Shown: positions 1 through 54,599 of the stretch, in pieces
Numbering within the stretch: position 1 is the stretch's first letter
Layout: every line of letters begins with the position of its first letter
From: Gemmatimonadota bacterium
GTDB lineage: Bacteria; Gemmatimonadota; Gemmatimonadetes; Gemmatimonadales; GWC2-71-9
Assembly (NCBI GenBank): GCA_003221995.1
Contig: QHUR01000034.1
Location: 1-54,599, forward strand
Direction: 5' to 3'
Length of the DNA: 54,599 bases
The notes under the pieces: generated by a model
Database searches by the model: none
What the model was told of the DNA's origin: nothing
What the model saw: the letters and a program-made list of their open reading frames with translations, nothing else
Program-made: the position numbers and the translations under genes

Positions 1-1
1 C

Positions 2-493
2 ATGAATGCCGGCGCCCACGGGGCCGAGTTCGCGGAGGTCGTCACGGAAGTGACCGTGATGGACGGGAAGGGCAAGATCCGGCAGCTGGCACGCAAGCAG
101 ATCTCGTTCAAGTATCGCGCCTCGAACCTCGGCGACGTCGTCGTGCTCGAGACGAAGCTGCTCCTCCTCGAAGAGGCTCCCGCCAAGCTGAAGGAGCTGC
201 AGGGGAAGCTGTTGCGGTGGCGCAAGGCCGGGACGCCGTTCGACCAGCCGTGCGCCGGCTCGGTCTTCACGAACCCCGGCGGCGCGAAGACGGCCGGGAT
301 GCTCATTGACGAGTGCGGGCTCAAGGGACACGCGATCGGCGGCGCCCAGGTATCGACCATGCACGCGAACTACTTCGTGAACACCGGTACGGCGACCCCG
401 AGCGACGTGCTGCGGCTCATCGAGCACGTGCGCAAGACGGTGCAGAAGAAGACGGGCGTGGAGCTCGAGCTGGAAGTCAAGGTGATCGGCTAA
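2..493 (+). CDS. murB: UDP-N-acetylenolpyruvoylglucosamine reductase MurB, C-terminal part (5' end lies outside the window)
   Basis: The ORF is open at the window edge. It carries MurB C-terminal motifs 'AGSVFTNP' and 'GGAQVSTMHANYFVN', and its TAA stop directly abuts the next ATG. Confidence 0.85.
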   Translation: MNAGAHGAEFAEVVTEVTVMDGKGKIRQLARKQISFKYRASNLGDVVVLETKLLLLEEAPAKLKELQGKLLRWRKAGTPFDQPCAGSVFTNPGGAKTAGMLIDECGLKGHAIGGAQVSTMHANYFVNTGTATPSDVLRLIEHVRKTVQKKTGVELELEVKVIG

Positions 494-1084
494 ATGGCCG
501 ACTATTTCGCCCACGAGTCGAGCTACGTCGAGACGGGGGCGGTCGTCGGGAAGGGCACCAAGATCTGGCACTTCTGCCACGTGATGCCGGGGGCGGTGAT
601 CGGCGAGCGCTGCACCCTGGGCCAGAACGTCGTCGTCATGCCCGGGACGCGGATCGGGAATAACTGCAAGATCCAGAACAACGTCTCGATCTACGAGGGC
701 GTGGAGCTGGAGGATGACGTGTTCTGCGGGCCGTCGTGCGTCTTCACCAACGTCCTCAACCCCCGCAGCTTCATCTCGCGGAAGCACGAATTCCGGCCTA
801 CCCGCGTCAAGCGGGGCGGCTCGATCGGCGCCAACGCCACGATCCTGTGCGGCGTCACCCTGGGCGAGTACGCCTTCATCGGTGCGGGCGCGGTCGTGAC
901 GTCCGACGTTCCCGCCTTCGGCCTGATGCTCGGGGTGCCGGCGCGCCGCGTCGGCTGGATGTGCCAGTGCGGCGAGCGCCTCCCGCTCGCCGCGGGGCAG
1001 GCGACCTGCAGCGCGTGCGGCGCGCGCTATGCCGAATCGGAGGGACTGCTGCGCCAGATTGCCCCACCTCGGCCGACAAGGTAA
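494..1084 (+). CDS. Left-handed beta-helix (hexapeptide-repeat) sugar N-acetyltransferase, WbpD/WlbB-like
   Basis: There are repeated hexapeptide units (IGERCTLGQNVVV, IGNNCKIQNNVSI, IGANATILCGVTL, IGAGAVVTSDV). The gene sits beside a DegT aminotransferase and a Gfo/Idh/MocA oxidoreductase, as in wbp/wlb clusters. Confidence 0.7.
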   Translation: MADYFAHESSYVETGAVVGKGTKIWHFCHVMPGAVIGERCTLGQNVVVMPGTRIGNNCKIQNNVSIYEGVELEDDVFCGPSCVFTNVLNPRSFISRKHEFRPTRVKRGGSIGANATILCGVTLGEYAFIGAGAVVTSDVPAFGLMLGVPARRVGWMCQCGERLPLAAGQATCSACGARYAESEGLLRQIAPPRPTR

Positions 1085-1114
1085 TTTGTTGCGCCTTTTG
1101 ACGATACCGCACAC

Positions 1115-2230
1115 ATGAACGTGCCGCTGCTCGATCTCGTGGCGCAATACCGCGGGATCAAGGACGAGCTGCTTCCCGCGCTCCAAGCGGTCATCGAGTC
1201 CCAGCAATTCATCATGGGGCCCGGCGTAGCGCGGCTCGAAGCCGAGATCGCCCGCCTGTCGCGCGCCCGGCACGGCATCGGGTGCGCCAGCGGCACCGAC
1301 GCGCTGCTGTTGCCGCTGAAGGTCCTGCAGCTCAGGCCGGGCGACGAGGTGATCACGACGCCGTTCACCTTCTTCGCCACGGCCGGCACGGTCCACAATG
1401 CGGGCGGCACGCCGGTCTTCGTGGACATCGAGCCGGAGACGTTCAACGTCGCGCCCGTGGCCGTGGAGGCCGCGCTCACCGCCCGTACCCGCGCCCTCCT
1501 TCCCGTCCACCTGTTCGGGCAGATGGCCGCGCTGGAGCGGCTGCTGCCGCTCGCCGAGCGCCGGGACCTCCGGGTGATCGAGGACGCGGCGCAGGCGATC
1601 GGGGCCCGGCGCCGCATCGCGGGCGAGTGGCGGCTGGCGGGGGAGCTGGGCTGGGTGACCGGCTTCTCCTTTTATCCGAGCAAGAACCTCGGCGCCTGGG
1701 GCGACGGCGGGATGATGGTGACGTCGGACGACGCCGTGGCCGACCGGCTGCGCAAGCTCCGACTGCATGGCGGCCCGAAGCAATACCACCACGACGAGGT
1801 CGGGACCAACTCGCGGCTCGACACGCTGCAGGCCGCCGTGCTGCTCGGGAAGCTGCCGCACCTGGCCGCGTGGTCCGCGCGGCGGCGCGAGCACGCGGCG
1901 TACTACTCCGAGGCACTCGCCGACGTGCCTCAGGTCCGGACGCCGTGCGTCGATCCCACGAACGAGCATGTCTTCCATGCGTACACGCTGCGCGTCGAGC
2001 GACGCGACGAGCTGCAGGCGCGCTTGCAGCGCGAGGGGATCGGGACCGCGGTGTATTACCCGATCCCCCTGCACCTACAAAAGTGCTTCAGTCACCTGGG
2101 CTACAAGCTCGGCCAGCTGCCCGAGGCGGAGCGGGCGGCGGGAGAAGTGCTGTCGCTGCCGATTTACCCGGAGCTCGCGCGCCCGCAGCTCGACTACGTC
2201 ATTGATGCGATTCGCGGGTTCTATCGGTGA
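1115..2230 (+). CDS. DegT/DnrJ/EryC1/StrS-family PLP-dependent sugar aminotransferase (WbpE-like)
   Basis: The 371-aa product carries the PLP-lysine region 'SFYPSKNLGAWGDGGMMVT' and the N-terminal 'QQFIMGPGVARLEAEIA' typical of this family. Confidence 0.8.
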   Translation: MNVPLLDLVAQYRGIKDELLPALQAVIESQQFIMGPGVARLEAEIARLSRARHGIGCASGTDALLLPLKVLQLRPGDEVITTPFTFFATAGTVHNAGGTPVFVDIEPETFNVAPVAVEAALTARTRALLPVHLFGQMAALERLLPLAERRDLRVIEDAAQAIGARRRIAGEWRLAGELGWVTGFSFYPSKNLGAWGDGGMMVTSDDAVADRLRKLRLHGGPKQYHHDEVGTNSRLDTLQAAVLLGKLPHLAAWSARRREHAAYYSEALADVPQVRTPCVDPTNEHVFHAYTLRVERRDELQARLQREGIGTAVYYPIPLHLQKCFSHLGYKLGQLPEAERAAGEVLSLPIYPELARPQLDYVIDAIRGFYR

Positions 2231-3230
2231 GCCGACTCAAGCTCGGCGTCATTGGGGCCGGGGCCTGGGGGAGGAACCACGTCCGCGCGGCGGCGACGCT
2301 TCCCGACGTGGCGCTCACGGCCGTGTGCGACACCGATCCCAAGGTGCGCGAGCGACTCGCCCACCAGCAGCCTGCGGTGCACGTGACCGGAGACGTGGCC
2401 GACTTGCTGGGCCGAGTGGACGCCGCCGTGGTGGCGTCTCCGGCCGCGACTCACTCGGCGATCGCGCTGCAGTGCATCGAGGCGGGGCTGCCGTGTCTCG
2501 TGGAGAAGCCGTTCGCGCTGAGCGTGCGGGATGCCGAAGGCGTGGCGCGACGGGCCGCCGAGCGGCGGGTCCCGGTCCTGGCGGGCCACCTGCTCGTGTA
2601 CCATCCGGCGGTGGAGCGACTGCGCGCGCTGGTGCAGGGCGGGGAGCTCGGGCGGCTCTATTATCTCTATGGACTGCGCGTGAACCTGGGACAGGTGCGG
2701 GCCGACGAGAACGCCCTGTGGAGCTTCGGGCCGCACGACGTTTCCATGGCACTCTATTTGCTTGGTGAGCCGCCCCAGCGGGTCGCCGCTCAGGGGCGGA
2801 GCTACCTGCAGCCCCGGGTGGAAGCGTCGTGTTCCTCACCATGGACTTCGCGAGCGGCGTGCTGGCGCACGTGCAGCTCTCCTGGCTCGACCCGCACAAA
2901 GAGCGCAAGCTGACCGTGGTGGGGGCGAAGAAGATGGTGGTGTTCGACGACATGGAGCCGCGGGAGAAGCTACGCATCTACGACAAGGGCGTGGACCGGC
3001 CCCCCGAGTACGGATCATATGGTGAGAGCCTCGCGATCCGGGAGGGCGACATCTTCATTCCCAAGATTCCCAATGTGGAGCCGCTCGCCGCCGAGCTGGG
3101 CCATTTCGTCCGGGTCGCGCGGGGCGAGGAGGCGCCGCGGGCGGGTGCCGAGGACGGCGTCCGGGTGGTGCGGGTGCTCGAAGCGGCTTCCCGCTCGCTC
3201 GCCGGAGGCGGCGCACCCATGAGCCTGTGA
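2227..3230 (+). pseudogene. Gfo/Idh/MocA-family sugar oxidoreductase (WbpB/WlbA-like) split by an apparent 1-nt frameshift near 2824-2829
   Basis: The N-terminal Rossmann part (LGVIGAGAWGRNH...EKPFALS) is in the frame of 2227..2913. The conserved C-terminal part (VVFLTMDFASGVLAHVQLSWLDPHKERKLTVVGAKKMVVFDD) continues in the frame of 2829..3230. Adding one nucleotide after 'gaag' at about 2824 would restore ...QPRVE-x-VVFLTMDF. Confidence 0.7.
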
Positions 3231-4540
3231 GCGCCAAGGCACAGCAGCCGGCCGACCTGCTCGCGGCGAAGGCGGCCGACCGCACGGCGCTCATCGGCGT
3301 CGTGGGTCTCGGTTACGTCGGGCTGCCGCTCGCGCTGGAGTTCGTGCGTGCGGGCTACCGCGTCGTCGGGTTCGACGTGAACCAGGCGACGATAGCAGGG
3401 CTGAACCAGGGGCGCTCGCACATCCAGGACGTCCCGACGCAGCGCCTGGCGGAGGCCGTGCGGGCCGGGACGTTCGCGGCGACGAGCGACCTGTCGCGGC
3501 TCAAGGACCCGGACGTGATCTCGATCTGCGTCCCCACGCCGTTATCCAAGACCAAGGACCCGGACGTCAGCTTCGTGCTCGCCGCCACCAATTCGGTGAA
3601 GCAGACCCTGCGGCAGGGCCAGCTCGTGGTGCTCGAATCCACGACGTATCCGGGGACCACGCGGGAGCTGATGCTGCCCGCGCTCGAGAGCACCGGGCTC
3701 AAGGTGGGGAAAGACTTCTTTCTCGCCTTCTCCCCCGAGCGGGTGGACCCGGGCAATCCCGCCTGGAACACGCGCAACACGCCCAAGGTGGTGGGGGGCA
3801 TCACCCCCGAGTGCCTGCGCGTCGCGGTCGCGATCTACCAGCCGGCGATTGAACGACTCGTGGCCGTGTCCTCCACCGAGGCGGCCGAGCTCGTGAAGAT
3901 CCTCGAGAACACGTTCCGCAGCGTGAACATCGGTCTCGTGAACGAGATGGCGATCGTGTGCGACAAGCTCGGCGTCGACGTGTGGGAAGTGATCGACGCC
4001 GCCGCCACGAAGCCGTTCGGCTTCATGAAGTTCACGCCCGGGCCCGGGCTGGGCGGGCACTGCATCCCCATCGACCCGCACTACCTCGCCTGGAAGATGC
4101 GCGCGCTCAACTACAAGACCCGCTTCATCGAGATCGCGGGCGAGGTGAACGCCGAGATGCCCGAGTTCTGGGTGGGGAAGGTGGCCGACCGGCTGAACGA
4201 CCAGTCGAAGGCGATCCGCGGCAGCAAGATTCTCGTGCTCGGTGTCGCCTACAAGAAGGATGTGGAAGACGTGCGGGAGAGCCCGGCCCTCGACGTCATC
4301 CGGCTGCTGCGACAGCGTGGGGGCACGGTCGAGTACCACGACCCGCACGTTCCGGCCCTGGACGAGGACGGGGTGACGTTGCGCTCCGTGCCGCTCACGC
4401 CGGCGGCGCTCCAGGCCGCCGACTGCGTGCTCATCGTCACCGACCACTCCACCGTGGACTACGCGACGGTGGCCCGGCACGCGCGCATCCTCGTCGACAC
4501 CCGCAACGTGCTGGCGCGCGCGGTCAAGGACCCGCCATGA
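3227..4540 (+). CDS. UDP-N-acetyl-hexosamine 6-dehydrogenase (nucleotide-sugar dehydrogenase, WbpA/TviB/WecC-like)
   Basis: The 437-aa product has a Rossmann motif 'VVGLGYVGLPLALEF' and a catalytic-Cys region 'GLGGHCIPIDP'. Its GTG start overlaps the preceding TGA (GTGA). Confidence 0.8.
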   Translation: MSAKAQQPADLLAAKAADRTALIGVVGLGYVGLPLALEFVRAGYRVVGFDVNQATIAGLNQGRSHIQDVPTQRLAEAVRAGTFAATSDLSRLKDPDVISICVPTPLSKTKDPDVSFVLAATNSVKQTLRQGQLVVLESTTYPGTTRELMLPALESTGLKVGKDFFLAFSPERVDPGNPAWNTRNTPKVVGGITPECLRVAVAIYQPAIERLVAVSSTEAAELVKILENTFRSVNIGLVNEMAIVCDKLGVDVWEVIDAAATKPFGFMKFTPGPGLGGHCIPIDPHYLAWKMRALNYKTRFIEIAGEVNAEMPEFWVGKVADRLNDQSKAIRGSKILVLGVAYKKDVEDVRESPALDVIRLLRQRGGTVEYHDPHVPALDEDGVTLRSVPLTPAALQAADCVLIVTDHSTVDYATVARHARILVDTRNVLARAVKDPP

Positions 4541-5856
4541 AGGTCGCGGTGGTGGGGACGGGGTACGTAGGTCTCGTCGTGGGCGCCTGTCTCGCCGAGA
4601 CCGGCAACGACGTCGTCTGCGCGGACCTGGACGCCGCGAAGATCACCTCGCTGCAGCGCAATCGGCTGCCGATCTACGAACCCGGTCTCGAGCCGCTGGT
4701 CGGGCGCAACCAGCGGGAGGGCCGGCTCCAGTTCACGACGGAGGTGGCCGCCGCGATCGAACGCTCGGATATCGTCTTCATCGCCGTGGGCACGCCGCCC
4801 AACGAGGACGGCTCGGCGGATCTGCAGCACGTGCTCGACGTCGCCACCACGGTGGGACGGCACCTCCACGCCCCCAAGATCGTCATCACCAAGAGCACCG
4901 TCCCGGTCGGCACGGCCGAGAAGGTGCGCGCCGAGATCGCTCGGCACACCCGCACGCCGTTTCACGTCTGCTCCAACCCGGAGTTTCTCAAGGAGGGGGC
5001 GGCGGTCGAGGACTTCATGAAGCCCGACCGGGTGGTCGTGGGCATCGATTCGGAGGAGGCGGCGCGCGTGCTCGAGCAGCTGTACGCGCCGTTCGTGCGC
5101 ACCGGCAATCCGCTCATCTTCATGGACATCCCGTCGGCCGAGATGACCAAGTACGCGGCCAACGCGATGCTCGCGGCGCGGATCTCGTTCATGAACCAGA
5201 TCGCGCGGCTGTGCGAAGTGGTGGGAGCCGACGTGAGCCTCGTGCGGAAGGGCATCGGCACCGACCGGCGGATCGGGGCGGCGTTCCTGTTTCCAGGCCC
5301 CGGCTACGGTGGCTCGTGCTTCCCGAAGGACGTGAGGGCCCTGATCCGGACGGGGGAGGAACGGGGCGTCCCGCTCGACATCCTCCAGGCCGTCGAGGCG
5401 GCGAACCAGCGCCAGAAGCGGGTCCTGTTCGAGAAGCTGGAGCGGCACTTCCGGGGGCAGCTTGCCGGAGAGACCATCGCCGTGTGGGGGCTCGCCTTCA
5501 AGGCGGAGACCGACGACGTCCGTGAGAGCCCGGCGCTCGCGCTCGTCGAGGCGTTGCTCGCAGCGGGCGCCGCCGTGCGGGTCCACGATCCCGCCGCGCT
5601 CGAGACCGCGCGCTTCCAGCTGGGCGATCGCGTCGCCTACGCGTCCCGCGCCTACGACGCGCTCGAGGGGGCCTCGGCGCTCGCGGTGGTGACCGAGTGG
5701 CTGGAGTACCGTAACCCGGACTTCGACCGTATCAAGCGTCTGCTGAAGCGCCCCCTCATCGTGGACGGGCGCAACCTGTACGACCCTGCGCGTCTGGCGC
5801 GGCTGGGCTTCACCTACGATAGCATCGGCCGGCGCGTGGCATGCGCGCCCTCGTAA
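4537..5856 (+). CDS. ugd: UDP-glucose 6-dehydrogenase
   Basis: An internal ATG at 4537 (ATGA overlap with the upstream stop) gives '[23 protein letters not shown]'. The catalytic motif 'GGSCFPKD' is present. The upstream part of ORF 3958..5856 is off-frame overlap with the previous gene. Confidence 0.85.
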
Positions 5857-6776
5857 CCGGGGCCGGGGGCTTCCTCGGCTCCCACCTGTGCGACCGCCTG
5901 CTCGCCCAGGGCCACGGCGTCGTGGGGATGGACAACTATGTCACAGGTAATCCCGCCAACATCGCCCACCTCGAGCACCACCCCCACTTCCAGCTCATCC
6001 GTCACGACGTCACGACCTTCATTGAGATCGACGGGCCGCTCGACGGCGTGCTGCACTTCGCCAGCCCGGCGAGCCCGGTAGACTACCTCGAGCTGCCCAT
6101 TCAGACCCTGAAGGTCGGCTCGCTCGGCACGCACAAGGCGCTCGGCGTCGCCAAGGCGAAGGGCGCGCGCTTCTTGCTCGCCTCGACCTCGGAGGTGTAC
6201 GGGGATCCGCTGCTGCACCCGCAGCCCGAGAGCTACTGGGGCAACGTCAACCCCGTCGGCCCGCGCGGCGTGTACGACGAGGCCAAGCGCTTTGCCGAGG
6301 CGATGACGATGGCTTACCACCGCTACCACGGCGTGGACACGCGCATCGTCCGGATCTTCAACACCTACGGCCCGCGCATGCGTCCCCGCGACGGGCGGGT
6401 CGTGTCGAACTTCATCGTGCAGGCCCTGAAAGGGGAGCCGCTGACGGTGTACGGTGACGGCTCGCAGACGCGCTCCTTCTGCTACGTCGACGACCTGATC
6501 GAAGGGATCGTGCGGCTGTTCGAGCGCGGCGGGCCCGACCCGGTCAACATCGGCAACCCGCGCGAATTCACCGTGCGCGAGCTCGCGGGGCTCGTGCTGC
6601 GGCTCACCGGCAGCAAGAGCCCGATCGTCGAGCGACCGCTCCCCGTGGACGACCCCAAAGTCCGCCAGCCCGACATCACGCGGGCGCACACCCTGCTCGC
6701 CTGGGAGCCACGGGTCACCCTCGAGGACGGCCTGCGCCGGACCATCGACTATTTCCGGGCCGTGATCGACGGATGA
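5841..6776 (+). CDS. UDP-glucuronate decarboxylase (UDP-xylose synthase), extended SDR
   Basis: The product carries '[16 protein letters not shown]', the YxxxK motif 'YDEAKRFAE' and '[15 protein letters not shown]', which is typical of UXS/ArnA-decarboxylase-type enzymes. Confidence 0.85.
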
Positions 6777-7741
6777 CCCGGCGCGTGCTGGTGACGGGCG
6801 CGGCCGGGTTCATCGGGTCGCACGTGTGCGAGGCTCTGGTGGCGCGCGGCGACGACGTGATCGGCGTCGACAACTTCGACCCGTTCTACGCGCGGGACAT
6901 CAAGGAACGGAACCTGGAGGGGCTGCGGCGGGGGCCGCGGTTCCGGCTGCTCGAGGCCGACGCGGCCCACGACCCGTTGCCCTGGGACGGCGTCGCGGTG
7001 GCGATCCACCTCGCGGCGCGGCCGGGTGTGCGGCCGTCGCTCGAGGACCCCGCGGCCTACGTCACGGCGAATGTGGTCGCCACCGCTCGCGTGCTGGACG
7101 GCGCGCGCCGGGCCGGCGTGCGGCGCGTCGTCCACGGGTCGTCGTCGTCGGTGTACGGGGACACGACGCCGGCGCCGTTCTGCGAGGACGCGGCCGCCGT
7201 CGAACCGATCTCGCCCTACGCGGCGACGAAGCGGGCGAGCGAGCTGCTCGCGCACGTGTTCGCCCGGCTCTATCGGATGCGGATCCCCTGCCTGCGGTTC
7301 TTCACGGTGTACGGTCCGCGGCAGCGCCCCGACCTGGCCATTCACCGGTTCACCGAACTGATCGCGCGCGGGCAGCCGCTCCGCATGCACGGCGACGGGT
7401 CGAGCGAGCGGGACTATACCTATATTAGTGACGCGGTGGACGGCGTCCTGGCCGCGGTGGAGTGGACGGCCCGGCCCGCGCCGGGAGGGGCGTGCACGGC
7501 GATCAACATCGGGGGCGGAGCGCCGGTGCGGCTGGACCGGCTGATCGCCCTGATCGGGCGGACCGTGGGCCGCGCGCCGGACATGGAGCGCTGCCCCGAC
7601 CAGCCCGGGGACGTACGGGTCACGGCGGCCGACCTGCGCCGTGCCGAGGCGGAGCTGGGCTACCGGCCGCGCGTCGGGATCGAGGAAGGGATCCGGCACT
7701 TCGTCCGCTGGTACGAGGCGACCCATGGACGTCAGTCCTGA
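6773..7741 (+). CDS. NAD-dependent epimerase/dehydratase, UDP-glucuronate 4-epimerase-like
   Basis: The product carries '[16 protein letters not shown]', '[18 protein letters not shown]' and the YxxxK motif 'YAATKRASE'. It has an ATGA overlap with the upstream gene. Confidence 0.7.
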
Positions 7742-8534
7742 GCATCTCGTCGAGCAGGCCCGCGAGCGCTTCCAGCTGCAGGACTACTACGGCGCCATTC
7801 ACCTGCTCGAGGAGGTGATCGCGGCCGGCCGCGCGTTCGCCGACGCCCATCATCTGCTGGGCCTGTCGTACTCCCTGGTAGGCCAGCAGGAGCAGGCCTT
7901 GGCGCAGCTCGACCGCGCGTTGCAGCTGAACCCGCAGTACGTCGAAGCGCTCATCCACAAGGCCATCGTCCTGAACGAGCTGGGCCGCGAGTACGAAGCT
8001 GACGCGTCGCTGCGCCGCGCCGCCAAGCTGTCGAGCGAGCTGCGCCAGGGCCTGCCGGCGCACGTCGCGGCCAAACTCGCCAACCAGCACGCGGCGCTCG
8101 GCGATGCGTATCTCGAGGCGGGCGCGCTGCCGCAGGCGATCGACCAGTATCAGACGGCGCTCACGCTGGGACCAACGTTTCACGACTTGCGGTATAAGCT
8201 GGGGCGCATGCTGCTGCAGGGGGGGCAGGCGCTGCAGGCGCGCGAGCAGTTCGAGATCATCGTGCGGCACCGCCCCGCGTACCTCGATGCCGCCGCCATG
8301 CTCGGGCTCGCGTGTTACCTGGCCGGCGACGGACTCGCCGCGAAGGCGGTGTGGGAAGACTGCCGCGAGCGCCGGCCGGAGGATCCCCGCGTGGAAGCGT
8401 ATCTCGCGATGCTGGCGCGGAACGACACCGGCCCGCCCGCCGGCGCCACGACGGCGCCGGCCGAGGCCTCCCCCCCGGAGGCCGAGGGCCACGGGGGCCC
8501 CGAGGGGCGGGGGGGTAAGAAGAAGAGGCCGTGA
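7725..8534 (+). CDS. Tetratricopeptide-repeat protein
   Basis: I chose the ATG at 7725 because the first 28 codons of ORF 7641 overlap the previous gene. TPR-like helices recur (AHHLLGLSYSLVGQQEQALAQLDRALQLNPQY..., ALGDAYLEAGALPQAIDQYQTALTLGP...). Confidence 0.6.
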   Translation: MDVSPEHLVEQARERFQLQDYYGAIHLLEEVIAAGRAFADAHHLLGLSYSLVGQQEQALAQLDRALQLNPQYVEALIHKAIVLNELGREYEADASLRRAAKLSSELRQGLPAHVAAKLANQHAALGDAYLEAGALPQAIDQYQTALTLGPTFHDLRYKLGRMLLQGGQALQAREQFEIIVRHRPAYLDAAAMLGLACYLAGDGLAAKAVWEDCRERRPEDPRVEAYLAMLARNDTGPPAGATTAPAEASPPEAEGHGGPEGRGGKKKRP

Positions 8535-9451
8535 GGGGCGCGATCGTGGGGCTGGCGCTCCTCGTGGCGGCGGGCTGCACCCGGAGCGCGGCTGACCACG
8601 AGGAGCTCGGGGACCGGGCCTATGCTGCCGGAGCCTATCGCGACGCGCTCGCCGAGTATCAGTTGGGGCTGAAGGCGCAGCCGGGCAACGCGGACCTCCA
8701 AGCCAAGGCCGCCGCCGCGGCGCTGCATACAGGTGACTACGCGATCGCCGTGCCGGCCTACCTGGCGCTCGCGCAGCGCGACCGCTCGCGCGCCGGGGAG
8801 GCGGCCGACGGCCTGGAGCGGGTGGCGCGCGCCGCGCTCGCGGCGAATGACCGCGCCGCGGTCGTGAGCGCGCTCGCGGCCCTGCGGGCCGTAGCGCCGG
8901 AGCGACCGCTCGGTCGCTACGCCCGGCTGGCGGCGCTGGACGCCACCAACCGGGGGGATTCAGCCGCGGCGCTCGCGATCCTCCCGAGCGCCGTCGCGAC
9001 CGTGGGCGACCCCGGGACGGCCGACTCGCTGCTCTATCTGTACGGCATGGCCGCGGCGCGCGCGCGGGACTGCACGACCGCCGTCGCGGCGTTCGAGGGC
9101 GTGATCCGGCGGCAGCGCGCGCCGGCTGTCCAGGACGCGGCGCGCGAGGGCATCAGCCTGTGCGCGCTGATCGAAGGCCAGCGCATGCTCGAGGCCGGGA
9201 AGCCCGCCGACGCCGAGAGCTGGTTCCGGCGGGCGACCGCCCCCGGGGCGCCGCTCGAGGTCACGCGGGGCGCCTTCCTGGGCCTGGGCGACGTGCGGCT
9301 CGCGCAGGGCGACGTCCCCGGCGCGCTCGAGAGCTACCAGCAGGCGCTGGTGGGCGGTGCGGCCGGCGACACCATCACGCAGCGCGCCCAGGCCAAGATC
9401 AAGGCGCTCGGCAAGGCGGACGCGCCCACGGCGCCGCCCAACCAACCGTGA
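8531..9451 (+). CDS. TPR-like lipoprotein (hypothetical)
   Basis: The N-terminus 'MRGAIVGLALLVAAGC' looks like a lipobox, followed by Ala-rich TPR-like repeats. It has a GTGA overlap with the upstream gene. Confidence 0.55.
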   Translation: MRGAIVGLALLVAAGCTRSAADHEELGDRAYAAGAYRDALAEYQLGLKAQPGNADLQAKAAAAALHTGDYAIAVPAYLALAQRDRSRAGEAADGLERVARAALAANDRAAVVSALAALRAVAPERPLGRYARLAALDATNRGDSAAALAILPSAVATVGDPGTADSLLYLYGMAAARARDCTTAVAAFEGVIRRQRAPAVQDAAREGISLCALIEGQRMLEAGKPADAESWFRRATAPGAPLEVTRGAFLGLGDVRLAQGDVPGALESYQQALVGGAAGDTITQRAQAKIKALGKADAPTAPPNQP

Positions 9452-9456
9452 GGACG

Positions 9457-10209
9457 ATGCGTCGCTGCTGGGTCGTTGGCTGGATCGCTGTGGCCGCCTG
9501 CGGGCGCGCAGGGCCGCCGCCGGTCGCACCGGCGGTGCGTCCCGAGGTGGAGCTCGCACGGGCCAAGGAGCGGTTTCGCCGCGGGGACTTCTCGCACGCC
9601 CTCGCCACGTTCAAGAAGCTCAGCCTCCAATTCCTGCCGGCCCAGCCCGAGGCTGCCGAGACGCGCTACTACCTCGCCGAATGCTACTTCCAGACCGGCG
9701 ATCGTCTGGAGGCGGCGCACGAATTCCGTCAGGTCGCCGATCTGTACCCCAGCACCGACTACGCTCCAAACGCGCTGCTGCGCGCCGGCGACGCCAACCT
9801 GCGCCTGTGGCGGCGGCCCGAGCTCGACCCGTCCTACGGGCAGGCGGCGCTCGCCATCTACCAGGAGCTGCAGGGACGCTATCCCGGCACGCCGGCGGCG
9901 GCCCGGGCTCAGCTGCACGTGAAGCAGCTGCGCGACTGGTTCGCCGAAAAGACTTTCAAGAACGGGATGTTCTACTTCCGGCGCCGGGCCTACGACTCGG
10001 GCATCATTTATTTCAAAGACGTGATCGCGAACTACTCCGAATCGCGCTGGACCGTACCGGCGCTGCTGCGTCTCGTGGACAGCTACCGTGCGATCGGCTA
10101 CGCCGACGAGCGGCGGGAGACCTGCGCCCACCTGCGGCGCTTTTATCCCACGGCGTCCGGGCTCAGCGACCGCTGCCCGGCCGACACGAGCGCCGCGTCC
10201 CCGTCCTGA
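9457..10209 (+). CDS. bamD: Outer-membrane protein assembly factor BamD (YfiO-like lipoprotein)
   Basis: An internal ATG at 9457 gives 'MRRCWVVGWIAVAAC' (lipobox). The TPR body 'AETRYYLAECYFQTGDRLEAAHEFRQVADLYPSTDYAPNALLR...' and 'VIANYSESRWTVPALLRLVDSY' are typical of BamD. Confidence 0.7.
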   Translation: MRRCWVVGWIAVAACGRAGPPPVAPAVRPEVELARAKERFRRGDFSHALATFKKLSLQFLPAQPEAAETRYYLAECYFQTGDRLEAAHEFRQVADLYPSTDYAPNALLRAGDANLRLWRRPELDPSYGQAALAIYQELQGRYPGTPAAARAQLHVKQLRDWFAEKTFKNGMFYFRRRAYDSGIIYFKDVIANYSESRWTVPALLRLVDSYRAIGYADERRETCAHLRRFYPTASGLSDRCPADTSAASPS

Positions 10210-10212
10210 CGC

Positions 10213-10773
10213 GTGGAGGCCCTGTTCGGCGGCTCGTTCGACCCGGTGCACATCGGGCACCTCGTCGCGGCCGAGGCGGTGGCGGACGCGTTGGGCGCGA
10301 CGATCCGCTTCCTTCCGGCACGGGAACAACCCTTCAAGCGCGCGGCGCACGGCGCCACGGCCGAGCAACGGGCCGAGATGCTGGAGCTCGCGGTGGCCGG
10401 AAACTCCCGCTTCCGGGTGGAGCGCGTCGAGCTCGACCTGCCGACGCCCTCCTACACGGTGCGCACGCTGCGCGCCCTCGCGGCGCGGGAGCCGGGGAAC
10501 CGCTTCACGTTATTGTTGGGAGCCGACGCGGCCGGGGAGCTGTCGGGCTGGCACGAGGTGGAGGCGCTGCCGGGGCTCGCCGACCTGGTCGTGTTCGCCC
10601 GGGCGGGGGTGGCCATACCCCACCACCCCTTGATCGGCCGGGTCGTCGACGTACCGGCGGTCGACGTGTCGGCGACGCTCGTGCGGGAGCGGGTGCGACT
10701 GGGACGCTCGATTCGCTATCTCGTGCCCGAAGCGGTGCGCGGCTACATCACCGCCCACGGGCTGTATCGTTAG
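10213..10773 (+). CDS. nadD: Nicotinate-nucleotide adenylyltransferase
   Basis: The product carries 'GGSFDPVHIGHL' (the (H/T)xGH nucleotidyltransferase motif) and the C-terminal 'IRYLVPEAVRGYITAHGLY'. Confidence 0.8.
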   Translation: MEALFGGSFDPVHIGHLVAAEAVADALGATIRFLPAREQPFKRAAHGATAEQRAEMLELAVAGNSRFRVERVELDLPTPSYTVRTLRALAAREPGNRFTLLLGADAAGELSGWHEVEALPGLADLVVFARAGVAIPHHPLIGRVVDVPAVDVSATLVRERVRLGRSIRYLVPEAVRGYITAHGLYR

Positions 10774-10780
10774 GAGTCTG

Positions 10781-14059
<3,279 letters not shown>

Positions 14060-14122
14060 ACGACCGGCTCGCTGGCACGTGCGCTCGTCTCAGAGGCGGC
14101 TGAAGCCATCCCGGAGGCCCTT

Positions 14123-14512
14123 ATGGAGTATTTGTTCTTAGCCGGTCGTGTTCTCTACGGTGGGTTCTTCCTGTTTGCTGGAATCGACCATTTTCGTCGC
14201 GTGGAAATGATGACGCCCTATGCACGAGCTAAAGGGATTCCGGCTCCGCGCCTGAGCGTACTCGGCTCCGGCTCGCTCATCGTCCTCGGCGGGCTGAGCG
14301 TTCTCTTGGGAGTCCGCCCCACGTGGGGAGTCCTGCTGCTGACACTGTTTCTCTTGCCGACCTCGTTCCTCATGCACAACTACTGGGCGGTCACCGATCC
14401 GTCAGCCCGCCAACTGGATCTGACGAACTTTAAGAAGAACATCGCGCTCCTTGGTGCAGGTTGGATGTTGCTGCTCATCCCGCAGCCGTGGCCGTGGAGC
14501 CTCCCGTGGTAA
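14123..14512 (+). CDS. DoxX-family small integral membrane protein
   Basis: The 129-aa product has about four hydrophobic segments and 'YGGFFLFAGIDHF' typical of DoxX. The gene is visibly less GC-rich than its neighbours. Confidence 0.6.
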   Translation: MEYLFLAGRVLYGGFFLFAGIDHFRRVEMMTPYARAKGIPAPRLSVLGSGSLIVLGGLSVLLGVRPTWGVLLLTLFLLPTSFLMHNYWAVTDPSARQLDLTNFKKNIALLGAGWMLLLIPQPWPWSLPW

Positions 14513-14556
14513 GGACGGAGACGCCCGGCTCAAGCGCCGCGCCCTCATGACGGATC

Positions 14557-15126
14557 GTGCACCCGGAGCTGGAAGAGTACCTTCGCCAACTCGACGCGAT
14601 CAGAGCTGACGCGCGCCAGCTCGTCGCGGGAGCGTCGGATGCCGAGTTCAACCGGCGCCCCGCCCCCGGGTCCTGGTCCGCCGCGGAGTGTCTGGACCAC
14701 CTGAACACCGTCCGGAAAATCCTGCCAGCGATCGACCGCGCCATCACGAGCGCCGCAGCCCGCGGGCTGCGCAGCGACGGGCCCTTCCGCTACGGTTGGT
14801 TCGCCCGCTGGATGATCCGCTCGTTCGAGCCGCCGCCCCGGCGCCGCTTCCGGAACCCGAGACTCCTCGAGCCGGCGCACGAGCCCCTGAGCCCGGACGC
14901 CGTGCTGCGGGAGTTCCTGTCACTGCGCGACGCGCTGACGAGGCGCGTCTGGCAGGCCGATGGGCTCGACCTGGAGCGTGCCATCGTGGTCTCACCCGTG
15001 AGCCGCTTCTTCCGCATGCCGCTGGGCGGCTACTTCGCGTTCTTGCTCGCCCACGACCGCCGGCATCTGTGGCAGGCGCGTCACGCGCTCGGCGCCGCCT
15101 CCGCCCACGGGCGACCGACGGTGTAG
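14557..15126 (+). CDS. DinB-superfamily (four-helix-bundle, metal-binding) protein
   Basis: 'GSWSAAECLDHL' near the N-terminus and the C-terminal 'FLLAHDRRHLWQA' give the His-containing DinB_2-like pattern. Confidence 0.6.
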   Translation: MHPELEEYLRQLDAIRADARQLVAGASDAEFNRRPAPGSWSAAECLDHLNTVRKILPAIDRAITSAAARGLRSDGPFRYGWFARWMIRSFEPPPRRRFRNPRLLEPAHEPLSPDAVLREFLSLRDALTRRVWQADGLDLERAIVVSPVSRFFRMPLGGYFAFLLAHDRRHLWQARHALGAASAHGRPTV

Positions 15127-15167
15127 GGTCGGGGGTCGGAGGAAACGGCCGGGGAAGCGGGAAGGGT

Positions 15168-15200
15168 GGGGCGCGGCAAGGTGCGCCCCTGCGTCATTTT
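15168..15200 (+). terminator. Possible weak intrinsic terminator after the DinB-family gene
   Basis: A 7-bp GC stem (GGGGCGC 15168-15174 / GCGCCCC 15183-15189) closes an 8-nt loop. A TTTT run follows only 7 nt downstream, so this is not canonical. Confidence 0.25.
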
Positions 15201-15240
15201 CGGGTACGTCCATTCCCTGGCCTGCCCCTAGGTTGGCCCC

Positions 15241-15924
15241 ATGGCACTCCGTCTCGCCGAGCACGCCGAACAAGACCGCCCCAGGGAACGTTTGTGGGCC
15301 GTGGGCCCCGCCGCGTTGACGGCGCAGGAGCTGTTGGCGATTGTCTTAGGGACGGGGTGCGCGGGACGGGACGCGCTCACCGTGGCGGGCGAGCTGCTCG
15401 CGCGGGTGGAAGGCTCCCTGCGCCGCCTCGGCGGGCGTCCCTCGGCGGAGTTGGCGCGGGTTCCTGGGGTGGGACGCAGCAAGGCCGCGCGCGTGGTGGC
15501 GGCGCTGGAGCTGGGACGTCGGGTGGGGGCCGAAACGGAGCCCCCGCCGGAGCGGATCCGCGGACCCACGGACGTGCAGCGCTTCTACGCTGCCAGGCTG
15601 CGCGACCTCGCGGTCGAGGAGTTCCACGTGCTGGCGCTCGGGAGCCAGAGCCAGATCCTGGGCGACCTCCTCATTACGCGGGGGATCCTCAACAGCTCCC
15701 TGGTGCATCCGCGCGAGGTGTTCCGCGCGGCGATCGCGGAGGCGGCCGCGGGCATCATCGTCGTGCACAACCATCCGAGCGGCGACCCGACGCCGTCGGC
15801 CGACGACCGCGCGGTGACGCGGCAGCTGGTGGAGGCGGGGCGGGTGCTGGATCTCCCGGTGTACGACCACGTGATCGTGGGGGGTGATCGCTACGTGAGC
15901 CTGGCCGAGGCAGGGCTGTTGTGA
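15241..15924 (+). CDS. radC: RadC-family JAB/MPN-domain protein
   Basis: The product carries '[10 protein letters not shown]', an HhH-like '[24 protein letters not shown]' and the JAMM motif '[15 protein letters not shown]'. Confidence 0.85.
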
Positions 15925-18101
15925 CGAGCACCGTGCCGATCCTGGCGCCGGAGCTGGCCCGGGCCGTCGCGGCCCAGCGGGACCGCCTCGACCTCGACCT
16001 CCTCGCGCGCGCCTATCGCATGAGCGCTCAGGCGCACCGCGGCCAGAAGCGGCAGTCGGGGGACGACTTCGTCTCGCACAGCGTGGCCGTGGCCACGATT
16101 CTCGCCGAGCAGCAGATGGACACCACGACGATCGCGGCGGCGCTGCTGCACGACGTGGTGGAGGACTCGAACGTCTCGGTCGAAGACATCCGTCGCGACT
16201 TCGGGCCGGAGGTAGCGGGCCTCGTGGACGGGCTCACGAAGCTCTCGACCCTCACGTTCCGGTCCAGCGCCGAGGAGCAGGCCGAGAACTACCGCAAGCT
16301 GCTCGTTTCGGTCGCGAAGGACGCGCGCGTCATCATCATCAAGCTCGCGGACCGGCTCCACAACATGCGGACACTCGAGCACCTGGACGACGAAAAGCAG
16401 CGGCGCATCGCGCTCGAGACACGGGAAATCTACGCCCCGCTGGCGCACCGCTTCGGGATGGCGGGCGTCAAGGCGGAGCTGGAGGACCTGGCGCTGAAGT
16501 TCCTGGAGCCGGCGGAATACCGCGGGCTTGCGCGCCAGGTGCGGGCCAAGAAGGCGGAGCGCGAGCGCACGATCGAGCGGCTGCGCGCCCCGTTGGCCGA
16601 GGAGCTCGAGCGTGCCGGGCTGCACGACTGCGAGATCACCGGCCGGCCCAAGAACCTGTGGTCCATCTACAAGAAGATGAAGCAGCGCGGCAAGCCGTTC
16701 GAGGAGATCTACGACCTCCTCGCCGTCCGCGTGCTCGTGAACACGATTCCCGAGTGCTACCACGTGCTCGGGATCATCCACCACAAGTGGACGCCGCTCC
16801 AGGAGCGCATCAAGGACTACATTGCGAGCCCCAAGTCGAACGGCTACCAGTCGCTCCACACGACCGTGTTCGGCCCGGCCGGCCAGCTGTACGAGATCCA
16901 GATCCGCACCCGCGAGATGCACCACACGGCCGAGTACGGCATCGCGGCGCACTGGCTCTTCAAGGAGGGCAAGAGCCCCGACGAGCTCGACCGCCATCTC
17001 GCCTGGTTCCGCCAACTGCTCGAGCTGCAGCAGGACACCCACACGGCCGAGGAATTCCTCGAGTTCCTGAAGATCGACCTGTACCAGGACGAGATCTTCG
17101 TGTTCACGCCGCGGGGCGACGTGAAGCGGCTGCCCAAAGGCGCGACCGCGATCGATTTTGCGTTCGCGGTGCACACCGAGGTGGGGCTGCGCTGTCACGG
17201 AGCGCGCCTCAACGGCCGCATCGCCCCGTTGCACCGGCCGCTCAAGAACGGCGACACGGTGGAGATTCTCACGAGCCCGCAGGCGAAGCCCTCGCGCGAC
17301 TGGCTCGCCCACGTGCACACGGCACGCGCCCGCCACAAGATCCGCCAGTGGGTGAAGCAGGAGGAGCACGAGCGCAGCCTCGAGCTGGGCCGCGAGATCC
17401 TGGAGCGCGAGGTGCGGCGGCGGCGACTCGCGCCCCCCGACGACGCGCGCCTCGCCGGCGGAGCCGCGACCTTGTCCGTGGGGACCGGCCAGCAGCTCCT
17501 GGCCGCGCTGGGGCGGGGCGACATCCCCGTTGGGCAGATCATGCGGGCGCTGTACCCCGACCTGCCCGCGGAGGACCTGCAGTCTCCCAAGCCCACCGCG
17601 TTCGGGCGCGTCATGGAGCGTCTGCGGCTCGGCCGCGGGATCAAGATCCAGGGCGTGGACGGGCTGATGGTCCGCTACGCGCAATGTTGCCAGCCCGTGC
17701 CCGGCGACAGCGTCGTGGGCTACGTCACCCAGGGGCGCGGCATCTCGATCCATCGCAACGATTGTCCCAACCTGCTGACGCTCTCGGCCGAGGCGGAGCG
17801 GCGGGTAGAGATCGATTGGCAGGAGTCCGAGGGAGAGACGTTCGTCGTGCGGCTCGCCGTGAGCGGGGAGGACCGGCGCGGACTGTACGCGGACATCTGC
17901 GAGGCGATCAGCGAGTCGGGGACCAACATCCGGAGTGCCGAGCTCTCGACCAGGGACGGCGCGGTGTTCGGCGGCATCCTCGTCGAGGTCGAGAACCAGA
18001 GCCACCTGAACAAGGTCATCCGGGCGATGCGGCGCGTGAAGGGCGTCACCGAGGTCTCGCGCCGCGACTCCGGCCCCCAAACGGCCGTCTCCCTCGGTTA
18101 A
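15921..18101 (+). CDS. relA: Bifunctional (p)ppGpp synthetase/hydrolase (RelA/SpoT homologue)
   Basis: The 726-aa product has an HD domain ('[19 protein letters not shown]', 'LLHDVVED'), a synthetase region ('[10 protein letters not shown]', '[16 protein letters not shown]'), a TGS region ('[25 protein letters not shown]') and a C-terminal ACT-like region. Confidence 0.9.
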
Positions 18102-18112
18102 GTTTCCCCCGC

Positions 18113-20137
18113 ATGCCTTTCGAGCTCGTGTCCCCGTTCGCGCCGGCGGGAGACCAGCCGCGCGCCATCCGCGAGCTCACCACGGGCCTGGCCCGCGGTG
18201 AGCGCTACCAGACCCTCCTGGGCGTGACAGGCTCGGGGAAGACGATGACGATGGCGCACGTGGTCGCGAGCTTCGGGCGCCCGACCCTCGTACTGTCGCA
18301 CAACAAGACGCTCGCGGCCCAGCTGTACGGCGAGCTGAAGGGGTTCTTCCCCAAGAACGCCGTCGAGTTCTTCATCTCCTACTACGACTACTACCAGCCC
18401 GAGGCGTACGTCCCGCAGACCGACACCTACATCGCCAAGGACTCCTCCATCAACGACGACATCGACCGGCTGCGCCTGCGGGCCACGTCGAGCCTGATGG
18501 AGCGGGACGACGTCGTCATCGTGGCGAGCGTTTCGGCCATCTACGGCCTGGGCGATCCCGAGCTGTACCGCGAGCTGCTCGTGACCGCCGCGGTCGGTGA
18601 GCAGCGCGGGCGCGATGCGCTGCTGGAAGAGCTCGTCGCCGTGCAGTACCGGCGCAACGACGTCGCCTTCGAGCGCGGCACCTTCCGCGTGCGTGGCGAC
18701 ACGGTCGAGGTCCATCCGGCCTACGACGAGCAGGCGGTGCGCATCGAGTTCTGGGGCGACACGGTGGAGCGGATCGCCAAGATCGACCCCCTCACAGGGG
18801 ACACGATCGTGGAGCTCGCGCGCTGCGCCATCTACCCGGCCACACACTTCGTGACCGAGCGTCCCTCCATCGAGCGGGCCGTGCAGTCGATCCGCGCGGA
18901 GCTGAAGCAGCGCCTCGCCGAGCTGCGGGCGCAGAACAAGCTGCTCGAGGCGCAGCGGCTCGAGTCCCGCACGAACTTCGACATCGACATGCTGCTGGAG
19001 GTGGGCCGCTGCACCGGAATCGAGAACTACTCGCGACACCTGACGGGGCGGCAGCCGGGCGAGCGGCCCGCCTGCCTGCTCGACTACTTCCCGAAGGACT
19101 ATCTCTGCCTCATCGACGAGTCGCACCAGACCCTGCCGCAGCTCGCGGGTATGTACGAGGGCGACCGCTCCCGCAAGCAGACGCTCGTCGACTACGGCTT
19201 CCGGCTCCCCTCGGCGCTCGACAACCGCCCGCTGCGCATCGACGAGTTCATGGCCCTGGTGCCGCGCATCCTGTACGTGTCCGCCACGCCGGGGGAGGAG
19301 GAGCTGCGCCTCTCGGGCGGCGTGGTGGTGGAACAGATCATCCGCCCCACCGGCCTCGTGGACCCGGAGGTGGATGTGCGGCCGGTGCGGGGCCAGGTGG
19401 ACGACCTGCTGCACGAGATTCGGCTGCGGGAACAGCGCCACGAGCGCGTCCTGGTCACGACCCTGACCAAGCGCATGGCGGAGGACCTGACCGACTACCT
19501 CCAGCAGCACGGCGTGCGGGTGCGCTACCTGCACTCTGAGATCGACGCCATCGAGCGCGTCGAGATCATCCGCGGCCTGCGGCTCGGCGAGTTCGACGTG
19601 CTGGTCGGGATCAACCTGCTGCGCGAGGGGCTCGACCTGCCCGAGGTCTCGCTCGTCGCGGTGCTCGACGCGGACCAGGAGGGATTCCTCCGCTCCGACC
19701 GCTCCCTGATCCAGACGGTGGGGCGCGCCGCCCGCAACCTCAGCGGCAGGGCCATCCTCTACGCCGACCGGGCCACGGGGTCGATGCAGCGGGCCCTCGA
19801 GGAGATGACGCGGCGGCGGAAGCTGCAGCAGGAGCACAACGAGCGGCACGGCATCACGCCGCGCTCGATCGTGAAGTCCGTCGACCAGGTGCGCTTCGCC
19901 ACCCGCGTGGCCGACGCGAAGACGACGAAGGCGGCAGCCCCCGCGCTGCACCGCCCCGCCGACGCGCAGGAGCGGGAGGCCCTCGTCCGCCTGCTCGAGC
20001 AGCAGATGCAGGCGGCGGCGGAGGAGCTCGACTTCGAGCTGGCGGCGGTGTTGCGCGATCAGATTCTCGAGCTCAAGGCCCAGGGGGACCCGGTCCGCCA
20101 TGCGGTGCCGCGAGGACGAGCTCAACCGGTTCGGTGA
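18113..20137 (+). CDS. uvrB: Excinuclease ABC subunit B
   Basis: An internal ATG at 18113 begins the gene. The product has Walker A '[14 protein letters not shown]', '[18 protein letters not shown]' and the C-terminal UVR domain '[18 protein letters not shown]'. Confidence 0.95.
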
Positions 20138-20507
20138 GGAGTTGGGACGCGCGCTGCGCGCCCCGGCCGTGATCGGGCTGTCGGGGGAGCTTGGCACCGG
20201 GAAGACGACGCTTGTCCAAGCGATCTGCCGCGGGCTCGGCGCGCGCGCGCTCGCCACCAGTCCGACCTACGCGCTGGTGCACCATTACGACGCCGCCGAC
20301 GCGGCGGTATATCACGTGGACTGCTATCGGCTCACGGTCCCCGACCAAGCCCGCGACCTCGGGTTCGACGACATGGTGCGTGAGGGCGCGATCGTCCTCA
20401 TCGAATGGCCGGAGCGCGCGGGCCCCTGGGCGCCGCCGCTCGATCGGCACTTCCAGTTGAGCTACGGCGAAGAGCCGGACGCGCGAGAGTTAGGGGAGAT
20501 TCGGTGA
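20100..20507 (+). CDS. tsaE: tRNA t6A37 biosynthesis ATPase TsaE
   Basis: The 135-aa product has P-loop '[11 protein letters not shown]' and '[10 protein letters not shown]...HVDCYRL'. It overlaps the uvrB 3' end by 38 nt. Confidence 0.8.
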
Positions 20508-20526
20508 CGCTGAGGCTCGCGGTCCA

Positions 20527-21291
20527 ATGGGTGGTGTGGGGGTGAGCGGCTACTGGCTCGCCATCGACACCGCCACCGACATCGCGAGCGTCGCGGTCGG
20601 CCGACGAGCGGGGGCGGGGCCCGTCCAGGCCGAGACCGGCGCCCACGCGCGGGGCGCGCGTCGCCACGCGACCGAGATCCTCCGGCTCGTCGATTTCGCG
20701 CTCGCGGGGCTCGGGATTCGGCCCGCCGAGCTCTCGGGCATCGTGCTCGGCGACGGACCCGGGAGCTTCACGGGATTGCGCATCGGCTGGGCGGCGGCGA
20801 AGGGGCTGGCACAGGAGGCCGGGCTCGACCTCGTGGCCGTCCCCTCGCTCATGGCGGCCGCGGGGGGAGCGGCCGTGAAGCTCGGCCCCGTGCCGATTGC
20901 GGCGTGTTTCGATGCCCTGCGCGGCCAGGTGTACGGCGCGATCTACGTGGTGCATCCGGGCCGCGTCGAAACCCTCGTCCCACCCGCCGTGCTGACCGTG
21001 CCGGAGCTCGCGCGCATCGCTCCGGTGCGCCCCCAGCTCGTCGTGGGGGACGGCGCAATGCTCTACGCCGACGTGGTGCGCGCGTGGTCCGGCGCGGATC
21101 CGGTCCCGCTCGCGGCGCTGCCGCCGGCCGCGAGCGCGATGCTCTCCCTGTTCACGCGGGAAGGGGCCACGCGCGTCATCGCGGATCCCGTCACCGCCGA
21201 GCCCGTCTATGGACGCCCTGCCGAAGCGCAGGTCAAGTGGGAGGCCCGTCACGGGCGCCCGCTACCGAATCCGTCCCGCCCGCGCGGCTGA
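20527..21291 (+). CDS. tsaB: tRNA t6A37 biosynthesis protein TsaB (inactive Kae1/TsaD paralogue)
   Basis: The product carries 'LAIDTATDIASVAV' and 'GPGSFTGLRIGWAAAKGLA'. The exact start is uncertain. Confidence 0.75.
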   Translation: MGGVGVSGYWLAIDTATDIASVAVGRRAGAGPVQAETGAHARGARRHATEILRLVDFALAGLGIRPAELSGIVLGDGPGSFTGLRIGWAAAKGLAQEAGLDLVAVPSLMAAAGGAAVKLGPVPIAACFDALRGQVYGAIYVVHPGRVETLVPPAVLTVPELARIAPVRPQLVVGDGAMLYADVVRAWSGADPVPLAALPPAASAMLSLFTREGATRVIADPVTAEPVYGRPAEAQVKWEARHGRPLPNPSRPRG

Positions 21292-21712
21292 CATCGCCGC
21301 CGTCGCGGCGATCGAGCAGGAAGTCTTCGCCGACCCCTGGTCCGCGAACGACTTCCAAGAGTGCGTCGCCGGCGGCGTGCTGTTCTCGGTAGCGACGGCC
21401 CGCGCCGCGGTCGCGGGCTACGTCGTGGCGCACCACGCGGCGGACGAAGGAGAGATCCTGAACCTCGCCGTCACGCCGCTGCATCGCCGCCGGGGGCTCG
21501 GGCGCGCGCTGGTGCGGCACGTCCTCGGTCGGCTGGCGCGCCGGATGGTGAAGATCGTGTTCCTCGAGGCGCGGCAGTCGAACACCGCGGCGCGCCGGCT
21601 GTATGAGAGTCTCGGGTTCGTCGGCGTCGGCCGGCGGCCGGGGTATTATCGCCGACCGCTAGAGGATGCCGTCATCCTACGCGTAACTTTAGCCCAAGTG
21701 GCGTATCTTTGA
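21209..21712 (+). CDS. rimI: GNAT acetyltransferase, ribosomal-protein-alanine N-acetyltransferase RimI-like
   Basis: 'IAAIEQEVFADPWSANDFQE' and the acetyl-CoA motif 'RRRGLGRALV' are present, and the tsaE-tsaB-rimI order is the classic synteny. It overlaps tsaB by about 83 nt, so the start is uncertain. Confidence 0.7.
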   Translation: MDALPKRRSSGRPVTGARYRIRPARAADIAAVAAIEQEVFADPWSANDFQECVAGGVLFSVATARAAVAGYVVAHHAADEGEILNLAVTPLHRRRGLGRALVRHVLGRLARRMVKIVFLEARQSNTAARRLYESLGFVGVGRRPGYYRRPLEDAVILRVTLAQVAYL

Positions 21713-21741
21713 TTGACAGAATGACTTGCGCGTCATATACT
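21713..21741 (+). promoter_or_regulatory. Near-consensus sigma-70-type promoter for ssb
   Basis: TTGACA (21713-21718), a 17-nt spacer and TATACT (21736-21741) lie in an AT-richer gap. A GGGAGG Shine-Dalgarno at about 21777 precedes the GTG at 21789. Confidence 0.6.
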
Positions 21742-21788
21742 GTTCCTCGCCCTTGGTGCCCCACCCGCCATTCGTTTGGGAGGTCGTC

Positions 21789-22265
21789 GTGAGCCGGAGC
21801 CTCAATAAAGTCATGCTAATCGGGAACTTGGGCGCCGATCCCGAGGTGCGGAGCACTAACAACGGCGGCCGGGTGGCCAACCTGTCCCTTGCGACCAGCC
21901 GGCAGTGGACCGGAGCTGGGGGGGAGCGCCAGGAGAAGACCGAGTGGCACCGGGTCATCTGCTGGAACAACAAAGGCGCCCAGCTGGCCGATCTGGCCGA
22001 GAAGTACATGAAGAAGGGCGACAAGCTCTATGTCGAAGGCCGGGTCGAGTACCGCACCTGGGAAGACCGTGAGAAGCAGACGCGCTACGTCACCGAGATC
22101 ATCGCACGGGAAGTGATCCTGCTGTCGCCTCGTGGCAGCGGCGAAGCTGGAGCCGAGTTTGCGCGCCCGCGGGCCGCGGCCAAGGTCGCTCCCGAAGGCA
22201 AGCCGGAATCGCTCGACGCGTTCCCGGAGGCGCTTGATGAGGAGGACGACGATCTGCCGTTCTAA
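21789..22265 (+). CDS. ssb: Single-stranded DNA-binding protein
   Basis: The GTG at 21789 lies downstream of the promoter, whereas ORF 21726 would start inside the promoter. The product has the OB fold 'LNKVMLIGNLGADPEVR...TEWHRVICW' and the acidic tail ending 'DDDLPF'. Confidence 0.9.
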   Translation: MSRSLNKVMLIGNLGADPEVRSTNNGGRVANLSLATSRQWTGAGGERQEKTEWHRVICWNNKGAQLADLAEKYMKKGDKLYVEGRVEYRTWEDREKQTRYVTEIIAREVILLSPRGSGEAGAEFARPRAAAKVAPEGKPESLDAFPEALDEEDDDLPF

Positions 22266-23490
22266 CCGGGCAGTCCTGCTCGCCCTTGTTGCAGGGCTGC
22301 TCGGCGTGCCGGGGCTTGGGGCGCAGGACACGACCAGAGCCGCCGCCGACACTTCCCAGGCCCCGGCGGCCCCCGCGGGGCAGCTGCCTGAGAGCCACGT
22401 CGTGACGCAGGGTGAGACCCTCTGGTCGATCTCGCAGCTGTATTTCAGCGACCCCCTCCTCTGGCCCGAGATCTACCGGCTGAACACCGCGGTCGTGGAA
22501 GACCCCCACTGGATCTATCCGGGCGAAGTGTTGCACCTCGGGGCGCCGACGAGCGTCGCGCGAGTGTCGGCCGAGACGACGGCCGTGTCCGTCGGGCAGG
22601 CGGCCGCGGCCGACACGGTGCGGGCGCAGGGGGCGGACACGGCGGTGCGCGTCGATACGACCGTCGTCGATACGGCCCAGCTCGTCGAGGCGCCGCCGCC
22701 CCCGCCGGGCCCGACCGAGACGTACGAGACGATCTTCGACCGTGGGCGCTCCCGCACGGAGGAGGTGCAGGACATCCTCCGGGCCTATGCCAACCAGCCC
22801 TACCGGCCCTTGCGCCGCGGGGAGTTCTACGCGGCTGGGTTCCTGAGCGAGCGGGAACGGCTGCCCTGGGGCCTGGTGTTGGGCGCGACGGCGGTGCCGG
22901 CGGTCCCCCGCCTGACGCAGCATACGACCGCCACCGTGTTCGGGCAGATTGCCGTCCAACCGCCCCAGGGCGCGTCGTATCACGTGGGCGACTCGCTGCT
23001 CATCGCCCGGATCGACCGGGACCTCCCGTCCTGGGGCGACGTGGTGGTCCCTGTCGGCGTGGCCCGTGTGACGGACGTGCAGAAAAGTCAACTGCTCGGC
23101 GACGTGATCATGCAGTTCGGCCGGATCCATGACGGCAACCTGGCGATGCCGCTCGAGCCGTTCAAAGACGCGGGGGAGGTGCGGCCGGTGCCGGTGCGGA
23201 GAGGGCTCGAGGCCATCGTGATCTCGCAGCGGGATCTGCACGTGCTCACGAACGCTCAGCAGATTCTGTTCCTCGACAGGGGTCGCGCCGAGGGGGTGGT
23301 GCCGGGCGATCTGTTCGAGATCTATCGCCCCGCCTCGCGGGAGCTCGGGGGCGCCTCCGAGCAGCCGCTGATCGTGGTGGAGATCGTGCACACGCGGGAG
23401 CATTCCTGCTCCGGTCTCGTCCTCGGCATCACGCACCCCGGGGTGTTTCCGGGATCGCCCGCGCGCCTGATCCGGAAGATGCCCTCCTGA
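22237..23490 (+). CDS. Secreted LysM-domain protein
   Basis: An internal ATG gives the signal-like 'MRRTTICRSNRAVLLALVAGLLGVPGLGAQ'. The LysM motif is 'HVVTQGETLWSISQLYFSDPLLWPEIYRLNTAVVEDPHWIYPGEVLHL'. Confidence 0.65.
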   Translation: MRRTTICRSNRAVLLALVAGLLGVPGLGAQDTTRAAADTSQAPAAPAGQLPESHVVTQGETLWSISQLYFSDPLLWPEIYRLNTAVVEDPHWIYPGEVLHLGAPTSVARVSAETTAVSVGQAAAADTVRAQGADTAVRVDTTVVDTAQLVEAPPPPPGPTETYETIFDRGRSRTEEVQDILRAYANQPYRPLRRGEFYAAGFLSERERLPWGLVLGATAVPAVPRLTQHTTATVFGQIAVQPPQGASYHVGDSLLIARIDRDLPSWGDVVVPVGVARVTDVQKSQLLGDVIMQFGRIHDGNLAMPLEPFKDAGEVRPVPVRRGLEAIVISQRDLHVLTNAQQILFLDRGRAEGVVPGDLFEIYRPASRELGGASEQPLIVVEIVHTREHSCSGLVLGITHPGVFPGSPARLIRKMPS

Positions 23491-23536
23491 GCGCCCGCCG
23501 GACCCGCCGCGGCGGCTCCGGCGTCTCCTGCGGACA

Positions 23537-24325
23537 ATGATGCCGACCCTGCATCTCGTGGCGCTGGGGCTATACGGTCTTGCGGCGGCGCTGGCGCTCG
23601 CGCCGTTCGCCGGCCTGCCCTCGCTGTCGCGGCGCTGGAGCGTGGCGCTTCCCGGAGCGGGCGCACTCGCCCACGGCGTGGCCCTCGCCCAGCTCAACCC
23701 CGCCGGGCTCGCACCCATCCTCTCCTTGCTGGCCCTGTTCCTCATCGTGCTGCAGCTGTGCTGCGAGCTGCTGCTGCGGGCGACGGCGGTGGCGCTGTTT
23801 ACTGCCCCCTTGGCGGCGGGACTCGTCGGGCTGGCGCTGCTGCTCGGTCTCGCGCCCGGCGTCGAGGTCTCGGCGGGGCGGAACGTCTGGTCCGTCTTGC
23901 ACGTGACCCTGAGTGTCCTGGCAATCGCTCTCCTGGCCCTCGCGTTCGTCTCCGCGGCGCTGTACCTGCTCCAGTTCCGCGAGCTCAAGACCAAGCGCTT
24001 CGGCCAGGTGTTCCAGTTGTTCCCGCCGCTCGAGCGCCTCGATAGGTTAAACTACGGCGCTCTGGCGATCGCATTTCCGGCGCTGACGGTGGGCTTGCTC
24101 TTCGGGGTCGGGGTGCGGTTCGCTGCGGGCGTGGCGGTGGCGCCGGCGCAGCTGGTGTGGGGATCGTTCACCTGGGTGGTGCTGGGCTGGGCGGTGTGGG
24201 CCCGGGTGGTGCGGGGGTGGGCGGGTCGGCGCGCGGCGTTCGTGAGCATCGCCGGCTTCGCGGCGGTCGTCCTGGTCTACTTGGCGCTGAAGCTCGTCGA
24301 GCCGGGAAGGGAACGCTTCCTCTGA
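23537..24325 (+). CDS. Cytochrome c assembly-family (CcsA/HemX-like) polytopic membrane protein
   Basis: The 262-aa product has about 7-8 hydrophobic segments and 'LLQFRELKTKRFGQVFQLFPPLERLDRL', characteristic of HemX/CcsA-like proteins encoded next to hemA. Confidence 0.65.
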   Translation: MMPTLHLVALGLYGLAAALALAPFAGLPSLSRRWSVALPGAGALAHGVALAQLNPAGLAPILSLLALFLIVLQLCCELLLRATAVALFTAPLAAGLVGLALLLGLAPGVEVSAGRNVWSVLHVTLSVLAIALLALAFVSAALYLLQFRELKTKRFGQVFQLFPPLERLDRLNYGALAIAFPALTVGLLFGVGVRFAAGVAVAPAQLVWGSFTWVVLGWAVWARVVRGWAGRRAAFVSIAGFAAVVLVYLALKLVEPGRERFL

Positions 24326-24338
24326 ACACTATGAGCGC

Positions 24339-25601
24339 ATGAGCATCGCGGTCCTGGGGGTGAACCACCGCACGGCGCCGCTCGAGGTGCGCGAGCGGTT
24401 CGCTCACGCGGCGCACGAAGTCCCGTCGGCCCTGGAGCGGGTGCTGCGCGCGGGCGCGGGCGGGAGTGTCCTGCTCTCCACCTGTAACCGCACCGAGTTC
24501 TACCTCGCGCAGCCGCGCGGCACCGTTGCCGAGGCCGTATGGGAGCTGTTGTCGGAGCGCCTTGGCGCCGGCCGCGCCGCCCAGGAATACGGATACGTGC
24601 AGCGGGACCGCGAGGCTGTGCGCCACCTCTACCGGGTCTCCGCGGGGCTCGACTCGATGATCCTGGGGGAGTCGCAGATCCAGGGTCAGGTGCGGGAGGC
24701 GTGGCAGGTATCGCGCGCCCAGGCCGGGCCCGTGCTGCACCGGCTGTTCCAGTCGGCCCTGCTCGTCGGTGCCCGCGTGCGCGGGGAGACGAGCCTCGGC
24801 GTCGGCAATGCGTCGGCCCCGTCGGCCGCTGTGGCACTCGCCGAGAAGATCTTCGGCACCCTCGCCGGCCGGACCGCGCTGATTCTCGGTGCGGGCGACA
24901 TGGCAGAGCTCGCCGCCGGCTGCCTCGCGGGGGAGGGGGTGCAGGTGGCGCTGGTGGCCAGCAGGACCTACGAGCGCGCGCGGGTGATCGCGGAGCGTTT
25001 GGGCGGCCACGCGATGACGCTCGAGGAAGCGTGGGACCACTTTGCCACGGCGGACATCGTGCTCTGCTCGACCGCCGCTCCGCACGCCGTCGTCACCTGG
25101 GAGCGGGTGGCCCCCGCGATTCGGCGCCGCGGCGGCCGGCCCCTCTGTCTGCTCGACCTGGCCGTCCCGCGGGACGTCGAGCCGGCGGTCGGGCAGTTGG
25201 AGAACGTGTTTCTCTACGACATCGACGACCTCCAGGCCGTGGCGGCGCAGGCGGCGGCGCAGCGGCGCGGCGAGATCCCGGCGGCCGAGCGCATCGTGAG
25301 CGAGGAAGTGGAACGGTTCTGGGGCTGGTACGACGGACTCGGCGTCGTCCCCGTGATCCGGGCGTTCCGCGACCGGCTCGATGATCTGCGGCGCACGGAG
25401 CTGGAGCGGGCGCTGCGCCGGCTCGATCACCTCTCGCCCGAGGATCGCGCGCAGGTGGACCAGTTCAGTCAGGCGCTCCTGAACAAGTTCCTGCACGAGC
25501 CCACGGTGGTGCTGAAACGGGCTGCGCGGGTGGGGCACGGCTACGGCCTGCTCGAGGCGCTGAAGAAGTTGTTCGGGCTGGAGACCGGGGCCGGGAAATG
25601 A
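24339..25601 (+). CDS. hemA: Glutamyl-tRNA reductase
   Basis: The product carries 'LSTCNRTEFY' (catalytic Cys), 'ESQILGQV' and the NADPH motif 'ILGAGDMAEL'. Confidence 0.9.
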   Translation: MSIAVLGVNHRTAPLEVRERFAHAAHEVPSALERVLRAGAGGSVLLSTCNRTEFYLAQPRGTVAEAVWELLSERLGAGRAAQEYGYVQRDREAVRHLYRVSAGLDSMILGESQIQGQVREAWQVSRAQAGPVLHRLFQSALLVGARVRGETSLGVGNASAPSAAVALAEKIFGTLAGRTALILGAGDMAELAAGCLAGEGVQVALVASRTYERARVIAERLGGHAMTLEEAWDHFATADIVLCSTAAPHAVVTWERVAPAIRRRGGRPLCLLDLAVPRDVEPAVGQLENVFLYDIDDLQAVAAQAAAQRRGEIPAAERIVSEEVERFWGWYDGLGVVPVIRAFRDRLDDLRRTELERALRRLDHLSPEDRAQVDQFSQALLNKFLHEPTVVLKRAARVGHGYGLLEALKKLFGLETGAGK

Positions 25602-26542
25602 CGCGGCGCGTGCTGCTCAGCGGGGGAGCGGGCTTCGTCGGCTCCCACGTCGCCGAGGCGTATCTCGCCGCCGGGGACGAGGTCACCGTGCTCGACGATC
25701 TGTCCACGGGTCGACGCGAGAACCTTCCGCGCGGCGTGCGCTTCGTGCATGCCGACATCCGTTCGGCCGAAGCGCGCGACCTGCTCGCCCAGGGGCGCTT
25801 CGAGCTGCTCAATCACCATGCGGCGCAGATGGACGTGCGCCGCTCGGTCGCGGACCCGCTGTTCGATCTCGACGTGAACCTGCGCGGGCTGCTGAACCTG
25901 CTCGAGGGCGCGCGGGCAGGCGGCGTGCGGCGGGTGGTGTTCGCCTCCTCCGGCGGCGTCGTCTACGGCGACGCGACGGCCCCGCCCTGCCGGGAGGGAG
26001 CCGCCAAGCTGCCCATATCGCCCTACGGCGTCGCGAAGCTCGCCTCGGAGCACTACCTCATGGCCTACTCCCGGCTGTACGGCCTCGACGTGGCCAGCCT
26101 GCGCTACAGCAATGTCTACGGGCCCCGTCAGAATGCGGAGGGCGAAGCGGGCGTGGTCGCCATCTTCTCGCGCAAGATGCTGGCGGGGGAGCCGCTCACG
26201 ATCTTCGGGGACGGCGAGCAGACGCGGGACATGGTGTACGTGAAAGACGTGGCCGCGGCGAACCTCGCGGCGAGCGACCGGCCGCTGCCGCCGCCGGAGG
26301 GCCTGGATACGCGGGCCTGGAACATCGGCACAGGCGTCGAGACGTCCGTCAAGCGTCTGGCCGAGCTGCTCGCGGCGGCCGCCGGTCGGCGGCCGGCGAT
26401 CCGTTACGCCCCCGAGCGGCCGGGGGAGCTCCGGCGGAGCGCGCTCGCCGTGGAGAAGGCGGGGCACGAGTTGGGCTGGGCCCCGCGCACCGGCCTCGCC
26501 GACGGGCTCGGCGTCACGCTGCGCTCCCTCGCGGAGGATTGA
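25598..26542 (+). CDS. NAD-dependent sugar epimerase (GalE-like extended SDR)
   Basis: The product carries 'SGGAGFVGSHVAEAYL', the YxxxK motif 'YGVAKLASE' and 'GDGEQTRDMVYVKDV'. Confidence 0.75.
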   Translation: MTRRVLLSGGAGFVGSHVAEAYLAAGDEVTVLDDLSTGRRENLPRGVRFVHADIRSAEARDLLAQGRFELLNHHAAQMDVRRSVADPLFDLDVNLRGLLNLLEGARAGGVRRVVFASSGGVVYGDATAPPCREGAAKLPISPYGVAKLASEHYLMAYSRLYGLDVASLRYSNVYGPRQNAEGEAGVVAIFSRKMLAGEPLTIFGDGEQTRDMVYVKDVAAANLAASDRPLPPPEGLDTRAWNIGTGVETSVKRLAELLAAAAGRRPAIRYAPERPGELRRSALAVEKAGHELGWAPRTGLADGLGVTLRSLAED

Positions 26543-26545
26543 GGC

Positions 26546-27265
26546 GTGTTCCTACAGGTCGGGCGAGCGATTCCCACCACTCCCTGGGAGCTGGTGCTGA
26601 CCTCGAGCCGCGAGACCAAGTTCGTGCTCGCGATCCTCGTCGTGTTCTCCCTGGTCTCGTGGTATCTCATCGCGCTGAAGTGGTGGCAGTTCCGCCGCAT
26701 GCGGCAGCAGGCCGACCGCTTCATGACGGAGATCGAGCGGGCGGCCCGTCTCGAGGACGCCTACCACGCCGCCATGCGGCTCCCGTCCTCGCCCTACAAC
26801 CGACTGCTGCGCGAGGGCATGCACTTCTTCGGGGAGCTGAAGCCGGGCGGCCTCAAGGCGGACGGGCCGATCGCACCGCCGCAGGCGACTCTCACGACCA
26901 CACAGCTCGAGGCACTGCGAATGGTGCTCGCCAAGGAAGTGGCCGCGGAGCGGGACGCCGCCGCGCGCTTCATCCCTTGGCTCGCCACGTTCGGCTCCGT
27001 GAGCCCGCTGCTCGGCCTGCTCGGCACGGTGCTCGGGGTGATGGACGCCTTCATCGGCATCGCGGTCGGCGGCTCCGGGAACATCGCGGCCGTCGCGCCG
27101 GGCGTCGCCGAGGCGCTCGTGACGACCGTCGGCGGCCTGGCCGTCGCCGTCCCCTCCGTGATGGCGTACAACCTGTTCGTGAACCGGCTGGGCCTGTTCG
27201 CGGGCGAACTGGAAGGCTTCGCCCAGGAGATCATCGGGACGATGGCGCGCGAAGGGAGGCTGTGA
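26546..27265 (+). CDS. tolQ: MotA/TolQ/ExbB proton-channel protein (TolQ)
   Basis: There are three TM segments and 'LATFGSVSPLLGLLGTVLGVMDAF ... APGVAEALVTTVGGLAVAVPSVMAYN'. The gene heads a tolR-tolA-tolB-pal run. Confidence 0.8.
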   Translation: MFLQVGRAIPTTPWELVLTSSRETKFVLAILVVFSLVSWYLIALKWWQFRRMRQQADRFMTEIERAARLEDAYHAAMRLPSSPYNRLLREGMHFFGELKPGGLKADGPIAPPQATLTTTQLEALRMVLAKEVAAERDAAARFIPWLATFGSVSPLLGLLGTVLGVMDAFIGIAVGGSGNIAAVAPGVAEALVTTVGGLAVAVPSVMAYNLFVNRLGLFAGELEGFAQEIIGTMAREGRL

Positions 27266-27702
27266 TGGCCGGCCTGCTGGGCGGCGGGGGCGGGCTTCGC
27301 GGCCATGGCGAGCTGCCGCTCACGGCCGACATCAACGTCACATCGCTCGTCGACGTGGCCTTCGTGCTGCTCATCATCTTCATGATCACCGCCCCCATCA
27401 TGCAGGGCGGCGTGGACGTGCGGCTGCCGCGCGCCGCGGCCCGGCCGCTCGAGCCCAAGGCCGGTCTCGTGATCAGCCTGGATCGCGACGGCAAGATCTA
27501 CCTCGACCAGGCAGCGCTCAGCTACGAGGACTTCCGCGCCACGTTCGGCGCGTTCGTGCGGACCAAACGGCCTGCCGGGGTGTACCTCCGGGCCGACGGA
27601 CGCGTCCCCTATGCGAACGTGGTGCAGGTGCTCGCGGTGATCCGGCAGTCGGGAGTGAGCGACGTCGGCCTGGTCGCCGAGCCGGAGACCCTCGAGCGGT
27701 GA
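27265..27702 (+). CDS. tolR: ExbD/TolR biopolymer-transport protein
   Basis: An internal ATG at 27265 overlaps the tolQ stop (TGATG). The product carries 'DINVTSLVDVAFVLLIIFMITAP' with the conserved Asp. Confidence 0.8.
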   Translation: MAGLLGGGGGLRGHGELPLTADINVTSLVDVAFVLLIIFMITAPIMQGGVDVRLPRAAARPLEPKAGLVISLDRDGKIYLDQAALSYEDFRATFGAFVRTKRPAGVYLRADGRVPYANVVQVLAVIRQSGVSDVGLVAEPETLER

Positions 27703-28388
27703 GGCGGCGGCAGCGCATCCCGGCGAACGTCGGCCTGGCGCTCGCCGCCACGCTGCTGGTGCACGGCAGCGCCGGCTTGTTTCTGTTCGCCGCGGCGGGC
27801 GAGGCGCGCCGGCCCGCGCCGCCCACGTACAAGGTGCGACTCATCGCAGCGCCAGCGCCCGAGGAAGCAACGCGCAAGGCGCCCGAGGCGCTGGAGCGGC
27901 CAGCCGAGGAGAAACCGGCGCCGCTGCCCAAGGCGAAACAGCCGCCCAAGAGCACGGTGTCCGCGGCCACGCCGCCCAAGACCGCGGACAATACCAAGCG
28001 CGAGGCGGCGCCGCGATCCACGCCGAAAGCCGCGCCGCTGCCGGGCGAGACGCCCTCCACCGGCTCCGACGTCGCCACGGTCAGCACCGAGGGCGTCGCG
28101 TTCCCGTTCCCCGAGTACCTGCAGAACATCGTGGGCCAGGTGCTGCGGCGCTGGCAGCGTCCGCTGCAGAGCTCGCCGCTCGAGGCGGAGGTGTCGTTCT
28201 TCATTCATCGGGACGGCGCGGTGAGCGATCTCCAGTTCATCAGGCGCTCCGGCAACTTCAGTTTCGATCTGGAGGCCCAGGGAGCGATCGAGGAGGCCGG
28301 TCGGTTCAAGGCGTTCGGCGCTCTGCCCGACGGCTGGAGCGCGGACGTGCTGTTCGTGCGGTTCTACTTCTCGGGGAGACGCCAGTGA
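27699..28388 (+). CDS. TonB/TolA-family energy-transducer (TolA-like by position)
   Basis: The product has an N-terminal anchor 'LALAATLLVHGSAGLFLF', a Pro/Lys/Ala-rich linker and a C-terminal TonB_C-like fold 'FPFPEYLQNIVGQVLRRWQ...FFIHRDGAVSDLQFIRRSGNFSFDLEAQGAIE'. Confidence 0.6.
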   Translation: MRRRQRIPANVGLALAATLLVHGSAGLFLFAAAGEARRPAPPTYKVRLIAAPAPEEATRKAPEALERPAEEKPAPLPKAKQPPKSTVSAATPPKTADNTKREAAPRSTPKAAPLPGETPSTGSDVATVSTEGVAFPFPEYLQNIVGQVLRRWQRPLQSSPLEAEVSFFIHRDGAVSDLQFIRRSGNFSFDLEAQGAIEEAGRFKAFGALPDGWSADVLFVRFYFSGRRQ

Positions 28389-29806
28389 GCCGGACGGCCG
28401 GACAGTCGGACCGTCGGACCGTGGCCCCCGCAAGGGCAGCAGCTCTTCTGGCGGGTGCTGTTCTGTCCGTCTGTCCGACCGTCCGACTGTCCGGCCAGGA
28501 CAGCTCCGTCGTCGACCGCGGCGTCCGCGTGGGCATCATCTACCGCCCCGGCGTGCGGCCCGGCATGGTGCTCTTGCCCGGCCGGCCGGCGGTGCTCGAC
28601 TCGGTGCGCGCCATCGTCGCCCGTGACCTCGACTACAGCGATCGCTTCGAGATGATCACGCTGCCCGGCGGGGACTCGATCCGCCTGGGCGCGGCGGCGA
28701 ACCCCACCCGCTCGTCGGGACGCGGGCGGACCGGCGGGGGGGGCGGCGAGGCGGCGGGGCTGAACTACCCGCTGTTCCAGGCCCTGGGCGCGGACTTCGC
28801 GGTCGCGCTGGCACAGGCCACCGACACGACGGTTGTCACGCTGCACGACGTCGCGGCCGGCGGCGTGCGCCGCGAGGTGAAGAAGCGGCTGCCGCCTCTC
28901 ACGAGCCCCGACTTCCGGCTCGCGGTGCATCGGCTCGCCGATCAGGTGCTGCAGGCGAGCCTCGGCGCGCCCGGCGTCGCCGCGAGCCGGCTGCTCTTCG
29001 TGATGGACGGGAAGGTCTGGCAGATCGACCAGGACGGGGCCGACAAGAGGCTCGTCTCCTCGAGCGACCGGCAGGCCATGTCGCCCGCCTGGGCGGCTGA
29101 CGGGCGGCGCTTCGCGTACATGGAGTTCTGGGCGGGTCACGGGCAGCTGTTCGTGCAGGACATGGCGACGGGGAAGCGCGCCGCAGTGGTGACGACCGGC
29201 GCGGCGCTCGATTTCACGCCGGCGTTCTCGCCCGACGGCAAGACGTTGGCCTTCAGTCGCGCCATCGAGGAAGGCACCGACGTCTACACCGTCAACCTCA
29301 AGGACAACTGCTGCTTGCAGCGCTTGACCGTGGGGCGCTTTTCAGACAACTTGTCACCCACCTACAGTCCGGACGGACAGCGGATTGCGTTCGTCTCGAC
29401 GCGTGCGGGGTTGCCGCAGATCTATGTGATGGCGGCGGATGGGACGGACCAGCAGCTGTTCGCGCCGTTCGACTACGGCGTCACGGGTTCGTCCAATGCG
29501 CCGGAGTGGTCGCCCGACGGACAGTCGGTCGCGTTTCACCGCGACGTCGCCGGCACGCTGCAGGTCTTCGTGCTCGACGTGCGGACGCGCACCGTACGGC
29601 AACTCACCTCGGTCGGGCGAAACGAGGATCCAACCTGGGCGCCCGACAGCCGTCATCTCTGCTTCGTGTCGGACCGCTCGGGGTATCGGCAGCTCTGGAT
29701 CATCGATTTGGAAACCGGTCGTATCCGCCCGCTGCTGCAGCAGAGCGGCGCGCGGCTGCCGGCATGGTCTCCACGGCTTCCGGAGACTGCTGCTTCCACC
29801 CCGTAA
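28385..29806 (+). CDS. tolB: Tol-Pal system beta-propeller protein TolB
   Basis: Repeated 'SP(D/A)G' blades are present (FSPDGKTLAF, YSPDGQRIAF, WSPDGQSVAF, WAPDSRHLCF). The GTG start overlaps the upstream TGA. Confidence 0.85.
   Translation: MSRTAGQSDRRTVAPARAAALLAGAVLSVCPTVRLSGQDSSVVDRGVRVGIIYRPGVRPGMVLLPGRPAVLDSVRAIVARDLDYSDRFEMITLPGGDSIRLGAAANPTRSSGRGRTGGGGGEAAGLNYPLFQALGADFAVALAQATDTTVVTLHDVAAGGVRREVKKRLPPLTSPDFRLAVHRLADQVLQASLGAPGVAASRLLFVMDGKVWQIDQDGADKRLVSSSDRQAMSPAWAADGRRFAYMEFWAGHGQLFVQDMATGKRAAVVTTGAALDFTPAFSPDGKTLAFSRAIEEGTDVYTVNLKDNCCLQRLTVGRFSDNLSPTYSPDGQRIAFVSTRAGLPQIYVMAADGTDQQLFAPFDYGVTGSSNAPEWSPDGQSVAFHRDVAGTLQVFVLDVRTRTVRQLTSVGRNEDPTWAPDSRHLCFVSDRSGYRQLWIIDLETGRIRPLLQQSGARLPAWSPRLPETAASTP
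28391..28493. repeat. Inverted pair of 4x8-nt tandem microrepeat arrays inside the tolB 5' coding region
   Basis: The left array is CGGACGGC CGGACAGT CGGACCGT CGGACCGT (28391-28422). The right array is TCTGTCCG TCTGTCCG ACCGTCCG ACTGTCCG (28462-28493). Segments 28396-28419 and 28473-28496 are reverse complements with one mismatch in 24 nt. The spacer is 39 nt. Confidence 0.9.
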
Positions 29807-29826
29807 ACCTGGGAGAGAGGGTGACG

Positions 29827-30438
29827 ATGAGACGCCTACCATTGCTGGTGCTGGCCGGTCTCGCGGCGGCGGCGCTCGCCGCGTGCGGCGGCAGTCCGCC
29901 GCCGCAGACTGCCCCGCAGCCCAACGCTGACTCCATCGCGGCCGCCGAGCGCGCGGAGGCCGACCGCCGGGCGCGCGAAGAGGCCGACGCGCGGGCGCGC
30001 GAGGAGGCGGAGCGGATTGCCCGGCAGCGGGCGGCCGATTCGCTCGCCGCCATGGGGCGCACGACGGAAGCCGTGCGTACGATGCTCGCGACGATGATCC
30101 ACTTCGACTTCGACAAGTCGAATATCCGCCCGGACGACGCCGGCGTGCTGGATCAGAAGATCTCGATCCTGCAGGCGAATCCCAACTTGCGGATCCGGAT
30201 CTCCGGGCACTGCGACGAGCGCGGGTCGGACGAGTACAACCTCGCGCTCGGCAACCGGCGCGCCACCTCGGCGAAGCAGTACGTCGTGAGCCACGGCATC
30301 GACGCGGGTCGCATCGAGACCGTGTCGTATGGCGAGGAGCGGCCGATCGCGCAGGGCCACGACGAAACGGCGTGGGCGCAGAACCGCCGCGACGAGTTCG
30401 AAATTCTCTCCGGCGGTGACGCGTTGCGGCACCCGTAG
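29827..30438 (+). CDS. pal: Peptidoglycan-associated lipoprotein Pal (OmpA-family)
   Basis: 'MRRLPLLVLAGLAAAALAAC' is a lipobox. The OmpA_C motifs are 'IHFDFDKSNIRPDD', 'GHCDERGSDEYNLALGNRRA' and 'NRRDEFEI'. Confidence 0.85.
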   Translation: MRRLPLLVLAGLAAAALAACGGSPPPQTAPQPNADSIAAAERAEADRRAREEADARAREEAERIARQRAADSLAAMGRTTEAVRTMLATMIHFDFDKSNIRPDDAGVLDQKISILQANPNLRIRISGHCDERGSDEYNLALGNRRATSAKQYVVSHGIDAGRIETVSYGEERPIAQGHDETAWAQNRRDEFEILSGGDALRHP

Positions 30439-30448
30439 GCGGGCGTCC

Positions 30449-31231
30449 GTGTCGCGCCACGTGGCGTTCGTCCTCGGCCTGGGGCTCGCCGCCGGCTGCG
30501 CCCTCAAGGGGGACGTCCGGAAGGTCGAGCTCCAGGTCGCGGCGCTGAAGGCCGACGCCGCGCGCGCCGACGCCGACCGGGCGGCGCAGATCGACTCCGT
30601 GCTCAAGCTGCTCGCCGCCGTGCAGCAGGCGGTCGCGGCCCAGCAGGCCTATCTCGTCCAGTTCCGCGGCGACGTCCGCACCGACCTGGTCGGCGTGCAG
30701 CAGCAGCTCGTCACGGTGCAGGAGCTGACGGGCCAGAGCCAGCAGCGCCTCTCGGAGCTCCGGGCCCGCATCGAGGAGCGGGCCCAGCAGCCCGTCCCAC
30801 CGTTGGACACGAGCGCCGTCCGGGCGCCGGTCGGTCCGTCCGGGAACCCGGCCGGTCCCGGTCCGGCGCACATGTACGATCTCTCCCTCCAGCAGTTCCG
30901 CCGTGGCAGCCTCGGCACGGCCAGGCTCGGGTTCCGTGAGTTCCTGCGTGTCTACCCCGGGGACGAGCGGGCCGCGGACGCGCTGTTCTACATCGGGGAG
31001 ACGTTCGCGACCGAGAGCCCCGACTCGGCCGCGGCGGTGTATGAGCAGGTCGTGAAGAGCTATCCCAACTCGTCGCGGGCGCCGGCCGCCCTGTACAAGC
31101 TGGGTCTCGTCGCCGAGGCGCGGGGCGACAAAAAGGCGGCGCGGACGTACTATGCCAGAGTCGTCGCCGGGTATCCCCGCTCGGACGAGGCCAACCTCGC
31201 CCGCGACAAGCTGCAACGCCTGGGGCGCTGA
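30449..31231 (+). CDS. cpoB: Tol-Pal-associated protein CpoB/YbgF (coiled coil + TPR)
   Basis: The GTG at 30449 gives the signal/lipobox 'VSRHVAFVLGLGLAAGC'. A coiled-coil segment follows, then the TPR region 'ADALFYIGETF...YPNSSRAPAALYKLGLVAEARGDKKAARTYYARVVAGYPRSDEA'. Confidence 0.7.
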   Translation: MSRHVAFVLGLGLAAGCALKGDVRKVELQVAALKADAARADADRAAQIDSVLKLLAAVQQAVAAQQAYLVQFRGDVRTDLVGVQQQLVTVQELTGQSQQRLSELRARIEERAQQPVPPLDTSAVRAPVGPSGNPAGPGPAHMYDLSLQQFRRGSLGTARLGFREFLRVYPGDERAADALFYIGETFATESPDSAAAVYEQVVKSYPNSSRAPAALYKLGLVAEARGDKKAARTYYARVVAGYPRSDEANLARDKLQRLGR

Positions 31232-31266
31232 GCGTCCCGCGCGCCCCTTCGCGCTCCGGGGGCCCC

Positions 31267-31989
31267 GTGCCTGACCCAGCTCCGCGCGGCGAGATGCCCT
31301 TCCTCGACCACCTCGAGGAACTGCGCTGGCGCATCCTGAAGAGCCTGCTGGTGATCGTCGTGGCCACCCTCGTCGGCTGGTTCATCGTGCAGTCGGTGGA
31401 CGTGATCGCCGTGCTGAAGCGTCCCATCGCGCCGCTCCTGCCCGGCGGTCGGTTGGTGTTCACGAGCCCGACCGAGCCGTTCCTCATCACGCTCAAGTTC
31501 GCCTTCGTGGTAGGCCTCCTGTTTGCGTCGCCGTTTGTGATCTACCAGGCCTGGGCATTCCTCGCGCCCGCGCTGTACGACCGTGAGCGGCGCGTGATCG
31601 TCCCGGCCCTGTCGGTGGGCGTGGTGCTGTTTCTGCTCGGCGCCGGTGTCGCGTACGAGTGGGTGTTGCCGCGCGCGCTCGCGGTGCTGTTCAGCTTCCA
31701 GCGCAGCGACCTCGCCCCGATCATCACGGCGGACAACTACTTCGGATTCGCCGCGCAGATCATGATCGCGTTCGGGCTCGTGACCGAGCTGCCCTTGGTC
31801 GTCGTGATCCTCGCGGCCCTGGGCCTCGTCACGCCTCAGTTCCTGGCGCACAACCGGCGCTACGCCCTCGTGATCGCCGCCCTCGCCGCGGCGCTGCTCA
31901 CGCCGCCCGATGCGGTCTCGATGCTGCTGATGATGGTGCCGCTCGTGCTGCTGTACGAGGTGAGTATCTGGTGCGCCTGGGTCGTCACG
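31267..31989 (+). other. tatC: TatC domain (Sec-independent translocase component, 6 TM segments)
   Basis: The domain carries 'MPFLDHLEELRWRILKS', 'FTSPTEPFLITLKFAF', 'YQAWAFLAPALY..ER' and 'AALLTPPDAVSMLLMMVPLVLLYEVS', which together make a complete TatC. Confidence 0.85.
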
Positions 31990-34824
31990 CGGCGTCGCGC
32001 GCGGCGCGCCCAGGCGGCCGCCCGCGCGGGGATCGTGCTGCTGGCGCTGTGCGGGCTCGGCGCGGGCCGGCTCGCCGCCCAGGGCGCGGTCCCCCGCCCC
32101 CGCAGGCCCGTCTCATCCCGGCCCGACACCACCCCGCGGGCGGGTGCGCCGGGGACGGGAGCGCCGCAGGGGCAGTCGCTCGACACCGCGGCCGCCCGCC
32201 GGCTCGGGCTGCCGACCGGTCCCACGCGCAGCTTCCCCCCGAGCGACGCCGTCATGGATTCGCTTCTCAAGCTGAAGGGGTACCGGGTCACGCAATACGT
32301 CGCCGACACGCTCGTCGTCCAGGGCGACAGCCAGACGATCTTCCTCCGCGGGGAAAGCTTCGTGGACCGCCAAGGCACGAAGCTCGAGGCGGATTCGATC
32401 CGCTATCGCGACGCGAGCTGCCGCCTCGACGCCGCCGGCGACCCGCGGCTGTTCGATCAGGGAACCGTGCTGGTGGGGGAGGGGATGCGCTACGACACCT
32501 GCATCCGGCGGGGGACGGTCCGCAGCGCGCTCACCACGTTCCAGCAGGGCGGCGCCACCTGGTACACGCGGGGCGATCTCGCCGTGGACTCGGGCTCCAC
32601 CAGGGTGTACGGCGCCTCCAGCGAGATCACGTCCTCGGATCTCCCCATGCCCGACTACCACTTCGCCGCGCACGAGGTGAAGTGGCTCAACAAGAACGTC
32701 ATGGTGGCGCGGCCCGCCGTGCTGTATATCCGCGATGTCCCGATTCTCTGGCTGCCGTTCATCTTTCAGGACATCCGGCCCGGGCGGCGCAGCGGCATTC
32801 TGGTGCCGCGCTTCGGGCTGAACGACCTGGTGCGGCCGACCCGCAGCTACCAGCGGCACGTCGCGAACCTCGGCTACTACTGGGTACTCGGCAATTACGC
32901 GGACCTGCTGCTCTCGGGCGACTGGTACGCGAGCCGCTACGTGTCGCTCCGCGCGCAAACGCACTACCGCTGGCTGGATCGCTTTCTCTCCGGCTCGTTC
33001 TCATACTCCCGGGTGGACCAGCTCGACGCCGCCGCACATTCGAGCCGCTTCGGGTGGCAGCACCAGCAGAGCTTCTCGAGTCGGACGCGCTTCAATGCGA
33101 GCATCGATTACGCGACGAGCGCCAGCGTCATTCAGACCAACGCCGTGGATCCCTACGTCGCGACCGCGCAGCTCACCTCGCAGGTGAACTTCGACAAGCG
33201 GTTCGATTGGGGCACCCTCAACGTCGGTGGCAGCCGCTCGCAGAACCTGGCCAACGATCTCGTCAACCAGAACTTCCCGCGTCTGAGCCTCACGCCGTCT
33301 CCCGTGAACATCACGCCGTCGATCACGTGGTCGCCGGGGTTCTCGTTCAACAACGCCCAGAACTTCCATGTGGGGCCGACGTTCCTGCTCGCCCCCGGCA
33401 CGGGCGGGGCAGGGGTGGACACACTGCGGATCTTCTCCGACACCCGGCAGACGGACCTCAGCCTGCAAACACCGCTCCGGGTCGGTCGCTGGACGTGGTC
33501 GAACAGCGTCAGCGTGAGCGACCAGATCAGCAACGCCCGTCAGGAGTTCTTGATCCCGGACTCCACCGTGCCGGGCGGGGTGCGGCACCTGCTCTATGGC
33601 CAGACGTTCGCGACCGCGATCGACTGGCAAACCGGGATCAACCTGCCGCCGTTGTTCACCGGGACGTGGAAGCTGCAACCCGGCGTCTCGGTCGTGAACA
33701 CGACGTCCGCCGGTCCCTTCATGATCCGCAACCAATTCTCGGACGGTCGCTTCGTGCGCCAGGGGAAGCGACTGCAGTTCGCCGCCAGCATGTCGCCCAC
33801 GTTCTTCGGGTTCTTTCCGGGCATCGGGCCGCTCGAGCGGATTCGGCACTCGCTGTCGCCGCTCATCAGCTACCGCTACGCCCCCGGCGCGCAGGTCTCC
33901 GCCGAGTTCGCCCGGGTGCTCGACCCGACGGGCCAGACCCTGAACGCCCGCACCGATCCCCAACAGACTATCAGCGTCGGCCTGTCCCAGAACATCGAGG
34001 CGAAGCTGCGCCGCTCCGCGCGCGATACGTCGGCGCAGGCAACGGCGCGCAAGATCCGCCTGCTCGGCATCAACACCGACGCCGTGTCCTACAACTTCGA
34101 GCAGGCGAAGCAGCCAGGGCGGACGGGGTGGCAGACGCAGAGCATCGGCAATACGTTCGCGTCGGACTTGCTCCCCGGCTTCAGCCTGCGCACCACCCAC
34201 GACCTGTGGGACGGCCCGGTGGGCCTGGCGACGTCGGAGTTCTCGCCGTTCCTCACGAGCCTCACCGCGTCGTTCTCCGTGAGCCCGGCGACGATTCGCG
34301 GGATCGCGAGACTCTTCGGCCTCGCGAAGCAAGGGGAGCCGTCCGCGACGCCGCCCGCAACCGGCTCGGGCACGCCGCCGCCACCCCCCGCGTACGGGCA
34401 GAGCTGCCCTCCGGTTTGCTCGGGCGCGGCTGGCGGGTACCGACCGGGCCGCGCCGGCGGGGGCGGACGGGGATTCGGGCTCGCCGTGGGGTACACGAGC
34501 AGCCGCACGCGCCCTCCCAAGGTCACCACCCCTGGCACCGGCGCGTTTCTGCCGAGCGCCCTGGCCAGCCAGCGGCAGGCCACGCTCAACATGAACTTCA
34601 GCCCCACCGCCCTCTGGACCGCGTCCTGGAGCACGCTGTACGACCTGAATACGCGCCAGTTCGGCCAGCACTACGTGCGACTCGAGCGGGACCTGCGCCG
34701 CTGGCACGCCAGCTTCGCCTTCGTCAAGAGCCCGAACGGCAACTTCGCGTTCAACTTCTACGTCGCTCTGATCGACCAGCCCGATATCAAGTTCGATTAC
34801 GAGCAGCAGAGCCTGCAGCGCTGA
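31267..34824 (+). CDS. Single uninterrupted 1185-codon ORF: TatC translocase domain fused in frame to an LptD/OstA-like outer-membrane protein
   Basis: I read no stop codon in this frame across the junction (31981-32100 checked codon by codon). The TatC part and LptD-like part are itemised below. The start may be GTG 31267 or ATG 31294. Confidence 0.6.
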   Translation: MPDPAPRGEMPFLDHLEELRWRILKSLLVIVVATLVGWFIVQSVDVIAVLKRPIAPLLPGGRLVFTSPTEPFLITLKFAFVVGLLFASPFVIYQAWAFLAPALYDRERRVIVPALSVGVVLFLLGAGVAYEWVLPRALAVLFSFQRSDLAPIITADNYFGFAAQIMIAFGLVTELPLVVVILAALGLVTPQFLAHNRRYALVIAALAAALLTPPDAVSMLLMMVPLVLLYEVSIWCAWVVTRRRARRAQAAARAGIVLLALCGLGAGRLAAQGAVPRPRRPVSSRPDTTPRAGAPGTGAPQGQSLDTAAARRLGLPTGPTRSFPPSDAVMDSLLKLKGYRVTQYVADTLVVQGDSQTIFLRGESFVDRQGTKLEADSIRYRDASCRLDAAGDPRLFDQGTVLVGEGMRYDTCIRRGTVRSALTTFQQGGATWYTRGDLAVDSGSTRVYGASSEITSSDLPMPDYHFAAHEVKWLNKNVMVARPAVLYIRDVPILWLPFIFQDIRPGRRSGILVPRFGLNDLVRPTRSYQRHVANLGYYWVLGNYADLLLSGDWYASRYVSLRAQTHYRWLDRFLSGSFSYSRVDQLDAAAHSSRFGWQHQQSFSSRTRFNASIDYATSASVIQTNAVDPYVATAQLTSQVNFDKRFDWGTLNVGGSRSQNLANDLVNQNFPRLSLTPSPVNITPSITWSPGFSFNNAQNFHVGPTFLLAPGTGGAGVDTLRIFSDTRQTDLSLQTPLRVGRWTWSNSVSVSDQISNARQEFLIPDSTVPGGVRHLLYGQTFATAIDWQTGINLPPLFTGTWKLQPGVSVVNTTSAGPFMIRNQFSDGRFVRQGKRLQFAASMSPTFFGFFPGIGPLERIRHSLSPLISYRYAPGAQVSAEFARVLDPTGQTLNARTDPQQTISVGLSQNIEAKLRRSARDTSAQATARKIRLLGINTDAVSYNFEQAKQPGRTGWQTQSIGNTFASDLLPGFSLRTTHDLWDGPVGLATSEFSPFLTSLTASFSVSPATIRGIARLFGLAKQGEPSATPPATGSGTPPPPPAYGQSCPPVCSGAAGGYRPGRAGGGGRGFGLAVGYTSSRTRPPKVTTPGTGAFLPSALASQRQATLNMNFSPTALWTASWSTLYDLNTRQFGQHYVRLERDLRRWHASFAFVKSPNGNFAFNFYVALIDQPDIKFDYEQQSLQR
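32083..34824 (+). other. LptD/OstA-like domain (N-terminal OstA-like jellyroll plus large beta-barrel region)
   Basis: This region is preceded by 'RRRARRAQAAARAGIVLLALCGLGAGRLAAQ/GA', which is signal-peptide-like. It contains 'VVQGDSQTIFLRGESFVDRQGTKLEADSIRYRDASCRLDAAGDPRLF', 'DYHFAAHEVKWLNKNVMVARPAVLYIRDVPILWLPFIF' and 'VANLGYYWVLGNYADLLLSGDWY', with alternating beta-strand patterns through to the end. Confidence 0.55.
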
Positions 34825-34958
34825 CGAGTGGCGGTTGTCCTCTGGGTGTGACACGGGCAGAGGTGTGCGCCGGCGTAAGCGGCGCCGCTCGCACGACTTG
34901 CCTGCAGGCACGGCGCCTGCTTAACGCTCCGCCCGAACCCTTCGTCCATGAGGATGGC

Positions 34959-35849
34959 ATGCGCCTTCGCTCGCGATACGCCTTGTTGGCGGCCGCCGGA
35001 CTGCTGAGCTTCGGCTGCCAGACCACGACGACGCCCGTCGGCACCACGCAGCCCCTGCCTGCGCCAAACGACTTGCGGTCGATCTCCCTGAACGAGGCGA
35101 TCTTCCTCGAGTGGACTGACAACGCCGCCCTGTCGGATCCCGGGCGGTTTGCGTGGTACCGCGTCTACAGCGCGAGCTACGATCTCGGCCAGGGGCTGTG
35201 TGGCACCGACTGGGTGATTGAAGGCACCACGATCTCGAACGAGTTTCTCGTTGCCTTGCTCACCAACGGCGTGCCGCGCTGCTACGCGACCTCCGCGATC
35301 AGTAGCGAAGGCCTGGAGAGCGCGTGGTCTCCGCCATGGCAGGACACGCCGCGGCCCGATGCTCGGAACGTCCTCGTATACACGAACGCGGAGAATCTCG
35401 CGCAGTCGGGCTTCCGATTCTGGGTGGACGCCAACAACGACGGCGTGGCACAACCCACCGAGCTCGGCATCGTCACCAGCGGCAGCGATCCTGACAACGA
35501 CGTCCGGATTGACCTCAATCCGGCCGACTCCTCGCTGTGGATCGTCCCGGTGTTCGCGGGGACAAGCGTGCAGCTGTACAGCTCCGAGCCGATCGCTGAC
35601 CTCACCTCCATCGACGCTGCTGCGGCGAGCGGCTACGCGCGCGACCCCCTCCTGGCGCAGCCCGGCTTCGGGTACGTGTTCGAGATCGTCGAAGGCTTGG
35701 TGAAGCGCTACGCCGGGTTGCGTGTGACGCACGTGGGCCGGCAGTATCTGATCTTCGATTTCAGCGTGCAGACGGATCCGGGGAACCTGGAGCTGGCGCC
35801 GCCCAGGGGCCCGACGCTCACCGGGAAGCAGGTGGCAGGGTCGAGGTAG
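34959..35849 (+). CDS. Hypothetical lipoprotein with an FN3-like N-terminal domain
   Basis: An internal ATG at 34959 gives the lipobox 'MRLRSRYALLAAAGLLSFGC'. The FN3-like stretch is 'PNDLRSISLNEAIFLEWTDNA...FAWYRVYSAS'. The long upstream part of ORF 31659..35849 is an off-frame shadow of the LptD-like gene. Confidence 0.55.
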   Translation: MRLRSRYALLAAAGLLSFGCQTTTTPVGTTQPLPAPNDLRSISLNEAIFLEWTDNAALSDPGRFAWYRVYSASYDLGQGLCGTDWVIEGTTISNEFLVALLTNGVPRCYATSAISSEGLESAWSPPWQDTPRPDARNVLVYTNAENLAQSGFRFWVDANNDGVAQPTELGIVTSGSDPDNDVRIDLNPADSSLWIVPVFAGTSVQLYSSEPIADLTSIDAAAASGYARDPLLAQPGFGYVFEIVEGLVKRYAGLRVTHVGRQYLIFDFSVQTDPGNLELAPPRGPTLTGKQVAGSR

Positions 35850-35890
35850 ACGCCGAGACGCTGAGACGCTGGCGTCTGCCTTGGCGTCTC
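35847..35890. repeat. Intergenic tandem 8-mer array abutting its inverted copies (hairpin-forming) between the lipoprotein gene and hutH
   Basis: The direct units are TAGACGCC GAGACGCT GAGACGCT (35847-35870; the first includes the TAG stop). They are followed directly by GGCGTCTG (35871-35878), CCTT, then GGCGTCTC (35883-35890). Confidence 0.85.
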
Positions 35891-35918
35891 CGTGCTGTTC
35901 CACGTAGCTTCCTCTCGC

Positions 35919-37403
35919 ATGCCGGTCCCTGTCACACTCGACGGACACTCCCTGACGATCGCCGACGTCGTGGCGGTGGCGCGCCACGGGGCCCCGGTGG
36001 CGATCGCGGCCGCGGCGCGGAAGGGGATCGAGGCATCGCGCCGCGTAGTGGAGGAAGCGGTGACCCGTGGGGACACGATCTACGGGGTGAACACGGGCTT
36101 CGGGAAGCTCGCGCACGTGCGCATCCCTCCGGACCGCATCCGCGCGCTGCAGCTCAACCTCATCCGCAGCCACGCGTCGGGGGTGGGCGAGCCGCTGTCC
36201 GTGGACGCCGTGCGCGCGATGATGCTGCTGCGCGCCAACGTGCTCGTGCGGGGGACGAGCGGAGTGCGGCCCGCGCTCCCGGAGCTCATCGTGGCGATGC
36301 TGAACCGGGGCCTGCATCCCCGCGTGCCGTCGCAGGGGAGCGTGGGGGCGTCGGGCGACCTGGCGCCGCTCGCGCATCTGGCGCTGGCGATGGTGGGGGA
36401 AGGCGAAGACGGGCAGGCGCTGCGCGACCGGGGCCTCGAGCCGATCGCGCTCGAGGCGAAGGAAGGGCTCGCGTTCGTGAACGGGACGCAGGCGCAGACC
36501 GGACTGGCCGCCTTGCTGGTGCACGACGCGTGGGTGCTGTGGCGCACGGCGCACGGCGCGGCGGCCATGAGCCTCGAGGCCGTGCGCGGCACGCCCGAAC
36601 CATTTGACGTCCGGGTGCACGACGCCCGCCCCCACCCGCACCAGCGGCGCTCCGCCGAGCTCTTGCGCGAGCTCCTCGCCGACAGCGAGATCCGTGAGTC
36701 CCACCGCGAGAACGACCCGCGGGTGCAGGACGCCTACTCGCTGCGCTGCACGCCGCAGGTGCTCGGCGCGGTGGGCGAGGCGCTCGCCTTCGCGGAGCGG
36801 TTGGTGAGCGTGGAGCTGAACGCCGCCACCGACAACCCCCTCGTGTTCGGGCGGGACGTGCTGTCCGGCGGCAATTTCCATGGTCAGCCGATCGCCCTCG
36901 TGCTCGACGTGCTCGCCATCGGGCTCACCACGCTCGCGGGGCTGGCCGAGCGCCGGCTCGAGCGCATCGTGAACCCCGACCTCTCCGCGGGGTTGCCGCC
37001 GTTTCTCGCGCGAGAGCCCGGCGTCGAGTCCGGGTTCATGACGTCGCAGATCACCGCCGCGGCGCTCGTCGCCGACTGTCGGGTGCTCGCCACGCCGGCG
37101 AGCGTGCAGTCGGTCCCCACGGAGGGGAACCAGGAGGACGTGGTGCCGATGGGGATGAGCGCTGCCTGGAAGGCCCAGCGCATCGTCGCGAATGCCGCGC
37201 GCATCGTGGCGATCGAGCTGCTCGCCGGGGCGCAGGGGCTCGAGTACCTGAAGCCGCTGCGGCCCGGGCGCGGCGTGGCCCGCATGCACGCCGCCGTGCG
37301 CCGCGAGGTGGCGGCGCTGGACGGCGATCGCCCGCTCACGGCCGACATCGAGCGCATCGCCGGCGGCGTGCACGCCGGCCGGTTCGATCCGGAGGCGTCG
37401 TGA
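35919..37403 (+). CDS. hutH: Histidine ammonia-lyase
   Basis: The MIO-forming motif '[14 protein letters not shown]' is present, with '[11 protein letters not shown]' and 'NPLVF...GGNFHGQP'. I prefer the ATG at 35919 over the GTG at 35892. Confidence 0.9.
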
Positions 37404-39079
37404 CGGGCGCTCGGGTGATCCGCGCGCCGCGGGGACCGACTCGAACGTGCCGGGGGTGGGTCCAGGAGGCGGCGCTCCGCATGCTGATGAACAACCTCGA
37501 TCCCGAGGTGGCGGAGCGGCCGCAAGACCTCGTGGTCTACGGTGGCACGGGGAAGGCGGCGCGCGACTGGCCGTCGTTCGACGCGATCTGCCGCACGCTC
37601 GTCGCGCTCGAGGACGACGAGACGCTGGTGGTGCAGTCCGGGAAGCCGGTCGGGGTGTTCCGGACGCACGCCGAGGCCCCGCGGGTGCTGATCGCGAACG
37701 CGAACCTCGTGGGGCGCTGGGCGAGCTGGGAGGTGTTTCGCGAGCTGGAGCGGCGCGGCCTCACCATGTTCGGCCAAATGACGGCCGGGTCGTGGATCTA
37801 CATCGGGACGCAAGGGATCCTGCAGGGCACGTACGAGACGCTCGGCGCGGTCGCGCGGCGCCATTGCGGCGGCTCGCTGAAGGGCCGCCTCGTGCTGACG
37901 GGCGGGCTCGGCGGCATGGGCGGGGCGCAGCCGTTGGCCGCGACGATGCACGGGGGGGTGTGCCTCGCCGTGGAGGTGGACCCCGCGCGCGTGCAGCGAC
38001 GCCGCGACACGCGCTACCTCGACCGTAGCACCGCGTCGCTCGACGAAGCGCTGCGGTGGTGTGAGGCGGCGCGGCGCGACGGGGAAGCGCTCTCCGTCGG
38101 GCTCGTCGGCAACTGCGCCGAGGTGCTGCCCGAGCTCGCGCGGCGCCGCTTCGTCCCCGACGTCCTCACCGACCAGACGTCCGCGCACGACCCGCTGAAC
38201 GGCTACGTCCCCGCGGGTTGCTCGCTCGAGCAGGCGGCCGCGCTGCGGCACGCGGAGCCGGCGGAGTACGTGCGGCGCGCGACGGCGAGCATCGTGACCC
38301 ACGTGCGCGCCATGCTGGAGATGAAGCGGCAGGGCGCCGTCACGTTCGATTACGGCAACAACATCCGCACTCAGGCCGCCGACGCCGGGCTCGAGCAGGC
38401 GTTCGAGATCCCGGGATTCGTACCCGAGTACATCCGGCCGCTGTTCTGCGAGGGGAGGGGGCCTTTCCGCTGGGTCGCGCTGTCGGGCGAGGCGCGGGAC
38501 CTGCAGCGCACCGACCGGCTGGCGCTGGAGCTGTTCCCGGAGAACGACCACCTGCGCCGCTGGATCGCGCTGGCGCAGGCTCGCGTAGCGTTCCAGGGCC
38601 TGCCGGCGCGCATCTGTTGGCTGGGCCAGGGAGAGCGGGCGCGCTTCGGCTGCGCGTTGAACGATCTGGTGCAGCGGGGCGAGCTCGCGGCGCCCATCGT
38701 GATCGGTCGCGACCATCTCGACACCGGCTCCGTCGCGTCGCCGTTCCGCGAGACGGAGGGCATGCGCGACGGCTCGGACGCGATCGCCGACTGGCCGATC
38801 TTGAACGCGCTCCTCAACACGGCGTCGGGCGCGGCGTGGGTGTCCTTCCATCACGGCGGCGGCACGGGCATCGGCAACTCGCTGCATGCGGGGCAGGTGA
38901 GCGTCGCCGACGGCACGCCGTCGGCGGGGCGGCGGCTGGAACGCGTGCTCACGAACGACCCGGGGCTCGGCATCGCGCGCCACGCGGACGCCGGGTACCC
39001 CGAGGCGCTCGACGCCGCCCGCCGCCACGGCATTCGGCTCCCCATGCGCGCGGAGTCCTTTAGGGAGACGAGCGACTGA
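37400..39079 (+). CDS. hutU: Urocanate hydratase
   Basis: The 559-aa product carries '[39 protein letters not shown]', '[21 protein letters not shown]' and '[13 protein letters not shown]'. Confidence 0.9.
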
Positions 39080-39150
39080 GCACGCTGCTCGCCGGCGCGC
39101 GCCAGGTCGTCACCTGCCGCGGCCCCGCGCGCGGGCGGCGCGGGCGCGAG

Positions 39151-40353
39151 ATGGCGGAGGTCGAGGTGCTGCGCGACGCCGCCGTCGTGGTCGAGGGCAC
39201 GAGGATCGCCGCGGTGGGGGCCTACCGTGAGCTGCGCGCCGCGCACCCGGGGGCGGAGCTCGCAGAGGTGCACGGCGTCCTCTACCCCGGCTTCGTCGAT
39301 TGCCACACCCACGCCGTGTTCGGCGCGCCGCGACTCGACGACCACGAGCGGCGCGCTCTGGGCGAAGACTACAAGGCCATCGCCGCGCAGGGAGGCGGCA
39401 TCCTCCAGTCGGTCGCCGATGTGCGCGCGCGCCCCCCGGCCGAGCTGGTCACGCTCACACGGGAGCGCGTGGCGACCCTCCTCGCCCACGGCAGCACCAC
39501 GATCGAGGTGAAGTCGGGGTACGGCCTCGAGCTCGAGGCCGAGTTGAAGCAGCTGCGCGTCATCCGGGAAGTCGCGGCCTCCGTTCCGGCGACGCTCGTG
39601 CCGACGTTCCTCGGCGCTCACGAGGTACCGCCCGAATTCCGCAATCGGCGCGCGGACTACGTGCGCCTCGTGTGCGAGGAGATGATTCCCGTCGTGGCCC
39701 GAGAGCGACTCGCCGTGGCCTGCGATGTGTTCTGCGAGCCGGGCGTCTTCAGCGTCGCCGAGGCGCGGACGGTCCTCACCGCGGCCAGGCGCCACGGACT
39801 GGCGGTCAAGCTGCACGCCGACGAGCTCGACGGCTCGGGGGGCGCCGAGCTGGCGGTGGAGGTGGGGGCCGTGAGCGCCGACCACCTCGTGGCGGTGTCG
39901 GACGCGGGCGTCCGCGCGCTCGCGCACGGCGGCACGGTGGCGGTCCTGCTCCCCGCGACTCTGGTGTTCCTGGGCCGGCGCCGACCCGCGCCGGCGCGGC
40001 GGCTGGTGGAGCAAGGCGCGGCGGTCGCGCTCGCGACCGACTTCAATCCCGGCTCGTCACCGACGGTGAGCCTGCCCCTGGTCGCGGCGCTCGGCGTCTC
40101 GCAGCTCGGCCTGCGTCACACCGAGGCGTTGACGGCGATCACCGTCAACGCCGCGGCCGCGCTGGGGCTGGCGGGGGAACGGGGGCAGATCGCCGTGGGA
40201 TTCGCCGCCGACCTCGTCGCGTGCGACGTCTCGGATTGGCGGGAGGTTGCGTATTGGTTGGGACCGAATCGCGTAAGCGCCGTCTGGACAGCGGGTTCTG
40301 CTTGTTTCGTCCCACGGGGCCCGATATCTTTAGGGCCTCATGTCGAAGCTTGA
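39151..40353 (+). CDS. hutI: Imidazolonepropionase (the listed start is the first canonical ATG; the true start is probably upstream, see findings)
   Basis: The product carries 'YPGFVDCHTHAVFG', 'EVKSGYGL' and 'LHADEL...ADHL'. Homology appears to extend upstream of 39151. Confidence 0.85.
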   Translation: MAEVEVLRDAAVVVEGTRIAAVGAYRELRAAHPGAELAEVHGVLYPGFVDCHTHAVFGAPRLDDHERRALGEDYKAIAAQGGGILQSVADVRARPPAELVTLTRERVATLLAHGSTTIEVKSGYGLELEAELKQLRVIREVAASVPATLVPTFLGAHEVPPEFRNRRADYVRLVCEEMIPVVARERLAVACDVFCEPGVFSVAEARTVLTAARRHGLAVKLHADELDGSGGAELAVEVGAVSADHLVAVSDAGVRALAHGGTVAVLLPATLVFLGRRRPAPARRLVEQGAAVALATDFNPGSSPTVSLPLVAALGVSQLGLRHTEALTAITVNAAAALGLAGERGQIAVGFAADLVACDVSDWREVAYWLGPNRVSAVWTAGSACFVPRGPISLGPHVEA

Positions 40354-42895
40354 GAAGCTAAAAGAGAAGGCTCGGGGCCTCGAGGCGAAGGACGCGAAGG
40401 CGGCCATCGCGGCGTGGCTGGACGTCATCAAGGAGCAGGAGTCCGAGCGCGATCCCAACCCGGATCTCTCCGTCTTCAATCGCATCGGCGACCTCGCCGC
40501 GAAGGTGAAGGACTCCGCCGGCGCGGCCGAGTGGTACGACCGCGCGGTGGACAAGTACGCCGAGCTGGGGTTCCACAACAACGCCATCGCGATGTGCAAC
40601 AAGGTGCTCCGGAACGCGCCCGGGCGGCAGACCACCTACCTCAAGCTCGCCAAGCTGTATGCGGCCAAAGGCTTCATGGCCGAGGCCCAGCAGAACTTCG
40701 TGACGTACGCCGAGCGGATGCAGAAGGCGGGAAAGCTGCAACAAGCGTTCGCGGCGCTGAAGGAGTTCGCCGACATCTCGCCGGAGAGCGACCACTTGCG
40801 GCAACTGCTGGAGGAGCATCTGCGCATGTACGGGGAGCCGCGGATGTCGCAGGGGCGTGCGAGCGCACCCGCCCCGGCCAAGCCCGCCCGGCCGGTCGAA
40901 GAGGACCCCACGAAGTCCGGCAAGCACAAGACGACGAGCCTCGTGTTCCTGGACGTGGACGCACCTCCGGCCTCCAAGACCAAGCCGGCGGCGCCGGGTG
41001 CGCCCCGCCGGCCGACTGCCCCACCGCCCCCGATCCGCACGCCCTCCCAGCGCCCCCCGTCTCGGGAGCCGGAGCACCTCAAGCTCATCGAGGACGTCAT
41101 GCCGGATCCGGACCTGTCGTTGGAGATCGAGTCCACGAGCCTGATGCAAGACGCGGAGGCGCCGAGCTCACCGGGGATGCTGGAGGGTCTCGAGACGACG
41201 CAGTCCGAGTACGCCAGCCTGGCGGAGGACGGGCTGTCGACGCCGTCGCTGCGCGAAGAGCTGAGCGCCGACGACATCGCGCCCCTGCAGGAGCTGGAGC
41301 CGACGGTGCCGGCGGAGGTGGAGGAGCCCGCGCCGAAGCCGCGGGTCACGATGCCCAAGGTGCCGCCACGGCCGGCGCCCAAGGTGACGCCCGTCGTGCC
41401 GAAGCGACCGCCCGCGTCGCCGTTCAAGACCGCGTCGGCGACCCCCGCCCGCACGGCGGGGCCACCGCCGCGACTCACGGTTCCGAAAGTGACGCCGCCC
41501 GGGCCGAAGATCGCGCCCAGGGTGGGACCGCCGCCGAAGCCGGAGGCGCCGAAGGTCAAGCCGGTCGTGCCCAAGCGACCACCCATCCCCACGGCGCCCC
41601 CCAAGGCCGAGCCGCCCAAGCGCAAGACCGTCGTCGAGGTACCGCCCCTCGAGCTCGAGCCGGACTTCGACATCGCTGCGACCGACGGAAGCTACGACGT
41701 AGACGACGAGCCGCTCGTCGACGAGTCTCTGTCGGCGGCCGGCGTCATCGAGACGGAGGAGGACATTAAGTCCGGCTTCATCGACCTCGGGCTCGACGAG
41801 GCCGTGGGCGGGGCGGAGGAGACCGGCTCGCTCGTGTTCGCCGACATCGAAGAGGCGCCCGCCAAGCCGACGATCGAGGAGCTCGAAGGGCGCGTGGCCG
41901 ACGACCCCGACGACCCGGAGGCGCACCAGGCGCTGGGCGAGGCGCTCATCGAGGAAGGCGAGCGAGAGCGCGGAATCGAGGAGTTGGACCATGCCTCCGC
42001 CGGGTACGAGAATCGGGGCGACCTCGAGCAGGCGCAGGGGCTGGTGGACGAGGTCTTGCGGCTCGACCCGAACAGCGTGCGCCACCGCCAGAAGCTGGTG
42101 GAGTACGCCTTCAAGACGGGCGACAAGGAGAAGCTGATCGACGCCTACCTCGAGCTGGCGGACACGCTGCTGCGCCAGGATCTCCCCGACAAGGCGCGGG
42201 CGGTGTACCAGCGCGTGGCCGAGCACGACCCGACGAACGAGCGTGCCAAGGCGGCGATCGCGATGCTCGCGCCCGTGGCGCCGGCGCCGCCGCAGGCGAG
42301 GCCCGAAAAGAAGGTGGCGGCGAAGGACGCCAAGATGAAGGTGCGCGACGAGGCGGAGGTCGCAGGGGAGTTCGTCGACCTGAGCGCGATGATCCTCGAA
42401 GAGGAGATGCCCCAGCGCGACACGCGCATGAAGGTCGCGGACGAGGAGCCGACGGGAGACGAGGAGCGCGATTTCCACGAGATGTTGAGCCGCTTCCGCC
42501 AGGGGATCGAGGAGAACATCGACGAGGCGGACTTTCAGTCGCACTACGATTTGGGGATCGCCTTCAAGGAGATGGGCCTGCTCGACGAGGCCATCGCCGA
42601 GCTCCAGAAGGCGCTGCGGGCGCCCGAGGGGAAGCTGCGGGTGTCGGAGGCGCTGGGCGCCTGCTTCCTCGAGAAGGGCGCGCACGTGGTGGCGGAATCG
42701 ATCCTGCGGCGCTCGCTCGAGCTCCCCTCCTCGGGTGACCAGGAGCGGCTCGGCATCCTCTACTGGCTCGGGCGTGCGCTGGAGGAGCAGGGCAAGCGCG
42801 TCGAGGCGCGCGAGCTCTACGGGCGAGTGTTCGCCGTGGACATCCGGTTCATGGACGTCGGCGAGCGCGTGAAGGCGCTCGCCAGGGCCAAGTAG
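40340..42895 (+). CDS. Large TPR protein with a central proline/lysine-rich low-complexity region (function unknown)
   Basis: The 851-aa product has N-terminal TPR-like helices (AAEWYDRAVDKYAELGFHNNAIAMCNKVL...). The Pro-rich core has internal repeats (PKVTPVVPKRPP / PKVKPVVPKRPP). C-terminal TPRs include 'HYDLGIAFKEMGLLDEAIAELQKAL' and 'LYWLGRALEEQGKRVEARELYGRVFAVDIRFMDVGERV'. Confidence 0.6.
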   Translation: MSKLEKLKEKARGLEAKDAKAAIAAWLDVIKEQESERDPNPDLSVFNRIGDLAAKVKDSAGAAEWYDRAVDKYAELGFHNNAIAMCNKVLRNAPGRQTTYLKLAKLYAAKGFMAEAQQNFVTYAERMQKAGKLQQAFAALKEFADISPESDHLRQLLEEHLRMYGEPRMSQGRASAPAPAKPARPVEEDPTKSGKHKTTSLVFLDVDAPPASKTKPAAPGAPRRPTAPPPPIRTPSQRPPSREPEHLKLIEDVMPDPDLSLEIESTSLMQDAEAPSSPGMLEGLETTQSEYASLAEDGLSTPSLREELSADDIAPLQELEPTVPAEVEEPAPKPRVTMPKVPPRPAPKVTPVVPKRPPASPFKTASATPARTAGPPPRLTVPKVTPPGPKIAPRVGPPPKPEAPKVKPVVPKRPPIPTAPPKAEPPKRKTVVEVPPLELEPDFDIAATDGSYDVDDEPLVDESLSAAGVIETEEDIKSGFIDLGLDEAVGGAEETGSLVFADIEEAPAKPTIEELEGRVADDPDDPEAHQALGEALIEEGERERGIEELDHASAGYENRGDLEQAQGLVDEVLRLDPNSVRHRQKLVEYAFKTGDKEKLIDAYLELADTLLRQDLPDKARAVYQRVAEHDPTNERAKAAIAMLAPVAPAPPQARPEKKVAAKDAKMKVRDEAEVAGEFVDLSAMILEEEMPQRDTRMKVADEEPTGDEERDFHEMLSRFRQGIEENIDEADFQSHYDLGIAFKEMGLLDEAIAELQKALRAPEGKLRVSEALGACFLEKGAHVVAESILRRSLELPSSGDQERLGILYWLGRALEEQGKRVEARELYGRVFAVDIRFMDVGERVKALARAK

Positions 42896-42896
42896 C

Positions 42897-43886
42897 GTGA
42901 GTCAGCAGCTCGCGCGCGTCTCGCTGCGCGACGTCCAGCGCCCCGTGGCGGGCGAGCTGGAGCGCGTGGTCGGGGAGCTGCGTCGCATCATCGCCGCCGA
43001 CTTCCCGATCATCGTCGAGGTGAACGCCCATCTCGTGCGGATGAAAGGGAAGCTGTTCCGCCCCACCCTCCTGCTGCTGAGCCATCAGGCGGGTGGCGCC
43101 GGCGACCCACGCGCGGTGACGCTGGGGGCGGTGGTCGAGCTGATTCACCTCGCCACGCTGGTGCACGACGACTCCGTGGATCACTCCGTGTTGCGGCGCG
43201 GGATGCCCACGGTCAATGCGCTGTTCTCCCACCAGGTCGCCGTGATCATGGGAGACTATCTCTACTCCCGGGCGATCATCGAGCTCGTGGCGCTCCACGA
43301 CCTCGAGCCGCTGCGCGTGTTCGCCCGCGTCACCAACGAGATGACGATCGGCGAGATGCGCCAGCTCGAGGCGCACGACAAGCTCGCGTACAGCGAGGCG
43401 GCGTACGACCAGCTGATTCGCTCGAAGACGGCGTCCCTCCTCTCCGCCGCCTGCGAGGTCGGGGCGCTGCGCGCCGCCGCGGAGCACCGCGAGGCGCTGG
43501 CGCGCTTCGGTGAGCACCTCGGCATGGCCTTCCAGATCACCGACGACCTGCTCGACTACACGGAGTCGGAGGAGGTGACGGGAAAGCCGGTCGGCCTCGA
43601 TCTCAAGGAGCACAAGGTGACGCTGCCGCTGATCGCTGCGCTGGGGCAGATGGGGCAGGGGGAGCGGCGCGTCGTGGCCGACCTGATGGTGGCGCCCGAC
43701 CCCCCGGACGACCTTGTGGGGGAGGTGATCGGGCTCGTGGGAGCGGCCGGTGGTCTCGACTACGCGCGGCGGCGTGCGCTGGAGCGTGCCCAGCTCGCGG
43801 AGGCGGAGCTCGAGGTGCTCCCGCCCACGGCCGCGCGCGAGGCACTGCGCGACAGCATCGCGTATGCGGTGGAGCGCCGCAGTTAG
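42897..43886 (+). CDS. Long-chain polyprenyl diphosphate synthase (IspB-like)
   Basis: The first Asp-rich motif is 'LVHDDSVDHSVLRRG' and the second is 'FQITDDLLDY'. 'GKPVGLDLKEHKVTLPLI' is also present. Confidence 0.85.
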   Translation: MSQQLARVSLRDVQRPVAGELERVVGELRRIIAADFPIIVEVNAHLVRMKGKLFRPTLLLLSHQAGGAGDPRAVTLGAVVELIHLATLVHDDSVDHSVLRRGMPTVNALFSHQVAVIMGDYLYSRAIIELVALHDLEPLRVFARVTNEMTIGEMRQLEAHDKLAYSEAAYDQLIRSKTASLLSAACEVGALRAAAEHREALARFGEHLGMAFQITDDLLDYTESEEVTGKPVGLDLKEHKVTLPLIAALGQMGQGERRVVADLMVAPDPPDDLVGEVIGLVGAAGGLDYARRRALERAQLAEAELEVLPPTAAREALRDSIAYAVERRS

Positions 43887-43889
43887 GCC

Positions 43890-44162
43890 GTGGCGCGGGG
43901 TGATCGTGGTCCGCTATTTTACTTCTGGTGGCTCGGGGGTGGATTCGTCCTCGGCGGGCTGTTGCACTCCGCCATGCGACGCTTCCTGCCGCAGGGGCCG
44001 GCCAAGGAGATCTTCACCTGGGCGGTGACCCCCACCATCGGGCCGGTCCACATCGACCTGCTGGTGGTGTCGATCACGCTCGGTCCGATCGGGCTCGACG
44101 TGTCGCTGATGGCGCTCGTGGGCGTAGTGATCGCCTACTTCTTCGCTCGATCGATCTTCTGA
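43890..44162 (+). CDS. Small (90-aa) two-TM membrane protein, hypothetical (resembles the DUF4321 pattern from memory)
   Basis: The product has 'FYFWWLGGGFVLGGLL' and the C-terminal 'LMALVGVVIAYFFARSIF' hydrophobic segments. The gene is tightly packed between ispB-like and tatA. Confidence 0.45.
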   Translation: MARGDRGPLFYFWWLGGGFVLGGLLHSAMRRFLPQGPAKEIFTWAVTPTIGPVHIDLLVVSITLGPIGLDVSLMALVGVVIAYFFARSIF

Positions 44163-44174
44163 CGCGAGGCACGT

Positions 44175-44411
44175 ATGTTTGGGGACCTGTCGTTCAGCCA
44201 CATCCTGATCCTGCTGCTCGTTCTGGTGCTCGTGTTCGGCGCGAAGCGGATCCCGGAGATCGGCTCGTCGTTGGGTCAGGGGATCAAGGAGTTCAAGCGG
44301 AGCTTGAAGGACGTCGTGGGCGACGAGCCGGCCGCGCCACGCACCGCTCCGCCCGCCTCCACTTCGTCCTCCCTCCCCTCGGGCGGGGAGCCGAAGCGCC
44401 TCAACCAGTAG
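44175..44411 (+). CDS. tatA: Twin-arginine translocase subunit TatA/E
   Basis: 'ILILLLVLVLVFGAKRIPEIGSSLGQGIKEFKRSL' shows a TM helix, the FG hinge and an amphipathic helix. Confidence 0.85.
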   Translation: MFGDLSFSHILILLLVLVLVFGAKRIPEIGSSLGQGIKEFKRSLKDVVGDEPAAPRTAPPASTSSSLPSGGEPKRLNQ

Positions 44412-44422
44412 CGGGAGGGGAG

Positions 44423-44629
44423 ATGCTGGGCAACCTGAGCGGCGGCGAAATCCTCATCCTGCTGCTCGTCGTGCTGCTGGTGTTCGGGGCGGGTCGCCTG
44501 CCGGAAGCCGGCAAAGCGGTGGGCAAGGGACTGCGCGAATTCAGCCGCGCCCTGAACGAGGCACGGGACTCTATCGAGCGGCCAGCCGAGCCGCCGCGGG
44601 ACGCGCGTCCCAAGCGGCTGGTCGACTAG
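44423..44629 (+). CDS. Second TatA-family protein (possibly TatB-like)
   Basis: An internal ATG at 44423 is preceded by GGAGGGGAG. The product reads 'MLGNLSGGEILILLLVVLLVFGAGRLPEAGKAVGKGLREFSRAL'. The Glu at position 9 sits where TatB proteins carry a conserved Glu. Confidence 0.75.
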   Translation: MLGNLSGGEILILLLVVLLVFGAGRLPEAGKAVGKGLREFSRALNEARDSIERPAEPPRDARPKRLVD

Positions 44630-44653
44630 CGTCGACTCCCTCTCCGGGCCGCT

Positions 44654-46492
44654 TTACGCGCCGGTCGCGCTTTGCGGCCGAAACACTTCCTTGCGCCGGT
44701 CCACGATCTTGGCCTGCGCGCGCAACGCCGTGACATACGCCTGAATTCGTGCCTGGCGCGCCTGGTCGAGCATCGCCTGGCGCTGCGCGTCGCGTTGCTT
44801 GAGCCAGGCCGCCGAGTCGGCCGGCACGCGCGCCAGGGACTGCACCAGGAAGAAGCCCGTCTGGCCCGCGAGGAGGCCGCTCGTCTCACCCGGCTTTAGG
44901 CCGAATGCCGCGCCCAGCACCAGCGGCTCCACGCTGAGCTTGGCGGGCGGCTGCAGCCGCGTGAACGGGCCGAGCTTCTCCACCGCGAGTCCGGCAGCGG
45001 CGCCCGCTCGCAGCAGATCCTTCGCTCCCTTGAAGCGCGCCGCCAGCTGCTCGGCGCGTTGCCGGGCGATCTCCTTCTTGCGCTCGGAGCGCGCCCGCTC
45101 CAGCACCCGGCCGCGGATCTCGGCGAGCGTGGGGACGCGCTCGGGCGTGAGCGAGTCGAGCCGGAACACATAGTAGGCGGCCGGCCCCTCGATCACCGGG
45201 CTCGTCTCGCCCGGGGCGCGTCCTTCGAAGGCCCACACGCTCACGTCGGGCACGGCCCGCCCACCGAGCAGCAAGCGCTCGCCTTGGACGAGCGTGGGCG
45301 CCCGCTCCACCGCCAGGTGGAGCCGATGGGCCGCGCTGTCCAGCGCGCCGGGCTCGGTGCGCTCGGCCGCCAGCCGGTCGAGCGAGTCGGCGCGCGCGTC
45401 CACCGCGTCCAGGTGCGCACCCTGCAGGACGACGGGGACCAGAATGTGGCGCACGCGCACGGAATCGCCCCGCGCCGCGTCGACGCGGATGAGGTGGTAT
45501 CCGAAGCTCGAGAGCACGGGCTCCGAGACCTGGCCCGGGGTGAGCCCCCTGAGCCCCTTCAGGAACAGCGGGTCGAAGCCGCTCGCCTCGGGGCGGATCC
45601 AGCCGAGGTCGCCACCCTTCGCGCCCGAGACCGAATCGGCCGACTCGCGCTTCGCGACCTCCTCGAACTTTGCGGGCCCCTGGGCGGCCTCGACGCGCAG
45701 CTTGCGCACGCGCGCGCGCGCCGCCGCGCTGTCCGCGGCGTCGGGCACGCGGGGCACGGCGACGAAGCTCAAGGACGCCGTCGCGCGCTGCGTGAACGCG
45801 GCGGCGTGCGCCCGGTAGTAGCCCTCCAGCTCGGCATCGGAAACCGGGGTGTCGGCATCGGCGATCTGCTCGGGCCGCACCGCGAGCAGGGCGATGGTGA
45901 CGGCCTCGTGCTGGTCACGGTAGATGCGCCACAGCTTCGCGTCGGAGACGTAGACGTCGGCCGTCACGTACTGCGCGAGCTTCAACTGAGGGATCTGGTC
46001 GCGATAGCGCGCTTCGAGCTGCTCCAGGAATCGTGGGTCGCTTCCCGAAGCGAGAAACCGCTGCCACTTGCTGATGTCGAACTGGCCGTTGGTTTGGAAT
46101 TCCGGCGCGCCCATGACCTCGGGCGGCGGAGAGCTGCGCGCCGCCTGGATCACCTCTTCGTCGCTCACGGTGATGCCGAGCCGCTTGTACTCCTGCTCGA
46201 ACAGGAGCTGCTGGACGAGCTGCTGCACCACTTGATCCGAGATCTGCTGCTCGTCTTCACGCGTCAGCGGGGCGCCTCCCTGACGCCGGTACTGGCCAAG
46301 CGCGGCTTGCAGCGCCTGCTGGTACTGGGGCGCGTGGACGGCCCGGCCGTTGACCTTGAGCACCACATCCGCCCCACCGTACTGCCCGCGGCCCGTCACG
46401 CCCATCCCCACGTCGAACACGAGCCACCCGACGAACGCGAAGGCCAGGATGTAGAAGATCCACTTCGCATTCTCGCGCATCGCACGCAGCAT
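44654..46492 (-). CDS. ppiD: Periplasmic chaperone / peptidyl-prolyl isomerase PpiD-like (membrane-anchored, SurA-N plus parvulin domain)
   Basis: This is the only convincing minus-strand gene. Starting at the ATG at 46492 gives 'MLRAMRENAKWIFYILAFAFVGWLVFDVG' (N-terminal anchor). The parvulin-like region is 'GGDLGWIRPEASGFDPLFLKGLRGLTPGQVSEPVLSSFGYHLIRV'. Confidence 0.75.
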   Translation of the reverse strand: MLRAMRENAKWIFYILAFAFVGWLVFDVGMGVTGRGQYGGADVVLKVNGRAVHAPQYQQALQAALGQYRRQGGAPLTREDEQQISDQVVQQLVQQLLFEQEYKRLGITVSDEEVIQAARSSPPPEVMGAPEFQTNGQFDISKWQRFLASGSDPRFLEQLEARYRDQIPQLKLAQYVTADVYVSDAKLWRIYRDQHEAVTIALLAVRPEQIADADTPVSDAELEGYYRAHAAAFTQRATASLSFVAVPRVPDAADSAAARARVRKLRVEAAQGPAKFEEVAKRESADSVSGAKGGDLGWIRPEASGFDPLFLKGLRGLTPGQVSEPVLSSFGYHLIRVDAARGDSVRVRHILVPVVLQGAHLDAVDARADSLDRLAAERTEPGALDSAAHRLHLAVERAPTLVQGERLLLGGRAVPDVSVWAFEGRAPGETSPVIEGPAAYYVFRLDSLTPERVPTLAEIRGRVLERARSERKKEIARQRAEQLAARFKGAKDLLRAGAAAGLAVEKLGPFTRLQPPAKLSVEPLVLGAAFGLKPGETSGLLAGQTGFFLVQSLARVPADSAAWLKQRDAQRQAMLDQARQARIQAYVTALRAQAKIVDRRKEVFRPQSATGA

Positions 46493-46582
46493 GGCGCACC
46501 GAGCTCCGGGTGAGAGGGGGTCGAAGGGGCATAAGTGTAAGAGTGGCAACGGGGGAACTCAAGCGAAGTCAACGGTTTCCGA

Positions 46583-46610
46583 TTGACACTGGCGGCCGGA
46601 ATCTTATCTT
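46583..46610 (+). promoter_or_regulatory. Candidate sigma-70-type promoter in the divergent ppiD / TPR-gene gap
   Basis: TTGACA (46583-46588), a 16-nt spacer and TATCTT (46605-46610) lie in an AT-richer gap, about 27 nt upstream of the GTG at 46638. The -10 element is weak. Confidence 0.3.
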
Positions 46611-46637
46611 CGTCCAATTCCCACATAGACTTAGGCC

Positions 46638-48380
46638 GTGGCCTACACCAGTGAGATTGAGAAGCTCGAGAAGCGATGGGCCGAGAACCCCAAGGGTCGG
46701 AACTTCGCGCCCTTGGCGGATGCCTATCGTAAAGCAGGGGAACTAGATAGGGCGATCGAGCTGTGCAAGTCCGGGCTCGAGCGGCACCCCGACTACGTGA
46801 GCGCCCACATCGTGTACGGGCGCTGCCTGGTAGACCAGAGGCAAGACCGTGCCGCGGGTGAGGTGTTCCAGAAAGTCCTGACGCTCGATCCCGAGAATAT
46901 CCTCGCGTTGCGTGTCCTGGCGGAGATCTGCGAGCGGGGCAAGCGCTTCGACGAGGAGGTCGGCTGGCTCGCGAAGCTCCTCGCCATCGATCCCATGAAT
47001 GGCGACGCGGCCGAGGCCCTCGCGCGGGCGAAGGGCAAAGCCGCGGCGGCCACGAAGGCGACGGAGCTGATCGTCCCTACGGTCGCTCCGGCCCACGCCG
47101 CTCCCGCACGTGCGGCTCCCACGCCCCGGCCGGCTTTCACTGCTGCACCCAAGGTTGCCGCCCCCGCCCCCGCCCCCCGGCCCGCCCCTCGGGCAGCGGC
47201 CGCCGCGAGCGCCGCTCCCGCTGCGCCTGCAAAACCCGATTACGTCATAGAGCACGGGTCTCTGGCGGAGGCCGAGCTCCCCGTCGCAGCGCCCAAGCCG
47301 TCGGACGACATCGAGACGTTCGACGGTGCGATCGGGTTCAATACCGTGGCGCACGACGCCGCGAAGGCGGAAGGGTTGGAGGTGCAGGAGGACGTCGTCC
47401 TCAAGCCGCAGAAGCTGGACGTGGAGGGCCTCGCCCCGACTCAGTACGAAAGCGGCACGTCGCCCGATGAGGACCTGCCGCAAGTGGACCTCCCCCTCAT
47501 CATGCCGGAGGACGTGATGCCTGCCGCGAGGCCACGTGCTGCGGCGCCGCCACCACCCGCTCCGTCTCCGCGACCTGCTCCATCCCCGCCGCCGCCCCCG
47601 TCCCCACCCCAGCCCCCGCCCAAGGCGGCGACTCCGGCACCGGCCGCGGTGGTCCTGTCGGATGACGACGGCGCGGCCGATCAGGCGGCGCTGTCCCGGG
47701 CAGCGCCGGTGCTGACCGAGACGATGGCGGAGCTGTACATCAAGCAGGGGCACACCGAGGATGGCTTGCGCGTCTATCAGGCGTTGCTGGCGCAACGGCC
47801 TGGGGATGTGAAGCTCCGGACCAAGGTGGACCAACTGATGGGGAAGGGGCCACCTCCCGCTCGCAGCGGTCAGTCGGCGCAAGCGTTCCTGCGGAGTATT
47901 CTCGTGCGGCGCCCGGTGCGGGGAGAGGCTTCGTCCCTCGAGCAGGCGTTCGCCGCGGCGACGCTGGAGCCGGAGCTGCCGGTGCTGGGAGAAGCGACGC
48001 GGCCGGCGAGCGACACGATCTCGCTCGATGCCGTCTTCGGGGAGGAGACGGCGAGACCCTCACGATCCGAGACGCTGCCACCCCCTGGTAGTGCCGCCCC
48101 GCAACCCGGAGGTGGGGAGGCGGGGGGCGCGGGGGCGGGGGGGGCCGCGGGGGCGGGGGGGGCCGCGGGGGCCGTTGCGGGGAGCCCAGGGAGTGCCACT
48201 GGGGGCTTCTCGTTCGACCAGTTCTTCAGTGGGGGTGCCGAAGGGACGGCGGGCGCGGGTGGTGGTGAGCCACTGGCCAAGGGTCCGGGCCGGCCCTCCG
48301 GTGGGAAGGGTCGACCGCCGGTCGAGGACGAGGCGGCCCTCGACCAGTTCCAGGCCTGGCTGAAGGGCCTCAAGTCCTAG
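46638..48380 (+). CDS. TPR protein with central Pro/Ala-rich and C-terminal Gly/Ala-rich low-complexity regions (function unknown)
   Basis: The 580-aa product has N-terminal TPRs ('[39 protein letters not shown]', '[18 protein letters not shown]'), a Pro-rich core ([25 protein letters not shown]) and one more TPR ('[28 protein letters not shown]'). Confidence 0.6.
48129..48173. repeat. Perfect 18-nt tandem duplication (plus a 9-nt partial third copy) containing two G8 homopolymers, in frame within the TPR gene
   Basis: GCGGGGGCGGGGGGGGCC occurs at 48129-48146 and again at 48147-48164, followed by GCGGGGGCC. The G8 runs are at 48137-48144 and 48155-48162. The repeat encodes (GAGGAA)x2. Confidence 0.9.
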
Positions 48381-48826
48381 TGCACATCGCCGTGCTGAAC
48401 GGCCCCAACCTCAATCTGCTGGGAGAGCGCGAACCGGAGATCTACGGTCGCGCCACCCTGGCGGAAATCGAGGCGTCGACCCGCGAGCGGGCCCGCGCGC
48501 TCGGCGTCGAGTGCAGCTGGACGCAGACGAACCACGAGGGTGAGCTGATCGACGCGATCCAGGGGCTGCGAGGTCGCGCCGACGGGGCGCTCGTCAACGC
48601 CGCGGCCTTCACGCACACGAGCTTCGCGGTGCGGGACGCGCTGCTGGCCGTGCGCCTGCCGTTCGTGGAGGTGCACCTGTCGAACATCTTCGCGCGCGAG
48701 CCGGAGCGGCGCCGCTCCCTGCTCGCGGACGCGGCGGTCGGGGTGGTGGCGGGGTTCGGTGCGGACAGCTATCGGTTGGGACTCGAGGGCCTGGTCGGTT
48801 ATCTCGCGTCCCGCCATGGGAGCTGA
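48380..48826 (+). CDS. aroQ: Type II 3-dehydroquinate dehydratase
   Basis: The product carries '[19 protein letters not shown]', '[10 protein letters not shown]' and '[16 protein letters not shown]...VEVHLSNI'. Confidence 0.9.
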
Positions 48827-49910
48827 TCCGCGGCACGCGCGGCACGAGGCGCTCGCGCGGGCGCTGGAGGCGGAGGGGCTGGATGGCGTGCTGGTCACGT
48901 CGCGCGCCAACATCCGTTATCTGACGGGCTTCAGCGGCTCGGCGGCGCTGGTGGCGGCGACGCGGGCCGACCTCCTGCTGGTGACCGACTTCCGCTACGA
49001 TGAGCAGGCGCGCGCGGAAGCGGCGGCGGTGGCGCGGGTCGAGATCGAGAGCACGAGCGTGTGGGAGCGGCTCTTCAAGGAGTTGGCCACGCTCGGCTCC
49101 CTGGTGGCGGTCGGGTACGAGGCGCACGCGCTCACGGTGAAGGACGCCGAGCGGCTGACGGAAGGCGGCAAGCCGTGGCGCTGGAAGCCGACCACGGAGC
49201 TGGTCGAGCGGCTGCGCGTGCGGAAGGATGCGGGTGAAGTGGCCGCGATCAAGAGCGCGGCGGTGCTCGCGGGAGAGGCGCTCGCGGGCACGCTGCGGCA
49301 CGTGCGGCCGGGGCTGACCGAGCTCGAGATCGCCGGGCTCCTGGAAGGGGCACTGCGGCGCCTGGGGAGCGAGGGCCATCCCTTCCCGACCATCGTCGCG
49401 TCGGGGCCGCGCACCGCCCTGCCGCACGCGCGCTCCAGCCGTCGCACCGTGGCGGCCGGGGATTGGCTGCTGCTAGACTTTGGCGCCCAGGTGGACGGCT
49501 ACTGCGCCGACATCACGCGTACCGTGGTCGTGGGCGCGCGGGCGACCGAGCGGCAGCGGAGTCTGTACGCGCTGGTGGAGGAGGCGCAGCGGCGGGCGCG
49601 CGCGGGCGTGCGGGCGGGGATGGCCGGGCGCGAGGCGGATGCCCTGGCGCGCGACCTGATCGCGGCGCGGGGTTTCGGCGACGCATTCGGACACTCACTG
49701 GGCCACGGCATCGGACTCGAGGTGCACGAGGCGCCGCGGCTCGCGAAGACCAACGCAGATCCGCTGCCTGTGGGCGCCGTCGTGACGATCGAGCCGGGTG
49801 TGTACCTCGCGGGCCAGGGCGGCGTGCGGATCGAGGACGACGTGCACCTGGCGGCCGCGGGACCCGAACTGCTCTCGGACGGACGCAGCGAGCTCGTCGA
49901 GCTGGATTGA
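48816..49910 (+). CDS. M24-family Xaa-Pro aminopeptidase/dipeptidase
   Basis: The ATG at 48816 overlaps the aroQ end. The creatinase-like N-domain is '[19 protein letters not shown]'. Metal ligands are in '[16 protein letters not shown]', '[13 protein letters not shown]' and 'VTIEPGVY...GGVRIED'. Confidence 0.8.
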
Positions 49911-49943
49911 CGGACACCTTCACCCGGTAGTCTATTTGCCCCT

Positions 49944-50426
49944 ATGAATCTCGACATCATCGCGCAGCTGGTGCAGATCCTGAGGGACGCTCCGGAGCTG
50001 GGCGCGATCGAGGTTCGCCGGGGGCTGTTCGGGACCTGGTCGTCGGTCCGGGTGTCGAAGGCCGGGCATTCGCCGAATGCCGGAGGCGGCCACATCGTGG
50101 TCACCCAGGCCCCGGGCGCCGCCCCCCTGGCCCCGACGGCCCCCGGGGAAGGGGCCGCCCTCCCGGCCGCCCCAGCCAGCAAGCTGCTCGAGATCAAGTC
50201 CCCCATGGTGGGGACGTTTTACTCCGCCCCCGAGCCCGGCGCCCAGCCGTACGTCAAGCTGGGGAGCCGCGTTGCCGCGGGGCAGGTGGTGTGCATCATC
50301 GAAGCGATGAAGATCATGAACGAAATCGAGTCCGAGGTCGCCGGCGTGGTGCGGGAGGTGGCAGTCGAGAACGTGCAACCGGTCGAGTTCGGGCAGGTTC
50401 TCTTCCGAGTGGATCCACATGGCTGA
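49944..50426 (+). CDS. accB: Acetyl-CoA carboxylase biotin carboxyl carrier protein
   Basis: The biotinylation motif '[13 protein letters not shown]' is preceded by '[10 protein letters not shown]' and a Pro/Ala linker. Confidence 0.9.
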
Positions 50427-51572
50427 CGCCCCTTCCAGCAACGCCCCGACGTTCAACTTCAAACAGGCGATCACGCAGATGGTCCAGCGCAACGCGTCGG
50501 ACCTCCTGCTCAAGGTCGGCCGGCCCGCGACGATTCGCGTGAACGGCGAGCTCGCCGCGCTCAACACGGCCCCGCTCAAGCCCGAGGAGCTGAAGTCGCT
50601 CGCCGAGCAGATCATGACGCCACGGCAGGTGAAGGAGTTCGCCGAGCACAAGGAGGCGGACTTCGCGATCGGGGTCCCGGGTGTGGGGCGGTTCCGGACC
50701 AACGTGTACCAGCAGCGCGGCACGGTCGCGTTCGCCTTCCGGTCGATTCCCTACGAGGTCAAGCAGATCAAGGAGCTGAATCTGCCGCCGGTGCTGGAGG
50801 AGATCGCCCTCAAGCCGCGCGGCTTGGTGCTCGTGACCGGCGTGACGGGCTCGGGGAAGTCCACCGCGCTGTCGGCGATGGTGAACCACATCAACCTGAA
50901 CCGGCGCGTGAACATCATCACGATCGAGGACCCGATCGAGTTCCTGCACCGCGACAACCTGGCGAACATCTCACAGCGCGAGGTGGGGAACGACACGCTG
51001 TCGTTCAACGCGGCGCTGCGGCACGTGCTGCGGCAGGCGCCGGACGTGATCCTGATCGGCGAGGTGCGGGACCTCGAGACGCTCGACACCGCGCTCAAGG
51101 CCGCCGACACGGGCCATCTCGTGTTCTCGACGCTGCACACGACGGACGCCACCCAGACGATCACCCGGGTGATCTCGTTCTTCCCGCCGCACCAGCACGA
51201 CGAGGTCCGCCACCTCTTGTCCACCGCCCTCTCGGCGGTGGTGTCACTGCGCCTGGTGCCGCGCAAGGACGGGCGGGGCCGCATCCCGGCGTCGGAAATC
51301 CTGATCAACACGGCCGCGGTCCAGGACAACATCCGGGACCTGTCCAAGCAGCTCAACATTCCGGACCTGATCGCCGAAGGGTCGGTGCAGTACGGCATGC
51401 AGTCCTTCGACCAGGCGCTGCTCGCCTGGTACCAGGCGGGCGTCATCAGCTACGAGAGCGCGATCTTCTACGCCACGAACCCGAGCGAATTCGCGCTCAA
51501 GGTGTCGGGCGTGGATTCGCAGGGGAGCAAGCTCGGCGGCACCGCGCCCGCCGGGATCGAGCTTACACCCTG

Positions 51573-51573
<1 letters not shown>
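50419..51573 (+). CDS. pilT: PilT/PilU-family type IV pilus retraction-type ATPase
   Basis: The 384-aa product has Walker A 'GVTGSGKST', the Asp box '[10 protein letters not shown]', Walker B '[10 protein letters not shown]' and the His box '[11 protein letters not shown]'. It shares an 8-nt overlap with the accB end (ATGGCTGA) and a 1-nt overlap with the accC start (TGATG). Confidence 0.85.
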
Positions 51574-52927
<1,354 letters not shown>

Positions 52928-52931
<4 letters not shown>

Positions 52932-53647
52932 ACGTCGCCGTCTACTTCACGCCGCTCGGCCTGAACGCGGGGGATCTCGCCGGCCGGGGCGTCGTCGTCA
53001 TCGACGTGCTGCGGGCCACCACCAGCGTGATCACGGCCCTCGCGAACGGGGCCAAGGCCGTGATCCCGGCGGCGACCTCGGAGGAAGCGGTGCGCCTGGC
53101 GTCGAACCTGGAAAAGGACGGCGTGCTGCTCGCGGGCGAGCGCAAAACTCTGAAGATCGAAGGGTTCGCGCTCGGGAACTCGCCCGTCGAGATGACCCCG
53201 GCGGCCGTCGCCGGCAAGACGCTCGTGCTCACGACCACGAACGGCACGCCGGCGCTGGTGGCGGCGCAGGGGGGCGCCCCGGTGCTGGTCGGCGCACCGG
53301 TGAACTTCAAGGCCCTGGCCGCGCGGGCGCGCGCGGTGCTGGTCGAGCGCGGCGAGCTGATCATCGTCTGCGCGGGCCGCGAGAAGCAGTTCGCCCTCGA
53401 GGACGCCTACGCAGCGGGGCGGCTCATCAAGGCCATCCGCAAGGGGCTCCGCAAGCTCGCCCTGAACGACGCGGCCACCGCCGCCCTGGCGCTGACGCAG
53501 CAGTTCACCACCTGGGTGGAAGCGCTGGAGCACTCAGAGGCCGGCCGCCAGCTCACTGAGGCGGACCTGGCAGGTGACGTGGCCTTCAGCGCCCAGGCGG
53601 ACCGGTTCGGCGTCGTTCCGGTGTACGCCGACCGGCGCATCACGTGA
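52928..53647 (+). CDS. comB: 2-phosphosulfolactate phosphatase-family protein (ComB-like)
   Basis: '[23 protein letters not shown]' and '[17 protein letters not shown]' are typical of the ComB family. It has an ATGA overlap with accC. Confidence 0.7.
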
Positions 53648-54599
53648 ACCCGAAGGCGCGCCGGGAGCTGCTCGGGATCGGCGCGCTGGTCGTGGGGCTG
53701 TTCCTCGGCCTCACGCTGTTCCGCCTTCCGATCACGGGGAGCTGGGGCGAGCGGGTCGGGGGCCTGCTGTGGCGGGTGTTCGGAGTGGGATCGGTGCTGG
53801 TCCCGGCCATGGGGGTCGGCTGGGCACTCGCGGCATTCCAGCGGCTCGGCAGCCTGTCCGCGGCCCGCGCGGCCGCGCTCGGCGCCGGGCTCATTCTGCT
53901 CGTTCCCTACGGCATCGGCACCGTCACGGGGGTGGGCGTGCCCGGCGACTCCGCAGCCTGGACTCCCACGGCGCAGCTTGTCGGCCTGCTCCCGGCCATG
54001 CTGGCCCGCACCGTGCATCGCACCGTGGGCACGGCTGGAGGCGTGCTCGTCGGCGTGTTCGCGCTGTCGGCGCTCGGGATCCTCACGGTCGGGTGGCACC
54101 CGCTCGTCGTCTTGAGAAGCCGGGAGACGGGAAGCGAGAAGCGGGATGCGAGAGGCGGGATGCGGGATGCGAAGAGACCGGTGCAGCCATCGCGCTTGGT
54201 TGAGCTCGACGAGGCCGAGCGTGAGCGGAAGATCGCAGCGCTGACGGCGGCCAAGGCCCGAAAGATGAAGCCGACGCATCCCGCATCCCGCATCCCGCAT
54301 CCCGTTCCCGCAGGCGTGCTGATCCCGCCGATTGACTTGTTGAATCCCGCGCCCCCCGAGGACGGCGAGGCGGGACTGGCGCAGATCGAGCAGATGGGGC
54401 AGAAGCTGATCGAGACGCTGCACACGTTCCGCGTCGAGGGCGCGATCGCCGGGCGGACCGTCGGTCCCGTAGTCACGCAGTACGAGGTGGCCCCGGGGCC
54501 CGGCGTGAAGGTCGGGCGCATCGCGTCGCTCGCGGACGACCTGGCGCTCGCGATGCGCGCCCCCTCGCTCCGCATCGTCGCGCCCATTCCCGGGAAGGC
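53644..54599 (+). CDS. ftsK: DNA translocase FtsK/SpoIIIE, N-terminal membrane domain, linker and start of the alpha domain (3' end outside the window)
   Basis: This ORF is not in the supplied track because it is open at the 3' edge. I translated it from the GTG at 53644 (GTGA overlap with comB). It has four hydrophobic segments, a charged linker, then 'LIETLHTFRVEGAIAGRTVGPVVTQYEVAPGPGVKVGRIASLADDLALAM', the classic FtsK alpha-domain start. Confidence 0.85.
   Translation, partial: MNPKARRELLGIGALVVGLFLGLTLFRLPITGSWGERVGGLLWRVFGVGSVLVPAMGVGWALAAFQRLGSLSAARAAALGAGLILLVPYGIGTVTGVGVPGDSAAWTPTAQLVGLLPAMLARTVHRTVGTAGGVLVGVFALSALGILTVGWHPLVVLRSRETGSEKRDARGGMRDAKRPVQPSRLVELDEAERERKIAALTAAKARKMKPTHPASRIPHPVPAGVLIPPIDLLNPAPPEDGEAGLAQIEQMGQKLIETLHTFRVEGAIAGRTVGPVVTQYEVAPGPGVKVGRIASLADDLALAMRAPSLRIVAPIPGK
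54122..54170. repeat. Seven tandem degenerate heptamers (consensus G-R-G-A-N-G-C) in the ftsK linker
   Basis: The units are GGGAGAC GGGAAGC GAGAAGC GGGATGC GAGAGGC GGGATGC GGGATGC. Confidence 0.9.
54276..54303. repeat. Four perfect tandem heptamers (GCATCCC)x4, the reverse complement of the upstream GGGATGC units
   Basis: GCATCCCGCATCCCGCATCCCGCATCCC lies 105 nt downstream of the GGGATGC array, inside the ftsK linker (encoding HPASRIPHP). Confidence 0.95.

What the first reader, a model, noticed from the sequence alone, without database searches (positions are those of the whole stretch)
31267..34824. Complete TatC fused in frame, without any stop codon, to an LptD/OstA-like outer-membrane protein via a signal-peptide-like segment
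A full six-TM TatC (through ...LLYEVSIWCAWVV) runs straight into 'TRRRARRAQAAARAGIVLLALCGLGAGRLAAQ|GAVPRP'. That segment has an Arg-rich n-region, a roughly 17-residue hydrophobic h-region and an A-A-Q/G cleavage-like site. About 915 residues follow, with an OstA-like N-domain and LptD-like beta-barrel hallmarks. I read 31981-32100 codon by codon and found no stop, and both halves share one frame. A simple indel therefore cannot explain the junction, because an indel would change the frame. TatC's C-terminus is cytoplasmic, so the hydrophobic segment would act as a seventh TM or internal signal anchor and export the LptD-like part. If signal peptidase cleaves it, this would be a polyprotein-style co-production of an inner-membrane translocase subunit and an outer-membrane LPS-insertase-like barrel. 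The ORF sits immediately after the tolQRAB-pal-cpoB envelope operon. I am not aware of this arrangement having been described. The alternatives are a stop-to-sense substitution or error, or an independent internal initiation (candidate GTGs at 31960 or 32035) that yields a separate LptD-like precursor.
Basis: partly seen in the sequence, partly recalled or inferred. Interest (0 to 1): 0.75.

Follow-up and report, generated by a model that had tools for sequence, protein, structure and literature searches.

The report
Natural TatC–LptD fusion gene
In this soil bacterium and many of its Gemmatimonadota relatives, an inner-membrane export protein (TatC) and an outer-membrane lipopolysaccharide insertase (LptD) are encoded as one long protein joined through LptD's old signal peptide, which most likely still acts as the cutting site that separates them after synthesis.

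Summary
ORF 31267-34824 (1185 aa, no stop) is a complete TatC fused in frame to a complete LptD-like protein (jellyroll plus large β-barrel).

It is not an error. 72 of 80 Gemmatimonadota species genomes, and more than 240 protein clusters from independent assemblies, have the same single ORF in the same tolQRAB-pal-cpoB-(nrdR)-tatC/lptD-hutH context.

Unfused relatives have tatC and lptD touching or overlapping (TAG-GTG, TGATG, GTGA). Their LptD starts with a signal peptide ending [L/A]-x-[A/G]|Q. The fusion keeps that peptide internally (residues 254-271, Q272 invariant).

Fused forms appear at four or more places in the LptD tree. Their hydrophobic segment and linker are no longer than in unfused forms, and no internal start codon is conserved.

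Best explanation (about 0.72): one polypeptide is made, TatC inserts, the retained signal peptide exports the LptD part, and signal peptidase I cuts at A271|Q272. This would give about 29.5 kDa TatC and about 100 kDa LptD. Cleavage is inferred, not shown.

I found no paper describing the architecture; databases simply label it 'TatC'. It is a new variant of known kinds, of moderate interest.

The parts
31267..34824 (+). Whole fusion ORF (1185 aa plus stop). An alternative start is ATG 31294 (M10).
   Evidence: P0001 is 100% identical and 1176 aa.
31294..31986 (+). TatC domain, residues 10-240, with six TM helices.
   Evidence: Pfam TatC 6e-62. TIGR00945 scores above its cut-off. It aligns end to end with Aquifex TatC 4b4a, E=9e-48. 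Hydropathy shows TMs near 23-41, 74-92, 110-128, 165-183, 193-211 and 216-234.
31987..32025 (+). Basic cytoplasmic spacer TRRRARRAQAAAR (residues 241-253, +6 charge). This is TatC's normal basic C-terminal tail, which doubles as the n-region of the internal signal peptide. Its length varies among homologs.
   Evidence: (Aquifex has TRKKKE at the same place).
32026..32067 (+). h-region AGIVLLALCGLGAG (residues 254-267), a 14-residue uncharged core corresponding to the signal-peptide core of unfused LptD.
32068..32082 (+). c-region and predicted signal peptidase I site R-L-A-A|Q. Cleavage is predicted between A271 (32077-32079) and Q272 (32080-32082).
   Evidence: Q272 is invariant and A271 is at least 90% conserved in 93 fusions. 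The -1 residue is A/G/S in 60 of 60 loci and the -3 residue is L/A/V in 55 of 60. Unfused signal peptides carry the same motif.
32083..32196 (+). Variable, Pro/Arg-rich disordered linker at the N-terminus of the mature LptD part (about residues 273-310).
   Evidence: pLDDT below 50 in both models. The region varies in the alignment. Unfused orthologs have a linker of the same length.
32290..32802 (+). β-sandwich (OstA/LptA-like jellyroll) domain, about residues 342-512, with invariant C385 and C412.
   Evidence: The model has pLDDT 80-90 with β strands. The profile hits the LptD, LptA and LptH jellyroll region. Full-length LptD ranks top in the fold searches. Invariant Cys residues are listed.
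32857..34812 (+). Large C-terminal β-barrel (about residues 531-1182) with one long disordered Gly/Pro-rich loop (about residues 1022-1062).
   Evidence: Pfam LptD_2. The top 37 Foldseek PDB hits are all LptD, E=5.5e-26 to 1e-8.
26546..31231 (+). Upstream tolQ-tolR-tolA-tolB-pal-cpoB cluster. Only 35 nt separate the cpoB stop from the fusion ORF, and no terminator-like site was found.
   Evidence: The same synteny is seen in relatives.
44175..44411 (+). tatA-family gene 1 (78 aa), a partner of TatC.
   Evidence: PF02416, E=4.7e-16.
44423..44629 (+). tatA-family gene 2 (68 aa), a partner of TatC.
   Evidence: PF02416, E=1e-17.

Best explanation
This is a real, evolutionarily fixed gene fusion of two neighbouring, translationally coupled envelope genes: tatC and an LptD-family gene.

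**How it most likely works**
1. Translation starts at the tatC start and yields a precursor of about 130 kDa.
2. The six TatC helices insert into the inner membrane with the C-terminal basic cluster in the cytoplasm.
3. The next segment is the former LptD signal peptide: a short 14-residue hydrophobic core preceded by +6 charge. It inserts N-in/C-out and starts Sec-dependent export of the following 914 residues.
4. Signal peptidase I cuts after A271 (L-A-A|Q).
5. This releases a mature LptD of about 100 kDa with an N-terminal Gln, which is then assembled in the outer membrane as usual.
6. It leaves a TatC of about 29.5 kDa that carries the used signal peptide as an extra C-terminal helix.

**What is shown**
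- The single ORF and the identity of both domains.
- The correspondence between the junction and a signal peptide.
- Conservation of the cleavage motif.
- Recurrence of the fusion.
- Absence of conserved internal starts.

**What is inferred**
- The membrane insertion order.
- The cleavage itself, and the fate of the two products.

The fusion probably arose neutrally. One indel or one stop-to-sense change suffices, and it persists because the internal signal peptide makes the fused and unfused states functionally equivalent.
For: **The ORF and both domains are real**
-.

**The fusion is conserved**
- All 120 best hits carry PF00902 plus PF19838 at about 1150-1200 aa.
- A second search returned another 120 distinct fused clusters.
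- 72 of 80 GTDB species genomes are fused in frame, despite many junction indels.

**The junction corresponds to a signal peptide**
- Unfused relatives have tatC next to lptD, with an LptD N-terminal signal peptide ending xA|Q.
- 68 of the 74 standalone homologs could be parsed as carrying such a peptide.

**The cleavage motif is kept in the fusions**
- Q272 is invariant and A271 is at least 90% conserved.
- The -1 residue is A/G/S in 60 of 60 loci, and the -3 residue is L/A/V in 55 of 60.
- TolB and another exported protein of the window also have G/A|Q sites.

**There is no adaptation towards a permanent anchor or tether**
- h-region length has a median of 17 in both groups (p=0.68).
- Linker length is 51.5 versus 55 aa (p=0.09).
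- The core is 14 uncharged residues with KD 1.57, against 2.1-2.5 for the TatC TMs. The preceding loop carries +6 charge.

**The fusion recurs independently**
- Fused forms sit at four or more separate tree positions.
- P0196 is fused (6 contigs) while its sister P0216 is unfused in an identical context. P0170 is fused on 5 contigs.

**A one-step mutational route exists**
-.

**TatC is needed and intact**
- E18 and E107 are invariant.
- Two tatA genes lie in the window.
- The one Gemmatimonadetes genome surveyed in 2013 had a single tatC (PMC3827258).
Against: - No experimental or proteomic evidence for cleavage was available.
- No dedicated signal-peptide or topology predictor (SignalP, DeepTMHMM) could be run.
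- AlphaFold models the junction with low confidence, as one long helix merging TM6 and the h-region.
- Whether fused genomes hold a second, standalone tatC or lptD could not be checked.
- My parse of the +1 Q was conditioned on finding a Q. The independent support for it is the alignment.
- The NJ tree is a rough distance tree without support values, so the number of independent fusions is approximate.
Confidence: 0.72

Rival explanations
1. Uncleaved envelope-spanning protein. The hydrophobic segment is a permanent seventh TM. The roughly 50-residue disordered linker plus the jellyroll spans the periplasm, so TatC in the inner membrane stays covalently tethered to the LptD barrel in the outer membrane.
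For: - The ORF is continuous.
- The linker is disordered and 44-60 residues long in most fusions. Fully extended, and together with the jellyroll, it might just reach across a periplasm. That estimate is my own, not a computed result.
- The tatC-lptD linkage is conserved across the phylum.
Against: - The -1 and -3 small or aliphatic residues and the +1 Q of a signal peptidase I site are conserved exactly as in unfused orthologs.
- Neither the h-region nor the linker is longer in fused forms.
- One fused lineage (P0170) has a linker of only 17 residues.
- The core is only 14 uncharged residues in the window.
- Repeated switches between fused and unfused states in close relatives argue that the two states are functionally equivalent.
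Confidence: 0.08
2. Two proteins by internal translation initiation. Ribosomes start independently near the junction (for example at GTG 31960 or 32035) and make a separate LptD precursor. The full-length fusion would be a minor or non-functional by-product.
For: - In-frame GTGs exist at 31960 and 32035.
- Some lineages have an ATG 6-10 codons after the basic cluster.
Against: - No start codon is positionally conserved.
- 15 of 60 fused loci, the window included, have none between TM6 and the h-region.
- The V232 column is start-capable in 28 of 72 loci, with no SD-like motif in any of them.
- A start at V257 would truncate the h-region and remove the n-region.
- SD-like motifs occur in only 8 of 60 loci.
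- The reading frame is preserved across 72 species despite many junction indels. That would be unnecessary if LptD were initiated independently.
Confidence: 0.07
3. The precursor is split, but not (or not only) by signal peptidase I at A271|Q272. For example, another protease could cut in the disordered linker, or a second intramembrane cut could also remove the h-segment from TatC.
For: - The linker (residues 273-310) is disordered and accessible.
- The fate of the TatC-attached signal peptide is unknown.
Against: - The linker sequence is poorly conserved.
- The only invariant junction features are those of a signal peptidase I site.
Confidence: 0.1
4. Artefact or pseudogene: an assembly or sequencing error, or a recent inactivating mutation, removed the tatC stop codon.
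For: Low-coverage MAG contigs do contain such errors. L076 shows apparent frameshifts.
Against: - The same uninterrupted ORF is found in 72 of 80 species-level genomes and in more than 240 clusters from NCBI, JGI, ENA and Logan.
- Both halves are highly conserved.
Confidence: 0.01

Closest known systems
TatC, the receptor subunit of the twin-arginine translocase (E. coli TatC; Aquifex aeolicus TatC, PDB 4b4a/4hts)
   Same: - The N-terminal 240 residues are a complete six-helix TatC. TIGR00945 scores above its cut-off, and the match to 4b4a has E=9e-48 over the whole chain.
- The conserved glutamates (E18, E107) and the basic tail after TM6 are present.
- tatA genes lie nearby.

   Different: - Canonical TatC ends in the cytoplasm shortly after TM6.
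- Here the chain continues into a signal peptide and a 914-residue outer-membrane protein.
- If cleaved as proposed, this TatC keeps an extra C-terminal hydrophobic helix.
LptD (OstA/Imp), the LPS-assembly outer-membrane protein of the LptDE translocon (PDB 4q35, 8h1s, 7omm)
   Same: - It has an N-terminal jellyroll followed by a very large β-barrel.
- The top 37 PDB fold hits are all LptD.
- The profile hits Neisseria LptD (4e-15) and the LptA/LptH jellyroll.
- Pfam assigns LptD_2.

   Different: - Sequence identity is only about 10-12%.
- It scores far below the NCBIfam LptD equivalog cut-offs (25 bits against 683).
- It is larger (914 aa mature) and has a disordered N-terminal linker of about 40 residues and a long Gly/Pro loop.
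- Its signal peptide is internal rather than N-terminal.
- No LptE partner was identified.
Unfused tatC-lptD gene pairs of other Gemmatimonadota (e.g. loci L001, L057, L064, L086; protein P0123, 'putative LPS assembly protein LptD')
   Same: - Synteny is the same (pal-cpoB-(nrdR)-tatC-lptD-hutH).
- The proteins are orthologous (up to 48% identity in LptD).
- The signal peptide has the same architecture and xA|Q site.
- The linker length is the same.

   Different: They are two ORFs separated by a stop (TAG-GTG, TAG-G-GTG) or overlapping (TGATG, GTGA). LptD has its own start codon.
Bradyrhizobium japonicum FbcH, a cytochrome b/c1 precursor split at an internal signal peptide (Thony-Meyer et al., around 1989-1991; cited from my own knowledge, as no paper could be retrieved)
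   Same: - A polytopic inner-membrane protein whose C-terminus is cytoplasmic is fused to a downstream exported protein.
- The join is that protein's retained signal peptide.
- One gene gives two proteins after signal-peptidase cleavage.
   Different: - The FbcH partners are subunits of one complex and both stay at the inner membrane.
- Here the two halves belong to different machines (Tat export and LPS insertion), and the distal one must travel to the outer membrane.
- Cleavage is demonstrated for FbcH but not here.
Bacteroidetes 'Q-rule': Gln at +1 of signal peptidase I sites, cyclised to pyroglutamate (PMC5837995, PMC10653852)
   Same: The junction, the unfused LptD signal peptides and two other exported proteins of the window all have Q at +1.
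   Different: - The rule was described as specific to Bacteroidetes, and Gemmatimonadetes were not analysed.
- Neither the presence of a glutaminyl cyclase nor pyroglutamate formation was tested here.

Membership tests
TatC (PF00902 / TIGR00945) | HMM score above the curated cut-off over the full model length | tested here: met
   Pfam gives 209.6 bits (cut-off 25.1) over profile positions 1-208 of 208. TIGR00945 gives 196.8 bits (cut-off 132.7).
TatC (PF00902 / TIGR00945) | Six transmembrane helices with the C-terminus on the cytoplasmic side | tested here: met
   There are six hydropathy peaks, and the sequence aligns end to end with the Aquifex TatC structure 4b4a. A +6 basic cluster follows TM6. 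The orientation itself is inferred from the positive-inside rule.
TatC (PF00902 / TIGR00945) | Conserved glutamates of the twin-arginine signal-peptide binding site (E. coli E15 and E103; numbering from my own knowledge) | tested here: met
   E18 (HLEELR) and E107 (PALYDRERR) are invariant in 93 fused sequences and align with the Aquifex HLRELR and PALYSHEKR motifs.
TatC (PF00902 / TIGR00945) | TatA-family partner encoded in the genome | tested here: met
   Two tandem PF02416 genes lie at 44175-44411 and 44423-44629.
TatC (PF00902 / TIGR00945) | Protein ends shortly after TM6 (stand-alone polypeptide of about 230-280 aa) | tested here: not met
   The ORF continues for another 940 residues. This could only be met post-translationally, if cleavage occurs.
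LptD (LPS-assembly outer-membrane protein) | N-terminal OstA/LptA-like β-jellyroll domain | tested here: met
   The β-sandwich at residues ~342-512 has pLDDT 80-90. The profile matches the jellyroll region of LptD 7omm (4e-15), LptA 8onu and LptH 4uu4. Pfam LptD_N (PF03968) appears only as a 'faint' hit in homolog P0170.
LptD (LPS-assembly outer-membrane protein) | Very large C-terminal β-barrel (26 strands in solved LptD) | tested here: inconclusive
   The top 37 fold-search hits are all LptD, E down to 5.5e-26, and Pfam LptD_2 gives 146 bits against a cut-off of 22.5. However, TM-scores are only 0.42-0.55, and I did not establish the strand number from the model.
LptD (LPS-assembly outer-membrane protein) | Equivalog-level sequence match to characterised LptD (NCBIfam NF002997 / NF003358) | tested here: not met
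   It scores 24-25 bits against cut-offs of 683 and 944. It is a distant LptD_2-type relative, not an equivalog.
LptD (LPS-assembly outer-membrane protein) | LptE lipoprotein plug partner, and function in LPS insertion | not tested
   No LptE was identified. The downstream lipoprotein-like gene (34959-35849) has no family or PDB match and is absent from that position in some relatives. Function is not testable with these tools.
LptD (LPS-assembly outer-membrane protein) | N-terminal Sec signal peptide cleaved by signal peptidase I | tested here: not met
   The signal-peptide homolog lies at residues 241-271, not at the N-terminus. Its n-, h- and c-regions are intact.
Membrane polyprotein split at an internal signal peptide (FbcH type) | Upstream polytopic membrane protein ending in the cytoplasm, followed by a signal peptide with a signal peptidase I motif and then an exported protein | tested here: met
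Membrane polyprotein split at an internal signal peptide (FbcH type) | Demonstrated proteolytic separation into two mature proteins | not testable with these tools
   This needs western blotting, N-terminal sequencing or proteomics.

The most novel reading that the evidence does not exclude
The fusion protein is not cleaved, or is only partly or conditionally cleaved. A fraction would then persist as a covalent inner-membrane-to-outer-membrane bridge tying the Tat receptor to the LPS insertion site next to the Tol-Pal machinery. Alternatively, the retained seventh helix on TatC changes how the Tat translocon assembles in this phylum.
Probability: 0.08. Interest if true: 0.9.

Novelty: new variant of a known kind. 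Interest (0 to 1): 0.55.

Why it matters
- **A natural experiment in membrane-protein biogenesis.** If the proposed processing is right, a Sec signal peptide placed after six transmembrane helices still exports and releases a 100-kDa β-barrel precursor. Evolution has found this arrangement acceptable several independent times.
- **A rare bacterial case of one gene giving two proteins through signal peptidase.** The two products end up in different membranes.
- **A phylum-wide operon link.** tatC-lptD is tied to the Tol-Pal cluster across Gemmatimonadota.
- **A consequence for TatC.** These TatC proteins would carry an extra C-terminal helix next to TM6.
- **An annotation problem.** Hundreds of database entries are labelled only 'TatC', which hides the only recognisable LptD-like gene at this locus. 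Pathway reconstructions may therefore wrongly score these genomes as lacking LptD.

Tried and rejected
**Readings considered and rejected**
- *Sequencing or assembly error:* rejected because of conservation.
- *Tether adaptation (longer h-region or linker in fused forms):* no difference.
- *Lipoprotein reading of 'LALC':* rejected. The -1 Leu does not fit a lipobox (my own knowledge of the consensus), and the Cys is not conserved.
- *'TRRRARR' as a twin-arginine (Tat) export signal for the LptD part:* rejected.
  - It aligns with the normal basic tail of TatC.
  - It is separated from the h-region by a variable spacer of 4-26 residues.
  - Unfused LptD signal peptides lack an RR consensus.

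**Searches that led nowhere**
- *A cultured organism with the fusion:* two homolog searches and two cluster look-ups named only MAGs. The status of Gemmatimonas aurantiaca and other isolates remains unknown.
- *Literature:* TatC+LptD+fusion, TatC+Gemmatimonadetes, LptD+Gemmatimonadota and fbcH found no description of the architecture. The FbcH precedent papers were also not found.
- *The downstream lipoprotein-like gene as an LptE candidate:* no Pfam, NCBIfam or PDB match.
- *Promoter and terminator scan around the gene:* nothing found.

Full report
**1. The observation**

The window holds one uninterrupted ORF at 31267..34824 on the + strand (1185 aa).
- Pfam assigns TatC to residues 14-225 (E=6e-62) and LptD_2 (PF19838) from residue 480 (E=1.5e-42).
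- The NCBIfam tatC equivalog TIGR00945 scores 196.8 bits against a cut-off of 132.7.
- The gene follows ExbD/TolR, a TolA-like protein, TolB, Pal and CpoB, and it precedes hutH.
- No promoter-like or terminator-like site separates it from cpoB, which ends 35 nt upstream.
- The start may be ATG 31294 rather than GTG 31267, because the identical database protein is 1176 aa.

**2. Both halves are complete proteins**

*TatC half*
- It aligns end to end with the crystallised Aquifex TatC (4b4a, E=9e-48, query 10-248 against chain 1-238). The basic cluster after TM6 matches the normal TatC tail.
- Hydropathy shows six strong TMs.
- The signal-binding glutamates (E18, E107) are invariant in 93 fused homologs.
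- Two tandem tatA-family genes lie 9.4 kb downstream.

*LptD half*
- A profile of this part matches Neisseria LptD (7omm, 4e-15) and, weakly, the LptA and LptH jellyrolls.
- An AlphaFold model (mean pLDDT 77.7) shows a disordered N-terminal stretch of about 38 residues, then a β-sandwich, then a long β-barrel region.
- Its top 37 PDB matches are all LptD (E=5.5e-26 to 1e-8). Full-length LptD ranks first, and the next family (TonB-dependent receptors) starts at E≈1e-6.
- The whole-fusion model gave the same picture and also recovered TatC structures.
- This is a distant, LptD_2-type relative. It falls far below the NCBIfam equivalog cut-offs.

**3. It is not an error: the fusion is the norm in its lineage**
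- The 120 best homologs from NCBI, JGI, ENA and Logan all carry both domains in about 1150-1200 aa, at 64-100% identity. Sources name them 'TatC' from Gemmatimonadales or Gemmatimonadetes.
- A second profile search returned 120 further fused clusters.
- I scanned one genome per GTDB species and classified the 80 best loci, all labelled Gemmatimonadota, Gemmatimonadales or Gemmatimonadaceae apart from one titled only 'Bacterium HR33':
  - 72 have TatC and LptD in one frame without a stop.
  - 5 are split.
  - 3 are cut by contig ends.
- The closest locus (L004, 93%) is a soil Gemmatimonadetes MAG.

**4. What the junction is**

Unfused relatives settle this.
- In L001 the order is pal-cpoB-tatC-lptD, with tatC ending one base before the lptD start.
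- That LptD begins with a classical signal peptide, V/M-RAGWIAAFALALAATSGVA|QVPRRE.
- Other split loci show TAG-GTG in the same frame (L057), a TGATG overlap (L064) and TAG-G-GTG (L083). L076 looks like a fused gene with assembly frameshifts.
- More distant unfused members overlap by 4 nt (L086, and P0216's contig).
- An exhaustive search with the LptD part found 2314 relatives. Of the 80 full-length representatives among the best 150, 74 are standalone and 6 are fused. 68 of the 74 standalone ones could be parsed as having an N-terminal signal peptide ending A/G|Q.

In the fusions the same element sits internally:
- a basic cluster, then a variable spacer, then an uncharged core, then [L/A]-x-[A/G]-Q;
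- Q272 is invariant and A271 is at least 90% conserved in 93 sequences;
- the -1 residue is A/G/S in 60 of 60 parsed loci, and the -3 residue is L/A/V in 55 of 60.

TolB and another exported protein of the window also have G/A|Q sites. This resembles the Bacteroidetes Q-rule, which was never examined in this phylum.

**5. Discriminating the mechanisms**

*Internal initiation*
- No start codon is conserved between TM6 and the h-region. 15 of 60 loci, the window included, have none, and SD-like motifs occur in 8 of 60.
- GTG 32035 lies inside the h-region.

*Permanent tether*
- Fused and unfused forms do not differ in h-region length (median 17 in both, p=0.68).
- They do not differ in linker length either (51.5 versus 55 residues, p=0.09).
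- The window's core is only 14 uncharged residues with lower hydropathy than the TatC TMs. It is preceded by a +6 loop that dictates an N-in/C-out orientation.

*Recurrence*
- In a distance tree of the LptD part, fused forms occupy four or more separate positions among unfused ones.
- P0196 (fused, 6 contigs) and its sister P0216 (unfused) share the same nrdR-tatC-lptD-hutH context. P0170 is fused on 5 contigs.
- In L086 the lptD frame is open for at least 30 codons upstream of its start. A single 1-nt indel in the TatC tail would fuse the genes. In L057 a single stop-to-sense change would do the same.

Easy gain, repeated gain, and no compensatory change together indicate that the fused and unfused states are functionally equivalent. 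That is expected if signal peptidase I still separates the two proteins.

**6. Most likely mechanism (confidence about 0.72)**
1. One polypeptide of 129.6 kDa is made.
2. TatC inserts into the inner membrane.
3. The retained signal peptide initiates export of the LptD part.
4. Cleavage at A271|Q272 yields a 29.5 kDa TatC, with the spent signal peptide as an extra helix, and a 100.1 kDa LptD.

Steps 2-4 are inferred, not shown. The rivals are:
- cleavage elsewhere, or an additional cleavage (0.10);
- an uncleaved bridge across the envelope (0.08);
- internal initiation (0.07);
- an artefact (0.01).

**7. Comparison with what is known, and novelty**
- Each domain belongs to a known family.
- From my own knowledge, the closest mechanistic precedent is the Bradyrhizobium FbcH cytochrome b/c1 precursor, which is split at an internal signal peptide. 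I could not retrieve those papers.
- Searches for TatC+LptD+fusion, TatC+Gemmatimonadetes and LptD+Gemmatimonadota found no description of this architecture.
- A 2013 TatC survey lists one Gemmatimonadetes genome with one tatC and one tatA, and it does not mention a fusion.
- The proteins are in public databases but are labelled only as TatC.
- I rate it a new variant of known kinds, with interest about 0.55. It is a real, widespread and undescribed architecture, but its most probable explanation is mechanistically conventional.

**8. Limits**
- No cleavage data were available, and no dedicated signal-peptide predictor could be run.
- I could not check whole genomes for second copies of tatC or lptD.
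- The tree is a simple NJ tree without support values.
- No cultured organism with the fusion was identified.

Noticed in passing
window 44175-44411 and 44423-44629 (+): Two tandem TatA_B_E-family genes (78 and 68 aa; PF02416, E=5e-16 and 1e-17) lie about 9.4 kb downstream of the tatC-lptD fusion. The Tat partners are therefore encoded separately from TatC.
   Followed up: yes
window 28385-29806 (TolB), about 22.2 kb (ORF 22132-23490), and the N-termini of 68 of the 74 standalone LptD_2 homologs (P0123-P0245): Predicted signal peptidase I sites are followed by Gln (...RLSG|QDSS, ...GLGA|QDTT, ...xA|Q). This Q-rule-like pattern has so far been described as specific to Bacteroidetes and was not analysed in Gemmatimonadota. 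Only a handful of proteins were looked at here.
   Followed up: partly
window 34959-35849 (+): The gene immediately after the fusion encodes a 296-aa lipoprotein-like protein (MRLRSRYALLAAAGLLSFGC|QTTT) with no Pfam, NCBIfam or PDB match. A no-Pfam gene of 382-390 aa sits at the same position in L001 and L002, but hutH follows directly in L084 and L086. Whether it is an LptE-like partner is unknown.
   Followed up: partly
L084, L085, L087, L088 and the contig of P0216: In several distant lineages an nrdR gene (Zn_ribbon_NrdR plus ATP-cone) is inserted between cpoB and tatC. The hut (histidine utilisation) genes follow lptD across much of the phylum. The synteny of these unrelated functions is remarkably stable.
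   Followed up: no
L076 (JBGAOL010000031.1), about 1040-1300: This 'split' locus shows two frame changes within the TatC C-terminal region, while the usual junction peptide (...LLLLLLAGGAAGVSA|QQ) is readable. It is most likely a fused gene carrying assembly errors, not a true split.
   Followed up: partly
window 31659-35849 (+) and 33001-34911 (-): Very long alternative-frame ORFs (1396 aa and 636 aa) overlap the fusion gene. These are typical spurious open frames of a 70% GC genome. Only the last ~300 codons of the 1396-aa frame (the lipoprotein-like gene) look real.
   Followed up: partly
PDB hits (9e02_E 382 aa, 9e03_A 409 aa): Some solved 'TatC' chains (Nitratifractor, Myxococcus) are much longer than 250 aa, and the TatC match starts well inside the Nitratifractor chain. 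Other natural TatC extensions or fusions may therefore exist. I did not examine this.
   Followed up: no
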